Shown here: piece by piece, positions 1 to 64,000 of the stretch | Layout: the number at the start of each line of letters is the position of its first letter | How positions within the stretch are numbered: position 1 is the stretch's first letter | Source: an uncultured Candidatus Saccharibacteria bacterium | GTDB taxonomy: Bacteria > Patescibacteriota > Saccharimonadia > Saccharimonadales > Saccharimonadaceae | DNA length: 64,000 bases | Reading direction: 5' to 3' | Assembly: GCA_947085845.1 (NCBI GenBank) | Contig: CAMTXO010000002.1 | Span: forward strand, 234,231 to 298,230 | Made by a program: the position numbers and the translations under genes | Notes under the pieces: generated by a model | The model's input: the letters and a program-made list of their open reading frames with translations, nothing else | Database searches by the model: none | Told to the model about the DNA's origin: nothing

Positions 1-1299
1 TTCGTCTATATAACTGAGATTTGATTGCAGCCCACGTTTGCTGACTATTAGCTGAATAACACCACCAACATATGACTGAGGTACAACAATTTCGCCTTTG
101 ATCCATGGTTCGCGGATTTCAACTATTTTACTGACATCTGGTAAATCAGAGGCGGATTTTATATCTACCCCTGTTCCGTCTGCTAATGACACCTGATAAT
201 CAGTACTAGGGTTAGTAATGACTAAATCGAGATTATATTCTCTCTCTAGTCGCTCTCGCACGATATCCATGTGTAAAAGCCCCAAAAAGCCGATTCGTAC
301 GCCAAAACCCAGAACAGGGGAGTTCTCGGGCTCAAACTGCAAAGCAGAGTCGCTTAGAGAGAGTTTTTCGACAGCATCTTTGAGTTCTTGATAGTCCTGA
401 TTACTCACAGGGAAAAAACCAGCATATACAAATGGTTTGATATCTTGGTAGCCTGGAAGCATCTCTGTCGCATGAGCTCGTTTAACTGTCACTGTATCTC
501 CTACGCGAGCATCTCTGGTGGTCTTGAGGTTTGTCACAATATAGCCAATTTGGCCATTTTCGATCGCTCCATCAGCTTTCATACTAGGCGAAAGGTGTCC
601 CACCTCTAAAGCAAGACCATGCGCCTCTGTTGCAAGCATCTGTATATCGTCACCTTTTTTGATAGAGCCGTCAAAAACACGGGTATAGAGGATAACACCT
701 CTGTAATCATCATAATAGCTGTCAAATATGAGTGCCCGTGTAGCCTCATTTGAACTGCTTTTTGGTGGCTGTATCTTCTCTATAACAGCTTCTAGTACCT
801 CTGTTACGCCTTCGCCTGTTTTTGCGCTGATTTTGATGATGTCTGACTCGCTGCACCCCAGTAAATTGATGACTTCTTTGGAAACTTTGGCCACATCGCT
901 GGCTGGGAGATCTATTTTGTTCAGAACTGGGATAATTGTCAGATCAGCAGCGAGCGCTAGATAGACATTGGCCAGAGTCTGCGCCTGGATGCCCTGAGAG
1001 GCGTCAACTACCAAAACCGCTCCTTCGCACGCCTCAAGACTACGAGACACCTCGTAGCTGAAATCAACATGCCCTGGAGTGTCTATTAGATTCAAATCAC
1101 ACCCTTGGTAACGCATTTTTACAGGGGCGAGCTTGATGGTTATACCCTTTTCGCGCTCCAAATCCATACTATCAAGCAGCTGACTCTTCATATCGCGCTT
1201 TTGCACGGTGTCGGTCATTTCCATCATACGGTCAGCAAGGGTAGATTTGCCGTGGTCAATATGGGCAATAATACAAAAATTACGAATATTAGAACTCAT
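1..1299 (-). CDS. lepA: Elongation factor 4 (LepA), N-terminal ~433 aa; the gene runs off the left window edge
   Basis: Absent from the ORF track. My minus-strand translation from the ATG at 1299 reads MSSNIRNFCIIAHIDHGKSTLADRMME...NLIDTPGHVDFSYEVSRSLEACEGAVLVVDASQGIQAQT...NKIDLP. These are translational GTPase G1/G3/G4 motifs with a LepA-type N-terminus. The + strand ORFs 388-1347 are antisense noise. Confidence 0.88.
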   Translation of the reverse strand, partial: MSSNIRNFCIIAHIDHGKSTLADRMMEMTDTVQKRDMKSQLLDSMDLEREKGITIKLAPVKMRYQGCDLNLIDTPGHVDFSYEVSRSLEACEGAVLVVDASQGIQAQTLANVYLALAADLTIIPVLNKIDLPASDVAKVSKEVINLLGCSESDIIKISAKTGEGVTEVLEAVIEKIQPPKSSSNEATRALIFDSYYDDYRGVILYTRVFDGSIKKGDDIQMLATEAHGLALEVGHLSPSMKADGAIENGQIGYIVTNLKTTRDARVGDTVTVKRAHATEMLPGYQDIKPFVYAGFFPVSNQDYQELKDAVEKLSLSDSALQFEPENSPVLGFGVRIGFLGLLHMDIVRERLEREYNLDLVITNPSTDYQVSLADGTGVDIKSASDLPDVSKIVEIREPWIKGEIVVPQSYVGGVIQLIVSKRGLQSNLSYIDE

Positions 1300-1301
1300 C
1301 A

Positions 1302-2930
1302 CTACCTGCTCTTTAGTTGTCCAAAGACAATTGCATTAACCCTGTGAAGCACCGGGTCCACCTCTTTGATACTCATCAGCTTACTACAAAGAATATACAC
1401 CGATCCTGACAGTAGACAGATAATGATAAATTTAGGGAAAAGGGATATAAAGCTCTGATCAGTTGCCTGCAAACTAAAGGTGTTGACGGCGAAATAAGCA
1501 GCAACAGATGTAAAACCAGTCGCTGAAAGCATACGAGTCACTGCACCGAAGAACGAGCGATCAAGTAGCTTTGGTATACGCCTCTGCATCACTATAAACA
1601 GTATGATTACCTCGATCATTGCCACAAGAGACTGTGCCCAGGCGAGGCCATATACTCCTAGATCGAAGTGCATTGTGAAGAGTACGGCCAAGAATATATT
1701 GAGACTAATCGTAAATATCGAGATATACAGGGGTGTTTTGGTGTCTTGCTGAGCATAAAAACTGCGTGCAGCAATGTGATATACCGAACGAAATAGTATA
1801 GCAATTGTTAAAATTCCTAAAATATTGGCAATAACAGCTTCTCCTCCGTTTTTGATAAAGTGCACTAAATAACCCCTGGTAAAGAATGCTACAGCAGCCG
1901 TAGGGAGCGCTAGCCAAATAATCACCCTAATAACTGCTTGTAGTTCCTTGCGAAACAGATCCGGTCTTCCTTGTGAAAGACGTTCCGTCATTTTAGGGAA
2001 TGCGGCCGTCGAGATTGCTACGCCGATCAAAGTAATCGGTAACATATGTAAGGTTGTCGCCTGTTGATATGCACGCACTGTACCGGCCGTCATACGAGAT
2101 GCTAGGTTAGTCTCTACCAAACTATTAAAATAGTCGATACCCTGGTCAAAACTCCGAGGTGGAAGTAGCTTGAGCACTGTTTTAAACCCATGGTTTTTCC
2201 AGTGAATTTTTAATCTGTAATCAAAACCAAGCCCTATCAGACCAAACGCACTAATAATTAGTTGTAAAATTGAACCCAGAACAACACCAAGCGCAACTCC
2301 CATAATGCCACCTTCGAATACCTGCACACCGAAAATAGTAATACCGTTTGCAAATACAGTGATTCCGATAATAATTCCTATGTTGTACAGAACTGGGGCC
2401 AGGGCATAGAACACAAACCTGCCTACCGCCTGCTGCATGCTGGCGATGACTGCTGAAATAGCAAACAGGAATGGATTGATGGCAATAACTCGCATCATAC
2501 TGACAGCTAGTCCATGTCCGGATTCATCGAGGCCCGGACCAACCACATAGCTTACTAACTGATCAGCAAAGACAATAATGAGTACGCTGGCGATTAGTGT
2601 TATCAGCGCCATAAAGTTGATCATGCTGGTCGAAAGTTCCCAGGCAGATTTTTTGTTGCCGCTTGCTAGCCGTTCATTGAAAACAGGTATGAAGGTAACA
2701 CTCAGCGCCCCTGACACAAGCAAAAAGAACATGAAGTCAGGGATAGTGAAAGCAACGGTATATGCATCGATACCAACAGGGTACGTATCATAATAGTTGG
2801 CATTTAACAGACGGTCTCGGAATAGGCCGAGCAGGCTAGAAACAAGCGTCGCGCTAGCAAGTAAAGCCGCAGCCAACTGAATAGATAGCTTTTGGTTAGC
2901 TCTGGCTAAAGCAACGCTGAATCGTCCCAT
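1302..2930 (-). CDS. murJ: Lipid II flippase MurJ/MviN
   Basis: 558-aa ORF with about 14 TM segments and a MurJ-like N-terminus (LLGLFRDRLL, TVAFTIPDFMF). I prefer the internal ATG at 2930 (MGRFSVALA...) because the 2978 start overlaps ftsH by 35 nt. Confidence 0.85.
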   Translation of the reverse strand: MGRFSVALARANQKLSIQLAAALLASATLVSSLLGLFRDRLLNANYYDTYPVGIDAYTVAFTIPDFMFFLLVSGALSVTFIPVFNERLASGNKKSAWELSTSMINFMALITLIASVLIIVFADQLVSYVVGPGLDESGHGLAVSMMRVIAINPFLFAISAVIASMQQAVGRFVFYALAPVLYNIGIIIGITVFANGITIFGVQVFEGGIMGVALGVVLGSILQLIISAFGLIGLGFDYRLKIHWKNHGFKTVLKLLPPRSFDQGIDYFNSLVETNLASRMTAGTVRAYQQATTLHMLPITLIGVAISTAAFPKMTERLSQGRPDLFRKELQAVIRVIIWLALPTAAVAFFTRGYLVHFIKNGGEAVIANILGILTIAILFRSVYHIAARSFYAQQDTKTPLYISIFTISLNIFLAVLFTMHFDLGVYGLAWAQSLVAMIEVIILFIVMQRRIPKLLDRSFFGAVTRMLSATGFTSVAAYFAVNTFSLQATDQSFISLFPKFIIICLLSGSVYILCSKLMSIKEVDPVLHRVNAIVFGQLKSR

Positions 2931-2943
2931 GTAATATTCTCTC

Positions 2944-4800
2944 TTAATATAATGCGGCTTGTTTTGGCAGCACCGCACCTTTCAAAATTGAATCGATTTC
3001 TTTTTCTTCAATCGTTTCTTTTTCAAGTAATGCTTTTGTCAGCGCTTCGAGTGGTTCCGGGTTGTGTTTGAGAATTATCTCGGCACGTTTAGCAGACTCC
3101 TTGATAAGCTCGGCAACTTCAGCATCTATTTCACGAGCGGTTTCATCGCTGTATGGTCGATCTCTAACCATTCGATCAAACATCATACCACCAGCATCTT
3201 CGTGAAATACTTGGTCACGTAACTTTGTACCCATTCCCTGTTCGATGATCATATTGCGAGCAATTTCTGTTGCTTTTTGTAAATCACTACCTGCACCTGT
3301 AGTTACCCTTTCGGTGCCGTATTTAAGCTTCTCCGCAACCCTCCCACCTAGTGCACGCGCCAACACATCTTTGAATTCAACAATCGAGGTATATTTTTTG
3401 TCTTCCGGAGGCAAGAACCATGTTACACCGCCAGTTCCACCGCGTGGAATGATTGTTACTTTGTGTACCGGGTCACTGTCTGGCAACACATGACCAACTA
3501 CTGCGTGGCCAGCTTCGTGATAGGCGGTCATTTCTTTGTCGGCTTGACTCATGATGCTTGATTTTCGTTCTGGACCAATGGCTATTTTCTCAAAGGCCTC
3601 TGTCAAATCGTTATTCTGAATAGTCTTTCGGTTGTTACGAGCGGCAACAATTGCGGCTTCGTTAGCAATATTTGCGAGATCTGCACCAGATGAGCCGACA
3701 CTTTTTGCGGCTAGTGAGTTGATGTCAACACTGCTATCAACTGGCTTGTCTTTAAAGTGAACCTTTAGAATTGCTTCGCGGTCTTCCCTCTCCGGCAAGC
3801 TAATCTGCACCCGTCGATCAAAACGACCAGGGCGTAGCAATGCAGGATCTAGTACGTCGGCGCGGTTCGTTGCGGCAATAACAATAACATTTGTACCTGT
3901 TTCGAAACCATCCATCTCTACCAGTATTTGGTTGAGGGTTTGCTCTCGCTCGTCGTGTCCGCCACCCATGCCGCTACCACGCTTACGTCCAACTGCATCT
4001 ATTTCGTCAATAAAAATGATTGCGGGAGAGTTCTTTTTTGCCTTGGCAAAAAGATCACGTACACGTGAAGCACCTACACCAACAAACATTTCTACAAATT
4101 CAGAACCAGAAATACTGAAATAGGGGACACTTGCCTCGCCTGCGACAGCACGTGCGAGCATAGTTTTACCGGTTCCCGGAGGGCCAACTAGCAATACGCC
4201 TTTTGGTATTTTTGCACCAACTGACTGATATTTTTTAGGATGCTTTAGAAAGTCAACAACTTCGTATAAATCTTCTTTTGCCTCACCATTTCCGGCTATA
4301 TCGTCGAATTTTACTTTTTCTTTGTCGCTGCCATATAGTTTTGCCTTGCTGCGACCAAAGCCGAGGGCTTGGTTGCTTTGCCCTTGTGCCTGACGAAACA
4401 TGAACCAAAATAGTCCACCTATTAGAAGGATTGGCAGCAGCAAAGAGGCGATATTCCAGATCGTTGAGCTAGTATTGCTTGGTTCTTTAACTTCAACTAC
4501 CACATCAGCTTCATGACTAAGCCCTTGTTCATAGATAGAACTGCCTGTTTCTTTGTAGGATTTTTCGGTGGCTTCTTTCTTTCCGTCTGGAGTAACCTTT
4601 ATATCATTGCCTTCGATCTGTATCTTTTTAATTTTACCCTCGTTAGCACGAGTAATGACATCTGAAAAAGGAACACTCTTTAATGTATCTCGTGGAGATG
4701 CCAAACCAATAAGTGTGAGCACAAAAAGGGTTAAAATAACCCAAAAAAGAGTATTCCGAATTATTACTCCCCACTGTTTCTTGTCTTGTTTTTTTACCAT
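2944..4800 (-). CDS. ftsH: ATP-dependent zinc metalloprotease FtsH
   Basis: Walker A GPPGTGKT, Walker [13 protein letters not shown] region, and zinc motif HEAGHAV. It has an N-terminal TM segment plus a periplasmic domain. Confidence 0.96.
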
Positions 4801-4846
4801 AAACTAAGCTGCCATTTTCCCTTTCTACGCATATTTTTGACTAGTA

Positions 4847-5695
4847 TTATTTTAGCACGCCAGATATGGTTTTGTCTGTAAATAACAGGGTTTTTTCTTT
4901 TGTAATTTCGAACTTTGTTCCTGGCTTTGCAGTTTTGATAGCCATCAAGAGTCTCTTTGATTGTGGGCGAGTAAGTTGCAGCTGTGAGCGAAGTACTTCC
5001 AACGAGACACTAGTAGGCCACATTATAAAATTGTGTCTACGATCGGTAGCAAATTCAGTCGTGTGAGTATCTATCTCATCTGCCAGATCACGCTGTGACT
5101 GATACAACTGCAGAAATTGTTGTCGCTGATTTTCGTTCATTTTTGTAACAATCTTGTGGCGAATTTCGTTTCGCAGATACTTGAGATCTTGGTTCGTACT
5201 ATCCTCTACCCACCGCAAATCATTGTTTTTTGCATAATCTAAAATATCTGCCTTTGTCAGATCGAGTAGGGGTCGACCAATATATTTCGTATTTCTAAGT
5301 GAGCTAATACCTCGCCAACCAGTTCCACGGATCAAGTTAATTATGATGGTCTCTATGATGTCGTCGCTGTGATGTGCTGTGACTATTTTTAATGCATTGC
5401 GATTTTGTCGCAATTTTTTCAAAAAAGCATATCTAGCATCTCTAGCTTGTTCCTCGCTGGCATCTGGACCAAGGGCTGCTGCACCTAATTCAAATTCCAA
5501 TCCATATTTTTCTGCAAGTGTTTTGACGAACATAGCGTCATTTGCTGACTCAGCTCGAATGCCGTGATCAAAATGAGCAACTACAAGCTTGATATTACCC
5601 TGTTTGCTAAGCAAATCCAGCAATGCCACAGAGTCTACTCCGCCAGATACGGCAACAATATATTCACCTTGTACTAATTTTTCTACTGTATTCAC
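4847..5695 (-). CDS. tilS: tRNA(Ile)-lysidine synthase (short form)
   Basis: PP-loop SGGVDSVAL near the N-terminus. It sits directly downstream of ftsH, which is the common tilS-ftsH neighbourhood. Confidence 0.85.
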   Translation of the reverse strand: MNTVEKLVQGEYIVAVSGGVDSVALLDLLSKQGNIKLVVAHFDHGIRAESANDAMFVKTLAEKYGLEFELGAAALGPDASEEQARDARYAFLKKLRQNRNALKIVTAHHSDDIIETIIINLIRGTGWRGISSLRNTKYIGRPLLDLTKADILDYAKNNDLRWVEDSTNQDLKYLRNEIRHKIVTKMNENQRQQFLQLYQSQRDLADEIDTHTTEFATDRRHNFIMWPTSVSLEVLRSQLQLTRPQSKRLLMAIKTAKPGTKFEITKEKTLLFTDKTISGVLK

Positions 5696-5718
5696 TGCTA
5701 ACTATTATTCTTCGCTCT

Positions 5719-5886
5719 TTAAACCCTAATTTTTGTACCAACCCAAATACCAAATAAACCACCAACAAGTCCGCCAAGAATACTTAGACCTCCCAGGCCT
5801 GTAGGATCCCAGCCTGCCAGTATCGGTATATAGGCACCTAAAGTACCGAATATGCCCGCCATTAGTGTTAAGACCCCTTTACTCAT
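5719..5886 (-). CDS. Small glycine-rich membrane peptide (55 aa), hypothetical
   Basis: My translation is MSKGVLTLMAGIFGTLGAYIPILAGWDPTGLGGLSILGGLVGGLFGIWVGTKIRV. The length of 168 nt is in frame. It falls below the ORF-track cutoff and I see no clear SD. Confidence 0.3.
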   Translation of the reverse strand: MSKGVLTLMAGIFGTLGAYIPILAGWDPTGLGGLSILGGLVGGLFGIWVGTKIRV

Positions 5887-5901
5887 ACTAAACAGTATAC
5901 T

Positions 5902-6516
5902 CTATGCGCCACTCGGCGGTGTTTCATTGCAACTTGTCACATTTGATACAGTGTACGAGTATTTATAATAATCTCTGGTAGCAAGATATGGCGTTGGGTT
6001 ATTGCCTCCGATATTAACTTGATTGCAGTAATAGAAATGTTGATTTGGCATCTCACGAAAACCAATCCGACGATACATTAATGAATTTTGTGGTGATTCG
6101 AGCATATTCCAGGCACTAAGGAGATAGTTTACTCCGTCACTGGTATACATATAACATCCAGTTGTATTGCCGTTCACGCCCTTGTTGGTATTTGGGCTAC
6201 TTTGTGGAAGTGTAGAGCTGAGGCTCGGGACCCAATCTGCTTGGCTCGATCCTACCGCACAATTGTCATCTGTCCTGGCGATATTGCTACTGCCCAGAGC
6301 TGATGCTCCGGTTGAAGGATATACGCCGTTGTCGGCATAATATAGCTCGATTTGCTTGTGGACATTTCTAATATCGGTTGCAATATCTGTCGCTTTTGCA
6401 CGAGACTGTATGCCGTTATATCCAATGATTATCAAAGCTGCAAGAATACCAATGATAACGATAACTACTAGTAGTTCTACAATTGTAAACCCTCTATTAT
6501 TAGTCATAAAGCTCAT
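5902..6516 (-). CDS. Type IV pilin-like protein (prepilin N-terminal cleavage/methylation motif)
   Basis: N-terminus is ...NNRG|FTIVELLVVIVIIGILAAL: Gly-1, Phe+1, Glu+5 and a hydrophobic helix. The C-terminal globular part has Cys pairs. Confidence 0.82.
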   Translation of the reverse strand: MSFMTNNRGFTIVELLVVIVIIGILAALIIIGYNGIQSRAKATDIATDIRNVHKQIELYYADNGVYPSTGASALGSSNIARTDDNCAVGSSQADWVPSLSSTLPQSSPNTNKGVNGNTTGCYMYTSDGVNYLLSAWNMLESPQNSLMYRRIGFREMPNQHFYYCNQVNIGGNNPTPYLATRDYYKYSYTVSNVTSCNETPPSGA

Positions 6517-6562
6517 GTTATGTCTATTTTATGTACTAGTTGAAAAATGCGCAACCTTGAGT

Positions 6563-7165
6563 CTACTCTTTTGCTAAGTGTTTAAGAAACAATAGCGGAA
6601 CCAATGAAAAGATGGTTATACCGAGCACAATTGAAGGAACATGAAATAGGGTAGGGAGGATTGCTTTTTTTGCGCCGTCAACAAATGTATCTGTTATTAC
6701 AACGGTCTCATCAAATAGGGGATGGATGCTTAGTATTCTCGCCCGCTCTTGTTTTGTAAGACTAGCAATATTTTGATTAAGCGTGTTCATAGCTTCATGA
6801 AAGGCTGGATTTTTTAGATAGTAGTTTGCTCCAACGGCTTCGGGCCGACGAAGCTTTCCACAGATAAATGCGACACCTTGTATAACTTCTCCACGCCTAC
6901 TATAGGCAGCAACCGCCATGCTTGCGCCTGCACTTACACCTACTAGCGATACCTTCTGTCCACTGATTTCATGATGATCGATCAAAGCCAGTAGACGATC
7001 TAGCTTTTCAGAAAATGATTTTTTGTCAGTCCAGTTTGTTTGAAACAATATTGGTTCGACACCATATATCCTCCACCATGAGACAGCTCGTTTTTGAAAT
7101 GCAACATTGCGATCGTTGAGTCCGGTAACATATATGACTGTGTGTTCTCGCCTACTCATTTTCAC
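6563..7165 (-). CDS. Alpha/beta-hydrolase fold protein
   Basis: Nucleophile elbow GVSAG (GxSxG) in a ~200-aa protein. No further family assignment is possible by eye. Confidence 0.55.
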   Translation of the reverse strand: MKMSRREHTVIYVTGLNDRNVAFQKRAVSWWRIYGVEPILFQTNWTDKKSFSEKLDRLLALIDHHEISGQKVSLVGVSAGASMAVAAYSRRGEVIQGVAFICGKLRRPEAVGANYYLKNPAFHEAMNTLNQNIASLTKQERARILSIHPLFDETVVITDTFVDGAKKAILPTLFHVPSIVLGITIFSLVPLLFLKHLAKE

Positions 7166-7187
7166 TACTATCTTTCTATTTAAATTT

Positions 7188-7805
7188 CTATAGATTGGTT
7201 GGATTTGGCAATGCCATCACACAAAATGTTCCGCCACTACTACCGGAATATGTTTCTGAATAACCACTTGCGGGAGGAGTTGATGAGAATGTGCCGTATG
7301 GACTAAAACTAAGAATTGGCTTAGCTGAACATTGCTGCTGATAGCCATCTAGCATATATATGAGATACCAGGAATGCGTCACCCCGTCTAATGTCCACCC
7401 AGTCGCAGTATATTGAAACCAAGCACCTATGCGTGTTGAAGGACCGATATAAGGTATTGCCTTTGTACTGGGGGTAGGTAGCTCTGCAGTATTTCCAAGA
7501 TAGGGGCGTAGTAGGTTGTTCACGGTTGAGTTCTCGACGACACTTCCACCACCGCCACAGCCACTGGTATATGCCTCCCCTAGGCAAAAATTTGAGTTAG
7601 CTGGATATGCTCTATTGTCACTTGCATATTGGATCAGGGCTTTTTTGTACTGCTGAACAGTAGAGGTTGTTTGCGTATTCGAAGCTGTTCGGCGAATATT
7701 GCCATAAGTAATCATTATCAATGAAGCTAATATGCCAATGATAACGATAACGATTAAAAGTTCTACTATAGTAAACCCTTTTTGTAGGGCTGCCCGATTT
7801 CCCAT
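7188..7805 (-). CDS. Type IV pilin-like protein
   Basis: MGNRAALQKG|FTIVELLIVIVIIGILASL prepilin motif. The ORF-track start at 7907 is a TTG extension that runs through a terminator hairpin and the tRNA-derived repeat, so I use the ATG at 7805. Confidence 0.8.
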   Translation of the reverse strand: MGNRAALQKGFTIVELLIVIVIIGILASLIMITYGNIRRTASNTQTTSTVQQYKKALIQYASDNRAYPANSNFCLGEAYTSGCGGGGSVVENSTVNNLLRPYLGNTAELPTPSTKAIPYIGPSTRIGAWFQYTATGWTLDGVTHSWYLIYMLDGYQQQCSAKPILSFSPYGTFSSTPPASGYSETYSGSSGGTFCVMALPNPTNL

Positions 7806-7830
7806 ATCATAATGATAACGCTTTATACGA

Positions 7831-7856
7831 AAAAACCCAATCAATACTGATTGGGT
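7831..7856 (-). terminator. Intrinsic terminator-like hairpin
   Basis: Minus strand reads ACCCAATCA-GTAT-TGATTGGGT followed by TTTTTCG. It sits immediately after the tRNA-Met 3' fragment repeat. Confidence 0.6.
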
Positions 7857-7863
7857 GATTTCG

Positions 7864-7882
7864 TGGTAGCAGCGACAAGGAT
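7864..7882 (-). repeat. Direct repeat of the last 19 nt (including CCA) of tRNA-Met at 8042-8060
   Basis: + strand TGGTAGCAGCGACAAGGAT is identical at 7864-7882 and 8042-8060. Confidence 0.95.
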
Positions 7883-7893
7883 ATCGGCTAAAG

Positions 7894-7951
7894 CCTCCTC
7901 CGATCAAGCTTTCTCGAAGTGAACTTCTGCGAGAGCTTTCGCTACGCGAAC
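7894..7951 (-). other. Conserved ~58-nt structured core, copy A (paralog at 29855-29912)
   Basis: Minus strand reads GTTCGCGTAGCGAAAGCTCTCGCAGAAGTTCACTTCGAGAAAGCTTGATCGGAGGAG. It aligns with copy B with compensatory changes in the inner stem (GAAG/CTTC versus GGAA/TTCC). Confidence 0.7.
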
Positions 7952-8004
7952 TTTGTGACTATTTTGAGCAAGCTCAAAAGTCACAAGTTGATAACCTGAT
8001 AGCC

Positions 8005-8032
8005 AAATAAAATAGACCACCAATTGGTGATC
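8005..8032 (-). terminator. Intrinsic terminator of tRNA-Ser/tRNA-Met unit
   Basis: Minus strand GATCACC-AATT-GGTGGTC followed by TATTTTATTT. The stem contains a U-G pair that only works on the minus strand. Confidence 0.7.
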
Positions 8033-8041
8033 AATTTTATT

Positions 8042-8118
8042 TGGTAGCAGCGACAAGGATTGAACTTGTGACCTCAGGCTTATGAGTCCTGCGCTCTAAC
8101 CAACTGAGCTACGCTGCC
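8042..8118 (-). tRNA. tRNA-Met (CAU), elongator type
   Basis: Cloverleaf by hand: GGCAGCG/CGCTGCT acceptor (G1-U72), D arm GCTC..GAGC, anticodon loop CTCATAA, T arm ACAAG-TTCAATC-CTTGT, and encoded ACCA. The overall sequence resembles E. coli elongator tRNA-Met. Confidence 0.88.
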
Positions 8119-8121
8119 ACA

Positions 8122-8214
8122 TGGCGGAGGAGGAGGGATTCGAACCCTCGCACCAGGTTTCCCCGATCTAACGATTTAGCAAACCGTCCCCTTAAGCCAC
8201 TTGGGTACCCCTCC
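8122..8214 (-). tRNA. tRNA-Ser (GCU)
   Basis: Anticodon arm ACGGT-TTGCTAA-ATCGT, long variable arm, T arm GAGGG-TTCGAAT-CCCTC, and encoded CCA. Confidence 0.88.
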
Positions 8215-8284
8215 ATGAAAGCTGTGCGCTTCAAAGATTATACCACATGCAATAGGGGTGGGGGAGTAGTCCCCTGCCGCTGCC

Positions 8285-8434
8285 CTACTCTTCGTCGTCT
8301 AGATCAGCGACTGCTTCGTGTCGACGTGAAATAAATCCTTGCAACTGATCGCTAGAGCGCGCTTCGTTCCAAGTATCTAGTGCCAATACCTCTGATAGAG
8401 TAACTGGTTCAATACCTTGTGCTGTTGTTTCCAT
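8285..8434 (-). CDS. Small acidic hypothetical protein (49 aa from ATG; the ORF-track version starts at 8506 on a non-ATG codon)
   Basis: ORF only. No motif recognised and the RBS is weak. Confidence 0.25.
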   Translation of the reverse strand: METTAQGIEPVTLSEVLALDTWNEARSSDQLQGFISRRHEAVADLDDEE

Positions 8435-8594
8435 TGCTTTTATTAACCCTTTTTGTTTTTGTTTGTTGGTTATGTCTATATTCGCATAAATTAGCTTAAT
8501 TGTCAATATGATTATGGTTGTATTTTTGACTACCGTAAGCGTTTTATGATAGTCTATAGGGTGAAAACTCTATAAAAAGAAACATAACAAAAAA

Positions 8595-9299
8595 ATGATT
8601 AGTGCATCGCCTATTCTTGTCATCGCCTTCGCAGGTTTGCTGCATGCCAGCTTTCAACTTGGTGTAGCTTTGTTAACACTTCTCAGTGGTCATTCTTTGG
8701 GTGCGAATCGTTCATTCCGCAAACTAATGCGGCTTAATGTTGCATACCTACTTGGCGCGAGTGTTATCACTGTGTTACTTTTTGCTGCCCTGGCATATAT
8801 TGCTCTGGCGACAATTGGTGAAAATATACAAACTGCCTGGTTCATAGTTGCGCTGCTCAATATGGCTATAGGTGTTAGTGTTATGATATTTTATTATCGC
8901 CGAGAAAAAGGGACAGGGCTATGGATCCCCGACTCTATGGCGGAATATCTCAGCAAACGTGTTAAAAAAACTGATCATACCGCCGAAGCATTTACCTTGG
9001 GAGCCGGCTCGATATTAGCAGAGACTCCATTTTTAATAGGTCCGTTTTCAGTTGCAGTGCTTTATACCTTGACGCTTGATGGTGCTCAGTTGCAACTTTT
9101 TAGCTTGCTCATTTATAGCTTGATCGCACTAGCTCCTCTACTTGCTATCGTTAGCCTGGTTGGTGCTGGTCACAAGATTAGTCATATTCAAAAGTGGCGC
9201 GAAGAGAACAAACTTTTCCTCCAGTACTGTGCAGGTTGTGGATTGGTTATTTTGGGTGCGTTTGTCTTGGTTGATAAATTCATAGGAGCAGGTGTATGA
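8595..9299 (+). CDS. Integral membrane protein (6-7 TM), hypothetical
   Basis: Hydrophobic helices throughout. The stop overlaps the next start (ATGA). Confidence 0.55.
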   Translation: MISASPILVIAFAGLLHASFQLGVALLTLLSGHSLGANRSFRKLMRLNVAYLLGASVITVLLFAALAYIALATIGENIQTAWFIVALLNMAIGVSVMIFYYRREKGTGLWIPDSMAEYLSKRVKKTDHTAEAFTLGAGSILAETPFLIGPFSVAVLYTLTLDGAQLQLFSLLIYSLIALAPLLAIVSLVGAGHKISHIQKWREENKLFLQYCAGCGLVILGAFVLVDKFIGAGV

Positions 9300-9574
9300 A
9301 TTCATACGTAGTGAAGAGCGGTGGTCTGCATGAAAGTGAACTATTTGACCCGTTAAAATTGCACGGATCACTCATGGCGGCCTGTTTGGCAGTCCGCGCA
9401 CTTGAGGGTGAAGCTCATTTGGTTGCTCAAAAAATTACAGAAAAAGTAATTGACTGGCTAGAAACAAAGACCGAAGTAACAAGTGAAGATGTGCGGCGAG
9501 TTGCAGCAAATAACCTACAGGTATACCAACCAGAAGCTGCATATATTTATGAAACATATAAAACAATGTTATAA
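9296..9574 (+). CDS. Stand-alone ATP-cone-like domain protein
   Basis: 92 aa. V.K.GG..E.FD..KL...L..A pattern followed by a helical segment, typical of ATP-cone domains. Tentative. Confidence 0.45.
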   Translation: MNSYVVKSGGLHESELFDPLKLHGSLMAACLAVRALEGEAHLVAQKITEKVIDWLETKTEVTSEDVRRVAANNLQVYQPEAAYIYETYKTML

Positions 9575-9583
9575 GGAAAAAGA

Positions 9584-10954
9584 ATGGCGAAGAAAAATTT
9601 TGACTATGATGTACTAGTAATCGGCAGCGGAGCCGGTGGTTCTATTGCTGCAACAGCTGTTGCCCGCCAAGGTAAACGAGTTGCGTTAGTAGAAATGAAT
9701 GCACTGGGTGGCGATTCTGCAAACTTTGGCGATGTACCGGCAGGTGCAGTACTAAATGTTGCCCGAATATTTTCTGAAGCAAAAAATGCTGGTAAATTTG
9801 GCATTCGCTCTAACACCATAGGATACAACTATCCTACGATAAAAGCGTGGAAAGAAAAGGTAGTTGCCAAAACGAGTTCTGGTGGAGGAAAACGCTACTA
9901 TCAATCAGTTGGCGTCACAGTCATACCAGGGTCGGCACATTTTATTAGCCCACACGAGGTCTCGGTAAATCGACGCCATATATCAGCTGAATACATTGTT
10001 ATTGCGAGTGGTGCCCAGTGGGCTCTACCAAAAATCAACGGAGTAGATAAAGTAAATTTATTGACTCCTGAAACTGCTCTGGAGCTAATTCGCCCACCAA
10101 AGAGCTTGTTTATTATTGGAGGAGGGGCTGTTGGTCTGGAATTTGCGAGACTCTTTAGCGCATTTGGCAGCAAGGTATACATTGGTGAAATCGCTCCGAG
10201 GCTTTTACCTAGAGAAGATGAAGAAGCTGGCAAATTGGCAGCTAAAATACTTTCTGAACAATACGGAGTCACCCCACTACTCGAAACAAGGGTGTCTCGA
10301 GTCAGCAAAGAAGCTGTTGCAAAACGTGTTACCTTCCTACGTGGACGCGAAGAGCACTCAGTAAAAGTTGAGGAAATTTTACTCGCGACCGGGAAAACCC
10401 CTCGTGTTGATATCGGACTTGAAAATGCAGGTGTCAACTATTCGCCGCGTGGTATAGAAGTGAACGAACATCTACAAACCAGCAACAAACATATTTTTGC
10501 AGCCGGTGATGTACTGGGTGGCTTTGGTTTAACCCATGTCGCACTGATGGAAAGTCGAATTGTTGCCCATAATATTTTGCATAAAAACAAAGTGACACCA
10601 AACTATCAAAGCATCCCGCGTATCACCTACATTACTCCCGAGATTGCCTCTGTTGGAATGAGCGAAGATGATTTGATTAAACGAGATCTCAACTACAAAA
10701 AATCTGTAGTGCCTTTGGGCATTGTTGGACGCTCTATTATTACGGATAACCATGAAGGATTCGTAAAGATACTTGCTGACAAGAAATCTGGACGCTTACT
10801 AGGTGCAACCGTTGCAGCTCCGTCTGCGGGGGAAATAATACACGAGCTCACACTTGCGATTCAACATGGCCTCACAGCTAGCGACATCGCAAATACTATG
10901 CATGCATTTCCTTCATGGAGTGAAGCGGTGCGTGTAGCTTGTGCGAAAATATAA
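9584..10954 (+). CDS. Pyridine nucleotide-disulfide oxidoreductase class I homolog (Lpd/MerA/GR-like) with a degenerate active site
   Basis: FAD motif VIGSGAGGS, NAD motif IIGGGAVGLEFA, and a dimerisation domain. The redox motif GGxCxxxGCxPSK is replaced by GGDSANFGDVPAG, and C-terminal HAHPT is replaced by HAFPS. Confidence 0.85.
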   Translation: MAKKNFDYDVLVIGSGAGGSIAATAVARQGKRVALVEMNALGGDSANFGDVPAGAVLNVARIFSEAKNAGKFGIRSNTIGYNYPTIKAWKEKVVAKTSSGGGKRYYQSVGVTVIPGSAHFISPHEVSVNRRHISAEYIVIASGAQWALPKINGVDKVNLLTPETALELIRPPKSLFIIGGGAVGLEFARLFSAFGSKVYIGEIAPRLLPREDEEAGKLAAKILSEQYGVTPLLETRVSRVSKEAVAKRVTFLRGREEHSVKVEEILLATGKTPRVDIGLENAGVNYSPRGIEVNEHLQTSNKHIFAAGDVLGGFGLTHVALMESRIVAHNILHKNKVTPNYQSIPRITYITPEIASVGMSEDDLIKRDLNYKKSVVPLGIVGRSIITDNHEGFVKILADKKSGRLLGATVAAPSAGEIIHELTLAIQHGLTASDIANTMHAFPSWSEAVRVACAKI

Positions 10955-11000
10955 TTGCATCCATATCTGTAAGGTGTTACAATAGGCTAACAACAAACGC

Positions 11001-11078
11001 CGCGGGGTGGAGCAGTCTGGTCAGCTCGTGTGGCTCATAACCACAAGGTCGTAGGTTCAAATCCTACCCCCGCTACCA
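11001..11078 (+). tRNA. Initiator tRNA-fMet (CAU)
   Basis: CGCGGGGTGGAGCAG...GGCTCATAACC...GGTTCAAATCC...CCCCGCTACCA. It is near-identical in pattern to E. coli tRNA-fMet and has an unpaired C1xU72. Confidence 0.9.
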
Positions 11079-11104
11079 AGAGAATTTATAAAATACCCAG
11101 TTAA

Positions 11105-11521
11105 CTACTGGGTATTTTTGTTGCCGAAAAAGAAATTGAGCCAAGCTTGAAAATTACTGGTTGAAAATGTTGTCTTGGCTTTGTTGGCTTGCGTCGAGAT
11201 AGTATCGCTTACAGTATTGGCGGGTAAGATTAACATATGTTCGCCTGCTGAAGCTTTTGAGAATTGCTGTCGTGCCTGAAGCTCTAAATATTCGTTGCTA
11301 GCAAAATAAGTATTTTCGAGTGCTAAATTATCAGCCTCGAGCTTGCTCGATTCAACTTCAGATGCCAGTACATCAACCTGACTCTGCAGCACGTAGTTAT
11401 TTTGCAAAGCACCCATAGTACTCCAGATAAAACCTGAAGCCATTAAAATAGCGGCGGTCAACACAACATTATCAAGTGTGTAGTACTGTTTTATTTGGTG
11501 ACGAATCTGATGAAAGTTCAT
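11105..11521 (-). CDS. Septum formation initiator (FtsB/DivIC-like) protein
   Basis: One N-terminal TM segment, a coiled coil, then YLELQARQQF...GEHMLIL, resembling the DivIC/FtsB C-terminal signature. Confidence 0.6.
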   Translation of the reverse strand: MNFHQIRHQIKQYYTLDNVVLTAAILMASGFIWSTMGALQNNYVLQSQVDVLASEVESSKLEADNLALENTYFASNEYLELQARQQFSKASAGEHMLILPANTVSDTISTQANKAKTTFSTSNFQAWLNFFFGNKNTQ

Positions 11522-11567
11522 ACTGCTATTGTACAGTAAGCATAAAAATTATATATCTTATTGAATC

Positions 11568-11801
11568 CTACTTCTGGCTGAGAGAGTTTGCTCTGATCTG
11601 TTTGAGTTCAACATTGGTGTTGTACTGCTCGACTTGCCCGCCTAGCGTAAAAAGGTCTATCAGAGAACCAACACCAAAAACACCGCCTGTGACAATCCAC
11701 ACGATACCAGTGCCAACTTTACCTAAATAAAAACGATGAATGCCTAGCCAGCCAAAAATACTGACACACCATAACACATACGCGACACCCTTTGACTTCA
11801 T
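11568..11801 (-). CDS. TM2 domain-containing small membrane protein
   Basis: GWLGIHRFYLGK...G.L.D pattern with two TM helices. Confidence 0.7.
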   Translation of the reverse strand: MKSKGVAYVLWCVSIFGWLGIHRFYLGKVGTGIVWIVTGGVFGVGSLIDLFTLGGQVEQYNTNVELKQIRANSLSQK

Positions 11802-11839
11802 GGTTGCTCCTAAAATAGGTTGTTTTTATAATTTCAATA

Positions 11840-11915
11840 TGGTGGGGGTGGTTGGATTTGAACCAACGGCCAATCAGTTATGAGCCGACTGCTCTAACCA
11901 CTGAGCTACACCCCC
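11840..11915 (-). tRNA. tRNA with CAU anticodon, probably tRNA-Ile2 (lysidine-modified)
   Basis: GGGGGTG acceptor, anticodon loop CTCATAA, and T arm GTTGG-TTCAAAT-CCAAC. The body resembles E. coli tRNA-Ile2 more than tRNA-Met. This is the third CAU tRNA in the window and tilS is present. Confidence 0.7.
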
Positions 11916-11944
11916 AGTGAAAACCATTATAACAGATTGAAAGT

Positions 11945-13054
11945 CTATTCCCAGCGGAAAACTTTGAAAGCTATAGCGTATATAACAATCAGCCAAATAG
12001 CCATTAAGCCTATTTGCGGCCCAAGTTCAAATAAATGCTTACCCTCGGTTGTAATGAGACGTATGCCGTCTATTACCGGCGTTAAAGGCAAGAATGTTGA
12101 TACATTTTGTAGCCACTCCGGCATAAGGAAGCGCGGAAAGAACGTGCCAGAAAGAAACATCATAGGAAATACAATAATATTTGTTAGTGGTGCTGCTTGT
12201 CGTTCATTCTTTGCCCAACCACCAAGTGCAAGTCCTATCCCTAAAATAAGTGTGATGCTAAATACTAAGAACAACACCAGCTCGGCATAATTTCCAACCA
12301 CTTTTAACTTAAAGACAATGATTGCAACGATGAACATTATAGCCAGAGCCAGCAAACCAATGATTGCTTGTCCTATCATGGTAGATAAGAAATATTGCCA
12401 CACCTTTAATGGGGTAGTGCTGAGACGACGCAAAATACCCATTTTCTTGAGCTCGGGAAATACATTAACTGGACCAAAAATACCCATACCAATAATGGCA
12501 AAACCGAGTAGCCCCGCAAAAGCATAGTCAAAAGGAGAAAGGCTTTTTTGCTTAATTTCTTTTGAAGTTACCACGAAAGGTGTTTCGGTTTGTACAAATT
12601 TATTATTGATTCCTTTGAACTGCGCATCCAATATTGAGGAGAGTGCTTGTCCAGATGATTGGTTATTTTGAGTGTACCGTACCTCTGCTTTACCACTTGG
12701 AAATGCCTGACCAGGTTGAATATCACCGAAGCTAGTTGGCAGTATAATCGTTGCGTCGATTTGAGATTTGGTCATTTTATCTTTTGCCTGAGAAAGTGTT
12801 TTCACTTCATCATCAACTTTCAATACATCGCCTTTTGTGGCGTTTTTAACAAATTCTTTTGCAAACTGACTATCAGAATTGTTGATAAGCGCAACTCTTA
12901 AAGATATGTCTCCGCTACCGCTATTGAGTCCGCCGAAGACAAACAAGAATATAAGCGGAAAGCCTATAGTGAAAAAGATTGCTAATTTGTCACGAAAAAA
13001 TCGCTTTGTGTTAATACGGACAAAAGCAAGTACGGTATAAAGCGATTTATTCAC
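11945..13054 (-). CDS. ABC-2 type transporter permease
   Basis: Large extracytoplasmic loop after TM1, then 5 C-terminal TM segments. It lies downstream of the ABC ATPase. A GTG at 13054 overlaps the ATPase stop (GTGAATAA). The ORF-track start at 13090 is the alternative. Confidence 0.8.
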   Translation of the reverse strand: MNKSLYTVLAFVRINTKRFFRDKLAIFFTIGFPLIFLFVFGGLNSGSGDISLRVALINNSDSQFAKEFVKNATKGDVLKVDDEVKTLSQAKDKMTKSQIDATIILPTSFGDIQPGQAFPSGKAEVRYTQNNQSSGQALSSILDAQFKGINNKFVQTETPFVVTSKEIKQKSLSPFDYAFAGLLGFAIIGMGIFGPVNVFPELKKMGILRRLSTTPLKVWQYFLSTMIGQAIIGLLALAIMFIVAIIVFKLKVVGNYAELVLFLVFSITLILGIGLALGGWAKNERQAAPLTNIIVFPMMFLSGTFFPRFLMPEWLQNVSTFLPLTPVIDGIRLITTEGKHLFELGPQIGLMAIWLIVIYAIAFKVFRWE

Positions 13055-13805
13055 CTTGTAGCCCCTTTCCGGTAAGATCGATAAATACATCTTCGAGGTT
13101 GGCTTGTTCTACATGCTGATCTTTCTTGAATCCACGCTTGAGTAGTTGTTTGATAAGATTTTTTGGCGTGTCTAGCGCAATGATCTTACCGTTGTCCATA
13201 ACAGCAATTCGGTCACATAGCACTTCCGCTTCATCCATGTAATGAGTTGTCATAACAACACTGATCCCTTTATCACGTACCTGTTCTATCAGCTCCCATA
13301 AATTTCGCCTAGCTTGTGGGTCTAAGCCTGTTGTTGGCTCGTCTAAGAAAAAGACCTTTGGACCATGCACAAGGGCTGTGGTAATAGACAGCCGCTGCTT
13401 TTGACCGCCAGATAACTCTTCAACATAGTTGTTGGCTTTTTCTTCAAGCCCTACGTCTTTTAGAAACTCCATTGGGTCTACTCGTTCACCGTAAGCAGCA
13501 GCAAACATTTGAACTACTTCGGTTAGCTTAGTTTTGTCTTGAAAAGCAGGAGTTTGCGGTTGCACACCAATAAGATACTTGATAGTGTTTGGATCTTTGG
13601 CGACATCAATACCGTCGATTATGGCCGAACCGCTATCAATTGGTCGCAAAGTTTCCATCATCTCAAGAGTTGTAGTCTTTCCCGCACCATTTGGCCCAAG
13701 AATACCGAATATTTCACCCTTTTTTACCTCAAAGCTAACACCGTTAACAGCTTGCTTATCACCGTAGCGTTTTTTGAGGTTTTTCACCTTTATCATCACA
13801 CTCAT
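13047..13805 (-). CDS. ABC transporter ATP-binding protein
   Basis: Walker A GPNGAGKTT, signature LSGGQKQR, Walker B FLDEPTTGLD. Confidence 0.93.
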   Translation of the reverse strand: MSVMIKVKNLKKRYGDKQAVNGVSFEVKKGEIFGILGPNGAGKTTTLEMMETLRPIDSGSAIIDGIDVAKDPNTIKYLIGVQPQTPAFQDKTKLTEVVQMFAAAYGERVDPMEFLKDVGLEEKANNYVEELSGGQKQRLSITTALVHGPKVFFLDEPTTGLDPQARRNLWELIEQVRDKGISVVMTTHYMDEAEVLCDRIAVMDNGKIIALDTPKNLIKQLLKRGFKKDQHVEQANLEDVFIDLTGKGLQGE

Positions 13806-13845
13806 TGCTATCCACTATACCGTTCTTTCCTGTATCAGACAACCA

Positions 13846-13875
13846 AAAAACCCCGACCGGAGTCGGGGCGTTTTT
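13846..13875 (-). terminator. Intrinsic (bidirectional) terminator
   Basis: AAAAAACCCCGAC-CGGA-GTCGGGGCGTTTTT. Confidence 0.75.
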
Positions 13876-13939
13876 AGCACCTTTTTGTTTGTACCTAGTC
13901 TAACGTATAACGTCAACCAAGGGCAAGCAAAAAATGATG

Positions 13940-14146
13940 TTATTTTTTCTTAAGTGTCAAAAAGCCGTTACGTGGGTTTTCTTGAACTTTTCGGTCACCT
14001 GGTAGGTCACATGGTTCACCCTTTTCGTTCTTTGGTTTTTTAGCAAAAAAGTAGATTGTGTACGTTTTGCCACCTCGCAGTTGTACGTCTTTTTTATGCA
14101 AGTAGTATGTTACACCCTTTGAATTTGTGTGCTCGTAAGCTGCCAT
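13940..14146 (-). CDS. Small basic conserved-looking hypothetical protein (68 aa)
   Basis: Strong SD (AAGGAGGAGA) upstream. Contains KGVTYYLH...RGGK.YTIYFF...ENPRNGFLTLKK. No function known to me. Confidence 0.55.
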   Translation of the reverse strand: MAAYEHTNSKGVTYYLHKKDVQLRGGKTYTIYFFAKKPKNEKGEPCDLPGDRKVQENPRNGFLTLKKK

Positions 14147-14218
14147 AGTCTCTCCTCCTTGTTTAAAATAATGGCTACGAACTTTAGATTAAACCCCTGC
14201 GCCACAGATGTCAACACT

Positions 14219-14878
14219 TTAGAGCACTTTTGCGCGTCTTTTGATGATAAAACGTAATGAATAAAGAGCAATCAACCTCAGTAAAATAAATAGCGAGAGT
14301 GAAAATATGATAATTACTAAAATGCCCGCAAAATCGAACGAAATTAGAGGTGATGCAAAGTTATATCGATACTCTTCGGGGTGAGGAATATTCGCTGCAA
14401 CTTGTTGATTTTCTGGCAGCTCACCAACTATATTTTGTACACATGTCACATAATCATCCCTAAATGAGGCGGCCCCTCCATCGAAGCGAGCACGGCAGTC
14501 TATAGCTGCTTTTTGATAGATATCACTGTTGGTATTGTGAGCATTACTTGCGACTTCTATTGCCTTATCATAGTCACGAAGGTAAATGTTCTCTAAAAAG
14601 ACTCCGCTGGGCATCTGACTATTCATGTGAGAAGTCACATAGTTCTGCAATTCTATAAGCTGCTTTTTTGCCTCGTTCGAGTCGAGCTTTTTATCAGCCT
14701 GAATAACTGCATCGCGATGATGTATCATGCCAATGTTGTTAAGCCGTAAAAGAGTAGCAGCAATAAAACCACACAAAATGAGCAGTATCAAAAGCTGCCA
14801 TGTTTTGGCTTTTTTGAGCCACTTCAATGCTTTTTTCGCAGTGAAGCGATCTTTAGTTGGCGCCCACCTCTTATACAT
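14219..14878 (-). CDS. Hypothetical bitopic membrane protein
   Basis: ORF with one TM segment at each end. No motif recognised. Confidence 0.5.
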   Translation of the reverse strand: MYKRWAPTKDRFTAKKALKWLKKAKTWQLLILLILCGFIAATLLRLNNIGMIHHRDAVIQADKKLDSNEAKKQLIELQNYVTSHMNSQMPSGVFLENIYLRDYDKAIEVASNAHNTNSDIYQKAAIDCRARFDGGAASFRDDYVTCVQNIVGELPENQQVAANIPHPEEYRYNFASPLISFDFAGILVIIIFSLSLFILLRLIALYSLRFIIKRRAKVL

Positions 14879-14890
14879 AACTATTGTGTA

Positions 14891-16138
14891 TTATACACGA
14901 TGGATGAAGCGAGTGAGTATGCCACGACGATAAACAGCTGTAGTGTGTAGGCCTATTAGTAGCATTAGTGGAGCAAAAATAAAGTAAATATTTTTCAGCG
15001 CATCTTGATCTCCCATAAAACCCGTGAGACAAGCGAGTAGTAGCATTGCCAGTGTATCTCCAACGACCAACATAGTTGTCATAGCTGTAATATAGACTAT
15101 TCTGTACCCTGGCAAGCCATCAGCAGTATCGAAGATTCCTCGTAGCGCAGGCAACATGTAGCCCGTTGTGACTACTTCGTTTGCAACATTCACACTAGCA
15201 ACCTGAAGTGGAGTGCCAACAAATGGCCGACTAAGGTATACCAAGAAATCACCTATAACGCTGAGTTGGAGTAGCGTTTTGCCTTTGCGATTATCCACTA
15301 ATTTCCCGTAGACATATGAGATAGCGATTGATGCAAAAAGTGCTACTGAGCTCAACACCCCGAGCTGTAAATAGCTGCCATTGTTGATAGACCCAAACAC
15401 AACAACGATAATAAACATACTCCACATGACCCCGGAAGCATTCATATCCAAGCCGGCTGCGATTTGTGCAATCATCGGTTTCCATGCAATCTTGATATTA
15501 AAATGTTTGAGCGTAATTTTTTGATGAACTTTGACCGGTTCATTCGTAAAGAACAGGGGTAATGCAGATCCTAACATCAGTAGGCCTGCAACCAAAATCA
15601 TAATAATTGGCCCAAATAGCAGCGCAACAACCCCGCCGAATATAGGCCCAAATGCAGTCATGACTCTTTCGATAATCTGCATAATTCCTAGTTCTTTTCC
15701 AGAATGTTCAACATGTTTTACTTTTGAAAAATCAACGAGATAGCATACGTCGTAAAGCGAGCGCGAAAAGCCTGCCAATGGCACAAGAAGCGCAAACGCC
15801 CAAACCCCCCAAGTAGGAACAAGTGCCATAGCGATCGCCGAAAAAACAAAAAGAATGTTTGAGATAAGTGTTCCATGCTTTGGTCCGTAACGGGCAACGG
15901 TAAGAGCAACTAGTGGCGACATCAGAACTCTCGCGCTAAAATAAATAACAAAATACCAGGCAAGCCAGTGAATACTGTAGCCAAGTTGGTAAAAATAAAT
16001 AGCGCTAAAACCACCCATCATCTGCATAGCCATAACTCGTAGCATTCGCGACGAATACAGCTCGGCCATTTCAGAAATACTAACAGAGCGCCAGAAATGA
16101 GTGCGCCTGATGAAAATATGAAGAAAATGTTGGATCAT
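14891..16138 (-). CDS. MFS-type transporter
   Basis: About 12 TM helices of MFS-like size and topology. Confidence 0.65.
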   Translation of the reverse strand: MIQHFLHIFIRRTHFWRSVSISEMAELYSSRMLRVMAMQMMGGFSAIYFYQLGYSIHWLAWYFVIYFSARVLMSPLVALTVARYGPKHGTLISNILFVFSAIAMALVPTWGVWAFALLVPLAGFSRSLYDVCYLVDFSKVKHVEHSGKELGIMQIIERVMTAFGPIFGGVVALLFGPIIMILVAGLLMLGSALPLFFTNEPVKVHQKITLKHFNIKIAWKPMIAQIAAGLDMNASGVMWSMFIIVVVFGSINNGSYLQLGVLSSVALFASIAISYVYGKLVDNRKGKTLLQLSVIGDFLVYLSRPFVGTPLQVASVNVANEVVTTGYMLPALRGIFDTADGLPGYRIVYITAMTTMLVVGDTLAMLLLACLTGFMGDQDALKNIYFIFAPLMLLIGLHTTAVYRRGILTRFIHRV

Positions 16139-16185
16139 GTTTGTTTTTTAACCGTTTCGTCTAGTTTATCAGTTAAAATGGTTTT

Positions 16186-17391
16186 ATGCACATATACTTT
16201 TCTGGTATTGGTGGTGTTGGACTAGGGCCACTTGCTGAGATTGCACTAGATGCTGGCTACGGTGTTTCAGGTTCAGATGCAAATGACTCACCTATGTTTC
16301 GTCAATTACAAAAACGTGGCGCCGAAGTCCATCTTGGTCAGGAAGTTGCCGTCATCAATCAGTTGAATGCGACACAGCCAATTGATTGGCTAGTATATAC
16401 TTCTGCCCTGCCAGATAACCATCCAGAACTAGAGTTTGCTCGGTCTAATGGAATAAAAACTAGTAAACGAGATGAACTTTTAGCAACTATCATCAAAGAA
16501 AAGGGCTTGAAATTAATTGCTGTGAGCGGTACCCATGGAAAAACAACCACGACTGCAATGGTCGTGTGGTTGTTCCATCAGCTCGGCTTGCCTGTCAGCT
16601 ACTCTATCGGTTCGTCAATTAGCTTTGGGCCAAGTGGCGTATTTGATCCGAATAGTGAATATTTTGTCTACGAGTGCGATGAGTTTGACCGTAATTTCTT
16701 GAACTTTCACCCATATATAAGCTTGATACCGAGCCAGAGTTTTGACCATAGCGACACATACGCCAGTCAGGATGATTACGACAATGCATTTGACCAGTTT
16801 AAGTCACAGAGCAATACAACAATAACGTGGCGGGATGCTGTAACAGACGGCATAACATTGATTGGCGAGCATAATCGTACAAATGGCGGCCTAGCCATCC
16901 TGGGTATGCAGAAAATTGTCAGTCAATCGCGAGACGAACTAGTTGGTCTGCTTAATAGCTTTCCTGGCACTGCCAGACGATTTGAAAAACTAGCAGAAAA
17001 TCTATACAGCGATTATGCCCACCATCCAGAAGAGATCTCCGCCACCTTGCAGTTAGCACGCGAGTTGTCAGAGCATGTTGTTGTTGTCTACCAGCCTCAT
17101 CAAAACATACGCCAGCATGAAATAAGCTACGGTCACTGTTTTGATCAATCAGAAAAAGTGTACTGGCTTCCGACATATCTTAGCCGCGAAGATCCTAGCT
17201 TGGCAATTCTAGCCCCTGAAGAATTGGCTAAAGACATACCAGCCGACAAAGTGGTTTTTTCTCATCTAGATGCGCAGCTGCTGTCTGATATAAAGAGTCA
17301 GCTGGCTGACAACAAGCTAGTAGTCTTAATGGGGGCTGGATCAATCGATAGCTGGATTCGAGAGAATATTACACTTTTGGGCCAAGGCTAG
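16186..17391 (+). CDS. murC: Mur ligase family protein, MurC-like (UDP-N-acetylmuramate--L-alanine ligase), short form
   Basis: N-terminus HIYFSGIGGVGLGPLAEIALDAGYGVSGSD (MurC/Mpl Rossmann domain) and the central P-loop-like GTHGKTTTT. Confidence 0.75.
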   Translation: MHIYFSGIGGVGLGPLAEIALDAGYGVSGSDANDSPMFRQLQKRGAEVHLGQEVAVINQLNATQPIDWLVYTSALPDNHPELEFARSNGIKTSKRDELLATIIKEKGLKLIAVSGTHGKTTTTAMVVWLFHQLGLPVSYSIGSSISFGPSGVFDPNSEYFVYECDEFDRNFLNFHPYISLIPSQSFDHSDTYASQDDYDNAFDQFKSQSNTTITWRDAVTDGITLIGEHNRTNGGLAILGMQKIVSQSRDELVGLLNSFPGTARRFEKLAENLYSDYAHHPEEISATLQLARELSEHVVVVYQPHQNIRQHEISYGHCFDQSEKVYWLPTYLSREDPSLAILAPEELAKDIPADKVVFSHLDAQLLSDIKSQLADNKLVVLMGAGSIDSWIRENITLLGQG

Positions 17392-18241
17392 ATATATCTT
17401 GATACTGCGACAACTTTATATCACTGTGTTTTTTGAGTTCACTCAGTAGTTTCTTTTTGAATTCTGTCGTGATTGCAAATTGATCGCCTGGCTGTGTCTT
17501 GCCTGCAATTCTCACTTCGAGAGCAGTGTCGCTAAAGGCGCCAAGATTTAAAAGTGTGGGTGGTTCGATAATTTTCTTTTGCCATTTTTCATCACTAGCA
17601 AGCTTGAGTCCTATTTTCTCTATGATTGACGTTAGCTTATCGATGTCAGTTTCTGGAGATACAGCTAGTGTAAAGTACACCTTTGAATATCCCATTGTTT
17701 TGTTGATAGTATGAAATACGGTGCCGTTAGCTATGTAGTGTACGTTACCTGCATCATCACGAATAACAGTACTACGAAGTGTAATATGCTCAACCTTGCC
17801 AACTGCGCCATCAATTTCGACTTCGTCACCAACTCGAAATTGATTTTCAACAATTATGAAGGTGCCAGATATAAAGTCTTTGATAATTGACTGTGCTCCA
17901 AAGCCAATAACCGCACCCAATACACCTGCACTGGCTAGAAGCGGTAATAGATTAACATTTGGGAAGAACACCCCAAAAAGAGCCAAACCAGCCCCAATAA
18001 AGACGAGCAGTTTCCAAACAATCACCGATATGCTGATAATGGTATCTTGGCGCTTCTTTACATCAATAATGGACTGATTCTGTCGAATGATATGACGACC
18101 ATGTACAATTCGTCGAACACTAGTCTTTATTATTTGTTCTCCAAGGTACTCCGCAATACATGCAATGACAATAATCACTACAATCGCAAACCAGTGCGAG
18201 GAGAGCCATTGAGCTTCGTCTTTTAGTTCATATAGTTGCAT
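17369..18241 (-). CDS. Small-conductance mechanosensitive channel (MscS family)
   Basis: 3 TM helices followed by FRVGD..EI.G..G.V..I.LR.T beta-domain signature. Confidence 0.82.
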   Translation of the reverse strand: MQLYELKDEAQWLSSHWFAIVVIIVIACIAEYLGEQIIKTSVRRIVHGRHIIRQNQSIIDVKKRQDTIISISVIVWKLLVFIGAGLALFGVFFPNVNLLPLLASAGVLGAVIGFGAQSIIKDFISGTFIIVENQFRVGDEVEIDGAVGKVEHITLRSTVIRDDAGNVHYIANGTVFHTINKTMGYSKVYFTLAVSPETDIDKLTSIIEKIGLKLASDEKWQKKIIEPPTLLNLGAFSDTALEVRIAGKTQPGDQFAITTEFKKKLLSELKKHSDIKLSQYQDISSLGPKV

Positions 18242-18257
18242 ATCTATATAGTATCAC

Positions 18258-18713
18258 CTACTCTGTGGCACCGTCACTCGGCGCTATTTGCTGCCCCGTT
18301 AAACCAAGCTGTGAATCATCTAGAATGCTTTGATGAAAAATGTCGTATTGTTCTAAATTTTTAGATCGCTTGTCATACATGGTTAGAAAATCTTTCATAA
18401 CCTTGCCGTCGAGTGAGCCATTTGATGAAAAATTGTCACTGTTGTTGTCGTCGTGATCAATCTGTTGACGAACTGACTCATAGCCTGGACGAGAAAGATC
18501 AAGTTTAGCAGTGTCGCTAATGAAATAAAGTGTCATATTGAGTACAGTCAGTAGAATTGCCGCAACAATCGCCAAGCCTATGCCAAAGGGTAATCCGTAG
18601 CGGCTTGCTAGTACATCCATTTTACGAACAAACCAATTGTCTGGTTTTTTACGAGAGAATACATGCTGTAGCTTGTGTGTTAGTGTATGTTTTTTACGTG
18701 CAAAAAAATTCAT
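18258..18713 (-). CDS. Hypothetical membrane-anchored protein
   Basis: ORF with one TM segment. No motif. Confidence 0.45.
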   Translation of the reverse strand: MNFFARKKHTLTHKLQHVFSRKKPDNWFVRKMDVLASRYGLPFGIGLAIVAAILLTVLNMTLYFISDTAKLDLSRPGYESVRQQIDHDDNNSDNFSSNGSLDGKVMKDFLTMYDKRSKNLEQYDIFHQSILDDSQLGLTGQQIAPSDGATE

Positions 18714-18715
18714 AA

Positions 18716-19240
18716 CTATTGCACCTCACTTCGCAATTTCACTACATTTCCTCTATATTCACCAGTCAGCGTCGATAGTACGCTGACATCGTTTGCTAGA
18801 TTTTGTCGTTGATTACGAGCTTCTTCAATATAGCCGTAGAATTTTACTGGATCGGTCTTGCATTTGACTCGCAATGACGCAGTGATAGCATCGTCATATT
18901 CTTTGTAATGGTCTTTGAAGCTTTCAAGGGCTTGCTGGTACCTTTTTGTGGTGTCTACTAAAAATGATGCTGAGTTGTTGTAGCCACCAGAAGTTGCGCG
19001 GCTATTGAGAGGTGTCATAAGGCGTGATACAAGAGTTTCATAGCCCTGTCCACGATTTACTCTGGTTGCAGCATCATTATGTTGAATACGCTGCAATGTA
19101 GTTTGTGCTCCTACACAACTTTCTACGATAATTGCCTGCTTTTCGGCTGTCATATTTGTTTCGGCCTTCGTGCTTGAAGCAAACCCTAAGACAATCAATC
19201 CAGGAAGCAGCAATACACTAAAAGTTTTTCTTTTATTCAT
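18716..19240 (-). CDS. Hypothetical secreted protein
   Basis: N-terminal signal peptide (LLLPGLIVLGFASSTKA). No motif. Confidence 0.5.
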   Translation of the reverse strand: MNKRKTFSVLLLPGLIVLGFASSTKAETNMTAEKQAIIVESCVGAQTTLQRIQHNDAATRVNRGQGYETLVSRLMTPLNSRATSGGYNNSASFLVDTTKRYQQALESFKDHYKEYDDAITASLRVKCKTDPVKFYGYIEEARNQRQNLANDVSVLSTLTGEYRGNVVKLRSEVQ

Positions 19241-19279
19241 CGTCTACCATTATAAACTAAAAGTTTAGCAGTCGCTTAT

Positions 19280-20596
19280 TTAAGGTGTTAACCTGTTGAT
19301 ATCACGCGGGAAGAGTGTGGCTTCTTTGATGTTGTTGAGGCCAATAGCCTTTTGTACCAAACGATCGATGCCGTAGCCACAGCCACCATGCTCTGGCAGA
19401 CCATATTTAAATGCTTGCAGGTAATATTTGAAACCTTCGTGAGTGACATCTAGGCCGGCTTCTTTCATCTGTTCAACCATCTTTTGGTAGTTGTTTTCAC
19501 GCAGCGGTACTGTGGCGATTTCCACTCCACGGAATAATAAATCACCCCAATAAACTGTGCCGTTTTCAACATTTCGTTTGTGATAAAACTTGGCTGCTGC
19601 TAGCGGAAATTCAGTTGCATAAACTAGATCCGAGCCCAGTTCTTTTCGTGCATATTCACAAATCCATTTTTCTTCATCGGGTGTGAGGTCTTTTTTGTCC
19701 TCGACTGTATTTTTGGTTGCAGCTTCGTACATTTCGTGGATTTTGGCAATAGTAAATCGTGGTACTTTGCCATCACTCGGCAATTTTAGTTCTGGAGCGT
19801 TCAGACTCTTTAGGTCATTAGCATGGTCTGAGTAAATACGATTTAATGTATTGATTGTCATGTCACCCACTGTATCTAGAACTTCGTCGTGTCCACTGAC
19901 AAATCCCATTTCGATATCTAGCATCATGGTTTCAGTCATGTGACGTGTAGTTGCGCTAGGTTCAGCACGATATGCTGCAGCTATTTCAAAAACCCTCTCG
20001 TACGCGCCAACCATGATCTGTTTATAAAATTGTGGACTTTGAGCTAATGTTGCAGTTTTGTCGAAATAATCTAGTTTGAAAACTTCGGCACCACCTTCGG
20101 TTGCTTCGGCTAGTAATTTTGGTGTTTGGATTTCTACAAACTCATTTTTTGTTAAATATTCACGAATATTAGCCAATATACTAGCGCGTATTTTGAATAT
20201 TTTTTGTTCTTGCAGGTTGCGAACGTTTAATACACGATATTCAAACAAGGTATCTAGGTTTTCAGATTTGTGCGAGATTGGTTTGTCGATTTCGATTGGT
20301 GGTTCGTCAGTAACTGGTACTTGGACTTCTACTTTTACATCGTGAAGCTCTGCTCCTCCGGGTGCTCGCTCGTCTGGAGTAACCATCCCGGTCAAACTAA
20401 ATACGGTTCCAATCTGTAATCCACGGAGTTTTTCTATTTCATCTTTATCTTCTATCAAGCTCTGTGCAATACCGCTACGATCACGTAATGTTATGAAATT
20501 GAGGCCACCAAGCAATCGCTTTTTATGCAACCACCCTTCAATCGTGACTGTTTCGTTATGTTTGGTTGCTAGGTCTCTTACTAATACTCTACTCAT
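19280..20596 (-). CDS. aspS: Aspartate--tRNA ligase, archaeal/eukaryal-type (possibly non-discriminating)
   Basis: 438 aa with an N-terminal OB fold. Class II motif 2 is AYRAEPS.TTRH and motif 3 is GGCGYGIDRL. Confidence 0.85.
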   Translation of the reverse strand: MSRVLVRDLATKHNETVTIEGWLHKKRLLGGLNFITLRDRSGIAQSLIEDKDEIEKLRGLQIGTVFSLTGMVTPDERAPGGAELHDVKVEVQVPVTDEPPIEIDKPISHKSENLDTLFEYRVLNVRNLQEQKIFKIRASILANIREYLTKNEFVEIQTPKLLAEATEGGAEVFKLDYFDKTATLAQSPQFYKQIMVGAYERVFEIAAAYRAEPSATTRHMTETMMLDIEMGFVSGHDEVLDTVGDMTINTLNRIYSDHANDLKSLNAPELKLPSDGKVPRFTIAKIHEMYEAATKNTVEDKKDLTPDEEKWICEYARKELGSDLVYATEFPLAAAKFYHKRNVENGTVYWGDLLFRGVEIATVPLRENNYQKMVEQMKEAGLDVTHEGFKYYLQAFKYGLPEHGGCGYGIDRLVQKAIGLNNIKEATLFPRDINRLTP

Positions 20597-21627
20597 ACAT
20601 CTACTCTGCTTTCTGGCTGGTTATTGTCTTTTTGGTTTCGTCGGGCGACTTCTCTTAGATCTTCATGGGTATCAAATTCATCGTTTATCTTTTGCCCAAT
20701 TAATGCTTCTATGACATCTTCGAGACTCACAACGCCGACTGTCTCTTGAAATTCATTTACTACTATAAACAGATGGTGGTGCGTACGCAAGAAAGCAGCG
20801 AGTGCGTGAGACAGGGTTTGGTCTTGGTTGATATAAAAAACACGAGACTCCATGGCCTTTTCAGCAGTTAACGAACGCTTCGTGTCTAGTGCTAGTAAGC
20901 TTTGAACATGCAACACCCCGACCACATGATCTATGTCTCGATTAATAACTGGAAATCGACTGTGCCCTGTTTTGTGTAAATCATCTAAAACAAGTGGGCC
21001 TAGTAGTTCCTTTTTTTCAATGCTATGGACCGCTGATTTTGGCGTCATAACATCTTTTACTGGTTTTTCCTGAAAGCCAATTGCATGTGACAGTAGGTTC
21101 TTTTCATCTTTGCTTAAAGTATCTTGGGTGCTTTCAATTAAATGCAGTAGTTCTTCTTTTGAATGTAGTGAGAAATCACCAACCGGCTGAATGCTTGATG
21201 TACGAAGCAATTGCAAGTACGGGTGTAGTTTCTCAACTATAGATAGTAGTTTGATTTCGTATGTCGAGTATAGTTTTTGAACGTTTTTTGTGACAACTTC
21301 CCAACGAGCAATAGCATTTGCAAATAATAGTAACGCAACACTTGCTAATAAACCGAGGAGCCAGCCTAGATGCCCGATTGTGACTATTACTAGTAGCACA
21401 GTCAGAACAGTATCTTTCACATACCGCAGTGTCGCCAAGTCTGTTAGTGCCTTTTCTCTACGAAGATTTAGTTTTGCGATATCATCTTTTGCCTTGGCTC
21501 GTCGCTTGAGTTCATATGTAGTTAGGTCGCTTTGATTAATTTTTATAGCTCGCACAATAACTATCAACAATAATAGTATTGCTTCTACAAGTAAAAAGAT
21601 TGATACAGCCGCATTCATTAGATACAT
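20593..21627 (-). CDS. CNNM/DUF21-CBS pair membrane protein (HlyC/CorC family without the CorC_HlyC tail)
   Basis: N-terminal TM domain plus two CBS-like repeats (DVMTPK...V..D....G..S..D). Confidence 0.78.
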   Translation of the reverse strand: MYLMNAAVSIFLLVEAILLLLIVIVRAIKINQSDLTTYELKRRAKAKDDIAKLNLRREKALTDLATLRYVKDTVLTVLLVIVTIGHLGWLLGLLASVALLLFANAIARWEVVTKNVQKLYSTYEIKLLSIVEKLHPYLQLLRTSSIQPVGDFSLHSKEELLHLIESTQDTLSKDEKNLLSHAIGFQEKPVKDVMTPKSAVHSIEKKELLGPLVLDDLHKTGHSRFPVINRDIDHVVGVLHVQSLLALDTKRSLTAEKAMESRVFYINQDQTLSHALAAFLRTHHHLFIVVNEFQETVGVVSLEDVIEALIGQKINDEFDTHEDLREVARRNQKDNNQPESRVDV

Positions 21628-21674
21628 TATAGCTTATTTTAATGGTATTATGGTAAGCAGCTTAAGGAGGAATA

Positions 21675-22367
21675 ATGGATAGAACACGTTGGATTATATT
21701 TGCCGTCATTTGTGTGGTAGTGCTTGGTGTATTAGTTGTGAATAAAAAAAGTGATGATGTAAACGTCAAGAATATTAATGCAGGGAAAGTTATTACTGCA
21801 GATAAAAAAGAAAATGAAATACCAGATCACACGTTTGGCAGTACAGCCAATAAAACAGTCCTGATCGAATACGGTGATTTTCAATGTCCCGGCTGTGGTA
21901 GCTTGTATCCTGGACTAAAACCCTTGAAAGAAAAATATAGTGAACAGCTGACATTTGTATTTCGTAACTTTCCCCTTACATCCATTCATCCGAATGCATT
22001 AGCAGCGGCCACCGCTGCAGAGGCGGCAGGCCTACAAGACAAATGGTGGGAATATCATGACATGTTATATGAAAATCAAGATGCATGGTCAAGTGCTGAC
22101 ACCACAAAGAGAACAGATGTGTTTGTGGAATATGCAAAACAGTTGGGCTTAAATGTAGATACATTCAAAAAAGATCTTGAGAGTGATAAAATTGCCCGCA
22201 AAATTTCTCGTGATCAGGCTTTAGGTAAAAAAATTGGAGCGACTTCGACACCTACTCTAGTTTTAGATAGCAAGCTAATCGCTCAAGACCAGTGGTCGAG
22301 TACCGAAAAATTGGAAAACACTATTCGTGAAGCGATTAAGGCTAGCGGTCAGACCTTACCAGAATAG
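21675..22367 (+). CDS. DsbA-family thiol:disulfide oxidoreductase (membrane-anchored)
   Basis: CPGC active site within FQCPGCGS, in a thioredoxin fold after an N-terminal TM segment. Confidence 0.82.
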   Translation: MDRTRWIIFAVICVVVLGVLVVNKKSDDVNVKNINAGKVITADKKENEIPDHTFGSTANKTVLIEYGDFQCPGCGSLYPGLKPLKEKYSEQLTFVFRNFPLTSIHPNALAAATAAEAAGLQDKWWEYHDMLYENQDAWSSADTTKRTDVFVEYAKQLGLNVDTFKKDLESDKIARKISRDQALGKKIGATSTPTLVLDSKLIAQDQWSSTEKLENTIREAIKASGQTLPE

Positions 22368-22380
22368 ACTTATTTGTTAA

Positions 22381-22415
22381 CAAAAAAATCCGCCTCAATA
22401 TATGAGGCGGATTTT
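22381..22415. terminator. Bidirectional intrinsic terminator
   Basis: AAAAAAATCCGCCTCA-ATATA-TGAGGCGGATTTTT. Confidence 0.8.
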
Positions 22416-22640
22416 TCTTTAGTGTGCAATATACATTTGCCACTTTGCCGGCTCAACGACCACTTGGATCTTCTTTGCGCGGCTCGGTACTTTGTTGATG
22501 TCAATATGCATCGTGTCAAAGCTCCTTGTTTATGGACATAGGTTTTCGCCTGTCGACCTAGTGCACCTGGGTCTTCATGTAAGTTTTGGCGAAAACGCAG
22601 ATTTAAGCCTATCATAGATTGAACTATCGGGTCAAACTTT

Positions 22641-23570
22641 TTAGAAAATTCTTTTCTTTCGCCCCAGTATAAATACCGTGAAAGAAGCAAGTAGTGTAAA
22701 GCCAAATATAAGAGAATATGCCCATTCTTCATCTTGAAATGGCAATGGAATATTCATACCATACATACCATACAGAACGTTTGGTAAGGTTATGAGAACA
22801 GTAGCGGCAGTTAATATTTTCATTGAGCGGTTTAGGTTGTTACTAGCAATTGTTGCATGAGAATCCCGAATACTTGCAATAGATTTTATATAACTACGAC
22901 AAGCCTCAATAGACTGCTCTGTGGCAAGCGTAAGGTCCTCTATGATGTCTTCGTCTTGTTCGTATAGTGCAATATGTTTGCCTACTAGAATACGGTGCAA
23001 CAACGCTGACATAGGCTGCAAGCCTGAAAGGAAATCATTTAGCTCGTCCTCGATCGTGACAAAGTCGATAAAATCTTGGTTTACTACTTCGTGAGTACGA
23101 AGCCTTGTCCGAATTCCCTTTATGCGTTTGCCTATATTATTGATATGTACGTTGTATTGATCAACGATTTGCCCCAATTGCTGCAAGAAAAGTTTATTTT
23201 TTTGTGTAGTAGAGAAATCTATTTTACCTCCGGTAAATTGCTGCAGTCGTGGCATGGAATGTATAGAAATAGTGATAATGGCCTTTGGACTCAAAATAAT
23301 CAATAACGGTGAAGTAGAAAGGTCTAGATCATCCTCGGCATACGCATAGCGTAAAAATACGTACAACGTCTCGCCCTCGCGCTCGATACGAGGCATCTCC
23401 TCTAGATCCAGCGCATCACTGAGATGTCCGGCATCGAGATGAAATTTGGTCACTAAAAAATCAAGCTCTTCCGATGTTGGATGCTCGACGCATACCCAGG
23501 CCCCAGCTCGATGCTTTTCTAGAGTAAGTACGTCGCTAGAACGTATGTCTTTGTAAAAATAAGAGATCAT
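22641..23570 (-). CDS. corA: Magnesium/cobalt transporter CorA
   Basis: YGMNI (GMN) motif between two C-terminal TM helices. Confidence 0.88.
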   Translation of the reverse strand: MISYFYKDIRSSDVLTLEKHRAGAWVCVEHPTSEELDFLVTKFHLDAGHLSDALDLEEMPRIEREGETLYVFLRYAYAEDDLDLSTSPLLIILSPKAIITISIHSMPRLQQFTGGKIDFSTTQKNKLFLQQLGQIVDQYNVHINNIGKRIKGIRTRLRTHEVVNQDFIDFVTIEDELNDFLSGLQPMSALLHRILVGKHIALYEQDEDIIEDLTLATEQSIEACRSYIKSIASIRDSHATIASNNLNRSMKILTAATVLITLPNVLYGMYGMNIPLPFQDEEWAYSLIFGFTLLASFTVFILGRKKRIF

Positions 23571-23625
23571 AACATAAGCAGTATAACAGCTGTGGACTAG
23601 GTACGACTAGGCCTGTTTTAGCTAT

Positions 23626-25422
23626 TTAGGCGATACCAGGTGCTACATCAGCCGAACCATGCTGCAATGGCTTTTCTCGTATGAAGAGTGCAAAAATGAA
23701 TGCTACTACCATGAGAACCGAGGCGGAATAAAAGATAGCACGCAGGCTATCACTAAAGGCATATTTGACGTCATGATTGAAATCTTTTTGCTTTGTATTA
23801 AAGTCATCTTTGACCTTGCTAAACTGGTTTTCGATCTTTTGGTCAGCCTCTAGCTGGGCTTTGGTTTTAAATGCATCTGGCAATTGGCTAGCAGCAATTT
23901 GAGCGTTTGCAGCTGCCTTGGCTTTTTCTTCAGCCTTGGCTAAGCCTTTGCTTAGGCCTTTGTCTATCTTTTGTTTTGTATCATGAGTGTTGATGTTGAG
24001 TGCTGTGTCGGCATCCGCTTTTGATAGATCGAAATTTTGTGACTGTGAAGATTGTGGCTGCTGGCTCAAAAACTCAATGTATGGAATTTTCTGTATATTA
24101 CCTAGACTTGCTGCGACACCCGCAGTTAATATACCGCCAAAAACAGCTACTCCTACTGTTGATCCTAGGTTTCTAAATAACTGAGTTGCGGCGGTCACGG
24201 TACCTAGGTCTTTTTGGCTGAATTCATTTTGTACAGCAAGGTTCAATGTCGGCATAAGTGCACCAAGACCAGCACCTGTCATTATCATGATCAGTATTTC
24301 ATGAGTGAATCCACTAGTCGGAGACAAGAAACTGAGGCTAAAAATACCTACACTTGCAACTATCAGTCCAACTTGCATGATTAGTTTGTAGTGACCCGTT
24401 CGCTGCATAATTTGTCCACTAATTGCAGCCGAGACAACTAGTCCAAATACCATTGGAATAATCATTAATCCCGCCTGAGTTGGTGACACTCCAAAGACTT
24501 GCTGGTTAAACTGTGTAATGTATAAAATTGCACCCAGGAATGCAGCACCGTTGAGTACAGATATGATCATGAATAAACTAAAGTTTCGGTTTTTAAAGAA
24601 ATCTAGACTGAGTATAGGTTCTCTGCTCCTTTTTTCTGTCCAAATGAATAGCCCTGTTGCGATCGCTGCAACCGATAATAACATTGCTCGAACCGCCAGT
24701 AAGCTCCAATCAGTAGCGTCCATAAACCCTGCAAAAACTTTGTCAGTATTGTCGGCAGCTAAAATAACTGTTGCTAGAGCAATAGACAATAACCCCGCTC
24801 CAGCATAGTCTATATGAGGTTTTGTCTCGTGTTTTATTTTCGGCATAAAAATCGCAATAATGATAAAGACGATAATTCCTACTGGAACATTCACCCACAA
24901 TGTCCAACGCCAGTTTGTCACTAATCCAGCAATATTATGAGGCTCGGTTAGATAGCCACCAAGCAATGGACCGATGACAGATGCTATACCAAACACACCG
25001 CCAAACACACCTTGCCAGCGGCCTCTTTCTCGTGGCGCAAACAAATCACCAATTACGGCAAAAGCATTCGCGGTTATAATACCACCGCCAACACCTTGCA
25101 CTGCTCGCCAGAAAATTAACTGCTCGATAGTACCAGCCGAACCACTAAAGAGGCTGGCAATTGTGAACACGGTAATACCAGTTAGTAGTACAAGTCGTCG
25201 TCCAAACATATCAGAAAATTTACCTGCAATTGGTGTGGCAATTGTACTGGTTAGTAGGTATGCAGTGATAATCCAGCTAAGGCTAGAAAAGCTGTTGAAC
25301 TCTTCGACAATTTTGCCAAGTGCTGTCGTGATAATCAATTGATCGAGCGCAAATAGGAATAGTGCAGACATAACTGCGAGCATGATGATTACTTTTTGTC
25401 GGTGCGGTATATTATGAAGCAT
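23626..25422 (-). CDS. MFS drug:H+ antiporter (DHA2/EmrB-QacA-like, 14 TM) with a long charged insertion before the last TM
   Basis: GKFSDMFGRR motif A and a 14-TM layout. A KA-rich coiled segment spans aa ~470-560. Confidence 0.8.
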   Translation of the reverse strand: MLHNIPHRQKVIIMLAVMSALFLFALDQLIITTALGKIVEEFNSFSSLSWIITAYLLTSTIATPIAGKFSDMFGRRLVLLTGITVFTIASLFSGSAGTIEQLIFWRAVQGVGGGIITANAFAVIGDLFAPRERGRWQGVFGGVFGIASVIGPLLGGYLTEPHNIAGLVTNWRWTLWVNVPVGIIVFIIIAIFMPKIKHETKPHIDYAGAGLLSIALATVILAADNTDKVFAGFMDATDWSLLAVRAMLLSVAAIATGLFIWTEKRSREPILSLDFFKNRNFSLFMIISVLNGAAFLGAILYITQFNQQVFGVSPTQAGLMIIPMVFGLVVSAAISGQIMQRTGHYKLIMQVGLIVASVGIFSLSFLSPTSGFTHEILIMIMTGAGLGALMPTLNLAVQNEFSQKDLGTVTAATQLFRNLGSTVGVAVFGGILTAGVAASLGNIQKIPYIEFLSQQPQSSQSQNFDLSKADADTALNINTHDTKQKIDKGLSKGLAKAEEKAKAAANAQIAASQLPDAFKTKAQLEADQKIENQFSKVKDDFNTKQKDFNHDVKYAFSDSLRAIFYSASVLMVVAFIFALFIREKPLQHGSADVAPGIA

Positions 25423-25431
25423 ATTATTTGA

Positions 25432-25683
25432 TTAGTCCTTTGTGTCTTTGAGTTTTGATTTTATATTGCTAATTTGACTATCTATTTTTTCGATAATCTC
25501 GTTAAAAGCCGTCTCGTTACAGAGTCCTACGAATTGTGGTTTATGTGCCGGCCCGACAATAACCACTTTGTCACCAGGCTCAACGCCAAGTCGTTTGCGT
25601 GCGTCTATCGGTATGACAATTTGACCCTTAGGCCCAACGGTAGCAACACCGTACAGTGTATGATTTATATGTTGATCGCCCAT
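25432..25683 (-). CDS. AbrB/MazE/SpoVT-family DNA-binding protein
   Basis: G.ATVG.KGQIVIP...R..LG..PGD swapped-hairpin motif. It lies 9 nt upstream of the MFS gene. Confidence 0.75.
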   Translation of the reverse strand: MGDQHINHTLYGVATVGPKGQIVIPIDARKRLGVEPGDKVVIVGPAHKPQFVGLCNETAFNEIIEKIDSQISNIKSKLKDTKD

Positions 25684-25701
25684 AGATTGACTCCTTTAAA
25701 G

Positions 25702-25757
25702 GTTATACTTGTATAACATGTTATACTTTCACAAAATCCATGTCAATACATTTTGTG
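25702..25757. promoter_or_regulatory. Divergent-promoter region with candidate operators
   Basis: Perfect 16-bp palindrome GTATAACATGTTATAC (25711-25726) overlaps GTTATAC-TT-GTATAAC (25702-25717). An 8-bp inverted repeat CACAAAAT-N12-ATTTTGTG spans 25730-25757. A TATATAAT -10-like box follows. Confidence 0.55.
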
Positions 25758-25773
25758 AAAAATCCTATATAAT

Positions 25774-26160
25774 ATGACTATTATGGGTGCTACTAAAATT
25801 GCAATTGTTGAAGATGATGGCGTCATACGCCAAATGTACCGTATGAAGTTTGAGGGCGAGGGCTTTGAGGTCGAAGTTGCTGAAAATGGCAAGGATGGCG
25901 TTGCGCTAGTTCAACATATGAAGCCAGATATTATATTGCTGGATATGCATATGCCAGAAATGGATGGTGCTACAGCTCTAACAAAAATACGTGCCGAGAA
26001 ATGGGGCAAAGATATACCGGTAATTGTTCTGACGAACCTAGGGGAAGAAGAGTCACCAAAGAGCTTGCGAGCACTGGGCATTAGCGGCTACATTGTCAAA
26101 GCTGATTTTACGCCTAGACAAGTTGTGGCTCGAGTTAAAGACGCGCTGTCAGAAAAGTAG
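25774..26160 (+). CDS. Stand-alone response regulator receiver (CheY-like)
   Basis: EDD acidic pocket, phospho-acceptor LLDMHMP, T (LTN) and K (IVKADF) positions. There is no output domain and no kinase in the window. Confidence 0.85.
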   Translation: MTIMGATKIAIVEDDGVIRQMYRMKFEGEGFEVEVAENGKDGVALVQHMKPDIILLDMHMPEMDGATALTKIRAEKWGKDIPVIVLTNLGEEESPKSLRALGISGYIVKADFTPRQVVARVKDALSEK

Positions 26161-26967
26161 CTATTTTGACCTTGCAGCTCGGATAACGTTATCAAAAAGG
26201 GCTGCAACTGTTAGTGGGCCAACCCCGCCAAATCGTGGCGTTATGGTTATATCGTCTCTTTCATATACATCCTGATCTACATCCCCCACTGTTTTTCCTG
26301 AATCGGATGCAACACCCGCATCGACTACGATCGACTCTATTGGAACAATCTGACTTTTGACAATGCCCGGTTGACCAGTTGCTGCAATGATAAGCTCTTT
26401 ATTCTTTAAGCTAGTCAAAAAATCATCATCTTTTTCTATGGTTTCAACATCGTAGCCAGCTTTGGTCCACATATCATACAGCGGTTTACCAACCAATCTT
26501 CCGTTGCCAATAATGGCTATTTTTTTATCTTTTATGTCGATGTTATACCCGGCAAGTAGCCAGTTAATCGCCGTTGGGGTTGCAGGGTCAAATGTTGCTT
26601 TTTCACCCAGTCCGTCTACATCTTTTTCTGGAGCAATTGTATTTATAACTTGATCGGTTTGGGATATATCCTCAAGTGGAAGCTGGACAATGATTCCGTG
26701 TACATCTTTGTCACTATTGAGTTTTTTGATAGTTTCTATTGCTTCGTTTTGTGACACTTTATAAATATCAACATCAACGAATATATCAGCACCGTAATTT
26801 TTTTTGAGCCTAACGTAAGTCTCGATAACTGGATCTTGTTTCACCACGACAATTGCAAGCTTCGGATTTATGCCATCAGCCTGGCGCAAAGCTCTCACCT
26901 GCCCTATTTGTCGAACTTTTATATAATCAGCCAGATCGGCGCCGCTTAGAATTTTCATCTTGTTCAT
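26161..26967 (-). CDS. folD: Bifunctional methylenetetrahydrofolate dehydrogenase/cyclohydrolase FolD
   Basis: VQLPLP-type motif (IVQLPLED), DVDG, GNG..VGKPL, and C-terminal TPRFGGVGPLTVA. Confidence 0.88.
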   Translation of the reverse strand: MNKMKILSGADLADYIKVRQIGQVRALRQADGINPKLAIVVVKQDPVIETYVRLKKNYGADIFVDVDIYKVSQNEAIETIKKLNSDKDVHGIIVQLPLEDISQTDQVINTIAPEKDVDGLGEKATFDPATPTAINWLLAGYNIDIKDKKIAIIGNGRLVGKPLYDMWTKAGYDVETIEKDDDFLTSLKNKELIIAATGQPGIVKSQIVPIESIVVDAGVASDSGKTVGDVDQDVYERDDITITPRFGGVGPLTVAALFDNVIRAARSK

Positions 26968-27036
26968 TATATCAGTAAGGTGCTACAATAATGCCATATA
27001 ATAAAGCGTAAGCTCTTTTGCGAGGGGAGTTAGACA

Positions 27037-27537
27037 ATGCAAGACTACACATATCAAACAACAGGAGATGATGCTGCATTTCTGGGCACATTTTTGATCA
27101 GTTATACTATATTTTTGGTGATTGCCTACTTAGTCAGTGCATTCCTATTGTCCAAAGTATTCGTAAAAGCAGGCAAGCCAGCTTGGACGGCGTTCGTGCC
27201 AATATATAACGGCTGGGTCTTATTTGAAATTGCTGGCAAGCCAGGGTGGTGGGTTCTAAGCTCTTTCATACCGTTGCTAGCAGCTGTGCTCTACCTCATT
27301 GCTTCGCTCGAACTAGCAAAGAGGTTTGGCAAGGGTTCAGGTTTTGGAGTTTTAGCGCTATGGTTTTTTCCTATCGTAGGCTACATCATACTTGCGTTTG
27401 ATGACTCGAAGTATCAGAGCGCTGGTGGCGGTGCACCAGTACCAGAAACTACACCCTCAGCTAAGCCAGAAGTGCTTGGTGAAGAAAAATCTAGCAAAAA
27501 CGACAACCCCCCAACTCCACCACCATTAGTGCAGTAG
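27037..27537 (+). CDS. DUF5684-like membrane protein
   Basis: KAGKPAWTAFVPIYN...FEIAGKPGWW signature as I recall it for that family, with a Pro-rich tail. Confidence 0.55.
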   Translation: MQDYTYQTTGDDAAFLGTFLISYTIFLVIAYLVSAFLLSKVFVKAGKPAWTAFVPIYNGWVLFEIAGKPGWWVLSSFIPLLAAVLYLIASLELAKRFGKGSGFGVLALWFFPIVGYIILAFDDSKYQSAGGGAPVPETTPSAKPEVLGEEKSSKNDNPPTPPPLVQ

Positions 27538-27538
27538 T

Positions 27539-28132
27539 TTAGCTTACTGTATCGTCAGCTTCTTTTATAATTACTATAATTTTAGATATGATAAGCCATA
27601 AGCCTAGAGCAAGTGCAACAAATGCTACTAAATCACCTACACCCCGAACGATCGAACCAATCAACACGTCAGATTCAAGCCAGCCTAGCTGACTAAATAC
27701 ATAGTTCCAGTCATGTTTCACTGTCTCTCCTGGACCGATCAAGGGTAGCTGTTGCGCTCTGGCATCGGCCATATATCGCCCTGCACTATTCATTGCAAGC
27801 ATAAACCAAATTGAACCAAATATAGCTGCAAAGTATGAGCGAGCCTTTAGGGCTGCGAGGACAATCAGCAATGTAAATAGTATTTCTCCTGTGGATCCTG
27901 CTGCTGCAACCAGTATGCTAGGCAAAAAGAAAACTACTAGATGCGAGGCTTCGTGAACTCCAAATTCTATAAAATACATACCGCTCAGCAACAAGTTTTG
28001 AGAATATTCGGCATTAAAAAATAGTATCTGAACATAGAGATATACAAAAAATATCCATAGCGGTATATATATCCATAGCGATAGTGGTAGTTTTGACTTT
28101 TTTGTGTTTTGCATAATTTCTTTTCTAAACAC
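27539..28132 (-). CDS. Membrane protein with HExxH motif (putative zincin-like, DUF3267-like)
   Basis: FGVHEASHLV lies at a TM boundary, with 4-5 TM segments. Tentative. Confidence 0.45.
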   Translation of the reverse strand: MFRKEIMQNTKKSKLPLSLWIYIPLWIFFVYLYVQILFFNAEYSQNLLLSGMYFIEFGVHEASHLVVFFLPSILVAAAGSTGEILFTLLIVLAALKARSYFAAIFGSIWFMLAMNSAGRYMADARAQQLPLIGPGETVKHDWNYVFSQLGWLESDVLIGSIVRGVGDLVAFVALALGLWLIISKIIVIIKEADDTVS

Positions 28133-28174
28133 AAGTATAACAAAAAGACTCTTTCGAGTCTTTGAATAATCACG

Positions 28175-28251
28175 TGGAGGGCCAGGTGAGACTTGAACTC
28201 ACGACACCCTGCTTAAGAGGCAGGTGCTCTAACCAGCTGAGCTACTGGCCC
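28175..28251 (-). tRNA. tRNA-Lys (CUU)
   Basis: GGGCCAG acceptor, anticodon arm CCTGC-CTCTTAA-GCAGG, T arm GTGAG-TTCAAGT-CTCAC, and encoded CCA. A terminator follows at about 28142-28163. Confidence 0.9.
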
Positions 28252-28360
28252 GTATTTGTATGATATTGATTGGCAAGGTACAACTCCTTTTTATGGAATC
28301 TTCTTAAGATCAGAGCACAGGTGCTTATTATCTGTAACGGAGAAACGAGTTTCTCGTATG

Positions 28361-28378
28361 CAGCTGAGCTACTGGTCC
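28361..28378 (-). repeat. 18-nt tRNA-Lys 5' fragment (pseudo-tRNA remnant)
   Basis: Minus strand GGACCAGTAGCTCAGCTG matches the acceptor and D arm of the tRNA-Lys genes. No T arm or anticodon arm follows. Confidence 0.7.
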
Positions 28379-28434
28379 AAACGCAGAAGATAGAGCCTCA
28401 ATAATATACCATATTCCAGAGGTGATAGCTAGGA

Positions 28435-29220
28435 CTATTCTTCTGGAGGTAGTGTTGCTGAAATGAGCTCTGACCAGCCGTTTACTGGATCTTGCCACTC
28501 AACCTTCACCAAGTCGTCACCAGCTCCTCCGTAGTCAACTGAACCGATATACCAAGTCGCTGTACCGCCTCCAGAGTAATTGTCGTACTGTGTTGTCTCC
28601 ATAGATGCTGTATATACACCGTCTATGTACACTGCCGCACGAATAAGTGCAGTACCTTCATATCCAGGAGGGAGGTTGGAAGTGCTTAGACTGAATTGAC
28701 CTTTTAGTGGAGCTCTTCCCTCAACTTCTAAAGTACCGTATTGACTACTCCCCTCTATTGTCTCGCCATTAAATCCGTTACCCAATGCCTCCTGTTGAAA
28801 TCCGTTGCAATCTCCTGGGAGCGGGTCTGTATTTACAGAACTTACATGGTAGTTGACAATCTGAGTCGTTGGCCACAAGCCCACAATGTCGGTAATCTCC
28901 AAACAATAACATTCTCCGTCACCACACCAACCATAGCTACTGGCATATATATAGTTATTTTCATAAGAATCCGGTACGGTACCAGCTGGTAGTTGATCAA
29001 ATTGTGGATAAGCACCTTCTTTTTTCTTGTAATCTTCGATTTTTTGTCGTGCATTCGTCAGGATAGTCTTCATTTCGGTTTGTTTTGATGAGACCACTAC
29101 TGCACCCGCGCCTACATAGCTAATTGTGGCCAGTATGCCAATAACAACTATTACTACCAAAAGTTCTACAATAGTGAAACCTTTTTGTTTTTGAATAGTA
29201 AGAGAAGTGAGCTGCTTCAT
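28435..29220 (-). CDS. Type IV pilin-like protein (large, 261-270 aa)
   Basis: ...QKQKG|FTIVELLVVIVVIGILATI prepilin motif. The ATG at 29220 (MKQLTS...) or at 29247 could be the start. Confidence 0.78.
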   Translation of the reverse strand: MKQLTSLTIQKQKGFTIVELLVVIVVIGILATISYVGAGAVVVSSKQTEMKTILTNARQKIEDYKKKEGAYPQFDQLPAGTVPDSYENNYIYASSYGWCGDGECYCLEITDIVGLWPTTQIVNYHVSSVNTDPLPGDCNGFQQEALGNGFNGETIEGSSQYGTLEVEGRAPLKGQFSLSTSNLPPGYEGTALIRAAVYIDGVYTASMETTQYDNYSGGGTATWYIGSVDYGGAGDDLVKVEWQDPVNGWSELISATLPPEE

Positions 29221-29297
29221 GTTATTTGGAATTATAACATTATGCATAAGCGGTATGCAAACAACGATACGGCCCTAGACTTGCTATTATAAATACT

Positions 29298-29837
29298 ATG
29301 CAAATCATTGCTGAAGTTAAAACATTTTCTCCCTTCGGATGGGAGTCTGATAAGAGCTGGGATGAATTGTTCGAATCAGCAAATAAAATTGGTGATATTA
29401 TTTCTATACACACAGATCCGAAATGGCATGGATCTTTCGAACTTTTAGAAAAAGCTCGAAAATTAACAAATAAACCAATTCTTGCTAAAGGTATACACGC
29501 CCGCGATGAAGATATCGAACAAGCTGTACGATCTGGAGCTAATTACGTGCTTGTTGTTGGTAGGCTGCCAAAAATACATCTTGATAAATGTTTTATTGAA
29601 CCAAATACACTGAAAGAATTAGCAAATTTACCGAGTGATATCAAAGCTGTATGGAATAGTCGAGATCTTACTACTGGCGGCCTTAAAAAGCATACATTTG
29701 ATGATGCTCGAAAGGTCTTTGATGGGTGGTTATGTCAAGCAAGTAATATTTCTAGCTCTAAGGACATTAATAACAAAGCTGATGCTATTTTGGTTGGTAC
29801 ACATTTGGAAAATTTTAAAGTACACCCGACAGGATAG
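29298..29837 (+). CDS. Indole-3-glycerol-phosphate synthase (TrpC)-like minimal TIM-barrel protein
   Basis: IIAEVKTFSPFG / ISIHTD..W.GSFE.L / PILAKG / ILVGTHL are co-linear with IGPS motifs (IAEIKKASPSKG, ISVLTD, PIL.KDF, LIGSALM). The last 6 codons (KVHPTG*) are encoded by the tRNA-Arg-derived repeat. Confidence 0.55.
   Translation: MQIIAEVKTFSPFGWESDKSWDELFESANKIGDIISIHTDPKWHGSFELLEKARKLTNKPILAKGIHARDEDIEQAVRSGANYVLVVGRLPKIHLDKCFIEPNTLKELANLPSDIKAVWNSRDLTTGGLKKHTFDDARKVFDGWLCQASNISSSKDINNKADAILVGTHLENFKVHPTG
29820..29835 (-). repeat. Direct repeat of 16 nt of the 3' end of tRNA-Arg (29983-29998)
   Basis: + strand GTACACCCGACAGGAT is present at both positions. Confidence 0.93.
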
Positions 29838-29854
29838 CGCTTCACTTCGTTGCG

Positions 29855-29912
29855 CTCCTCCACTCAATATTTCTCGGAACAAGTTCCTGCGAGAGATTTC
29901 GCTACGCCGAAC
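29855..29912 (-). other. Conserved ~58-nt structured core, copy B (paralog of 7894-7951)
   Basis: Minus strand reads GTTCGGCGTAGCGAAATCTCTCGCAGGAACTTGTTCCGAGAAATATTGAGTGGAGGAG. Confidence 0.7.
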
Positions 29913-29946
29913 CTTACAGTTCTCGCATACTCACGTATGCAACCAT

Positions 29947-29971
29947 ATAAAAAGCCCATGACAAGCATGGG
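29947..29971 (-). terminator. Intrinsic terminator of tRNA-Arg
   Basis: Minus strand CCCATG-CTTGT-CATGGG followed by CTTTTTAT. Confidence 0.7.
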
Positions 29972-29980
29972 ATTTTTATA

Positions 29981-30057
29981 TGGTACACCCGACAGGATTC
30001 GAACCTATGGCCTTCGGCTCCGCAAGCCGACGCTCTATCCAGCTGAGCTACGGGTGC
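29981..30057 (-). tRNA. tRNA-Arg (GCG)
   Basis: GCACCCG/CGGGTGT acceptor (G1-U72), anticodon arm TCGGC-TTGCGGA-GCCGA, T loop TTCGAAT, and encoded CCA. Confidence 0.85.
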
Positions 30058-30250
30058 TCGTCAGCATTCACTCCATTTAGTCGTTTTACTACGTAAAAAC
30101 TTCTTCACTACGTCATGCTTCCTCTTTCGTTGTACAAACAGCACAAAAACAAGTGTTGCGCTTGGTTTGTCCAACGAGTCCAGGTACAAGACAGTATAAC
30201 AGATATAACCCTAGTCAACTAGACCCAAAAGCATTATACTTACGCTAACT

Positions 30251-31267
30251 ATGCAACAAAATATACCACTCAAAGATTACACTACTATGAGACTCGGGGG
30301 ACCAGCTAAATATATGGCTACTGCCGAAACAAAAGAAGAGCTTGTCTCCTTGGTTGAACAAGCGGGTACTTTGCCAATACTGGTGCTCGGACAGGGCAGC
30401 AATGTCATTGTGAGCGACAAGGGCTTTGATGGTTTAGTTATTCTAAATAGAATTACCGGGTACGAAGTATTTGATGAAAATCCTGCAACAACAAAAATAA
30501 AAGTTGGTGCCGGGGAAAATTGGGATTCAGTGGTAGCGCGAACAACAGAGATGGGGCTAAGTGGCATAGAGTGCTTATCTGCAATTCCAGGATTTTGCGG
30601 CGCTGCACCAGTTCAAAATATTGGTGCATATGGCCAAGAAATTGCCGACACACTACTCGAACTTGAAGCGTATGACCTACGCACAAAAACGTTTGTGACT
30701 TTTAGTAACTCAGATTGTGACTTCACATACAGAAGAAGTATATTTAATTCCGAGGCAAATAAACGTCGATACATTATTACGAGTTTAGTTCTAGAGCTTC
30801 AAAAAACTATCCTGGAGCCACCTTTTTATAGTAGTTTACAGATATATCTTGATAAAAATCAGATTACCGACTACAACCCATATAATCTAAGGGAAGCTGT
30901 TAGGACTATCCGTACTACAAAATTACCCGATCCAACTATTATTCCAAACACGGGATCTTTCTTTAAAAATCCAATTGTAGAAAAGTGGCAGGCTGAAAAT
31001 TTACAAAAAGAATATCCAGATATCAAAGTATTTCCTATGGATGAAAATTTTTCAAAACTTGCTGCTGGATGGCTTGTCGAAAATGCAATTATGAAAGATC
31101 TAGAAATGGACGGATTTAAGGTCTATGAAAAAAACGCGTTAGTTATTACAAACACAGGCTCGGGCACATATGAAGGTCTGGTGAACATTAAGAATCATAT
31201 AACGGAAGCAGTACGTGACAGCTTTCGCATAACATTGGAGCAAGAGCCAGAGGAGGTTGGAATATGA
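30251..31267 (+). CDS. murB: UDP-N-acetylenolpyruvoylglucosamine reductase MurB
   Basis: LKDYTTMRLGGPAKY N-terminus, FAD-binding GQGSN.., and C-terminal GSFFKNP motif. Confidence 0.9.
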   Translation: MQQNIPLKDYTTMRLGGPAKYMATAETKEELVSLVEQAGTLPILVLGQGSNVIVSDKGFDGLVILNRITGYEVFDENPATTKIKVGAGENWDSVVARTTEMGLSGIECLSAIPGFCGAAPVQNIGAYGQEIADTLLELEAYDLRTKTFVTFSNSDCDFTYRRSIFNSEANKRRYIITSLVLELQKTILEPPFYSSLQIYLDKNQITDYNPYNLREAVRTIRTTKLPDPTIIPNTGSFFKNPIVEKWQAENLQKEYPDIKVFPMDENFSKLAAGWLVENAIMKDLEMDGFKVYEKNALVITNTGSGTYEGLVNIKNHITEAVRDSFRITLEQEPEEVGI

Positions 31268-31959
31268 AAAACAAAGGATTTAGCGTGGTAGAAATGGTAA
31301 TTGTCATTACAATTATCGGGATACTGGCTGGCCTAGGTACCGTACAAATGCTACGGTCGCAGGCTGTAGCTCGAGATCAAGAGCGCGCAGATGACACACG
31401 ATCGATTGCAATTAACCTACAAGATATTTACGACACTGGTCAAATTGATGGTGAGATCATCGCTAGTGGTGACGGTACAATTACAAGCGCTGTTAACATG
31501 GGCTATCCGAGCACCGCACTACTCAATCCCCCAGCATCAAGCGCATCTCAGGCAAATGGAATTATACAGAGCATTCGATTAGATGCACTGAAAAGTCCGT
31601 ATCTTCCCAACTCAGCAACTAGTCCAAACTTTAGTATGGTTGCTGCCACCTCGACTGCAGACCTAAACAACACAAACAAAACCGCTGGGGGTATTACACT
31701 AGGTAAAACAAATGACGCATACGTGTATCAGCCTCTTGATGCTAATGGTGCATTGTGCGCATTTGCAACAGGGCTTGTCTCAACGGGAGTAGGTGCGAGT
31801 GCTACTATACCCACAAAAACAGGATCTACTTCTCAAGCTGTTATCGCACCTAGACTCGTAGATAATTGTGTAAAATTCAATTTATATTACTATTCGGAAG
31901 CAAACGATACGATTATCAAGGTACAGAGTGCCAAAAGTACAAGTGATGGTTTATACTAA
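31264..31959 (+). CDS. Prepilin-type N-terminal motif protein (minor pilin/pseudopilin-like)
   Basis: MKNKG|FSVVEMVIVITIIGILAGL. The start overlaps the murB stop (ATGA). Confidence 0.75.
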   Translation: MKNKGFSVVEMVIVITIIGILAGLGTVQMLRSQAVARDQERADDTRSIAINLQDIYDTGQIDGEIIASGDGTITSAVNMGYPSTALLNPPASSASQANGIIQSIRLDALKSPYLPNSATSPNFSMVAATSTADLNNTNKTAGGITLGKTNDAYVYQPLDANGALCAFATGLVSTGVGASATIPTKTGSTSQAVIAPRLVDNCVKFNLYYYSEANDTIIKVQSAKSTSDGLY

Positions 31960-31973
31960 TAACTATAAGTGTT

Positions 31974-32402
31974 ATGAATAAAAAACAATCTGGTTTCACT
32001 ATAGTCGAGCTACTAGTTACAGTCATTACGGCTGCTATGTTTGTGGCTATGTTTTATCAGCTATATGTTGTGTTGGTAGGTATAAATGCAACAGCTCGCA
32101 ACACTGCCCAAGCGAGTGATTTGGCGTATTCAAACCTTAGGCTATACCCTACTGTTGTTAGTACAGGCTTGACGTGTAATGCAGGTACGAATGTCTCAAC
32201 TACTGTGAATCTTATACCAGCTAGCGGCTCGCCAGTTGCTGTGACCAACGCTAATTACCCCGAACTTGGAGCGGTAACAGAACAACTAACGGCCCAATTC
32301 CCATACGGCTGCGCAGCTGTATACAATGTTGTAAAACTAGTATCAACGGTCACTTATGGATCTACGTCCTACAAGGTAAGTTATGCGACATATGTTAACT
32401 AA
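31974..32402 (+). CDS. Minor pilin-like protein
   Basis: MNKKQSG|FTIVELLVTVI. Confidence 0.72.
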   Translation: MNKKQSGFTIVELLVTVITAAMFVAMFYQLYVVLVGINATARNTAQASDLAYSNLRLYPTVVSTGLTCNAGTNVSTTVNLIPASGSPVAVTNANYPELGAVTEQLTAQFPYGCAAVYNVVKLVSTVTYGSTSYKVSYATYVN

Positions 32403-33123
32403 TAACCAAAAAGGCTTTACTTTGGTTGAAGTAGCCGTTATTGCACCTATGATGATACTGATTGCTTTGGCGATCGTGGCTGTGCTTGTTACGCTTGTCA
32501 GCAGTACTGTTGCTCCAAATGCAAAGGCGTTACTGATGCAACAGCAAGAAAAAGCATTTGATACTATTGAAAACGACATCAACAACAGCAGTACACTCCT
32601 CTCTACTTTGCCTGCAAATTTCAGCGATAGCGTCGCAAGCGACTACGCAACTCCACCGGCAAATACAGAAATATTACGAGTGCAAGGCTATGATCAGATA
32701 CAAAACCCAGGCGATACTAGTGGTACAAAAGTAATACCGGCTTTTAAAGATACTGCTGTATGTAGCAATATAACTGACCTTAGCGCATCGAACATTGTCC
32801 CGGTCGTTATCATTTACTTTGTAAAAGACAATATTTTATATAGAAGAACTTTAATCGAAGACACTCCCTCGAGCACATGCGGAACGAAATTGGCAAAAGA
32901 GACAGGATGCGCACAAGCCTCATGCACCAAAGACACTCAGCTCGTCCAAGGAGACACTATCCTAATATTTGACATAGAATACTACTCTACTACTACAGGA
33001 ACGACTACAACCACCCCTGCTTTGGCTAAAAGCGCCAAAATAACTATAAAGAGTGCTCTTAATGCGGGTGGTGACAGTATCGAGTATGCGGCTAGTATCA
33101 GGGCTGCACGACTAAATAATTAG
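32383..33123 (+). CDS. Minor pilin-like protein
   Basis: ...NNQKG|FTLVEVAVIAPMMILIAL. It overlaps the previous gene by about 10-20 nt. Confidence 0.7.
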   Translation: MRHMLTNNQKGFTLVEVAVIAPMMILIALAIVAVLVTLVSSTVAPNAKALLMQQQEKAFDTIENDINNSSTLLSTLPANFSDSVASDYATPPANTEILRVQGYDQIQNPGDTSGTKVIPAFKDTAVCSNITDLSASNIVPVVIIYFVKDNILYRRTLIEDTPSSTCGTKLAKETGCAQASCTKDTQLVQGDTILIFDIEYYSTTTGTTTTTPALAKSAKITIKSALNAGGDSIEYAASIRAARLNN

Positions 33124-33200
33124 TCAAAAAAAGTATTGCACTTATGCTTAGTATGGTATATGCTTTGTACATACAACAAAATTTAATTAGGGGGCAAAAG

Positions 33201-33635
33201 ATGACCTTTAACAATATTAAAATGAAAAACAAAGAAGGTGGCTTCACCATCGTCGAACTCTTGATCGTAATTGTGATCATTGGTATTTTGGCAGCCTTGG
33301 TGATTGTCGCTTACACAGGTATCCAAACTCGTGCACGTGATGCAAAGAGCCAAACTGATGCGCAAGCAATTCTTAAGAAAGCTGAAGCTTATGCAGCTGA
33401 CAGCAACGGTATTTACCCAGCTAACGAAGCAGGCTTTGGTACTGGTGTAGGTGCTTTAGGTACAGATCTTGCTGCAGTACTAGGTGACGGAACATCAGCT
33501 GTTCTTCCAGCTATTACAACTCACGGTGATATCCGTGGTTGGGCATGTGGTACAACACCAAACTTTACTGGTTACAAGATTCGTTACTGGTATAACGGTG
33601 CTGTAGCTACAATTGCTGCTGGTACAACTTGTTAA
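33201..33635 (+). CDS. Major-pilin-like protein, paralog 1
   Basis: SD AGGGGG lies 6 nt before the ATG at 33201. ...KEGG|FTIVELLIVIVIIGILAALVIVAYTG. A Cys pair is formed by WAC and the terminal C. The ORF-track start at 33144 has no RBS. Confidence 0.82.
   Translation: MTFNNIKMKNKEGGFTIVELLIVIVIIGILAALVIVAYTGIQTRARDAKSQTDAQAILKKAEAYAADSNGIYPANEAGFGTGVGALGTDLAAVLGDGTSAVLPAITTHGDIRGWACGTTPNFTGYKIRYWYNGAVATIAAGTTC
33238..33471 (+). repeat. Near-identical 234-bp block shared by the two pilin paralogs (copy 1); a second identical block lies at 33537-33601
   Basis: Compared base by base with 33857-34090. There are only six differences, all synonymous, clustered at about 33350-33385. Confidence 0.9.
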
Positions 33636-33671
33636 GAGTGTAGATACTTACTATAAAAGTAATGAAAATTT

Positions 33672-33711
33672 GGAAAACATAAACCGCTCGTACGAGCGGT
33701 TTATGTTTTCC
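33672..33711 (+). terminator. Long perfect-palindrome terminator between the pilin paralogs
   Basis: GGAAAACATAAACCGCTCG-TA-CGAGCGGTTTATGTTTTCC. Confidence 0.75.
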
Positions 33712-33819
33712 ACACAGTTAATTGTTTGTCTTATTTCTGTATTGCGTTTATGGTAACAATGAAATATTATGAAGCATATAACAAATTGAATAAAAATAAC
33801 TAATAACTAGGGGGCATAA

Positions 33820-34254
33820 ATGATAACTGAACAATTACAAAGTGCAACGAGACAGCGTGGCTTCACCATCGTCGAACTCTTGATCGTAATTGTGATCATT
33901 GGTATTTTGGCAGCCTTGGTGATTGTCGCTTACACAGGTATCCAAACTCGTGCACGTGATGCAAAGAGCCAAACAGATGCACAGGCAATACTTAAAAAGG
34001 CTGAAGCTTATGCAGCTGACAGCAACGGTATTTACCCAGCTAACGAAGCAGGCTTTGGTACTGGTGTAGGTGCTTTAGGTACAGATCTTGGAACGGTACT
34101 ACAAAACGGTACTTCAGCGCTACTACCTGCAATCACAACCCACGGTACTATATATGGTTGGGCATGTGGTACAACACCAAACTTTACTGGTTACAAGATT
34201 CGTTACTGGTATAACGGTGCAATATCGTCAATTGCTGCTGGTACAACCTGCTAG
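33820..34254 (+). CDS. Major-pilin-like protein, paralog 2
   Basis: SD AGGGGG before the ATG. ...RQRG|FTIVELL.... It is identical to paralog 1 over most of its length. Confidence 0.85.
   Translation: MITEQLQSATRQRGFTIVELLIVIVIIGILAALVIVAYTGIQTRARDAKSQTDAQAILKKAEAYAADSNGIYPANEAGFGTGVGALGTDLGTVLQNGTSALLPAITTHGTIYGWACGTTPNFTGYKIRYWYNGAISSIAAGTTC
33857..34090 (+). repeat. Near-identical 234-bp block (copy 2); second identical block at 34156-34220
   Basis: See the entry for 33238-33471. Confidence 0.9.
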
Positions 34255-35510
34255 AACTTTGAAATAAACTCTTGTACTTCTTGTCTGATATTATCAAGCG
34301 TTTGAGTATTTTCTCGATTTTGTATAACCCGAAGCACTAAATCAGCGATTCTTTGCATATCTTCTTCTCGCATACCATGGGTGGTTATTGCTGGCGTCCC
34401 AAGTCGTATACCACTAGGACGAAATGCTGGCAACGTATCGTCTGGTATCGCGTTTTTGTTGACAGTTATGCCAACATTGTCTAGTACTGACTGCACCACT
34501 TCACCGTCCAGGCCAAAGCTCTTTTTTACATTCGCTAGTATAAGGTGATTATCGGTTCCTCCTGTCACAAGCTCGAAGCCATTTGCCTGTAGTGCACTCG
34601 CTAGTGTTCGAGCATTCTTTACAATCTGCTGGGCGTATTTTTTGAATTCTGGCTGTGAGGCTTCCCTAAATGCAACAGCTTTTGCTGCAATAACGTGCAT
34701 ATGTGGGCCTCCCTGCAACCCAGGAAAAACTGTTCGATCAATCAATGTGGGGATATTTTCTATGGTATGATCTGGCCTCTTCAAAGGATTGCTGACTACG
34801 CCTTTTGATAATATTAGGCCAGCTCGTGGACCACGAAGTGTTTTGTGGGTAGTAGTTGTAATAACATGAAAGCCATAGTCAAAAGGATTTTTCGCAACTC
34901 CCCCTGCTATCAACCCAGCGATGTGGCTCATATCAGCAACCAGCAAAGCACCGACTTCGTTGCCAATACTGGCAAATTTTTCGTAGTCCAGCTCCCTTGG
35001 ATATGCAGAAAAGCCAGCTAAAATAATCTTTGGTTTATGTTTTAGGGCAAGTTTGCGCAAACCTTCATAATCGATTTCACCTGTTGCAATGTCTTTGATA
35101 CCGTACCGTACAAAATTGAACTGCTTTGCGAGGATAGTGACAGGATGTCCATGCGTTAGATGTCCACCGTGCGAGAGATCCATCGCAATTATAGTATCCC
35201 CAGGCTCACACCATGCGTGATACACGGCTTCATTTGCCTGGGCTCCACTATGAGGCTGTACATTGGCGTGATCGGCGCCAAAGAGCTTTTTAGCTCTCTC
35301 AATTGCAATTGTTTCTAGCTGATCAGTGTTTTCTTGTCCACCATAATATCTTTTACCTGGATATCCTTCTGAATATTTATTCGTAAAAACACTACCTAGA
35401 GCCGTCAGCACATCATTACTCACATAATTCTCGCTTGGTATGAGCTCGAGACCCGACTTTTGTCGTTGTTTCTCTGCTTCGATAATTTTTTCTACTTCTT
35501 TATCTTTCAT
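34251..35510 (-). CDS. glyA: Serine hydroxymethyltransferase
   Basis: TTTTHKTLRGPR PLP-lysine motif and full-length SHMT pattern. Confidence 0.96.
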   Translation of the reverse strand: MKDKEVEKIIEAEKQRQKSGLELIPSENYVSNDVLTALGSVFTNKYSEGYPGKRYYGGQENTDQLETIAIERAKKLFGADHANVQPHSGAQANEAVYHAWCEPGDTIIAMDLSHGGHLTHGHPVTILAKQFNFVRYGIKDIATGEIDYEGLRKLALKHKPKIILAGFSAYPRELDYEKFASIGNEVGALLVADMSHIAGLIAGGVAKNPFDYGFHVITTTTHKTLRGPRAGLILSKGVVSNPLKRPDHTIENIPTLIDRTVFPGLQGGPHMHVIAAKAVAFREASQPEFKKYAQQIVKNARTLASALQANGFELVTGGTDNHLILANVKKSFGLDGEVVQSVLDNVGITVNKNAIPDDTLPAFRPSGIRLGTPAITTHGMREEDMQRIADLVLRVIQNRENTQTLDNIRQEVQEFISKF

Positions 35511-36241
35511 AACCGCGCTTTTTCTCGTAATTTAGTCTGTTTTTTTCTGAAATCAATCATGTTTGGTGCTACAAAAAATACAGTAGTAAATGCTAGCACT
35601 ACAGCGAAACCACACATTATCGACGGTATGCCCGAGATTGTAGCAGGATCTAAAAGGTTTACAGTGATAGTTGGCCCCATAAAGAGTACATAGCCCGCTG
35701 CCAAAAACCGTAGTGCCTTTGCGACATTAGCTTTTTTAGTACGATTTGCTTGTGTCCAGCAATAGGCAACGCCTGTCACCAATAGCCCGTAGTAGTAGGT
35801 TGCATACAGCCAATTGATGTTTTGGGTTAGGTTAAAAATAATATAGTTACCTCCACAAACTTTATGCTCTATAGAGTTTGTTACTACCAAAAAAAAGCCG
35901 ACAAACAATGCGCTGAGTCCGTAGGCAAACCAAACAAGCTTTCGATGACGTCTTCCGGCTATTTCGTTCGCTAGATGAATACCTAATGGTGGCAACATTG
36001 TAATTGCTACAAAACCAGACCTAGCCCAGTTATCACCAGACACGCCCATACCACCGCAAACCATATACTCGGCCAGCTGGAAAAAGGCTAAAAAGCCAAG
36101 TATGGCGACTATTAGCCTAGTGATGTTAGTTAATTTATATCGCCATAGTGTATACACTATCAATGCAATTTCAATGAAAAAAGTAGCCAGCATAACTGGA
36201 GGTGAAAAACAGTAAAATGTTGTTTCTTTTTTTCTAAACAC
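35507..36241 (-). CDS. Hypothetical polytopic membrane protein (7 TM)
   Basis: ORF and hydrophobicity only. The stop overlaps the glyA start. Confidence 0.5.
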   Translation of the reverse strand: MFRKKETTFYCFSPPVMLATFFIEIALIVYTLWRYKLTNITRLIVAILGFLAFFQLAEYMVCGGMGVSGDNWARSGFVAITMLPPLGIHLANEIAGRRHRKLVWFAYGLSALFVGFFLVVTNSIEHKVCGGNYIIFNLTQNINWLYATYYYGLLVTGVAYCWTQANRTKKANVAKALRFLAAGYVLFMGPTITVNLLDPATISGIPSIMCGFAVVLAFTTVFFVAPNMIDFRKKQTKLREKARL

Positions 36242-36326
36242 TCAGCGGTACTCCCTGTATTGTCTATAATTATAACTCATAAGACCCTGCAAGGATACGC
36301 ATATTCATGTTGCGTTAATATCATAA

Positions 36327-37871
36327 ATGATATACAATTTTTTATACATGAATGACACCTATAAAGCGAGAATAGGAAATCTGATTCAACAGTCACGCCT
36401 GTCTAGAGGCCTTACTCAACAACAATTGGCCGAGAGTCTCAATACATCACAGAGTGCTGTTAATCGCATAGAAAAAGGCGGACAAAATATCAGCCTTGAG
36501 ATGTTAGCTCGCATTAGCGAAGTACTTTCCAGTGACCTTGTGCACTTTAACCAGTCTGGTACGGTTAATTTTCGGGTACATGGTGGTAGAAAATTAAGTG
36601 GTAAGATTACAGTTAATACTAGTAAAAATGCTGCTGTTTCGATCTTGTGCGGCGCACTTCTCAATCGCAACACCACTGTATTGAAGCGTGTTCCAAAGAT
36701 CGAAGAAGTTAATCGAATTATAGAGGTTCTTCAAAGTATTGGGGTGAAAACACGATGGTTTGGAGAAAGTGATCTTGAGATAATCCCCCCTGCTCGGCTT
36801 AAGCTAGAAAACATTGATTTCACCGCCGCTCAAAAGACAAGAACCATTATCATGTTCCTTGGACCATTACTGCATAGATACAAAAAATTTAAAATTCCAT
36901 ACGCAGGTGGATGCCATTTGGGTGAACGTACTATAGAGCCCCACCTAGACGGGTTGCGTCATTTTGGCCTAGAAGTAGTAACGAAAAGTCATTATTACGA
37001 AGTTACCTCTCGCAAAAAACCGGCCCAAAGACCGATAGTCCTCAGTGAGCGGGGCGAAACCGCAACAGAAAATATTTTATTTGGTGCAGCTATGACTGAA
37101 GGTGAAACTATTATTCGCAATGCTAGTTTCAACTACATGGTACAAGATACCTGTTTATTTCTTCAAAAACTAGGAGTCAAAATAGATGGCATAGGCACCA
37201 CAACTCTTCATATACATGGCAAGAAAAATATAGACAAAAAAGTTGAACACACCTTGGCTGAAGACCCCATTGAAGCAATGAGCCTGCTGACGGCCGCAAT
37301 TGTGACGAAGTCTGAAATAACTATAGAACGAGCTCCAATAGAATTTTTAGAAATAGAGCTTGGGCTTTTGGAAAAGATGGGCTTTCACTACGAACTTACC
37401 AAAGAATACACAGCAACGAATGGTTTTACGAGACTCGTTGATATCACAACAAAAGTAAGCCAACTCCACGCACCAGTAGATAAGATTCATGCACTACCAT
37501 TCCCTGGTATCAACATGGACAACCTTCCTTTTTTTGCTGTTATTGCAGCGACTGCGAAAGGTCGCTCTCTACTACACGACTGGTCATTTGAAAATAGAGC
37601 TATCTACCTAACTGAGCTCAACAAACTCAATGCAAATATCGAATTACTCGACCCCCACAGAGCTTATATAGAAGGTCCTACAAATTGGAAGAGTGCAGAG
37701 ATTGTGACTCCACCAGCGCTCAGACCTGCGGTCGTTATCCTGCTAGCAATGTTAGCTGCACCAGGCGTTTCTACGCTGCGTAATATATATTCCATTGCTA
37801 GAGGATACGAGGATTTCGCTAATCGACTAAACTCTTTGGGTGCAAAAATAGAATCTTTCAGAGAAGTATAA
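36327..37871 (+). CDS. murA: XRE-family HTH domain fused to UDP-N-acetylglucosamine 1-carboxyvinyltransferase (MurA)
   Basis: aa ~15-70 read IGNLIQQSRLSRGLTQQQLAESLNTSQSAVNRIEKGGQNISLEMLARISEVL (HTH_3). This is directly followed by NFRVHGGRKLSGKITVNTSKNAAVSIL (MurA N-terminus), and the catalytic Cys lies in YAGGCHLGERTIEPH. The start is probably the ATG at 36348. Confidence 0.85.
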   Translation: MIYNFLYMNDTYKARIGNLIQQSRLSRGLTQQQLAESLNTSQSAVNRIEKGGQNISLEMLARISEVLSSDLVHFNQSGTVNFRVHGGRKLSGKITVNTSKNAAVSILCGALLNRNTTVLKRVPKIEEVNRIIEVLQSIGVKTRWFGESDLEIIPPARLKLENIDFTAAQKTRTIIMFLGPLLHRYKKFKIPYAGGCHLGERTIEPHLDGLRHFGLEVVTKSHYYEVTSRKKPAQRPIVLSERGETATENILFGAAMTEGETIIRNASFNYMVQDTCLFLQKLGVKIDGIGTTTLHIHGKKNIDKKVEHTLAEDPIEAMSLLTAAIVTKSEITIERAPIEFLEIELGLLEKMGFHYELTKEYTATNGFTRLVDITTKVSQLHAPVDKIHALPFPGINMDNLPFFAVIAATAKGRSLLHDWSFENRAIYLTELNKLNANIELLDPHRAYIEGPTNWKSAEIVTPPALRPAVVILLAMLAAPGVSTLRNIYSIARGYEDFANRLNSLGAKIESFREV

Positions 37872-37879
37872 ACAAGCTA

Positions 37880-38422
37880 TTAAAAAGTCTCGAGCATAGG
37901 CTTGCCGCCATCCCAAGTAACCGTACCTACCGTTTTAGCAACAATTGTTTTTTTATCCGTTTTGATTGTAAGTTTTGAATCTTCTTCACTTACCTTTTTA
38001 GAAATTTTATACACATATCGAGTACCTTGGTTATCGAGAAACACCTCGTCTCCGTCCTTTAGTTGGTCTATGTTATAGAACAAAGACGCCTGACGAAGGC
38101 TGCTTGGTGTAATCCCAAAACCGAGATCTGGACCCGATACAATCACATCGCTATACGAAGGATCACCATCAAGTTTTACATCACCACCGTTTGCCTGAAC
38201 ATTTATTGCAGGTATGAAAATTTTATTACTTGTTGGTTTGGTTGTTTGTACTACATGTGCAGTACTAGCAACATCTGATAGTGGCCAACCATTGAGGTTG
38301 AGAACTGCCATCAAAAAACCACTGTAGGCAACAATAGTGAACAGCGCAAAAAAGCCGACCCATAGTTTCTTATGGCCTTTTTTGTCTTTTTCGACTATTC
38401 CTTTTTGATAATGATACTTCAT
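37880..38422 (-). CDS. Hypothetical membrane-anchored exported protein
   Basis: One TM segment followed by a beta-rich domain. It contains no Cys (see rejected sortase idea). Confidence 0.45.
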   Translation of the reverse strand: MKYHYQKGIVEKDKKGHKKLWVGFFALFTIVAYSGFLMAVLNLNGWPLSDVASTAHVVQTTKPTSNKIFIPAINVQANGGDVKLDGDPSYSDVIVSGPDLGFGITPSSLRQASLFYNIDQLKDGDEVFLDNQGTRYVYKISKKVSEEDSKLTIKTDKKTIVAKTVGTVTWDGGKPMLETF

Positions 38423-38440
38423 ACTTTTTTGATAATTTTA

Positions 38441-38518
38441 TGGGGCGAATGATGGGAATTGAACCCACGACCTCCTGAACCACAACCAGGCGCTCTAACC
38501 AACTGAGCTACATCCGCC
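38441..38518 (-). tRNA. tRNA-His (GUG) with encoded G-1
   Basis: G-1 opposite discriminator C73, anticodon arm CCTGG-TTGTGGT-TCAGG, T loop TTCAATT, and encoded CCA. Confidence 0.88.
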
Positions 38519-38551
38519 ATATAACCCTTGTACTCTGTACGAGCCATTTTA

Positions 38552-38953
38552 TCACAATTTGGATCGAAATTCAGGGTAGAACGGAGTATTAGTTACTGGC
38601 GGCGTTGATGGCATCGCCTGTGGCGGTATGGGATTAGATATAGTGTCAGCAGTATCTTCGGGATTCGCAAACCGCTGATTAATTTTTTCTCTCTCTGACT
38701 GAGCTGCCCTAGTTAAGTCTCCTCGAGCGGCGGTACTTGCTGTCGCGATCGAAGAATCAGCATACCTACCAACAGTACCTCTTATTCTGTCTATTTGGCG
38801 TCTTTGTGAAAAAGTTTCCCGTGACGATGAGCCAAATCGTGCACTGCGAGTTTTATCTTCGCTCATCCAAGTGTGCGATGCTTCTTTGGCTTGAAGACCA
38901 GTAGTGAGGTCTATGACTTTACTCACAATATTTTTTGGCTTACGCGTATACAT
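38552..38953 (-). CDS. Hypothetical protein
   Basis: ORF only. Low-complexity and basic. Confidence 0.4.
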   Translation of the reverse strand: MYTRKPKNIVSKVIDLTTGLQAKEASHTWMSEDKTRSARFGSSSRETFSQRRQIDRIRGTVGRYADSSIATASTAARGDLTRAAQSEREKINQRFANPEDTADTISNPIPPQAMPSTPPVTNTPFYPEFRSKL

Positions 38954-38970
38954 AAGCTTATTATAACAAA

Positions 38971-39675
38971 CTAGAGCTGTGCGTTAGTACTAACGTTGAC
39001 GACATCGTCTAAATCATCAATGAGGCCTAGGAGTTTGAGTATTTTTTCTGTTTTTTCTGGTTCTGGAACTACCGTACTTTTAGGCACATATTCTAGCCCA
39101 GCATCTTTTATTTCCAACCCGCTACTCACAATATCCTGGCGCACTTTTGCAAGATTTTTAGCCTCTGTATAAACGATAATCTCACCTTCTTCTTCGATAG
39201 CATCTTCCGCACCTGCATCTAAAACCTGTAGCAAAATATCCTCACCACTGCCCGCAACTGTTATGACACCTTTTCGGTCAAACTGGAAAACAACACTGCC
39301 TGGCTCAGCTATTCTTCCGCCATTTTTTGTTAGAATATTTTTCACTTCAGGGAAAGTGCGATTTTTGTTATCTGTTGCTGCTTCGATTATTAGTCCGACC
39401 CCACCTGGTCCGTAGCCTTCATAGGTGACCTCTTCTAATTGGGCAGCTGTTTTATCTTTTGCTCTATCGATGCTGCGCTGTATATTAGCATTTGGCATAT
39501 TGGCAGCTTTAGCTTTTTCAATAACCATTGCAAGTACTGAATTGGTCGTTGGATCAGTACCACTTCTGGCTGCAATAGCAATCTGGTTGCCTATTTTTGT
39601 AAAAATAGCACCACGTTTTGCATCGGCAGCACCTTTTTGCCGTTTAATTGTTGACCATTTCGAATGTCCTGACAT
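38971..39675 (-). CDS. YebC/PmpR family DNA-binding regulator
   Basis: MSGHSKWSTIKRQKGAADAKRGAIFTK is the canonical family N-terminus. Confidence 0.93.
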   Translation of the reverse strand: MSGHSKWSTIKRQKGAADAKRGAIFTKIGNQIAIAARSGTDPTTNSVLAMVIEKAKAANMPNANIQRSIDRAKDKTAAQLEEVTYEGYGPGGVGLIIEAATDNKNRTFPEVKNILTKNGGRIAEPGSVVFQFDRKGVITVAGSGEDILLQVLDAGAEDAIEEEGEIIVYTEAKNLAKVRQDIVSSGLEIKDAGLEYVPKSTVVPEPEKTEKILKLLGLIDDLDDVVNVSTNAQL

Positions 39676-39710
39676 ATACCGACATTATACCATGTTCAAT
39701 CTGTTAAAGA

Positions 39711-41192
39711 CTACTCTACTATATTATCTTTCCTGAAGTTATGGCGAGTTACTCGTTGCATATATATCGCTACGACTAATAATATAGCGTAGAATATAAT
39801 AACTCCAAAAATTGTAAAAGAAATATCTACTGAAACATTTGGTATACTGGCAAACCAGTCTATAACACTTGTCATATATGTTAATACAAAAAAAGCAGGT
39901 ATGCCCACAAAAGCCACCGATAGAGGAATGATGACAGCAAGAATACCAGCTACAAAAACAAATAGCATAGCCAATGGAACAAAAGGTAGTACTAGAAGAT
40001 TTGCAGGAAGAGCAAACAGCGCTAATATACCAAAACTAAATGCAATAATGGGCAATGTTGTTAACTGCGCAGAAATTGTCTCGCCTAAGATTTGTTGTAT
40101 CGTGCCCGGCTTTTTAGAACCAAAAAAATAGTTTTGAAAAAGTGGCGCCAATATCATTACTCCGGCGAATGCTGAAAATGATAGATACCAGCCCAAGTCT
40201 CCCCACATAAAACCAGGATTTATAAAAACAGTTACTGCAGCAGCAAACGGTAAAAGCACCATCGGGTGTATTTTTCGACCATAGTACCATGCAGCTAGGC
40301 TTAGTCCAGTTACCAATCCTGCACGCGTCATGCTGGGGCTAAATCCAGTCACTAATATAAAACTAAAAATCATCAAGCTACTCGAGAGCATAGCTAGGTA
40401 TTTTGAAATACTAGCAAATAGTCTACGAGCAAAACGTACCAAAATCGTCAGATTATACCCGCTGGCTACAACAATATGCGTCAGTCCAACTAGGCGCAGC
40501 TGTTCTTGCAGGCTCTCGGGTAAGCTTGATTTTTGACCAACTAAGTATCCTATTCCCAGACTAGCTTCTGGTTCGGGGATAGCTTTTCGGATACCGTCAC
40601 TAAACCAATCACGCAGCTCGCGGGCTTTATCGCTGTGTGTATTTTCTACGACCAAAATTTTTGCACGATACATACTAGCTGAAAAACTACCGAAACCTTC
40701 GTCTAAGCTACCACTCGAAGTCACTACATATCCCCGTTTTATATCCAAGTCTGTTGTCGTACTGAGCCAAATTGTGCCCAAAAAATCCCTTCCTTCCACA
40801 GAGATACTACTCAATTTGATTTGTTTTTCCCCATGCTTACCTGTTGTAACATCTTCACTTACAATGCCTTTTATTTTTACTGATTTGCTATACAACTGGT
40901 TATACCTTTCCAGTTGTATTTGAGTAGGTACTGCTCGTGCAATTCCCAACAACATACCAGATATTATAGCTAGAATAATAAACAAAGTTTTTCTTTTCCA
41001 AAAACATAAAAGAAGCAGTAATATCGCAGAGACAAACCAACTGAACCCATAAAATATCTCTGCAATTTGCAGGGTAGAAAATCCAACGCCCGTCAGAAAA
41101 CCAGCTGATACAAATGCAATGAAAACTGATGCGTGCTGCTGTCGTTTTAAAAACAGACTGATTTTTTGCATAATAAAATCATACCAGAACAA
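39711..41192 (-). CDS. comEC: ComEC/Rec2-family DNA uptake channel (no metallo-beta-lactamase domain)
   Basis: OB-like DUF4131 region followed by the competence-domain TM bundle (GLTHIVVASGYNLTIL). The alternative start is 41171. Confidence 0.8.
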   Translation of the reverse strand: MFWYDFIMQKISLFLKRQQHASVFIAFVSAGFLTGVGFSTLQIAEIFYGFSWFVSAILLLLLCFWKRKTLFIILAIISGMLLGIARAVPTQIQLERYNQLYSKSVKIKGIVSEDVTTGKHGEKQIKLSSISVEGRDFLGTIWLSTTTDLDIKRGYVVTSSGSLDEGFGSFSASMYRAKILVVENTHSDKARELRDWFSDGIRKAIPEPEASLGIGYLVGQKSSLPESLQEQLRLVGLTHIVVASGYNLTILVRFARRLFASISKYLAMLSSSLMIFSFILVTGFSPSMTRAGLVTGLSLAAWYYGRKIHPMVLLPFAAAVTVFINPGFMWGDLGWYLSFSAFAGVMILAPLFQNYFFGSKKPGTIQQILGETISAQLTTLPIIAFSFGILALFALPANLLVLPFVPLAMLFVFVAGILAVIIPLSVAFVGIPAFFVLTYMTSVIDWFASIPNVSVDISFTIFGVIIFYAILLVVAIYMQRVTRHNFRKDNIVE

Positions 41193-41205
41193 GTATATTC
41201 TTAGA

Positions 41206-42099
41206 TTATTTTGAGGCTAGTTCAACCAATTCTTGTACAAGCTCTGATATTGACATTCCAGCTGCTTCTGCAGCTTTTGGGAATAGGCTCTGAGCGGTGA
41301 GTCCAGGAATTGTATTTGCCTCAAGTGTATATATAGCTCCATCTGGAGAAATGATCATATCCGTCCTAGAAATATGCTTCAATTCAGCTAGTTTATGTAT
41401 TTTTTCAGCTAAAGCTTTAGCTTCTTGCGTCACACCTTTTGAAAGAATATCCGGCTCTATAAGCTCTTGGCTTTTACCATTATATTTATTTTCATAATCA
41501 AATTCCTCACCTTCTGGCGGAATGATTAGAATGACAGGCAGGGCGGTATTGCCTAAGACACTGACCGTTATTTCTTGGCCTATGATCAATTCTTCGAGTA
41601 ATAGTTCACCATACTTTTTAAAAGCGGCGTCAAAGTTAGTTATTTGATGCCCGGGATTGTGAATAATAAATGTATCAATGCTTGAGCCGCCTTTGATGGG
41701 TTTTAGCACATACGGTTTATGTTTCAGACCAGAGGTTGCAAAAGTGTCTTGGTTAACTATCTGCCAGTTTGGCGTCAATATACCATGTTCTGCCATACGT
41801 TCTTTGAAAGCTATTTTATCGAAAGCAATAGCTGATGCCTTTGAGCCTGTACCTAGAAATTTAGCTCCATGTTTTTCAAGCTCAGTTTGAATTTCACCAT
41901 CCTCACCACCAGCGCCATGAATAATGGGCAAAACTACATCTATTTTTTGTAGCTCATCTTTTAGGTTGAACTCGTCGGCTATATCAATAGTAGTAGTTGC
42001 GTAGCCTACTTTAGCCAAAGCAGCCTCTGTATTCTTGGCAGACTTTAGTGATATTTCACGTTCGTTAGATGGACCGCCGGTTAGTATTAGTACTCGCAT
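41206..42099 (-). CDS. ddl: D-alanine--D-alanine ligase
   Basis: ATP-grasp protein with GGPSNEREISL, HGAGGEDG, and C-terminal E.NT.PG.T motifs. Confidence 0.9.
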   Translation of the reverse strand: MRVLILTGGPSNEREISLKSAKNTEAALAKVGYATTTIDIADEFNLKDELQKIDVVLPIIHGAGGEDGEIQTELEKHGAKFLGTGSKASAIAFDKIAFKERMAEHGILTPNWQIVNQDTFATSGLKHKPYVLKPIKGGSSIDTFIIHNPGHQITNFDAAFKKYGELLLEELIIGQEITVSVLGNTALPVILIIPPEGEEFDYENKYNGKSQELIEPDILSKGVTQEAKALAEKIHKLAELKHISRTDMIISPDGAIYTLEANTIPGLTAQSLFPKAAEAAGMSISELVQELVELASK

Positions 42100-42126
42100 A
42101 TATATTTAAGTATAGCAAAATAAAGC

Positions 42127-42963
42127 TTATTGCCACTCACCTACTGCAGCGCGATAACTACCTAATACCGTGACTTTACAACCCTGATCATTTAATTCAG
42201 CGAGAGCATCTTTACATTTTTTATCATTAATACCCGTATCAATATCTATATAGAACATATAATGCCATGCTTTGCCTATAATTGGTCGTGACTGTATCTT
42301 GCTGAGGCTCAATGAGCGATTTGCAAAACAACCCAGCGCATTATAAAGCGCTCCCGCTACGTGGTTTGTACTAATTACGATAGATGTTTTATTTGGTTTT
42401 TTATCTGCATTATCATTTTTACTTAACACAATAAACCGAGTGTAATTTTCTTTGTTCGTCTCTACTGATCGAGCTAGTATTTTCATATTATACAGCTTTG
42501 CTGCTTCTTCACTCGCTATTGCGACTATACTTGGGTCATTGAGTTCTTTGACCATTTTCACACTTGTGGCTGTATCCTGATATTCAAGACGTTCTGCCTT
42601 AGCAATGTTTTTGTTTAAATATTCGTCACATTGCGCGAGAGCTACAGGATGTGAGTAAACCTTAGTTACAGAATCAAGATCTGTATCAGGCAGACCTATC
42701 AGACATTGTTCAACACGTAGGTATACCTCACCACATATATAAAACTGATTTTTTAGAACCAAATCGTAGACTTCATTAATTGAACCAAATAGTGAGTTTT
42801 CAATCGCACACAAAGCGTAGTGACTCTGATCGTTTTTTAAAGCATCAAAAGCACTGGCAAATGTATCACAGTATGTACGTTCAGTATTGTCACCAAAAAA
42901 ATCTCTGGCTGCAATATCGTGAAACGAAGCCTGATAGCCTTGTATTGAGATATTATTAATCAT
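42127..42963 (-). CDS. pheA: Prephenate dehydratase (PDT + ACT domains)
   Basis: AIENS..G.I, TRF (YTRFIVL), and ESRP-type ACT motif (IQSRPI). Confidence 0.85.
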   Translation of the reverse strand: MINNISIQGYQASFHDIAARDFFGDNTERTYCDTFASAFDALKNDQSHYALCAIENSLFGSINEVYDLVLKNQFYICGEVYLRVEQCLIGLPDTDLDSVTKVYSHPVALAQCDEYLNKNIAKAERLEYQDTATSVKMVKELNDPSIVAIASEEAAKLYNMKILARSVETNKENYTRFIVLSKNDNADKKPNKTSIVISTNHVAGALYNALGCFANRSLSLSKIQSRPIIGKAWHYMFYIDIDTGINDKKCKDALAELNDQGCKVTVLGSYRAAVGEWQ

Positions 42964-43077
42964 GTTTACTTATTGTACCATTTAGCAATACTGCGATTAA
43001 TTCAACCAAGAAAATAACCCCACAACAGGTGGGGTGATTTTCTTGGAGGGACACAGTGGAATTTATCAGGACTAAAC

Positions 43078-43581
43078 TTAGCCTAGATTGCCATATTGCT
43101 CAAGTATTCGCTGTTGATTAGCTTCAAATGTTTCGAGACCCATTGCTGCGCGTCTTTCTTCAAGTCGACCTTCATCTTCGATTTGTCGAGGAGCGAATTT
43201 GTCACCCTCTTTATAGAATTGCGTGCCATAAAGCTGCGGTCTGCCTTGGGCGACTCGCACCCTATCTTCAAGGTAGGCTATATTTGCAGCCCTCACCTCA
43301 GTGTCGGGTAGAGTCTTAAGTAATTCTAGGCACTTAGCCTGAAAATCAGGTTTGTGGTCTGCGTGTTGAACGAGTAGCCAGGCAGCCTGTGATACTTCGT
43401 CTCCAACCTTGGAAATAGTAGGCCAGCCATCTTCGTCAACAATTTTCTCAAGATATTCAGTATTTTGTTTATCTATCTCATCATTCCAGTGAGTCATGTC
43501 GCCTGATTCAATGACTTCATTTCGCATCGCCCGGTCTACCGCCGAACGGCGGATAAGTTCATTGCTTAATTCGTTGCTCAT
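43078..43581 (-). CDS. Hypothetical cytoplasmic protein
   Basis: ORF only. All-helical. Confidence 0.5.
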   Translation of the reverse strand: MSNELSNELIRRSAVDRAMRNEVIESGDMTHWNDEIDKQNTEYLEKIVDEDGWPTISKVGDEVSQAAWLLVQHADHKPDFQAKCLELLKTLPDTEVRAANIAYLEDRVRVAQGRPQLYGTQFYKEGDKFAPRQIEDEGRLEERRAAMGLETFEANQQRILEQYGNLG

Positions 43582-43643
43582 GAACTAATAATATCAAACA
43601 AAAAAGACTCCTCGGATGAGAAGTCTTTCATAGTGCTTATGCT

Positions 43644-43720
43644 TGGAGGACCAGGTGAGACTTGAACTCACGACACCCTGCTTAAAAGGCAGGTGCTCTA
43701 ACCAACTGAGCTACTGGTCC
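43644..43720 (-). tRNA. tRNA-Lys (UUU)
   Basis: GGACCAG acceptor, anticodon loop CTTTTAA, the same T arm as the CUU isoacceptor, and encoded CCA. A terminator follows. Confidence 0.9.
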
Positions 43721-43771
43721 GTAATTGAATAACAGATAGAACTATAGCAAATTTAAGGTGTTTCGTCTAGC

Positions 43772-44224
43772 CTAGCCTTTTTTTCGTGGACGGTGTGATA
43801 AAAGAATAGTTACTATTGCAACTATCAAACCGGCACCAACAGCAAGCCTAGCGTACTGACTGATTTCATCTATCAGCGGATCACCACCTGTTCCGAGCCC
43901 GACCACTAGTAGTGCCGCCGTAACTATAGCCATAACAGTTGAGTCTAAAATTCGCAGCAACATGCTAGATTCTTTGCCACCTACAATAATCAGTAGAAAA
44001 GCAGGGGCGAGAATAAGCGCTGTTGTGACCACACTTACTAGAGGTGGTGCGATGAGGTTTACGCCTTGTTGCTGCAAAATAATTGTTAACCAACCGCCCC
44101 ATTGCTGCGCAATTAACGCTCCGGCTGCAAGTCCTAATATTGGTAGACCCAGGCGTTTTTTTGAAAAATAGCCTATTACGAAAACTACCAAACTTATTAC
44201 TACTATTACAATGCTCATGTTCAT
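43772..44224 (-). CDS. Hypothetical membrane protein (4 TM)
   Basis: ORF and hydrophobicity only. Confidence 0.5.
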   Translation of the reverse strand: MNMSIVIVVISLVVFVIGYFSKKRLGLPILGLAAGALIAQQWGGWLTIILQQQGVNLIAPPLVSVVTTALILAPAFLLIIVGGKESSMLLRILDSTVMAIVTAALLVVGLGTGGDPLIDEISQYARLAVGAGLIVAIVTILLSHRPRKKG

Positions 44225-44241
44225 GAGCTTATTATAGCAAT

Positions 44242-45153
44242 TTACGCGCCAACTTTGTCTTTTTTGTTGCGTCTTTTTGCATTCAGCTCAATATACTCGA
44301 TAACTGCTTTTGCCACATTACGATCAGTATATTTTTCAATTGTGAATCCTGGACTAGCATTTACCTCGAGTATCAGAGGTCCGTTGTTAGACCTCATCAT
44401 ATCAACACCGCAAATGCTTAGACCCATTGCCTTTGCTGCTTTTGTTGCTGCTCGTTTTTCTTCGTCACTTAGTTTAATTTTAGTACCTTCACCGCCTTGG
44501 TGGATATTTGAACGAAAATCATCATCCAGGCTTTGGCGTTTCATACTGGCGACTACTCGTCCACCTACAACAAACGCCCGAATATCAGTTCCTGCTGATT
44601 CTTTGACAAATTCTTGCAACAAAATATTTGTTCCATCTTCGTTTCCTAGATAAAATGCCTGCAAAGTTGATTTAGCAGCTTTTTTGGTTTCGGCTAAAAC
44701 AACACCGTTCCCATGTGTACCACGAGCAAGCTTAATAATCACAGGAGTGCCCCCGATTTGCTCTAGCATATCATCAATATCTGTAGTGTTTCGACTAAAA
44801 ACAGTCTTTGGTATACCCACTCCTGATCGAGATAGTAGCTGCATGGACCGAAGTTTATCGTGAGAACGTCCAATCGCAATCGAACTAATGGGAGTGTACA
44901 CCCCTTGCATCTCGAATTGACGAACTATAGCGGTACCATACCGTGTCATGTGACCTGCTATACGAGGAATAATAGCGTCATATCCTGTCAAATATTCACC
45001 TTCGTAGCCAACACGAGGATTACTGCTTTCTATACTAGCGTAGCAGTCTCGATATTTAATGATGTCTACCTCGTGACCGCGGGCTTCAGCCTCTTCGACT
45101 AGACGTTTGGTCGAATAATTACCTGGTCCGTTTGAAAGTATTGCTATTCTCAT
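44242..45153 (-). CDS. rimK: RimK-family alpha-L-glutamate ligase (ATP-grasp)
   Basis: MRIAILS..., G..VI.KL..G..G.GV, and C-terminal EVN.SPG motifs. Confidence 0.85.
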   Translation of the reverse strand: MRIAILSNGPGNYSTKRLVEEAEARGHEVDIIKYRDCYASIESSNPRVGYEGEYLTGYDAIIPRIAGHMTRYGTAIVRQFEMQGVYTPISSIAIGRSHDKLRSMQLLSRSGVGIPKTVFSRNTTDIDDMLEQIGGTPVIIKLARGTHGNGVVLAETKKAAKSTLQAFYLGNEDGTNILLQEFVKESAGTDIRAFVVGGRVVASMKRQSLDDDFRSNIHQGGEGTKIKLSDEEKRAATKAAKAMGLSICGVDMMRSNNGPLILEVNASPGFTIEKYTDRNVAKAVIEYIELNAKRRNKKDKVGA

Positions 45154-45674
45154 TTCTCTAGCTCCTCAAGATATTCCTCGTCACCACGTTTTATTAGTTC
45201 GCGAGCAGCAGCCTTGAGTTCTTTTCTGTTCACTCCACTTCTGGTTACGTCTACTAAAAATCGGTTGCGGATTGCTTTTCTACCAACTAATACTGGAAAC
45301 ACATTCTGTGAACGATCCGCCAAAGTAAAAGATGTTTGAAATATTTTATAACCTAAACGTATTTTTAGGCTTACTTCATATCTTTTTACCTTGTGACCGG
45401 TCGAACTTGTAACTTCTATTTCCGTAAATGAACTAGTTTGAATTGTGCGTTTACGATTAAATGATGGGTGGGCGCCAATTGTAAATTTCAAATAGTCTTT
45501 ATTTTTCTTAGTGTATATTTCAATATCACGCGCATGAATAGCAGAACGATAGGCACCGGTATCAATTTTCGCCGGTACACCCTCAAGTTTCCCGACAACG
45601 TCGAGATGTTCGAACCTACCTATAACGACTGGGTATTTCTTCATGAATTTCCTGCTGCAATGTTTAATTGCCAA
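45150..45674 (-). CDS. RimK-associated retropepsin-like / 'ATP-dependent zinc protease' domain protein
   Basis: PAKIDTGAYRSAIHA motif. It overlaps the rimK start, a known pairing. Confidence 0.6.
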   Translation of the reverse strand: MAIKHCSRKFMKKYPVVIGRFEHLDVVGKLEGVPAKIDTGAYRSAIHARDIEIYTKKNKDYLKFTIGAHPSFNRKRTIQTSSFTEIEVTSSTGHKVKRYEVSLKIRLGYKIFQTSFTLADRSQNVFPVLVGRKAIRNRFLVDVTRSGVNRKELKAAARELIKRGDEEYLEELEK

Positions 45675-45728
45675 ATATTAGTATAATTATAACACTTTTA
45701 ACTGTATAATTCAATGCTATTTATAGTC

Positions 45729-48476
45729 CTATTTTTTATTTAATAGTCGCCAGATAGCAAGACCTATAAGACCCAGCCCGAGCAGACCCAAAAGTATATA
45801 TGTCTGGTCTTTGAGCCAATATAAAACTGCTAGGGCTACACCAGATGAGCCCCATAAAACAACCAAGCGATAGTTTAATACCCCACCGATAGTTAACAAA
45901 ATTACATGTTCTATAAGAAATATCATCTGGTATTTACTAGGATCACCTAGTGCAGCCAGACCTGTAGGGATACTTAGTATACAAAGCGCAGCAATAAGCC
46001 AATGTAGGGCATTATTTTTGTCTGATATTACATAACGTGCACCAGCTAGCACCGCTAGTATAATAGCCCACCAATGTGTATAGACGAGCATGTCGTAATT
46101 ACCACCAAGCGAAAACATTCTTTGCATTGCTAATGTAGCTACTACTGCTGCAGCTTCGTAATAGCCATGTTTTTTTGTACAAGCACCCTCTACCGCCAAT
46201 ATGGCTGCTGCTGCCAATAGTGTTAGAGATGCATTCAGTGCCGTGGTATCAGAGAAGAAGTGGTAGAAAGATCCAAAGAATAGAACAACAAGGCTAATTA
46301 CTACCCAAAACTGAGTTGCAGGTGTGTCTTGACGCTGCCGGCGAAGCCACGCGAGACCATAAAATATTATTGCCCACCAATTTGCATATAGCAGTACGCT
46401 AATATCATTTGCAGTATTTACAGCCACAATTCGTTGCAATGCTAATGTGGTAGCAAGTATAGCGATCTCATAGTATTCATGCTGTTTGTATACCCAGCCC
46501 TCGGCAGTTATTAATACTGATGCTGCAATTAATGTAGCTGCGGCAGCAATTGTATAGGAATCGAAGAATATAAATATCAACCCAGAAGCCATCAGCAGTA
46601 ATACACTGTAGACTCCCATAATTTGAGCTCGAACCTGGTCTTTTTGTGTTGGGAAGAATATTCTTAGTGGATAAAATATAGCAGCAGCTATCCAGGAAGT
46701 CGTCAGTAATCTACGGACCATATCTTCTTCAAATGTACCAACTAGCATATATACTGCAACCAGGAAAACGGCGTTTGCAATAATTTGAATCTGCCCTGTT
46801 TTTTCAATATAAGAAACAGCAGTTAGCAAGATAGCAATGATAGTAAAGTAAGCTGCAGCCCATTCAAAAGCCAAGTTCAAACTTATGATACCGGCGATTA
46901 TTAGATATAGACTATAGCCAGCGATTATTACTTCCTTCTTCTCACCCACTTTTGCCCATAACATTCTGAGCGCTATTGCCGCAGCGCCTATAGCAACGTA
47001 AGCACCAGCTATTAACTGGTAAGACAACTGAGAATCCATGAGGTCTCTGCCGATTTGGATTGGAAGTGCCGCTGCTACAAATATTCCTACCAGTGCAAAA
47101 CGTGCCTGTTGTAGCCAGGCAGCAAGGCTAATGCTTGTAACTACAGTGAGCGCTAGTGATGCAGTGGTCATTTCGGCACGAATATCGGATTGACTCCACA
47201 ATGATATAGCGACAAGCAGGACAGCCATGCCTCCCCAGATCCAAAATTGTTCATCATCACTTTTTGTCTTTTTGATAACCACCGCAGATATAATAATCTG
47301 CACAAGAGCGACAGACGAGAGCACAATACCCGTAGTGACGAGATCTTTTGAAGAAATGTCGTAGGTAAACAATACTACAGCTATACTTGCTGCCAAACGT
47401 GCAAGAAATACATAGATTTGACGATAACTATCTTTGCTAGGTGCAAGCGCAGCTACCCCGTAATGTAGCGCGGCTACCGCCAAAACTACAGCATTTTGCC
47501 ATAGCGGTACCTGGGAGACACCCCACCAACTACCAAATACTGCTAACGGGACAGCTAGCTGTCCGCTATCGTCAATAGGCTTCAAGAAAACACCAGGTAA
47601 TAATTTTGGCCGTAGAAACGCAATAATATTTAGTATTGATGCTACCAAAATAATGAGGATAAAGTACCATACAAATCCTATCTGCAGCACCGCAACGGAA
47701 GAGGTAGTCATTGAGAACACAAAACCAAGAGTTAGATATGCAAGGACTTGGCTCTGCAGTTTTAGCGTCGCAAACAGGAACAATACTAGTCCCAAAATAG
47801 ATGTGATAAACCAACTGAGTACAGGGTCGTGTAATACGAATGTATTTGTAGCAAGCCCAGCAAATGGAAGTAGCGCCAAACCTGTACCAATAAATGCGAC
47901 CGCCGCTGGTCGTAACCGCTGGCTAGAACTATGGAGAATCATTCCCGAACCATAGAACCCTATGGTTACCGCCCAGGCGCCTATAAACTTTAGACTATTG
48001 TCGACTGATCCGCCTATAAATAGTACAGCGGCAGCGACTAATAAAAAGCTGGCAACATATAATATGGTATTAATATTCTGAAGATCACGCTGCTCTTTTG
48101 TTTTCTCATGCGTAATAATCGGTTGCTTTGTTGTTTTTCGTTGTTTTGGAGTAGTTTCTTCAGCTTCTTCACCATCAGAAAAAGGAGACCAGCTGGCCTC
48201 CGTTTCTGTTTTTTCTAGTGTTGCGGTTTGTTTTACTTCCTCACTAACAGTTTTTGTAGCGCTAGTCACGCCCATTTCTTTTAGTAAAACACTCTTATTG
48301 ATCAGTTTCGGTTGTGACGATATAAATGCCACCATATAGTCTCTAACTTCACGTTGACCTTGGAGTCTTAGCTCGTCATTGCTAGCTTTTCCAGAACTAT
48401 TCCCTTTGCCTATAAAGTAGCCAATAGCAAATGGTACCCCAAATACCAACGCCAAGATTAGAAGTATCCCCTCCAT
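45729..48476 (-). CDS. Very large polytopic membrane protein (915 aa) with internal repeats
   Basis: About 25 or more TM helices. The module EG...K.H.YYE.A...TLA.QR....D....Y..WWAII occurs twice. Confidence 0.6.
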   Translation of the reverse strand: MEGILLILALVFGVPFAIGYFIGKGNSSGKASNDELRLQGQREVRDYMVAFISSQPKLINKSVLLKEMGVTSATKTVSEEVKQTATLEKTETEASWSPFSDGEEAEETTPKQRKTTKQPIITHEKTKEQRDLQNINTILYVASFLLVAAAVLFIGGSVDNSLKFIGAWAVTIGFYGSGMILHSSSQRLRPAAVAFIGTGLALLPFAGLATNTFVLHDPVLSWFITSILGLVLFLFATLKLQSQVLAYLTLGFVFSMTTSSVAVLQIGFVWYFILIILVASILNIIAFLRPKLLPGVFLKPIDDSGQLAVPLAVFGSWWGVSQVPLWQNAVVLAVAALHYGVAALAPSKDSYRQIYVFLARLAASIAVVLFTYDISSKDLVTTGIVLSSVALVQIIISAVVIKKTKSDDEQFWIWGGMAVLLVAISLWSQSDIRAEMTTASLALTVVTSISLAAWLQQARFALVGIFVAAALPIQIGRDLMDSQLSYQLIAGAYVAIGAAAIALRMLWAKVGEKKEVIIAGYSLYLIIAGIISLNLAFEWAAAYFTIIAILLTAVSYIEKTGQIQIIANAVFLVAVYMLVGTFEEDMVRRLLTTSWIAAAIFYPLRIFFPTQKDQVRAQIMGVYSVLLLMASGLIFIFFDSYTIAAAATLIAASVLITAEGWVYKQHEYYEIAILATTLALQRIVAVNTANDISVLLYANWWAIIFYGLAWLRRQRQDTPATQFWVVISLVVLFFGSFYHFFSDTTALNASLTLLAAAAILAVEGACTKKHGYYEAAAVVATLAMQRMFSLGGNYDMLVYTHWWAIILAVLAGARYVISDKNNALHWLIAALCILSIPTGLAALGDPSKYQMIFLIEHVILLTIGGVLNYRLVVLWGSSGVALAVLYWLKDQTYILLGLLGLGLIGLAIWRLLNKK

Positions 48477-48503
48477 AATTACCTTAAGCTTACATGAAAA
48501 ACT

Positions 48504-49607
48504 CTACTTAAACAAGCCGCGTTTTTTTGAGGCTGATAATTTTTCAAATAGTTCTTTTTGCTGTTTTGTTAGTTTGGTCGGAGTATCTACTACGATTGTT
48601 ACGATATGAGGACCACGCTTGTCTCCTCGAAGGTGCGGAACTCCATGACCACTAAGCTTAAAATCAGTGCCTGCCTGTGTACCGGCTGGTACCTTCATGG
48701 TCATTACACCATCGACAGTTTCAACATCAATTTCAGCGCCAAGAGCTGCTTCGCTAAATGATATATGTTCATCGCTTAAAATCAAATCGCCTTCTCTTGT
48801 AAATTTCTTGTGAGGTTTCACGCGTATATGAACGAACAAATCACCCTTTGGACCGTTGGCGATGGCTTCGCCATGTTCACGCAATCTAATAGTAGCTCCG
48901 TCATCAATACCTGCTGGGATTTTGAGTTTTATATCTACTTTCTTCCTTTTCGTACCTTTTCCATGACAAACACTACAGTCTTTTTCTGGGATGCGACCTC
49001 TGCCAGAACATATAGGACAATTTTCATCTTGTTGTATTTGACCAAAGATTGTATTGACAATTCTTGACTTCCTGCCAGAGCCTTTACAGGTTTCGCAGAC
49101 TTTCATACCATGACCGGGTTCGGCACGTTTGCCTTTACAGTGCTCGCAGGTATCTTCCAATGTTAGACTAATTTTTTCTTCCAAACCAAAGATTGCCTCT
49201 TCGAAAGATAGTGTTAGTTCGGTCTCTACATCACGACCACGCCGTGCACGAGTTTGTTGTTGCTGGCCGCCACCAAAAAAACTTCCAAAAATATCACCCA
49301 GACCGCCATCACCAAAATCAAAATTACCAGTTTGTCCCTGAAAACCACCAAACCCTTCGAAAGGATTGCTACTAGCACCACCGGAAGATCCACCAACACC
49401 AGCGTGCCCAAACTGATCATACCTTTGGCGTTTGCTTGAGTCTTTTAGGACTTCGTAAGCTTCGTTTGCTTCTTTGAATTTAGCTTCATCACCACCCTCT
49501 TTGTCGGGATGATGCTTGACTGCAAGCTTACGAAAAGCTTTTTTTATTTCATCAGCTGAAGCGCCTTTTGCAATGCCCAGTACTTCGTAATAATCTCGTT
49601 TACTCAT
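48504..49607 (-). CDS. dnaJ: Chaperone DnaJ
   Basis: J domain with HPD, a G/F region, and four CxxCxGxG zinc-finger repeats. Confidence 0.96.
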
Positions 49608-49626
49608 TACATTCTATGATATCAAT

Positions 49627-49653
49627 TTAGCACTTACGTGTCTAGAGTGCTAA
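49627..49653. promoter_or_regulatory. CIRCE operator (HrcA site) upstream of dnaJ
   Basis: TTAGCACTT-ACGTGTCTA-GAGTGCTAA, compared with consensus TTAGCACTC-N9-GAGTGCTAA. Confidence 0.85.
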
Positions 49654-49695
49654 GTAATTAAGTAATAAATTTCCTATGATATACTAACGTCTGAT

Positions 49696-50814
49696 ATGAA
49701 ATATTTCCTACATCGCGCACTCGGTGCTGTTGGCATGGTTCGCGTCGGTATCCGTCAAGTGTACGGAAGATATTTTGGAAAAATAGAGCATATAGACGGC
49801 AACGCACGTCATGTGAGCGCTGAAATTGTAAAACGTCTCTGGAACGGCACTTTCTACCGAACAAGCTTGGGACATTATGATTTTTTCTGGATGCGTGACT
49901 TTGGTACAGTTGCTGAATCACTTACAAAATTAGGTCATGGAGAAAATGTTCGCAATACTTTAAAATGGGCACTTGTGCATTTTCAAAATATCGACCATGT
50001 AACGCTTTGCATTGATAAATCTGGTCGCACATTTAATGCACCAGATGGGCATAGTATAGACGCTTTACCTTGGCTGCTACACTCACTCGCAGTTAGTCAC
50101 TATGAATTAACACAGAAAGAACGAGTTTTTTTAAACCGTCGTTTGTCAAAATACTCCGAGAGATACATTGACTCTTTCACAGGTCATCTCACCAAAAATC
50201 TTTACGCTGAACTACGTGACGCGGTATTTTATGATCGTAGTGCATATTCGTATGCTTTGGTGGGTCGTCTAGCGGCTGCATCTCAAGAACTTGGCTTACA
50301 TTTTCCCTTTCCAAAAAGTCGTTATGAAGAAGCCTTGGTAAAATACTACTGGAATGGTTCGTTTTTTAGAGCTGACAGCAAACTAAATGTTTTTAGTGCC
50401 GACAGCGCCTTAATGCCTTTCTTTTTGAAGGTAGTTGAAGACGAAAAGTTGGTAAACAAGACATTCGACTATATAAACGATGAAAAACTTAACCGCCCTT
50501 ACCCACTCAAGTACAGTAAAATTGGCGGCAAAATACGCTATCGTTTCGGAATGGGGCCCATTGCGTTGCCAAACTACACAGGCAATAGTATATGGACATG
50601 GCACGCAACATTTTACCTTCATCTTCTTAAGCGCTATAAACGTCGCGAATATGGTCAAGAATATGAGAGATTTGCTTCACTAATCGAACGTCACGGTAAC
50701 TATCCAGAACTGGTAAACCCCGATGGGTCTTGGTATTATGCCCCCTTCTACCGTAGTGATCCTGGTATGGTATGGGCAGCACTTTTTCTAGAATTACCCA
50801 CCCCTCGCGATTAA
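49696..50814 (+). CDS. Glycoside-hydrolase-like (alpha/alpha)6-barrel protein (GDE_C/GH15/GH63-like), tentative
   Basis: The FFWMRDFG motif and protein size are the only support. The family call is weak. Confidence 0.4.
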   Translation: MKYFLHRALGAVGMVRVGIRQVYGRYFGKIEHIDGNARHVSAEIVKRLWNGTFYRTSLGHYDFFWMRDFGTVAESLTKLGHGENVRNTLKWALVHFQNIDHVTLCIDKSGRTFNAPDGHSIDALPWLLHSLAVSHYELTQKERVFLNRRLSKYSERYIDSFTGHLTKNLYAELRDAVFYDRSAYSYALVGRLAAASQELGLHFPFPKSRYEEALVKYYWNGSFFRADSKLNVFSADSALMPFFLKVVEDEKLVNKTFDYINDEKLNRPYPLKYSKIGGKIRYRFGMGPIALPNYTGNSIWTWHATFYLHLLKRYKRREYGQEYERFASLIERHGNYPELVNPDGSWYYAPFYRSDPGMVWAALFLELPTPRD

Positions 50815-50818
50815 GTAC

Positions 50819-50847
50819 TTGACAAATATTGCATAATGGAGTAATAT
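50819..50847 (+). promoter_or_regulatory. Consensus sigma70-type promoter
   Basis: TTGACA (50819-50824), a 17-nt spacer, then TAATAT (50842-50847). It begins 4 nt after the stop of the preceding CDS. Confidence 0.7.
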
Positions 50848-50851
50848 ATAA

Positions 50852-51270
50852 GTCCGCCACAAGTGAGTGGCCAAATGGGAAATAGATAGCCAGACCACAG
50901 AGTGAAATGACAGGCGTACACAAGTACCCTGTCCCTATTCAAGCGGGAGGACCGCAGCAAAGTGGCAATACAGCTCAAACCCTAGGGCAGAGGCCCCTAA
51001 ACCAAGACCTCACCCCCGACTTGACGCAGTCAAGTCACTAGTACCCGAAAGGGTCTACAACACCTGAATGCCCTGAACTTTTCAGTCACGCACTGAGAGT
51101 TGCAGTCGCATACACCGGCCGCGAATAGGGAGGAGAATACGAGATTCCAACAATAGCAGACTTAATAGGACTGAGGCAGACGTGCACTCACCCGACAAAG
51201 CAGCTTGAGGAAGTCGAGTTATCTCCTCCCTACCGGCACTCCAAGCCAGCGAGCAATCGCTGGCTATTTT
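50852..51270 (+). ncRNA. Unclassified ~420-nt structured non-coding RNA candidate
   Basis: It is promoter-to-terminator delimited and clearly more GC-rich than its surroundings, with no credible ORF. It contains many stable hairpins and a long-range GGGAGGAGA/TCTCCTCCC pairing. The terminator is GCCAGCGA-GCAA-TCGCTGGC followed by TATTTT (51245-51270). Confidence 0.6.
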
Positions 51271-51288
51271 CATATATAAACCCTAGAT

Positions 51289-53142
51289 TTATACTACATT
51301 TGTTAAGATATCTTGTAATTCTTGCTCTTCTTCTGAATTTAAAACAAAAGGAAAATCATTAGCACAGAATTTTATAACCCCATCAAGATCGTGTTTTTCT
51401 ACACCTAAGTAATCTTCTAATTCACCTCTTTTTAAGATGTATATCCCCTCTTTGTATTTTTCTTTTATACTTATATCTATTTGTTTTTGTTTTTTTTGGT
51501 CCTCCAGGTTAAAGGGTTTTATTACTCTCTTCGTTTTTATCTTATTTTCTAGGGAATTAACTTTGTAATCCTTGCTCTCGGCAATTTTTAATTTAATTAC
51601 ACAGTCATAGTCACCTAAAAAGAAGCTCTGTATTTTCCAGCCCTCAAGAAACTTCATCCACCTTTTGTGGCTATCTTTACCATCTATAGAAAGAACTCCT
51701 ATAGATTCACCAGGAAATTTTTTTTCTATAAAAGCTCTAAAAAAATATTCATCACTTATGCCCTCAACAAGCAGTATTCTATCTTCAAAGAATATTTTTG
51801 ATGAATTCGTATAGCTCAAATACTGTATTAGATCTTTGGTTTTAGAAGCTTCTACATTGGATTTGACTGACTTTGTATTACCACTATCATCTTTATACAA
51901 ACGAATCACACCTGGAATAGATACTTCATCTACAAAAGCAGGCGAATGAGTAACAAGAATTATTTGCAATTTCCTATCTTTAGAAAATTTTTCGATTATA
52001 TCCTTATACTGTCTTTGTAGTCTTGGGTGTAAGTGAAGTTCTGGCTCATCAATGATTACTATGCCGTCATTGACATTAAACATTCCTAGTGTTAAGAGTA
52101 AATCGATAATTGATTTTTCCCCTGAACTAAGGCTGTTATATGGAACTTCGCCATTGTTTTGTTTTAAGCAAAACTCAAAAGTATGGGTTTCGTATATATA
52201 ATCTTTTAGGTCAAATGATAGTCCTGAGTGCTTTTTAAGATACTTAATTGTTTCATCTTCTTCTAGCGCAGATCGGACGGCTTTTTCAGCTTCTTCTTTT
52301 CCATGCTTTTTTCCTGCAATATAGCCCTTGTCTATGAATTCCTGGAAAAAAATACTATTGCCATTTGACTGATCTTGATAATTACCAAGTGTGCTGGTCT
52401 TTAGCCCTTTTACAGTATTGATTTTTTCATTAAGAAGATCTGTTTTTGATTTGGCACGGCTAAAAGATAACGGGAAACCACTGTATATTCTGCTGGCGCC
52501 TTTCAATAGAAAAGTAGGCTTTAGATTATTTAGAGTATTACTTCCGTCTCCATTTGCATTAATCAGGTCTATTGCTCTGTTGATAAGTTCGTAATTCTCT
52601 AGGTACTGAGTCCATATATTTTGCACTTGTACAGTCGCAGTAATTTGCTGACCATAAATAAAGTCGATCTCTATGTCTTTTTGATTTACCATGAGATATT
52701 TTTTATCTGTTCTCTCAAGGTTAGTTAAAAAAATATCTATATTTTTGTTACTGTAAGCTGCTAAGCAGTTTGTGAGATCTGTAGATATACTTTTTATATA
52801 TTCTAGGTTCTTAATATCCGACTCTTCAAACAAGACAGAAAGCTTGACATTACCTCCGCCCTTGTCCTCTGAGTTTCGGTTGGCAATAAGATGTTCGATA
52901 TTTGTATTATCTTGAATAATTGTTTGTTTTCTAGATTGCTCGTTTATAGAACTACCGTAATTGAGGGTGTATTCACAAAAAAACACTTTCGTAAATATTT
53001 GGTTTATTATTTCAACCAGATTACTCTTGCCAGAACCATTAGGCCCAATAATAATATTGGGCCTATCATCTTCTAATACGATTGGTTCACTAGTTGTTGC
53101 GAAACTACGAATATTTGAAATTTGTATAGATCGCAGTTTCAT
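51289..53142 (-). CDS. OLD-family / PARIS-like ABC ATPase fused to a C-terminal Toprim (DUF4435-like) nuclease domain
   Basis: Walker A GPNGSGKS, signature LSSGEKS, Walker B VIIDEPELHLH, and H-loop VTHSP. The C-terminal region carries ILLVEGISDEYFF and FLGDYD (Toprim E and DxD), then GELEDYL. The SD AAGGAG lies inside the last dnaK codons. Confidence 0.75.
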   Translation of the reverse strand: MKLRSIQISNIRSFATTSEPIVLEDDRPNIIIGPNGSGKSNLVEIINQIFTKVFFCEYTLNYGSSINEQSRKQTIIQDNTNIEHLIANRNSEDKGGGNVKLSVLFEESDIKNLEYIKSISTDLTNCLAAYSNKNIDIFLTNLERTDKKYLMVNQKDIEIDFIYGQQITATVQVQNIWTQYLENYELINRAIDLINANGDGSNTLNNLKPTFLLKGASRIYSGFPLSFSRAKSKTDLLNEKINTVKGLKTSTLGNYQDQSNGNSIFFQEFIDKGYIAGKKHGKEEAEKAVRSALEEDETIKYLKKHSGLSFDLKDYIYETHTFEFCLKQNNGEVPYNSLSSGEKSIIDLLLTLGMFNVNDGIVIIDEPELHLHPRLQRQYKDIIEKFSKDRKLQIILVTHSPAFVDEVSIPGVIRLYKDDSGNTKSVKSNVEASKTKDLIQYLSYTNSSKIFFEDRILLVEGISDEYFFRAFIEKKFPGESIGVLSIDGKDSHKRWMKFLEGWKIQSFFLGDYDCVIKLKIAESKDYKVNSLENKIKTKRVIKPFNLEDQKKQKQIDISIKEKYKEGIYILKRGELEDYLGVEKHDLDGVIKFCANDFPFVLNSEEEQELQDILTNVV

Positions 53143-53148
53143 TTATTG

Positions 53149-55068
53149 CTACTCCTTTTTGGAGCCTTTGTCTTCGTCGATTACTTCACCTTCTACAGGC
53201 TCTTCTGTTTTCTTTTCTTCGCCTTCTTCTGCTGGTTCGCCTGCTGGCGAATTCTCAGCTGCAGCTGCTTCGTACAACTTAGCGCCAATTGGCATTACTT
53301 TTTCAGACAATTCTTTTGCAGCAGTTTCTAGCGCTTCTTTATCTGCAGCTTCGTCCGCCAAAACTTTTTTACCAGCTTCTACTGCCTCTTCGATAACTTT
53401 CTTGTCATCATCAGAAATCTTGTCCTTGTTTTCACTCGGTAGTTTTTCTGCTTGGTAGATACCGTTCTCTAGAGTGTTACGAGCGTCAATAGATTCGCGT
53501 TTTTTCTTGTCGTCTTCAGCATGAGCTTCGGCTTCTTTCTGAGCTTTTTCGATATCTTCTTTGCTCATATTTCCACTGCCAGAAATAGTAATAGACTGTT
53601 CTTTACCAGTTCCTTTATCTTTGGCAGCTACATTCAAAATTCCGTTTGCATCAATATTAAATGTTACTTCGATTTGTGGCACACCGCGAGGTGCAGGCGC
53701 GATGCCATCTAGCGTAAAGCGTCCGAGTGATTTGTTGTCGGTAGACATTTCACGCTCGCCTTGCAGTACATTGATTTCAACCTGCGGCTGATTGTCTGCT
53801 GCAGTTGAATAAGTTTCGGACTTGCTAGTAGGAACTGTTGTGTTTCGCTCGATCAACTTGTGAGTTACACCACCAAGAGTTTCGATACCAAGCGAAAGGG
53901 GAGTGACATCTAGAAGTAGTACATCTTTTACGTCCCCTGCTAATACTCCACCTTGTATAGCTGCACCAACGGCAACTACTTCATCCGGGTTCACGCCTTG
54001 CATAGGGTCTTTACCGAAAATTGATTTTACCTTTTCGACGACTGCAGGCATACGTGTCATACCACCAACAAGTACAATTTCGTCGATATCACTTGCTTTT
54101 AGTTTTGCGTCTTTCAATGCTTTTTCAACTGGTTTTGCCGTTGCGTCGATCAAATCACCTACGATTTCTTCGAGTTTGGCACGAGTCAGTTTGTATTCAA
54201 AATGTTTCGGACCATCTGCATCGGCAGTAAGAAATGGCAGGTTAATGTCTGTAGATGGAGTGCTTGAAAGCTCCTTCTTAGCTTTTTCGGCTTCGTCTTT
54301 GAGACGTTGCATTGCTGCATTGTCGCCTTTTAGATCAACACCGTTTTCTTTTTTGAATTCATCTAAAAAGTGGTTGACGATTCGGTTGTCAAAATCTTCA
54401 CCGCCTAGGTGTGTGTCGCCGTTAGTAGATTTTACTTCGAACACGCCGTCGCCTAGCTCTAATATAGATACATCAAATGTACCACCACCAAGGTCAAAGA
54501 CCGCAATCTTTTCTTCCTTTTTCTGATCTAGCCCGTACGCTAGAGCAGCTGCAGTTGGTTCATTGATTATTCGTTTGACTTCTAGGCCTGCAATCTTACC
54601 CGCATCTTTGGTTGCTTGGCGCTGTGCGTCGTCGAAATATGCTGGAACGGTGATGACCGCTTCAGTCACAGACTCACCTAGAAACGCTTCGGCATCGGCT
54701 TTTAACTTACTCAGGATCATTGCCGAAACAGCTTCTGGCGTTTCACTTCCGTCACCTAATTTTACTGCCACACCATTGCCTTTTTTGACAATTTCAAATG
54801 GCATTAGGTCGATATCTTTTTGTACTTCTTTATCTGTAAATTTACGTCCAATCAAACGTTTCACACCATAGATAGTGTTTTTGGCGTTCGTTACTCGCTG
54901 ACGTTGGGCAACTTGCCCAACTAAACGCTCGCCTTTTTTGTTGACTGCTACGACAGATGGCGTAGTTCGATTACCTTCAGCATTCGCAATAACTTCTGGC
55001 TTGCCCGCAACCATGTAAGCTACTGCGCTGTTAGTAGTACCGAGGTCGATTCCTATGATTTTGCCCAT
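53149..55068 (-). CDS. dnaK: Chaperone DnaK (Hsp70)
   Basis: GIDLGTTNS and DLGGGTFD motifs, full-length Hsp70, with an acidic tail. Confidence 0.97.
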
Positions 55069-55144
55069 ATTTTTAGATTTCCTCCTAATAATTTTCTTGT
55101 AATTATTCTAGCACTCAAGTGCTTATACTGCCAGTATATTATAG

Positions 55145-55171
55145 CTGGCACTCGTGTGTCAAGAGTGCTAA
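55145..55171. promoter_or_regulatory. CIRCE operator upstream of dnaK
   Basis: CTGGCACTC-GTGTGTCAA-GAGTGCTAA. On the minus strand a TTGACA lies in the spacer. Confidence 0.8.
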
Positions 55172-55246
55172 TTAATTATTTTGACATTCTTATTAACATC
55201 ATAGAAGCAGGTATGGTTACAGCAACAATCTATGATGAAACTACTT

Positions 55247-56617
55247 CTATACACTTACAACTTCAGAAGTGGAAATGATAGTAGGCTCTAAATTGTCATC
55301 TTTTGAGCATTTATAAATAATCAAGTGAGCTATAAAACGAGCGATTTTTTCTGCTAGCTCACGACGCTCGATACTGGCCGACTCTACAACTTCGTCAACT
55401 ATTCTTTTAGTTGAACCACCCGACGCGTGTCCATCAACAGTAATGTCGCGTATTGCCTCAGGTTCAGCTTTTATAATTGCTAGCGCTTGAGGTCTGCCAA
55501 GTATCGCGTCCACCAGAGCTCGAGGAATATAATTATCATAAAGTGGCCAACGCACCGGGTCTTCAAGCGCCCTCGCACTTGCCTGATCGTGCGGACCACA
55601 ACCAGCACTATATGCTTCGGGGTCTCCCAGAGCTGTACGTTCAAACCGACGCTGCACTCCATATATTTGTGCAATTTCCTGACTAGCGGGATAAAAATTA
55701 CCAAGACCGTATACAAGCTCTGGCGATAAATACCTGTTACTAAATAAAGCCCTTCGGCCAATTGCTTTTACAGTTTCTGAACTGACTTCACTGTCTGCAA
55801 TTTCCAGTAGACGCATTGCAACATCGCCTAGTGCAGCATTTCCTGTACGTTCACCCATTCCTATCAATGTACCTTCTACTTTATCAAAACCAGCATATAT
55901 AGCCTGTACAGAAAACTCAACAGCCGAACCAAAGTCATTATGCGCATGTATGCTTGTAGTTACTGTTGGAAATTGGTTTTTTATTGCGGAATTGAAAGAT
56001 TCAAGTTCATCTAGTCGCCATACACCTACTGCAGACGAACCGTTTGTACTTGGTAGGTTTATGTTTACTTCTAGTTTTTCTTCTTTTTGTTCACAGTGTT
56101 TTAGTATTGCAGCGTAATATTGCATTGCATCACCCACACTTGCACCAGTGGCACCTTCGCCCGAAACTGAAAAACGACGAAAACCGTTTTCGTACGCTAT
56201 ATCAATTGCACTAGAAACTCTACGTGCAGATTCGTCACGGCCGTAATATTCGGAGGCCAAATCACGCATATTTTCATCTAATCGATCATAGACATGTACA
56301 ACTACTCTGTCTTTATCAAAACCCTCTAGCCACTGCAAGCCATTAGCTACTATTTCTGATTGCGAGCCAAATAGCACCTGCAAGGATATATCATCGTATT
56401 CACTATTTTTATTAATATGTTCTACAAGTGCCTTGGCATATGTTTGATCTGTGTCATTACCAAGATGTCCTATTTCAAATGTTTTTATACCTGTGCTTGC
56501 TAGTGCGTCAAAAGCATCGAGTCTTTCGCTCACCCCAACTTCATCTATTCTCATTTGTTCGCCGTCACGTTGTGTGACATCTACAAAATGTATTGGTTTT
56601 CTTTCTTCTCTACTCAT
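55247..56617 (-). CDS. HMGL-like DRE-TIM metallolyase (2-isopropylmalate/citramalate/homocitrate synthase family)
   Basis: VDVTQRDGEQ, E.GH, and HAHNDFG motifs. Substrate specificity is not assignable by eye. Confidence 0.75.
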   Translation of the reverse strand: MSREERKPIHFVDVTQRDGEQMRIDEVGVSERLDAFDALASTGIKTFEIGHLGNDTDQTYAKALVEHINKNSEYDDISLQVLFGSQSEIVANGLQWLEGFDKDRVVVHVYDRLDENMRDLASEYYGRDESARRVSSAIDIAYENGFRRFSVSGEGATGASVGDAMQYYAAILKHCEQKEEKLEVNINLPSTNGSSAVGVWRLDELESFNSAIKNQFPTVTTSIHAHNDFGSAVEFSVQAIYAGFDKVEGTLIGMGERTGNAALGDVAMRLLEIADSEVSSETVKAIGRRALFSNRYLSPELVYGLGNFYPASQEIAQIYGVQRRFERTALGDPEAYSAGCGPHDQASARALEDPVRWPLYDNYIPRALVDAILGRPQALAIIKAEPEAIRDITVDGHASGGSTKRIVDEVVESASIERRELAEKIARFIAHLIIYKCSKDDNLEPTIISTSEVVSV

Positions 56618-56641
56618 CCATTGTCTCCTAAAATTAAAAAT

Positions 56642-56726
56642 CGAGTCTCGTCGGACTCGGTTTAATTGCGGCTGTGCGGAGAGCTATTTAGTAGCTACGA
56701 GCCTCGACTTTAACAAGGCACAGCCG
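56642..56726 (-). promoter_or_regulatory. Structured 5' leader with intrinsic terminator (attenuator/riboswitch candidate)
   Basis: On the minus strand a 9-bp stem CGGCTGTGC...GCACAGCCG (56718-56726 / 56669-56677) encloses about 40 nt. It is followed by CGAGTC-CGACGA-GACTCG plus ATTTTTAATTTT, directly before the SD AGGAGA. Confidence 0.5.
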
Positions 56727-56798
56727 ATTTAGGCTGAGCAGTAGAATGTTTGTCAAAGTTGCTGCGTAGTTCATTACAATATTTACTATAACTTATAT

Positions 56799-57926
56799 TC
56801 AGTTATGTGTGAAGGCCAGTGTCTGTCCCGCACCTTCGGTCCCTTTACTAACTATACTGATACTTGGCCGCTGTGTGACTCTGCCTATAATCTTTGCTTC
56901 GAGCCCTCTCCTTTTTGCATGCTCAATAATAGGTACTGGTTTTGGAGAAGAAATAATCATTCCAGTTCCCATGTGCCATTTTCCGTACGATTCTTTATCG
57001 CTCATACCAGAAAGGGTTTGTGCGAATTTCATAATTGGCGGTGGAGATTGTGGACTAAGAAGAATTGCACCTAGGCCAGACGGCTCAAGCATTCTACCAA
57101 GCTTGCTCGGTATGCCGCCACCAGTAATATGTGCTACTCCTGTTACCTCTGCTAGTGGTTCTCTTGTAATGTCATACCCACCCGTCAGCTCGTTAACAAA
57201 ACTGCTATATATGATAGATGGTTTTTGAACAAGTTGTCCAAGTGATGCATCGCCAAGCTCACTTACTACTTGTTCGTGCCACAAAGGACCAAATTCTTCT
57301 TTCATAACTCTTCTTACATCGGTTAAACCATTCGATCGAAAACCGTGCTCAGCCAGGCCTACCAACATATCACCTGGCGCTATTTTGTCGCCTGCAAGTA
57401 TTCTTTCGGGATGAGCATATGAAAGTAATGTTGCTCCCCAGTTGTAATTGAACGTCCCATACCCACCGATTCGGTCGCCCAATTCGGCAAGCTCTCCATT
57501 TAGTATCACTACTTTTGCCAAAGCAGCTGCAGCCACATACCCCTCAGCAATGCCAGCAATTGCTTCGATTGTCAGCTGGTCATTTTCGTCTAGTTTATTA
57601 ACATCAAGCACTGTGTTAATTGCAATTGGTTCAGCGCCACGCACTACGGCGTCGTCACACACCATTGCAAAAAGATCATGCGCAACACTTGAGTGATCTT
57701 TTGTGCGTTCAGCAACTTCAACTTTAGTTCCCACACCATCAGAGCCGAGTAGTTCAAAACATTCGGCAGGTTTGTAGGCGGGGTCAATGGCACGAAGACC
57801 CGAAAACGAAGGATGTAGCTCTGCAACAGCACCTGGCCTATTAATATAGGTTTGTTTTGCTGCTTGGTAGAGCATTCTAGATACATCGTCGCCAAACTCT
57901 ATATTGACTTGTCCTACTTCACTCAT
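56799..57926 (-). CDS. purM: PurM-like protein (phosphoribosylformylglycinamidine cyclo-ligase / AIR synthase family)
   Basis: GSDGVGTKVEVA motif with N- and C-terminal PurM-fold domains. The ATG at 57926 (MSEVGQ...) is preferred over the ORF-track start at 57986. Confidence 0.7.
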   Translation of the reverse strand: MSEVGQVNIEFGDDVSRMLYQAAKQTYINRPGAVAELHPSFSGLRAIDPAYKPAECFELLGSDGVGTKVEVAERTKDHSSVAHDLFAMVCDDAVVRGAEPIAINTVLDVNKLDENDQLTIEAIAGIAEGYVAAAALAKVVILNGELAELGDRIGGYGTFNYNWGATLLSYAHPERILAGDKIAPGDMLVGLAEHGFRSNGLTDVRRVMKEEFGPLWHEQVVSELGDASLGQLVQKPSIIYSSFVNELTGGYDITREPLAEVTGVAHITGGGIPSKLGRMLEPSGLGAILLSPQSPPPIMKFAQTLSGMSDKESYGKWHMGTGMIISSPKPVPIIEHAKRRGLEAKIIGRVTQRPSISIVSKGTEGAGQTLAFTHN

Positions 57927-58046
57927 ATCTTCAGTATACGTGGGCAATTTGCATATCCAAAGCATGAGCAATATGATAATTGCCAAGTATTTGTAAAGCT
58001 GTCATACTCATAAGCATAAGAATATAGGGAACAAAAACATACATAT

Positions 58047-59732
58047 ATGCATGGTCTAGATATATTTGCTCAACTCAGCCTTATCATCGTTTTTGTGACG
58101 GTCATTTCTATGATCGTTCATCTGCTAAAACAACCTTTGATTCTTGGTTATATTTTAACTGGTATTCTCATTGGTCCATCTGCTTTTAACCTACTATCAA
58201 AAGGTAACGAGAGTTTCGAAGTCTTTTCTAGCATCGGCATTACACTGCTGTTATTTATTATTGGTCTGGGGTTGAACGCTGGGGTCTTTCGTAAATTAGG
58301 TAAAGTAGTCCTGCTGGTAGCGCTTTCGGAACTAGTGGTTGTAGGTAGTGTTGGATTCTTTATTACCCAATCGTTTGGCTTTAACTTTACCGAGGCTCTA
58401 CTTATTGGTCTGTGTTTGTTCTTTAGCTCAACAATTATTATCGTCAAGGTATTGTCCGATAAAAAAGAACAAACTCGCCTACATGGTCAGATTGCAATCG
58501 GCGTCATTCTTCTTGACGACCTTGTTGCTACTATCGCTCTATTGTTTGTAGCTGCTGGCAAAAATGGCTTTGAAGTAACCGAGCTTGGGCTGCTTATCAT
58601 AAAGGGAATTATACTGGCTACGATTTTGTATTTGGTGAGTTCAAAAGTCTTGCCTCGGCTCAGCAAAATGTTTGCTGGTAGCCAAGAGCTTTTGTTTTTG
58701 TTTACCATCGCGTGGGGATTTGGTGTCGCTACAATATTCGAACTAGCTGGTTTTTCTATAGAAGTTGGTGCATTGTTCGCGGGTGTTAGTTTAGCTAGTC
58801 TTCCGTACAGCCAGGAAATGGCATCACGCTTGAAGCCTTTGCGAGACTTTTTCATTGTGCTGTTCTTCATAACTTTGGGAGAAAGTTTAAACATTGGAAA
58901 CTTGGCCGCTGGCATAATACCGGCAATAGTTCTTTCCGCGGTGGTCGTTATACTAAAACCACTTTCGGTCATGGTCGGATTGGGGCTGTTCGGCTATACA
59001 AAACGTACTAGCTTTAAAGCAGGTATTAATTTGTCGCAAATAAGTGAGTTCTCCATCATACTTATTGTGCTGGCTGCCGGAACTGGTATGGTTGGCGCGG
59101 ACTTAGCAGCAATTGTAACGTTGGTGGCTATTATCACCATTGCTACATCTACATACCTTATGCAGTACGACAACCAAATATTACAAAAACTCGAGCAGCG
59201 ATTTGAGTTTTTCAAAGAACGTATTACGAGAGAAGAGGATGTTTCACAAACCACAAACCACTCACTCATTTTGTTTGGCTACAAAAAAGGTGGCCATGAG
59301 TTTGTGCGTACATTTAAACAAATGCACAAAAAATATGTAATTATCGACTACAACCCAGAAGTTATTGAGTCACTCGAACGACAACGCTTACCGTTTATAT
59401 ATGGCGATGCGACCGACATTGAGTTACTGCGAGAAATTGGTATACGTAACGCACAGTTAATAGTAAGTACAATGACGAACTTTAGTTCAAACGAACAACT
59501 TGTTAAATATTCACACCGGGTAAACCCAAAAACAATCATTGTTTGTCACGCCGACAACTACGAAGAAGCCGTCGCTCTGTACCGTCACGGCGCAACTTAT
59601 GTAATGCTACCTCACTATATTGGTAGTGAACGTATAAGTGCGTTTATCAAAAAACACGGTACCAATCACAAGGCATTTAACGAATACCGCCAAAAACACT
59701 TGCTCAACCTAGGCCGCACTGCACTTAAATAA
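58047..59732 (+). CDS. CPA2 cation:proton antiporter with C-terminal RCK/TrkA-N domain (Kef-type)
   Basis: About 12 TM helices with a Na_H_exchanger-like pattern, followed by LILFGYKKGGHEF Rossmann-like RCK domain. Confidence 0.82.
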   Translation: MHGLDIFAQLSLIIVFVTVISMIVHLLKQPLILGYILTGILIGPSAFNLLSKGNESFEVFSSIGITLLLFIIGLGLNAGVFRKLGKVVLLVALSELVVVGSVGFFITQSFGFNFTEALLIGLCLFFSSTIIIVKVLSDKKEQTRLHGQIAIGVILLDDLVATIALLFVAAGKNGFEVTELGLLIIKGIILATILYLVSSKVLPRLSKMFAGSQELLFLFTIAWGFGVATIFELAGFSIEVGALFAGVSLASLPYSQEMASRLKPLRDFFIVLFFITLGESLNIGNLAAGIIPAIVLSAVVVILKPLSVMVGLGLFGYTKRTSFKAGINLSQISEFSIILIVLAAGTGMVGADLAAIVTLVAIITIATSTYLMQYDNQILQKLEQRFEFFKERITREEDVSQTTNHSLILFGYKKGGHEFVRTFKQMHKKYVIIDYNPEVIESLERQRLPFIYGDATDIELLREIGIRNAQLIVSTMTNFSSNEQLVKYSHRVNPKTIIVCHADNYEEAVALYRHGATYVMLPHYIGSERISAFIKKHGTNHKAFNEYRQKHLLNLGRTALK

Positions 59733-59787
59733 ACCTCTTTGATTTTTTAGCAATTTTAGTGTTAAAATTATATTAAAGGAGTTTATT

Positions 59788-60096
59788 ATGTCACGATTAG
59801 TCCTCATTAGTGCCGGTGAAGGTGTAGCTGGTAAACATAAGCGACCCGATATATCCATTAGAGCTGCTGATAGTCTAAAAGCATCCACAGACCCAATAGT
59901 TGTCGAAGCAGTTACGGGTGTAGATATCGCACTGGGCGCTCTATGGCAAAAAGCTGCTGATCACATGCCTTACGTTGAAAGAAGAGATGCTTTGGAAGAT
60001 CTCGATGCACATGGTGCAGTTAGTAGGAATACTCAAACTCACACACCTTCAAAACTAAAAACTTTCAGTGCTGGCGTTCTCAAAATCATAAAGTAA
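59788..60096 (+). CDS. Hypothetical protein
   Basis: Strong SD (AAAGGAG) and a terminator hairpin after the stop. No motif. Confidence 0.55.
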   Translation: MSRLVLISAGEGVAGKHKRPDISIRAADSLKASTDPIVVEAVTGVDIALGALWQKAADHMPYVERRDALEDLDAHGAVSRNTQTHTPSKLKTFSAGVLKIIK

Positions 60097-60134
60097 AACC
60101 CCGCCAAGTGTAAAAACCTGACGGGGTTACGTGA

Positions 60135-60803
60135 CTACAAAGTCACGTTTTCTTTCGCCCACTCGAATGCTTCGAGTGAACGCTGGCGAGCCTTCAAGGC
60201 TGCTTTTGGTGGAGTGTCTTCACCCCACCATGCAGACCAAAACGGCTCGTTTGGGTTGATGCACTCTAGATATTGCTGGTGACGCAACTTGCCGTCCACG
60301 AACTTGAAGTTGCGTTGGACATAGGTTGGCCTGTAGCCAACTTTTTCTAGAGCTTTGCGACTGGCAGTATTGCCATGCATCACTCCGGAATTGATTTGGT
60401 GCAAGCCAACATGCTGACACAGGTACCAAGTTCGAGCCTTGTGTATGGCAGATGCAATGCCTTTCCCCCAAAGTTCAGGGCGAAAGATTTGCGAGCCAGT
60501 AACTGTGCTAGATACTCCGCAGTAGTGTGTGATGTTTGTAGCACTAGTCACACCTATGACAGTTCGTTTCTCGCCTGCAACATTATAAATGCCCCAAACT
60601 AGAGAGTCTCGCTGCGTACGTACTTTTTCGAACCAGTCAAACTCGTCCTCTAGCACGGGCGCCATTGAAGTACCCAAAAAACGAGTGACAACTGCCTGCT
60701 GCATACCCGGAGATACAAACTCCTTTAGATCTTTCCTTGCGATAGGAGCAAGCTCAATTGTAAGCTCACCAACCTTCATACGCATGATTGGACCAAATGC
60801 CAT
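60135..60803 (-). CDS. GNAT-family N-acetyltransferase (RimJ/RimL-like)
   Basis: The motif A region ..WGKGIASAI... and the size are typical. Confidence 0.7.
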   Translation of the reverse strand: MAFGPIMRMKVGELTIELAPIARKDLKEFVSPGMQQAVVTRFLGTSMAPVLEDEFDWFEKVRTQRDSLVWGIYNVAGEKRTVIGVTSATNITHYCGVSSTVTGSQIFRPELWGKGIASAIHKARTWYLCQHVGLHQINSGVMHGNTASRKALEKVGYRPTYVQRNFKFVDGKLRHQQYLECINPNEPFWSAWWGEDTPPKAALKARQRSLEAFEWAKENVTL

Positions 60804-61077
60804 TTCTGGCTCCCTTCTTCCTTCAGTTTCCCGAAAGAAATGTTGTATGTGTACTTGGTTTCAGATTTTCCGAAACCAGATCTGCCTCCAAGTTGTTTCT
60901 TATATAAAAAGCCTCCGTAACTTGGAGGCTTATCTCGTTTCAATAAATTGTGTTTAAGTAGTTAAAAGATAAGCCATACCAGCAATGCCGTCATTCATAG
61001 TGACGATGGGTGGTGTTAGGTATGAATTAAATTTGTTCATATACTTACTTTAACATAACTACTATATTTTGCAAATA

Positions 61078-61542
61078 CTACTTTTTAGTAACTTTTACCA
61101 TCGCATGACGTATTGGAGTTTGGCCTAGTAGATAGCCGGGTTGTAGCTCTTCGGCTATGACTTCACTGTCACCCTCAGCTTCTTCGTCGAATTGTATGGC
61201 TTCATGCAGATCGGGGTTGAAGGCTGTGCCAGCTTTTGCATCGATTCGCTTCAAGTTTAAACCTTCAAGAGATTTGTCAAGGTTTTTTGCTAAGCCTGCG
61301 ACACCTTGTGCCCATTTGTCAGCTTTGAGCTCAGCTGGCATATGGCCAATTGCTCGCTCGATATTGTCGATGACTGGTAGTAGCTTTAAGATTGCGCCTG
61401 TTTGCCCTGCTTCGCGTGCAGAAAGTTTGTCGAGCTCGCTACGGCGTCGAAAGTTTTCGAAATCGGCACGAGTACGCTGCAAGTCGGCGATTGCGTCGAT
61501 CAACTTTTCTTCTAGCTCGGCTTGTTTTTTAGGCTTTGGCAT
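61078..61542 (-). CDS. grpE: Nucleotide exchange factor GrpE
   Basis: DFENFRRR and NPDLHEAI motifs. The start abuts the hrcA stop (TAAATG). Confidence 0.93.
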   Translation of the reverse strand: MPKPKKQAELEEKLIDAIADLQRTRADFENFRRRSELDKLSAREAGQTGAILKLLPVIDNIERAIGHMPAELKADKWAQGVAGLAKNLDKSLEGLNLKRIDAKAGTAFNPDLHEAIQFDEEAEGDSEVIAEELQPGYLLGQTPIRHAMVKVTKK

Positions 61543-62280
61543 TTAGAGAATTTCCTCCAACATTGAACCCGCATGTCGGACTAACCCCATAACTTTGCCG
61601 TAGCTTTGACGTGTTGGGCCAAGTATACCTATGTAGCTGTTGTCACTATATGGTGAGCGGAAACGACTAATGATTAGTGTTGCTTCGGCGTTTTTTCCAA
61701 TTGGATTTTCAGTGCCAATAAAGACATTTAGTGGTTCGTTTGGCGCGGCTTCACGTAGCCACGGCTCGAGGTTGTCGAGTAGGCGTGCAACATTTTGCGA
61801 ATGAGTCGCACCGGTAAATTCTGGGTGTGAGAAAAGATTGCCCATACCACTAAGATACAACTGGTCGCCAATAGTTGCGATGCCTAAGTTGTGCGTAAGG
61901 TCGGCAAGGCTGTCTACTGTAGAGCGAATAGCTTGGTCGGCACGATCGCCGTGCGTAGAAGCACGAGCTTCGATGGCACGTGCGCTGCGATCTAACACTG
62001 GAGTTTCGTTTGCTTCGGTAATGCCGTTTACATAGTAGCGATAGCCTTTGTCGGTAGGTACTCGACCTGCACTTGTGTGAGGCTGGGCTATAAGACCCAT
62101 TTCTTCAAGACGCACCATTTCTGCGCGAATAGTTGCACTGGAAACACCGAAAAGTTTTGCGAGAGTAACACTACCTACAGGTACCGCAACTTCTGCATAC
62201 TGTTCGATAATGCTGGCCAAAATAGCAATTTGTCTCTCTGTCATATGTGTAATTATAGTCTTTTTGGCGCTCTCGGTCAA
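61543..62280 (-). CDS. hrcA: Heat-inducible repressor HrcA (short form)
   Basis: LTERQIAIL...VGS..LA....VSSATIR.EM..LE..G....PHTSAGR.PT..GYR. The start is either the TTG at 62280, overlapping the upstream stop (TTGA), or the ATG at 62244. Confidence 0.9.
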   Translation of the reverse strand: MTESAKKTIITHMTERQIAILASIIEQYAEVAVPVGSVTLAKLFGVSSATIRAEMVRLEEMGLIAQPHTSAGRVPTDKGYRYYVNGITEANETPVLDRSARAIEARASTHGDRADQAIRSTVDSLADLTHNLGIATIGDQLYLSGMGNLFSHPEFTGATHSQNVARLLDNLEPWLREAAPNEPLNVFIGTENPIGKNAEATLIISRFRSPYSDNSYIGILGPTRQSYGKVMGLVRHAGSMLEEIL

Positions 62281-62290
62281 TGAGTGCTAG
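62264..62290. promoter_or_regulatory. Degenerate CIRCE-like inverted repeat at the hrcA start
   Basis: Minus strand CTAGCACTC-ATTGACCGA-GAGCGCCAA, with 8/9 and 7/9 matches to the consensus arms. Confidence 0.5.
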
Positions 62291-62999
62291 CACGAATTGC
62301 TTCGAGAAGTTCGTGTGCTACTTTAGACCCACGTTGCCATGCAATATCCGACTGCTCTTCGCCGTCGGCGATAGATTCTATTTGCTGGGCTGCGTCTTTA
62401 AGGTCGTCGTTTATGATGATGGAGTAGTAGTGTTTACCCAGAACGTGTTCAATTTCTTGAGCAGCCGTATGCAAACGACGCTGAAATTCACCTTCGCCCA
62501 ACCTGCCTTCGTAGCGTGCCTTAAATCGTTGCTGCCAAGTGTCGAAATCTGGAGGTAGTACAAAAATTGGCTTGGTAGTTTCGGAAGCTATCTTCATGTA
62601 TTCTTCTACGCCTGCTACATCAACATCGGCTATTGCAGCTTTATGTTGTGTTTCACAATCTTTGAATTCTTGCGGACTAGTAGCATACATATTTTGCCTA
62701 TGTACCCATTTTGCTTCTACAAATTCGTGATTTTCAAGCATATTAATTGCTTGATTCATGGTAATAAAATGATACTCGACACCATCTTTTTCCAGAACTC
62801 CGTTATTTTCACGCGGTGGTCGTGTAACGTGTGAAATAACATAACGAAATTTGTCGGTTTTGAGTAGCTCACGTATCATTGCATTTTTGCCAGCACCAGC
62901 GATGCCAACTATAAATACTTTTGGCACGCGTTTTATAATTTCAACTGTTTCTTGAGTTGGTTGATAGTCGTTAATAAGTTTAGCTATTTGCTCGTTCAT
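62277..62999 (-). CDS. P-loop kinase, guanylate-kinase-like
   Basis: GIAGAGKN P-loop and SHVTRPPRE..G..DGVEYHF, resembling the Gmk TTRPPR..E..G.DY.F motif. Confidence 0.65.
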   Translation of the reverse strand: MNEQIAKLINDYQPTQETVEIIKRVPKVFIVGIAGAGKNAMIRELLKTDKFRYVISHVTRPPRENNGVLEKDGVEYHFITMNQAINMLENHEFVEAKWVHRQNMYATSPQEFKDCETQHKAAIADVDVAGVEEYMKIASETTKPIFVLPPDFDTWQQRFKARYEGRLGEGEFQRRLHTAAQEIEHVLGKHYYSIIINDDLKDAAQQIESIADGEEQSDIAWQRGSKVAHELLEAIRASTH

Positions 63000-63031
63000 A
63001 TAGTAGAGCTTTAATTATACCAGAATAGATA

Positions 63032-63802
63032 CTAGCTGCGAAGTTTGTAGCCGCGTTTGAACAAGCGAGCATTGATGGTGATTATTGCGATGGTGGCCGC
63101 TGTGATTGCGAGTAGTGATAAGTATGGATTCACATCAGAGTGACCGAGCATACCATAGCGCACTGTGTTAATCATATAAAAGATTGGGTCAAAATGAGTC
63201 AAGGTTTTGAATGGTTCTGGCAGCAATGTAACTGAATAAAATACACCGCCTAAGAAAATTAATGGTGTCAGAATGAATGTTTGATATGAGGTGATTTGAT
63301 CGAAAGTATCGCTGATCAAACCAACAAGCACACCAATCGATGAAAAGAATAATCCACTAAGCGTTAGTCCAAGAATGAATATCCATGCATGTTCCATTGG
63401 TAGCTGAATCATTAAACTAGCCGTTATAAATGCAATGATAACGACGATGCTCGATCGTAAGAAACCGGCTAATGTATACGCCACTAGTAAACTGTAGTTT
63501 GAGACTGGTGATGCCAGCTGATCATCGATAGCATGCATCATTTTTTGCTGAAATAAACTAGAGCTGTTATTGGCGTAACTGTTAATAATCATACTCATGA
63601 GTAGCAAGCCTGGAATAATAAAGACGACGTAACTGACACCATGGATTTCATTTATACGTGAACCAAGTGCCGCACCAAATACACTAATGTATAGAAAAGT
63701 TTCGAGGAGTGGCCCCGCTACTGTCTGACGAGGAATCGAGAGAAAACGATAACACTCACGTCGAAGTAAACTATAAAAACCTATCCATTCACCGCGACTC
63801 AT
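63032..63802 (-). CDS. ABC-2 type transporter permease
   Basis: 6 TM helices. The start overlaps the stop of the upstream ATPase (ATGA). Confidence 0.8.
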   Translation of the reverse strand: MSRGEWIGFYSLLRRECYRFLSIPRQTVAGPLLETFLYISVFGAALGSRINEIHGVSYVVFIIPGLLLMSMIINSYANNSSSLFQQKMMHAIDDQLASPVSNYSLLVAYTLAGFLRSSIVVIIAFITASLMIQLPMEHAWIFILGLTLSGLFFSSIGVLVGLISDTFDQITSYQTFILTPLIFLGGVFYSVTLLPEPFKTLTHFDPIFYMINTVRYGMLGHSDVNPYLSLLAITAATIAIITINARLFKRGYKLRS

Positions 63803-64000
63803 ACTGATGACTCCTGTTTGTCGCCGGTTGCTTTTAGATAGACATCTTCGAGAGTTTTTACTTTATAAGCTTTTTTGAGCTCACTCACTGTTCCGACTTT
63901 TAATATCTTGCCATCGTTGATTAATGCAATTTGATCGCACAGCTCTTCGGCTTCTTCGATGTAATGCGTGGTGAGTAGAATTGTTGTTCCCTGCTCGTTA
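63799..64000 (-). CDS. ABC transporter ATP-binding protein, C-terminal fragment (runs off the window)
   Basis: My translation is NEQGTTILLTTHYIEEAEELCDQIALINDGKIL..., covering the H-loop region and D-loop-distal part. Confidence 0.85.
   Translation of the reverse strand, partial: NEQGTTILLTTHYIEEAEELCDQIALINDGKILKVGTVSELKKAYKVKTLEDVYLKATGDKQESSV

Follow-up and report, generated by a model that had tools for sequence, protein, structure and literature searches.

A predicted Class 1 OLD-family nuclease gene of foreign composition directly behind dnaK in a Saccharibacteria heat-shock gene cluster

The stretch of Saccharibacteria DNA analysed here (64,000 nucleotides, hereafter the window) carries an intact gene of the OLD family (51289..53142, minus strand) that starts a few nucleotides after the end of dnaK. 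[quoted passage not shown] It is a new, divergent example of a known family in an unusual, recurrent context, since the same dnaK-OLD arrangement recurs in a second lineage. We think it probable that this is an intact Class 1 OLD, a foreign accessory gene most likely transcribed from the dnaK promoter and most likely directed against phages.

Profile, sequence and fold searches agreed that this is an OLD-family protein carrying an OLD-type Toprim domain, as the original prediction had proposed from the letters. The 617-aa frame and every motif quoted there were found in the translation: GPNGSGKS (residues 33-40), LSSGEKS (338-344), IIDEPELHLH (363-372) and VTHS (397-400), followed in the C-terminal part by ILLVEGISDEYFF (456-468), FLGDYD (508-513) and GELEDYL (573-579). 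The Pfam profiles AAA_15 (E = 1.4e-26), AAA_21 (9e-27), OLD-like_TOPRIM (PF20469, 1.3e-10) and SMC_N all matched above their cut-offs, and the best PADLOC model was Old (8.5e-33). The match to PF20469 spans residues 451-513 with 42 bits for a cut-off of 23.2 bits, i.e., the C-terminal domain is Toprim-like. The closest sequence match in the PDB was the OLD protein of Thermus scotoductus (Ts OLD, 6p74, E = 2.8e-10), and tblastn reached P2 Old (26% identity over residues 361-525, E = 4e-9). The AF2 model of the protein (pLDDT 86, pTM 0.86) had 9lp9_B, 6p74 and 8u7i_A as top Foldseek matches; those to the Eco8 OLD, Ts OLD and GajA were full-length (E from 1e-16 to 1e-14).

Residue conservation was assessed in an alignment of 71 homologues (A2). 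Eight residues (K39, D365, E366, H399, E460, D464, D511 and D513) do not vary at all, and E576 hardly varies; the ATPase motif residues K39, S339/G341, D365/E366 and H399 are all invariant or nearly so. In the Walker A motif (P-loop codons G33-S40, 53023..53046, minus strand), N35, G38, K39 and S40 are invariant. Between the ATPase strands the model places four helices (233-252, 263-280, 282-295 and 297-306), which form an insertion at about residues 233-306 (52225..52444, minus strand). In Ts OLD the ATPase is interrupted by a dimerisation domain made of four helices (PMC7049728). The insertion occupies the same place in our model, and a role in dimerisation is predicted.

The Toprim region (residues 450-617; 51292..51795, minus strand) was delimited by PF20469 and the conserved E460, D464, D511, D513 and E576. 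It contains the expected ligand pattern for metal A (E, DxD) and metal B (D, S/T-x-E). Judged by motif and spacing rather than by structural superposition, these five residues would correspond to E377, D381, D431, D433 and E480, which bind metals A and B in Ts OLD (PMC7049728), and the invariant residues match those mutated in that enzyme (PMC7049728). The equivalent of Ts OLD S478 is E574, at a position that is variable across the family. An inactive insertion remnant heading for loss would fit a patchy distribution and an AT-rich gene in a reduced genome. Yet, the frame is full-length, its N-terminus agrees with the family consensus, the catalytic residues are intact and the model is confident, which makes this reading very improbable.

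The original prediction had named three possible identities: a class 1 OLD, a GajA-like protein or a fused PARIS protein with DUF4435. The first stood, whereas the others did not, there being no GajB for the second and no PF14491 for the third. It had also described the gene as a lone one, and indeed neither a helicase nor a reverse transcriptase nor a split AriA/AriB partner was found nearby. Hence, the protein is best classed as a Class 1 OLD rather than as PARIS or DUF4435. Its gene neighbours are dnaK, a structured RNA, a gene for a 372-aa protein without any Pfam match, and dnaJ. The OLD gene likewise stands alone in each of the seven further homologue loci that we examined. Class 2 proteins have a helical insert between helix 3 and strand 4 of the Toprim domain; in our model helix 491-501 runs directly into strand 505-510, and the Toprim region has a length of 168 aa (roughly 155 aa in Ts OLD). 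The Class 1 proteins P2 Old, Ts OLD and Vibrio cholerae OLD (Vc OLD) are likewise encoded by single genes and lack this insert. The present protein is divergent from all of them: it is only 14-17% identical to solved structures in the Foldseek alignments, about 30% identical to most homologues (42% to its single close relative), and longer than Ts OLD (617 aa vs 528 in the crystallised chain). Class 1 OLDs are described as stand-alone genes, whereas this one lies inside a heat-shock gene cluster and has no recognised promoter of its own.

Could the protein be part of a multi-gene system, i.e., a GajA, an Eco8-type effector using the adjacent RNA, or a fused AriA-AriB? The PADLOC models for GajA, AriA and AriAB and the NCBIfam model for the Eco8 effector matched it significantly but partially. 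GajA of Gabija (Class 2) shares the two-domain architecture and the fold (8u7i_A and 8sm3_A, E about 1e-14), and numerous PADLOC GajA models match, but the model lacks the Class 2 insert and there is no adjoining GajB, a UvrD-like helicase. We rejected Gabija on finding, 3' of the OLD stop codon, the RNA and the convergent 372-aa gene and no helicase. The OLD effector of retron Eco8 (Class 3) is the top match in both Foldseek (9lp9_B, E = 3.9e-16) and NCBIfam, but its NCBIfam score is far below the cut-off (68 vs 250 bits) and no reverse transcriptase is encoded nearby. AriA of PARIS (Class 4) resembles the protein mainly in the ATPase region (PDB 8ux9, E = 2e-7; PADLOC AriA and AriAB). Here, one fused polypeptide carries a Toprim domain of PF20469 and not of DUF4435, and PARIS/DUF4435 was rejected given that PF14491 was absent from the Pfam results at E ≤ 1. 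A multi-gene system is thus extremely improbable, and the RNA, although it lies only 23 nt away, argues in the same direction.

This RNA (50854..51272, plus strand) is convergent to the OLD gene and matches no Rfam family. It has a promoter at 50819-50847 and its own terminator; 23 nt separate the terminator hairpin (51244-51265) from the OLD stop codon. It had been singled out as a further oddity of the locus. It is indeed strongly structured (fold z = -5.5) but unrelated to the OLD gene, as the two occur apart. RNA homologues adjoin NUDIX genes (L090, L095) or a DUF4145 gene (L003) and not an OLD gene, and the OLD locus of a more distant genome (L001, see below) lacks the RNA. For these reasons, and for want of a reverse transcriptase, the idea of a retron or of an RNA partner was abandoned. 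Rfam models matched nothing in the window at gathering thresholds, at E ≤ 1 or at E ≤ 10, and nothing overlapping the RNA in L090 and L003 at E ≤ 10; ARAGORN found no tmRNA. A covariance model of the 3' domain (66 loci) and one motif scan of metagenomes retrieved close relatives only. A likeness by eye to CR-I/CR-V of RNase P and to the tag end of tmRNA was backed by no model and was discarded. The RNA is native to the clade, independent of the OLD gene and not part of an OLD cassette.

We now turn to the junction with dnaK (53149..55068, minus strand; 639 aa), whose product is 73-90% identical to DnaK proteins of Saccharibacteria; an HSP70 Pfam annotation is on record for homologues that are 95-96% identical. 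Read directly from the sequence, the junction (53143..53157, minus strand) consists of the dnaK stop codon TAG (53151-53149), a spacer of 6 nt (CAATAA, 53148-53143) and the OLD start codon ATG (53142-53140). A Shine-Dalgarno sequence (AAGGAG, 53157-53152) lies within the last codons of dnaK, 9 nt ahead of the ATG, and OLD translation would start from there. This geometry and the CIRCE site ahead of dnaK are as first described.

The dnaK promoter and operator (55133..55171, minus strand) were located by scans for CIRCE, -35 and -10 sequences. The CIRCE element (55171-55145) reads TTAGCACTC-N9-GAGTGCCAG, with two mismatches to TTAGCACTC-N9-GAGTGCTAA. The -35 box (TTGACA, 55162-55157) lies inside its spacer and is followed by a -10 box (TATACT, 55138-55133), the promoter matching the consensus at 11 of 12 positions. 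The window contains three CIRCE-like sites, where 0.02 are expected by chance. The second one (49627-49653, one mismatch) precedes dnaJ (48504-49607; 48504..49653 with its CIRCE, minus strand). The third one (62264-62290) belongs to a locus with grpE (61078-61542) and hrcA (61543-62280; 61078..62290 in all, minus strand), identified by the Pfam profiles GrpE (E = 2.4e-35), HrcA (2.4e-15) and HrcA_DNA-bdg. The features of an HrcA/CIRCE regulon are therefore present, i.e., a CIRCE (55145-55171) that overlaps the -35 box of dnaK, and the repressor needed for CIRCE control encoded within the window. The cluster resembles the HrcA/CIRCE operons (hrcA-grpE-dnaK-dnaJ) in having hrcA, grpE and a CIRCE over the dnaK promoter, but differs from them by a nuclease-type gene of foreign composition behind dnaK, which in L001 lies between dnaK and dnaJ. 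The dnaK-dnaJ neighbourhood had been described as interrupted, and indeed the OLD gene, the structured RNA and the 372-aa gene all lie between dnaK and dnaJ.

Simple scans of the minus strand from the dnaK promoter to the OLD start showed no terminator-like and no promoter-like site, in agreement with the original prediction that nothing separates the OLD gene from dnaK. A gap of 6 nt is too short for a terminator, and the junction folds without any strong hairpin (z = -1.7). Given this gap, the lack of a detected terminator or promoter, the CIRCE on the dnaK promoter and the presence of hrcA, co-expression of the OLD gene with dnaK is likely, as inferred from geometry. Since no promoter of its own was recognised and its start codon follows the dnaK stop by 6 nt, the gene is most likely transcribed from the HrcA/CIRCE-controlled dnaK promoter.

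The scans are crude, and a search by consensus could miss a weak promoter in the 3' portion of dnaK. One may thus imagine that the OLD gene is driven by an unrecognised promoter in the end of dnaK, and that its position is merely a tolerated insertion site free of heat-shock control. AT-rich DNA readily yields promoter-like sites, and the region has 15 of them for 11.4 expected. Furthermore, visual inspection of L090 shows a hairpin and then a run of T between dnaK and the NUDIX gene; genes in this position are therefore not always co-transcribed with it. Yet, the consensus scan of the minus strand was negative for promoters from 55105 to 53034, a terminator would not fit in the gap, and the L001 locus, where dnaJ follows 7 nt behind the OLD gene without a CIRCE, implies transcription through the latter. 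We regard an independent promoter as unlikely.

The gene was predicted to be conspicuously AT-rich, which the comparison with the window made clear. Its GC content of 32.6% is the lowest of the 55 window ORFs of at least 150 aa (42.1 ± 2.5%, z = -3.8). Within the window, this deviation sits mostly in amino-acid-determining codon positions, and synonymous codon choice is not unusual. Relatives with a 95-96% identical DnaK have other genes behind dnaK, namely a DUF4145 gene (L003) or a NUDIX gene (L090, L095), or nothing at all (L094), and these cargo genes are also GC-poor. There was no OLD match at the dnaK loci of 55 other Saccharibacteria species, 46 of which have at least 1 kb of sequence downstream of dnaK. 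Missing from this position in the nearest relatives and in these 55 species, the OLD gene does not belong to the conserved core surroundings of dnaK. We read it as an accessory gene, foreign in composition, that fills a slot directly 3' of dnaK in which the closest relatives hold different, unrelated AT-rich genes. A phage origin found no support: tblastn against 50,697 phage records gave distant matches only, P2 Old among them, and nothing closely related. Nor was there a mobile-element signature, as the cassette is flanked by neither direct nor inverted repeats and no recombinase gene is found nearby. A stress-induced anti-phage nuclease had been thought unusual in a reduced genome. It is the position behind dnaK that is unusual and not the presence of an OLD gene, such genes being not rare in Patescibacteria.

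A search of 5.8 billion clusters with the window protein (recovered there as P0001) revealed a single close homologue, P0002 (42% identity; each protein is the best hit of the other). It is encoded in L001, a GC-rich and distant Saccharibacterium of a different subclade, where its gene follows dnaK by 6 nt and precedes dnaJ by 7 nt. This genome has kept the canonical hrcA-grpE-dnaK-dnaJ order, with a CIRCE before hrcA and before dnaK and none ahead of dnaJ. Transcription through the OLD gene is implied there, since dnaJ lies so close behind it without its own CIRCE, and this arrangement indirectly strengthens the inferred co-expression of the OLD gene and dnaK in the window. The gene of P0002 is strikingly AT-rich (GC3 of 31% vs 62-75%). 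Searches with P0001 and P0002 for more members of this dnaK-linked subclade retrieved only each other above 34% identity, and none of the seven more distant homologues is encoded near dnaK. Between the two carriers the OLD proteins (42% identity) have diverged about as much as GrpE (42%) and Gmk (37%), which leaves room for an old vertical arrangement followed by many losses. Hence, the divergence of the two dnaK-linked OLDs fits vertical descent, whereas their composition and discontinuous distribution fit lateral transfer.

The linkage with dnaK might itself be functional, the OLD protein serving in the stress response or in genome maintenance, or interacting with DnaK/DnaJ as their client or partner, rather than acting against phages; it could for example process damaged DNA or RNA under proteotoxic stress. 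In two different subclades of Saccharibacteria, the genes of the two closest homologues follow dnaK at the very same distance of 6 nt, their divergence equals that of neighbouring orthologues, and a housekeeping role is known for one class of the family, Cran1. However, a housekeeping partner of DnaK should be widespread, whereas the gene is missing in the closest relatives and 55 species, its slot being occupied by unrelated genes or empty. The foreign composition of the L001 gene and the distant homologues, never found near dnaK, also speak against such a role, which we consider quite improbable.

An anti-phage role is the most likely one by analogy with P2 Old and Vibrio cholerae OLD, and defence by Class 1 OLDs is documented (PMC12392090, PMC12445682, PMC10568477). 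Against it weighs the fact that OLD-family proteins are not all defensive: Cran1, from archaea, has its role in the progression of the cell cycle (PMC12796447). The protein would be a putatively heat- or stress-inducible enzyme, in which an ABC-type ATPase, bearing a helical dimerisation module as an insertion, is joined to a two-metal Toprim nuclease. Once activated, the ATPase would permit cleavage of nucleic acid at the Toprim site, either by nicking or degrading DNA or by cutting the anticodon stem of tRNA as shown for P2 Old. Phage replication would then be halted and the infected cell sacrificed.

One may go further and propose that the dnaK-linked OLDs are a distinct small subclade with a selected CIRCE wiring. 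A phage infection, or any surge in the synthesis of foreign proteins, would titrate chaperones, inactivate HrcA and raise the level of a nuclease otherwise kept low, i.e., defence would be gated by proteotoxic stress. Separately, the dnaK-dnaJ interval could be a recombination-anchored slot, in which accessory or defence cargo is swapped between lineages via the highly conserved chaperone genes on either side. We offer these proposals as speculation, with a small chance of being right. Searches of the paper library on CIRCE-controlled defence genes or on dnaK-dnaJ hotspots returned nothing relevant, nor any account of a nuclease gene placed behind dnaK in this way.

Class 1 is the least understood OLD class, with anti-phage activity shown only for P2 Old and one Vibrio enzyme, and the immune repertoire of reduced episymbiont genomes is poorly charted. 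An OLD gene without a recognised promoter of its own, in the chaperone cluster of two distant lineages, is a concrete and testable case. If it is linked to dnaK expression, the dosage of a candidate defence nuclease would track a signal of proteotoxic stress; if the linkage is incidental, this is merely one more divergent Class 1 OLD gene. The 3' flank of dnaK is a place to seek accessory and defence genes in Saccharibacteria. A nuclease would be a risky product of strong read-through from a very active chaperone promoter, and OLD expression may therefore be damped: a weak 5-bp hairpin (GCUCC/GGAGU) is able to mask the Shine-Dalgarno sequence, and a 10-bp stem comes after the OLD start codon.

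The gene directly 3' of dnaK in the window (51289..53142, minus strand) is an intact ORF of 617 residues, and its translation carries every motif quoted in the original prediction. Its ATPase was matched by the Pfam profiles AAA_15 (1.4e-26), AAA_21 (9e-27) and SMC_N, and residues 451-513 were covered by OLD-like_TOPRIM (PF20469; 1.3e-10, 42 bits for a cut-off of 23.2 bits). The proposed OLD-type Toprim module was thereby recovered, while its suggested DUF4435 affiliation found no Pfam match. Old was the top PADLOC model (8.5e-33), ahead of GajA and AriA/AriAB, whose alignments were mostly confined to the ATPase. NCBIfam matches to the Eco8 effector and PtuA fell far under the cut-offs. The closest solved structure by sequence is 6p74, the Class 1 OLD of Thermus scotoductus (Ts OLD), and tblastn of the protein against phage genomes recovered P2 Old.

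We judged conservation in an alignment of 71 homologues. Positions N35/G38/K39/S40, S339, D365/E366 and H399 of the ATPase are invariant, and correspond by motif and spacing to Walker A, signature, Walker B and H-loop. In the Toprim domain E460, D464, D511 and D513 are invariant and E576 nearly so; by motif and spacing these are the ligands of metal A (E377, D431, D433) and metal B (D381, E480) of Ts OLD. Mutation of those ATPase motif residues and metal ligands cripples Ts OLD (PMC7049728). An AlphaFold2 model built from the same alignment (pLDDT 86, pTM 0.86) has four helices (233-306) inserted within the ATPase, which in the model appear to resemble the dimerisation domain of Ts OLD, and has no insert between Toprim helix 3 and strand 4. 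Foldseek searches of the PDB gave full-length matches to retron-Eco8 OLD, Ts OLD and GajA (E 1e-16 to 1e-14). The neighbours are dnaK, a structured RNA, a gene for a 372-aa protein without Pfam domains (49696-50814, plus strand) and dnaJ, with no helicase or reverse transcriptase among them, so this is indeed a lone gene. OLD classes are assigned by genomic context in the published scheme (PMC10568477, PMC12392090), under which the protein is a Class 1 OLD nuclease, i.e., a new and divergent member of a known group. Overall, the original observation holds and its interpretation is supported, with a class narrower than the range of OLD-like families first considered.

It is the context, and not the protein, that lifts this case above routine. 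The dnaK gene (53149..55068, minus strand) and the OLD gene are separated by 6 nt, as read in the minus-strand sequence (...AAA AAG GAG TAG CAATAA ATG AAA CTG...), and the Shine-Dalgarno (SD) sequence AAGGAG lies within the final dnaK codons, 9 nt ahead of the OLD ATG, as the original prediction had described. The CIRCE element that it placed at dnaK was matched with two mismatches at 55171-55145 (TTAGCACTC-TTGACACAC-GAGTGCCAG); a -35 box (TTGACA) lies inside its spacer, with TATACT 18 nt further on. The dnaK leader also contains a perfect palindrome (AGCACT-TG-AGTGCT, 55110-55123, minus strand) just 3' of the predicted -10, which resembles a pair of CIRCE half-sites lacking the spacer of 9 nt and might act as a further operator or fold into a hairpin in the leader. 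HrcA (61543-62280) and GrpE (61078-61542) are encoded in the window. Since CIRCE-like sites also precede dnaJ (49627-49653, one mismatch) and lie at the start of hrcA (62264-62290, three mismatches), HrcA would control no fewer than three separate units of the genome (hrcA-grpE, dnaK-OLD and dnaJ), as judged from the sequence. Only 0.02 such sites were expected in the window by chance, for three observed.

Consensus scans from the dnaK promoter to the OLD start returned no terminator-like and no minus-strand promoter-like site, in agreement with what had been claimed. Folding of the junction gave no strong structure (z = -1.7), and the sole structure was a 5-bp hairpin able to cover the SD. 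We propose that the OLD gene, which has no recognisable promoter of its own, is co-transcribed with dnaK from the CIRCE-overlapped promoter. Because of this co-transcription, its transcript would rise upon relief of HrcA repression. OLD translation would use the SD within dnaK, and ribosomes terminating at the dnaK stop might open the small hairpin and thereby aid it.

The OLD gene was described as AT-rich, and its GC content is in fact the lowest among 55 ORFs tested in the window (32.6% vs 42.1 ± 2.5%, z = -3.8). First, second and third codon positions all share the deficit, and the choice among synonymous codons is ordinary. The host, whose contig here is 574 kb long, is a Saccharibacterium: the window DnaK is 73-90% identical to DnaK of Saccharibacteria MAGs, and the 372-aa protein clusters with Saccharibacteria-labelled proteins. 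We compared the slot directly 3' of dnaK in four relatives with 94-96% identical DnaK. From dnaK to dnaJ, the window encodes OLD, the RNA and the 372-aa gene. Locus L003/L004 encodes a DUF4145 gene (L003 9920-10570), whose start overlaps the dnaK stop, then the RNA and dnaJ. In L090 the order is a NUDIX gene (139 aa, 8571-8990), the RNA, the 372-aa gene and dnaJ, and in L095 the NUDIX gene (279-698) is followed by the RNA, within which the contig ends. In L094 dnaK directly abuts the 372-aa gene, without cargo gene or RNA. The DUF4145 and NUDIX genes are also GC-poor (36-37% vs 43-45% in the flanks). No OLD match was found near dnaK in the loci of 55 further Saccharibacteria species (46 with at least 1 kb downstream). 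There, the first gene 3' of dnaK was mostly a singleton unrelated to the rest, e.g., a GNAT acetyltransferase, a SocA/Panacea antitoxin-like protein, a phosphotransacetylase, and many without Pfam match. Because relatives hold other cargo or nothing in the slot, and none of the 55 loci has OLD, the OLD gene is accessory and not a conserved core neighbour of dnaK. We found no repeats bracketing the cassette.

Small unrelated putative ORFs (76-148 aa) start 0-4 nt past the dnaK stop in six loci of other Saccharibacteria species (L039, L043, L047, L052, L054 and L057); one is a GNAT and the others lack a Pfam match. If these putative ORFs are genes, it may be a recurrent pattern that variable cargo is tightly coupled to the dnaK stop. 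By eye, the NUDIX gene of L090 is set off from dnaK by a terminator-like hairpin. In L094 (GCA_016196195.1, JACPYF010000038.1, 2219-3914) dnaK is matched by two tblastn segments in different frames, with no dnaK gene called, which reflects either a frameshifted gene or an assembly error.

Among 5.8 billion protein clusters searched, a single homologue exceeded 34% identity: P0002, which is 42% identical to the window protein and its reciprocal best hit. Its source is another Saccharibacterium, with GC-rich DNA, represented by metagenome contigs from JGI and Logan (locus L001, 8001-9776; JGI 3300060671, contig Ga0597086_0000296). As in the window, the P0002 gene begins exactly 6 nt past the dnaK stop (TAA-AAAATA-ATGAAACTA, for TAG-CAATAA-ATGAAACTG in the window), and ends 7 nt from dnaJ. 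Hence, two lineages of Saccharibacteria carry reciprocal-best-hit OLD genes at the same distance behind dnaK. The heat-shock operon of L001 (hrcA-grpE-orf-dnaK-OLD-dnaJ) encloses the gene completely. CIRCE sites lie ahead of hrcA and dnaK; because there is none ahead of dnaJ, dnaJ seems, from the sequence, to be expressed only if transcription runs through the OLD gene. Both OLD genes are AT-rich relative to their hosts: the L001 gene has a GC of 36% and a GC3 of 31%, vs 54-60% and 62-75% in the flanking genes, and composition changes right at the stop codon of dnaK and the start codon of dnaJ. In both genes the first codons past the ATG (GAAACU...) are complementary to an AGUUUC further downstream, giving a predicted stem of 10 bp in the window fold (53100-53139, minus strand) and of 9 pairs in a scan of L001 (8003-8026). 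This predicted stem might damp translation initiation.

The L001 DnaK is 83-88% identical to that of species without OLD in the slot vs 76% to the window DnaK, and the distribution of OLD is therefore phylogenetically discontinuous. Between the two carriers, divergence is similar for OLD (42% identity), GrpE (42%) and Gmk (37%). An ancient insertion followed by many losses fits these data, as does repeated transfer into the same slot, e.g., by recombination via the conserved dnaK and dnaJ flanks. Seven homologues of lower identity (~30%, several in Patescibacteria) likewise stand alone, in unrelated genomic settings; one adjoins a Type III R-M methylase, and none of the seven is near dnaK.

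Vibrio cholerae OLD nicks DNA, P2 and Ts OLD degrade it in vitro, and P2 Old cleaves tRNA anticodon stems in vivo (PMC12392090, PMC12445682). If the window protein acts like these characterised Class 1 OLDs, its ATPase would license Toprim cleavage of DNA or tRNA, and by analogy the outcome would be abortive infection. A role other than defence is possible and has a precedent in Cran1, but the gene is patchily distributed and foreign in composition, which speaks against it. The literature searched yielded no account of a defence nuclease linked to CIRCE.

The neighbouring structured RNA (50854-51272, plus strand, ~420 nt) has its own promoter and terminator. The promoter is conserved (TTGACA-17-TAATAT), and the terminator consists of a 9-bp hairpin, capped by a GCAA tetraloop, and a T-run behind it. 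The RNA has a GC of ~51% in a 42% genome, and its fold is much stabler than shuffled controls (z = -5.5). Homologues were found only in close relatives (L090 8121-8576; L095 1-284; L003 10571-~11000, minus strand), and some compensatory changes were seen among three homologues. The blocks AAUAGCAGACUUAA and ACAAAGCAGCUUGAGGAA do not vary and are predicted to base-pair with each other, enclosing a hairpin whose sequence changes while its pairing is kept. Rfam 15 gave no family even at E ≤ 10, and ARAGORN no tmRNA in the region; it may be a housekeeping RNA that has diverged very far, or an RNA not described before. Because it is present whatever gene fills the dnaK slot, it belongs to the dnaK-dnaJ interval of this clade and not to the OLD cassette. 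The 372-aa protein is conserved in Saccharibacteria, with 39 members in its 90% cluster, and its gene is convergent to dnaK in several species (L006, L015, L016 and L094).
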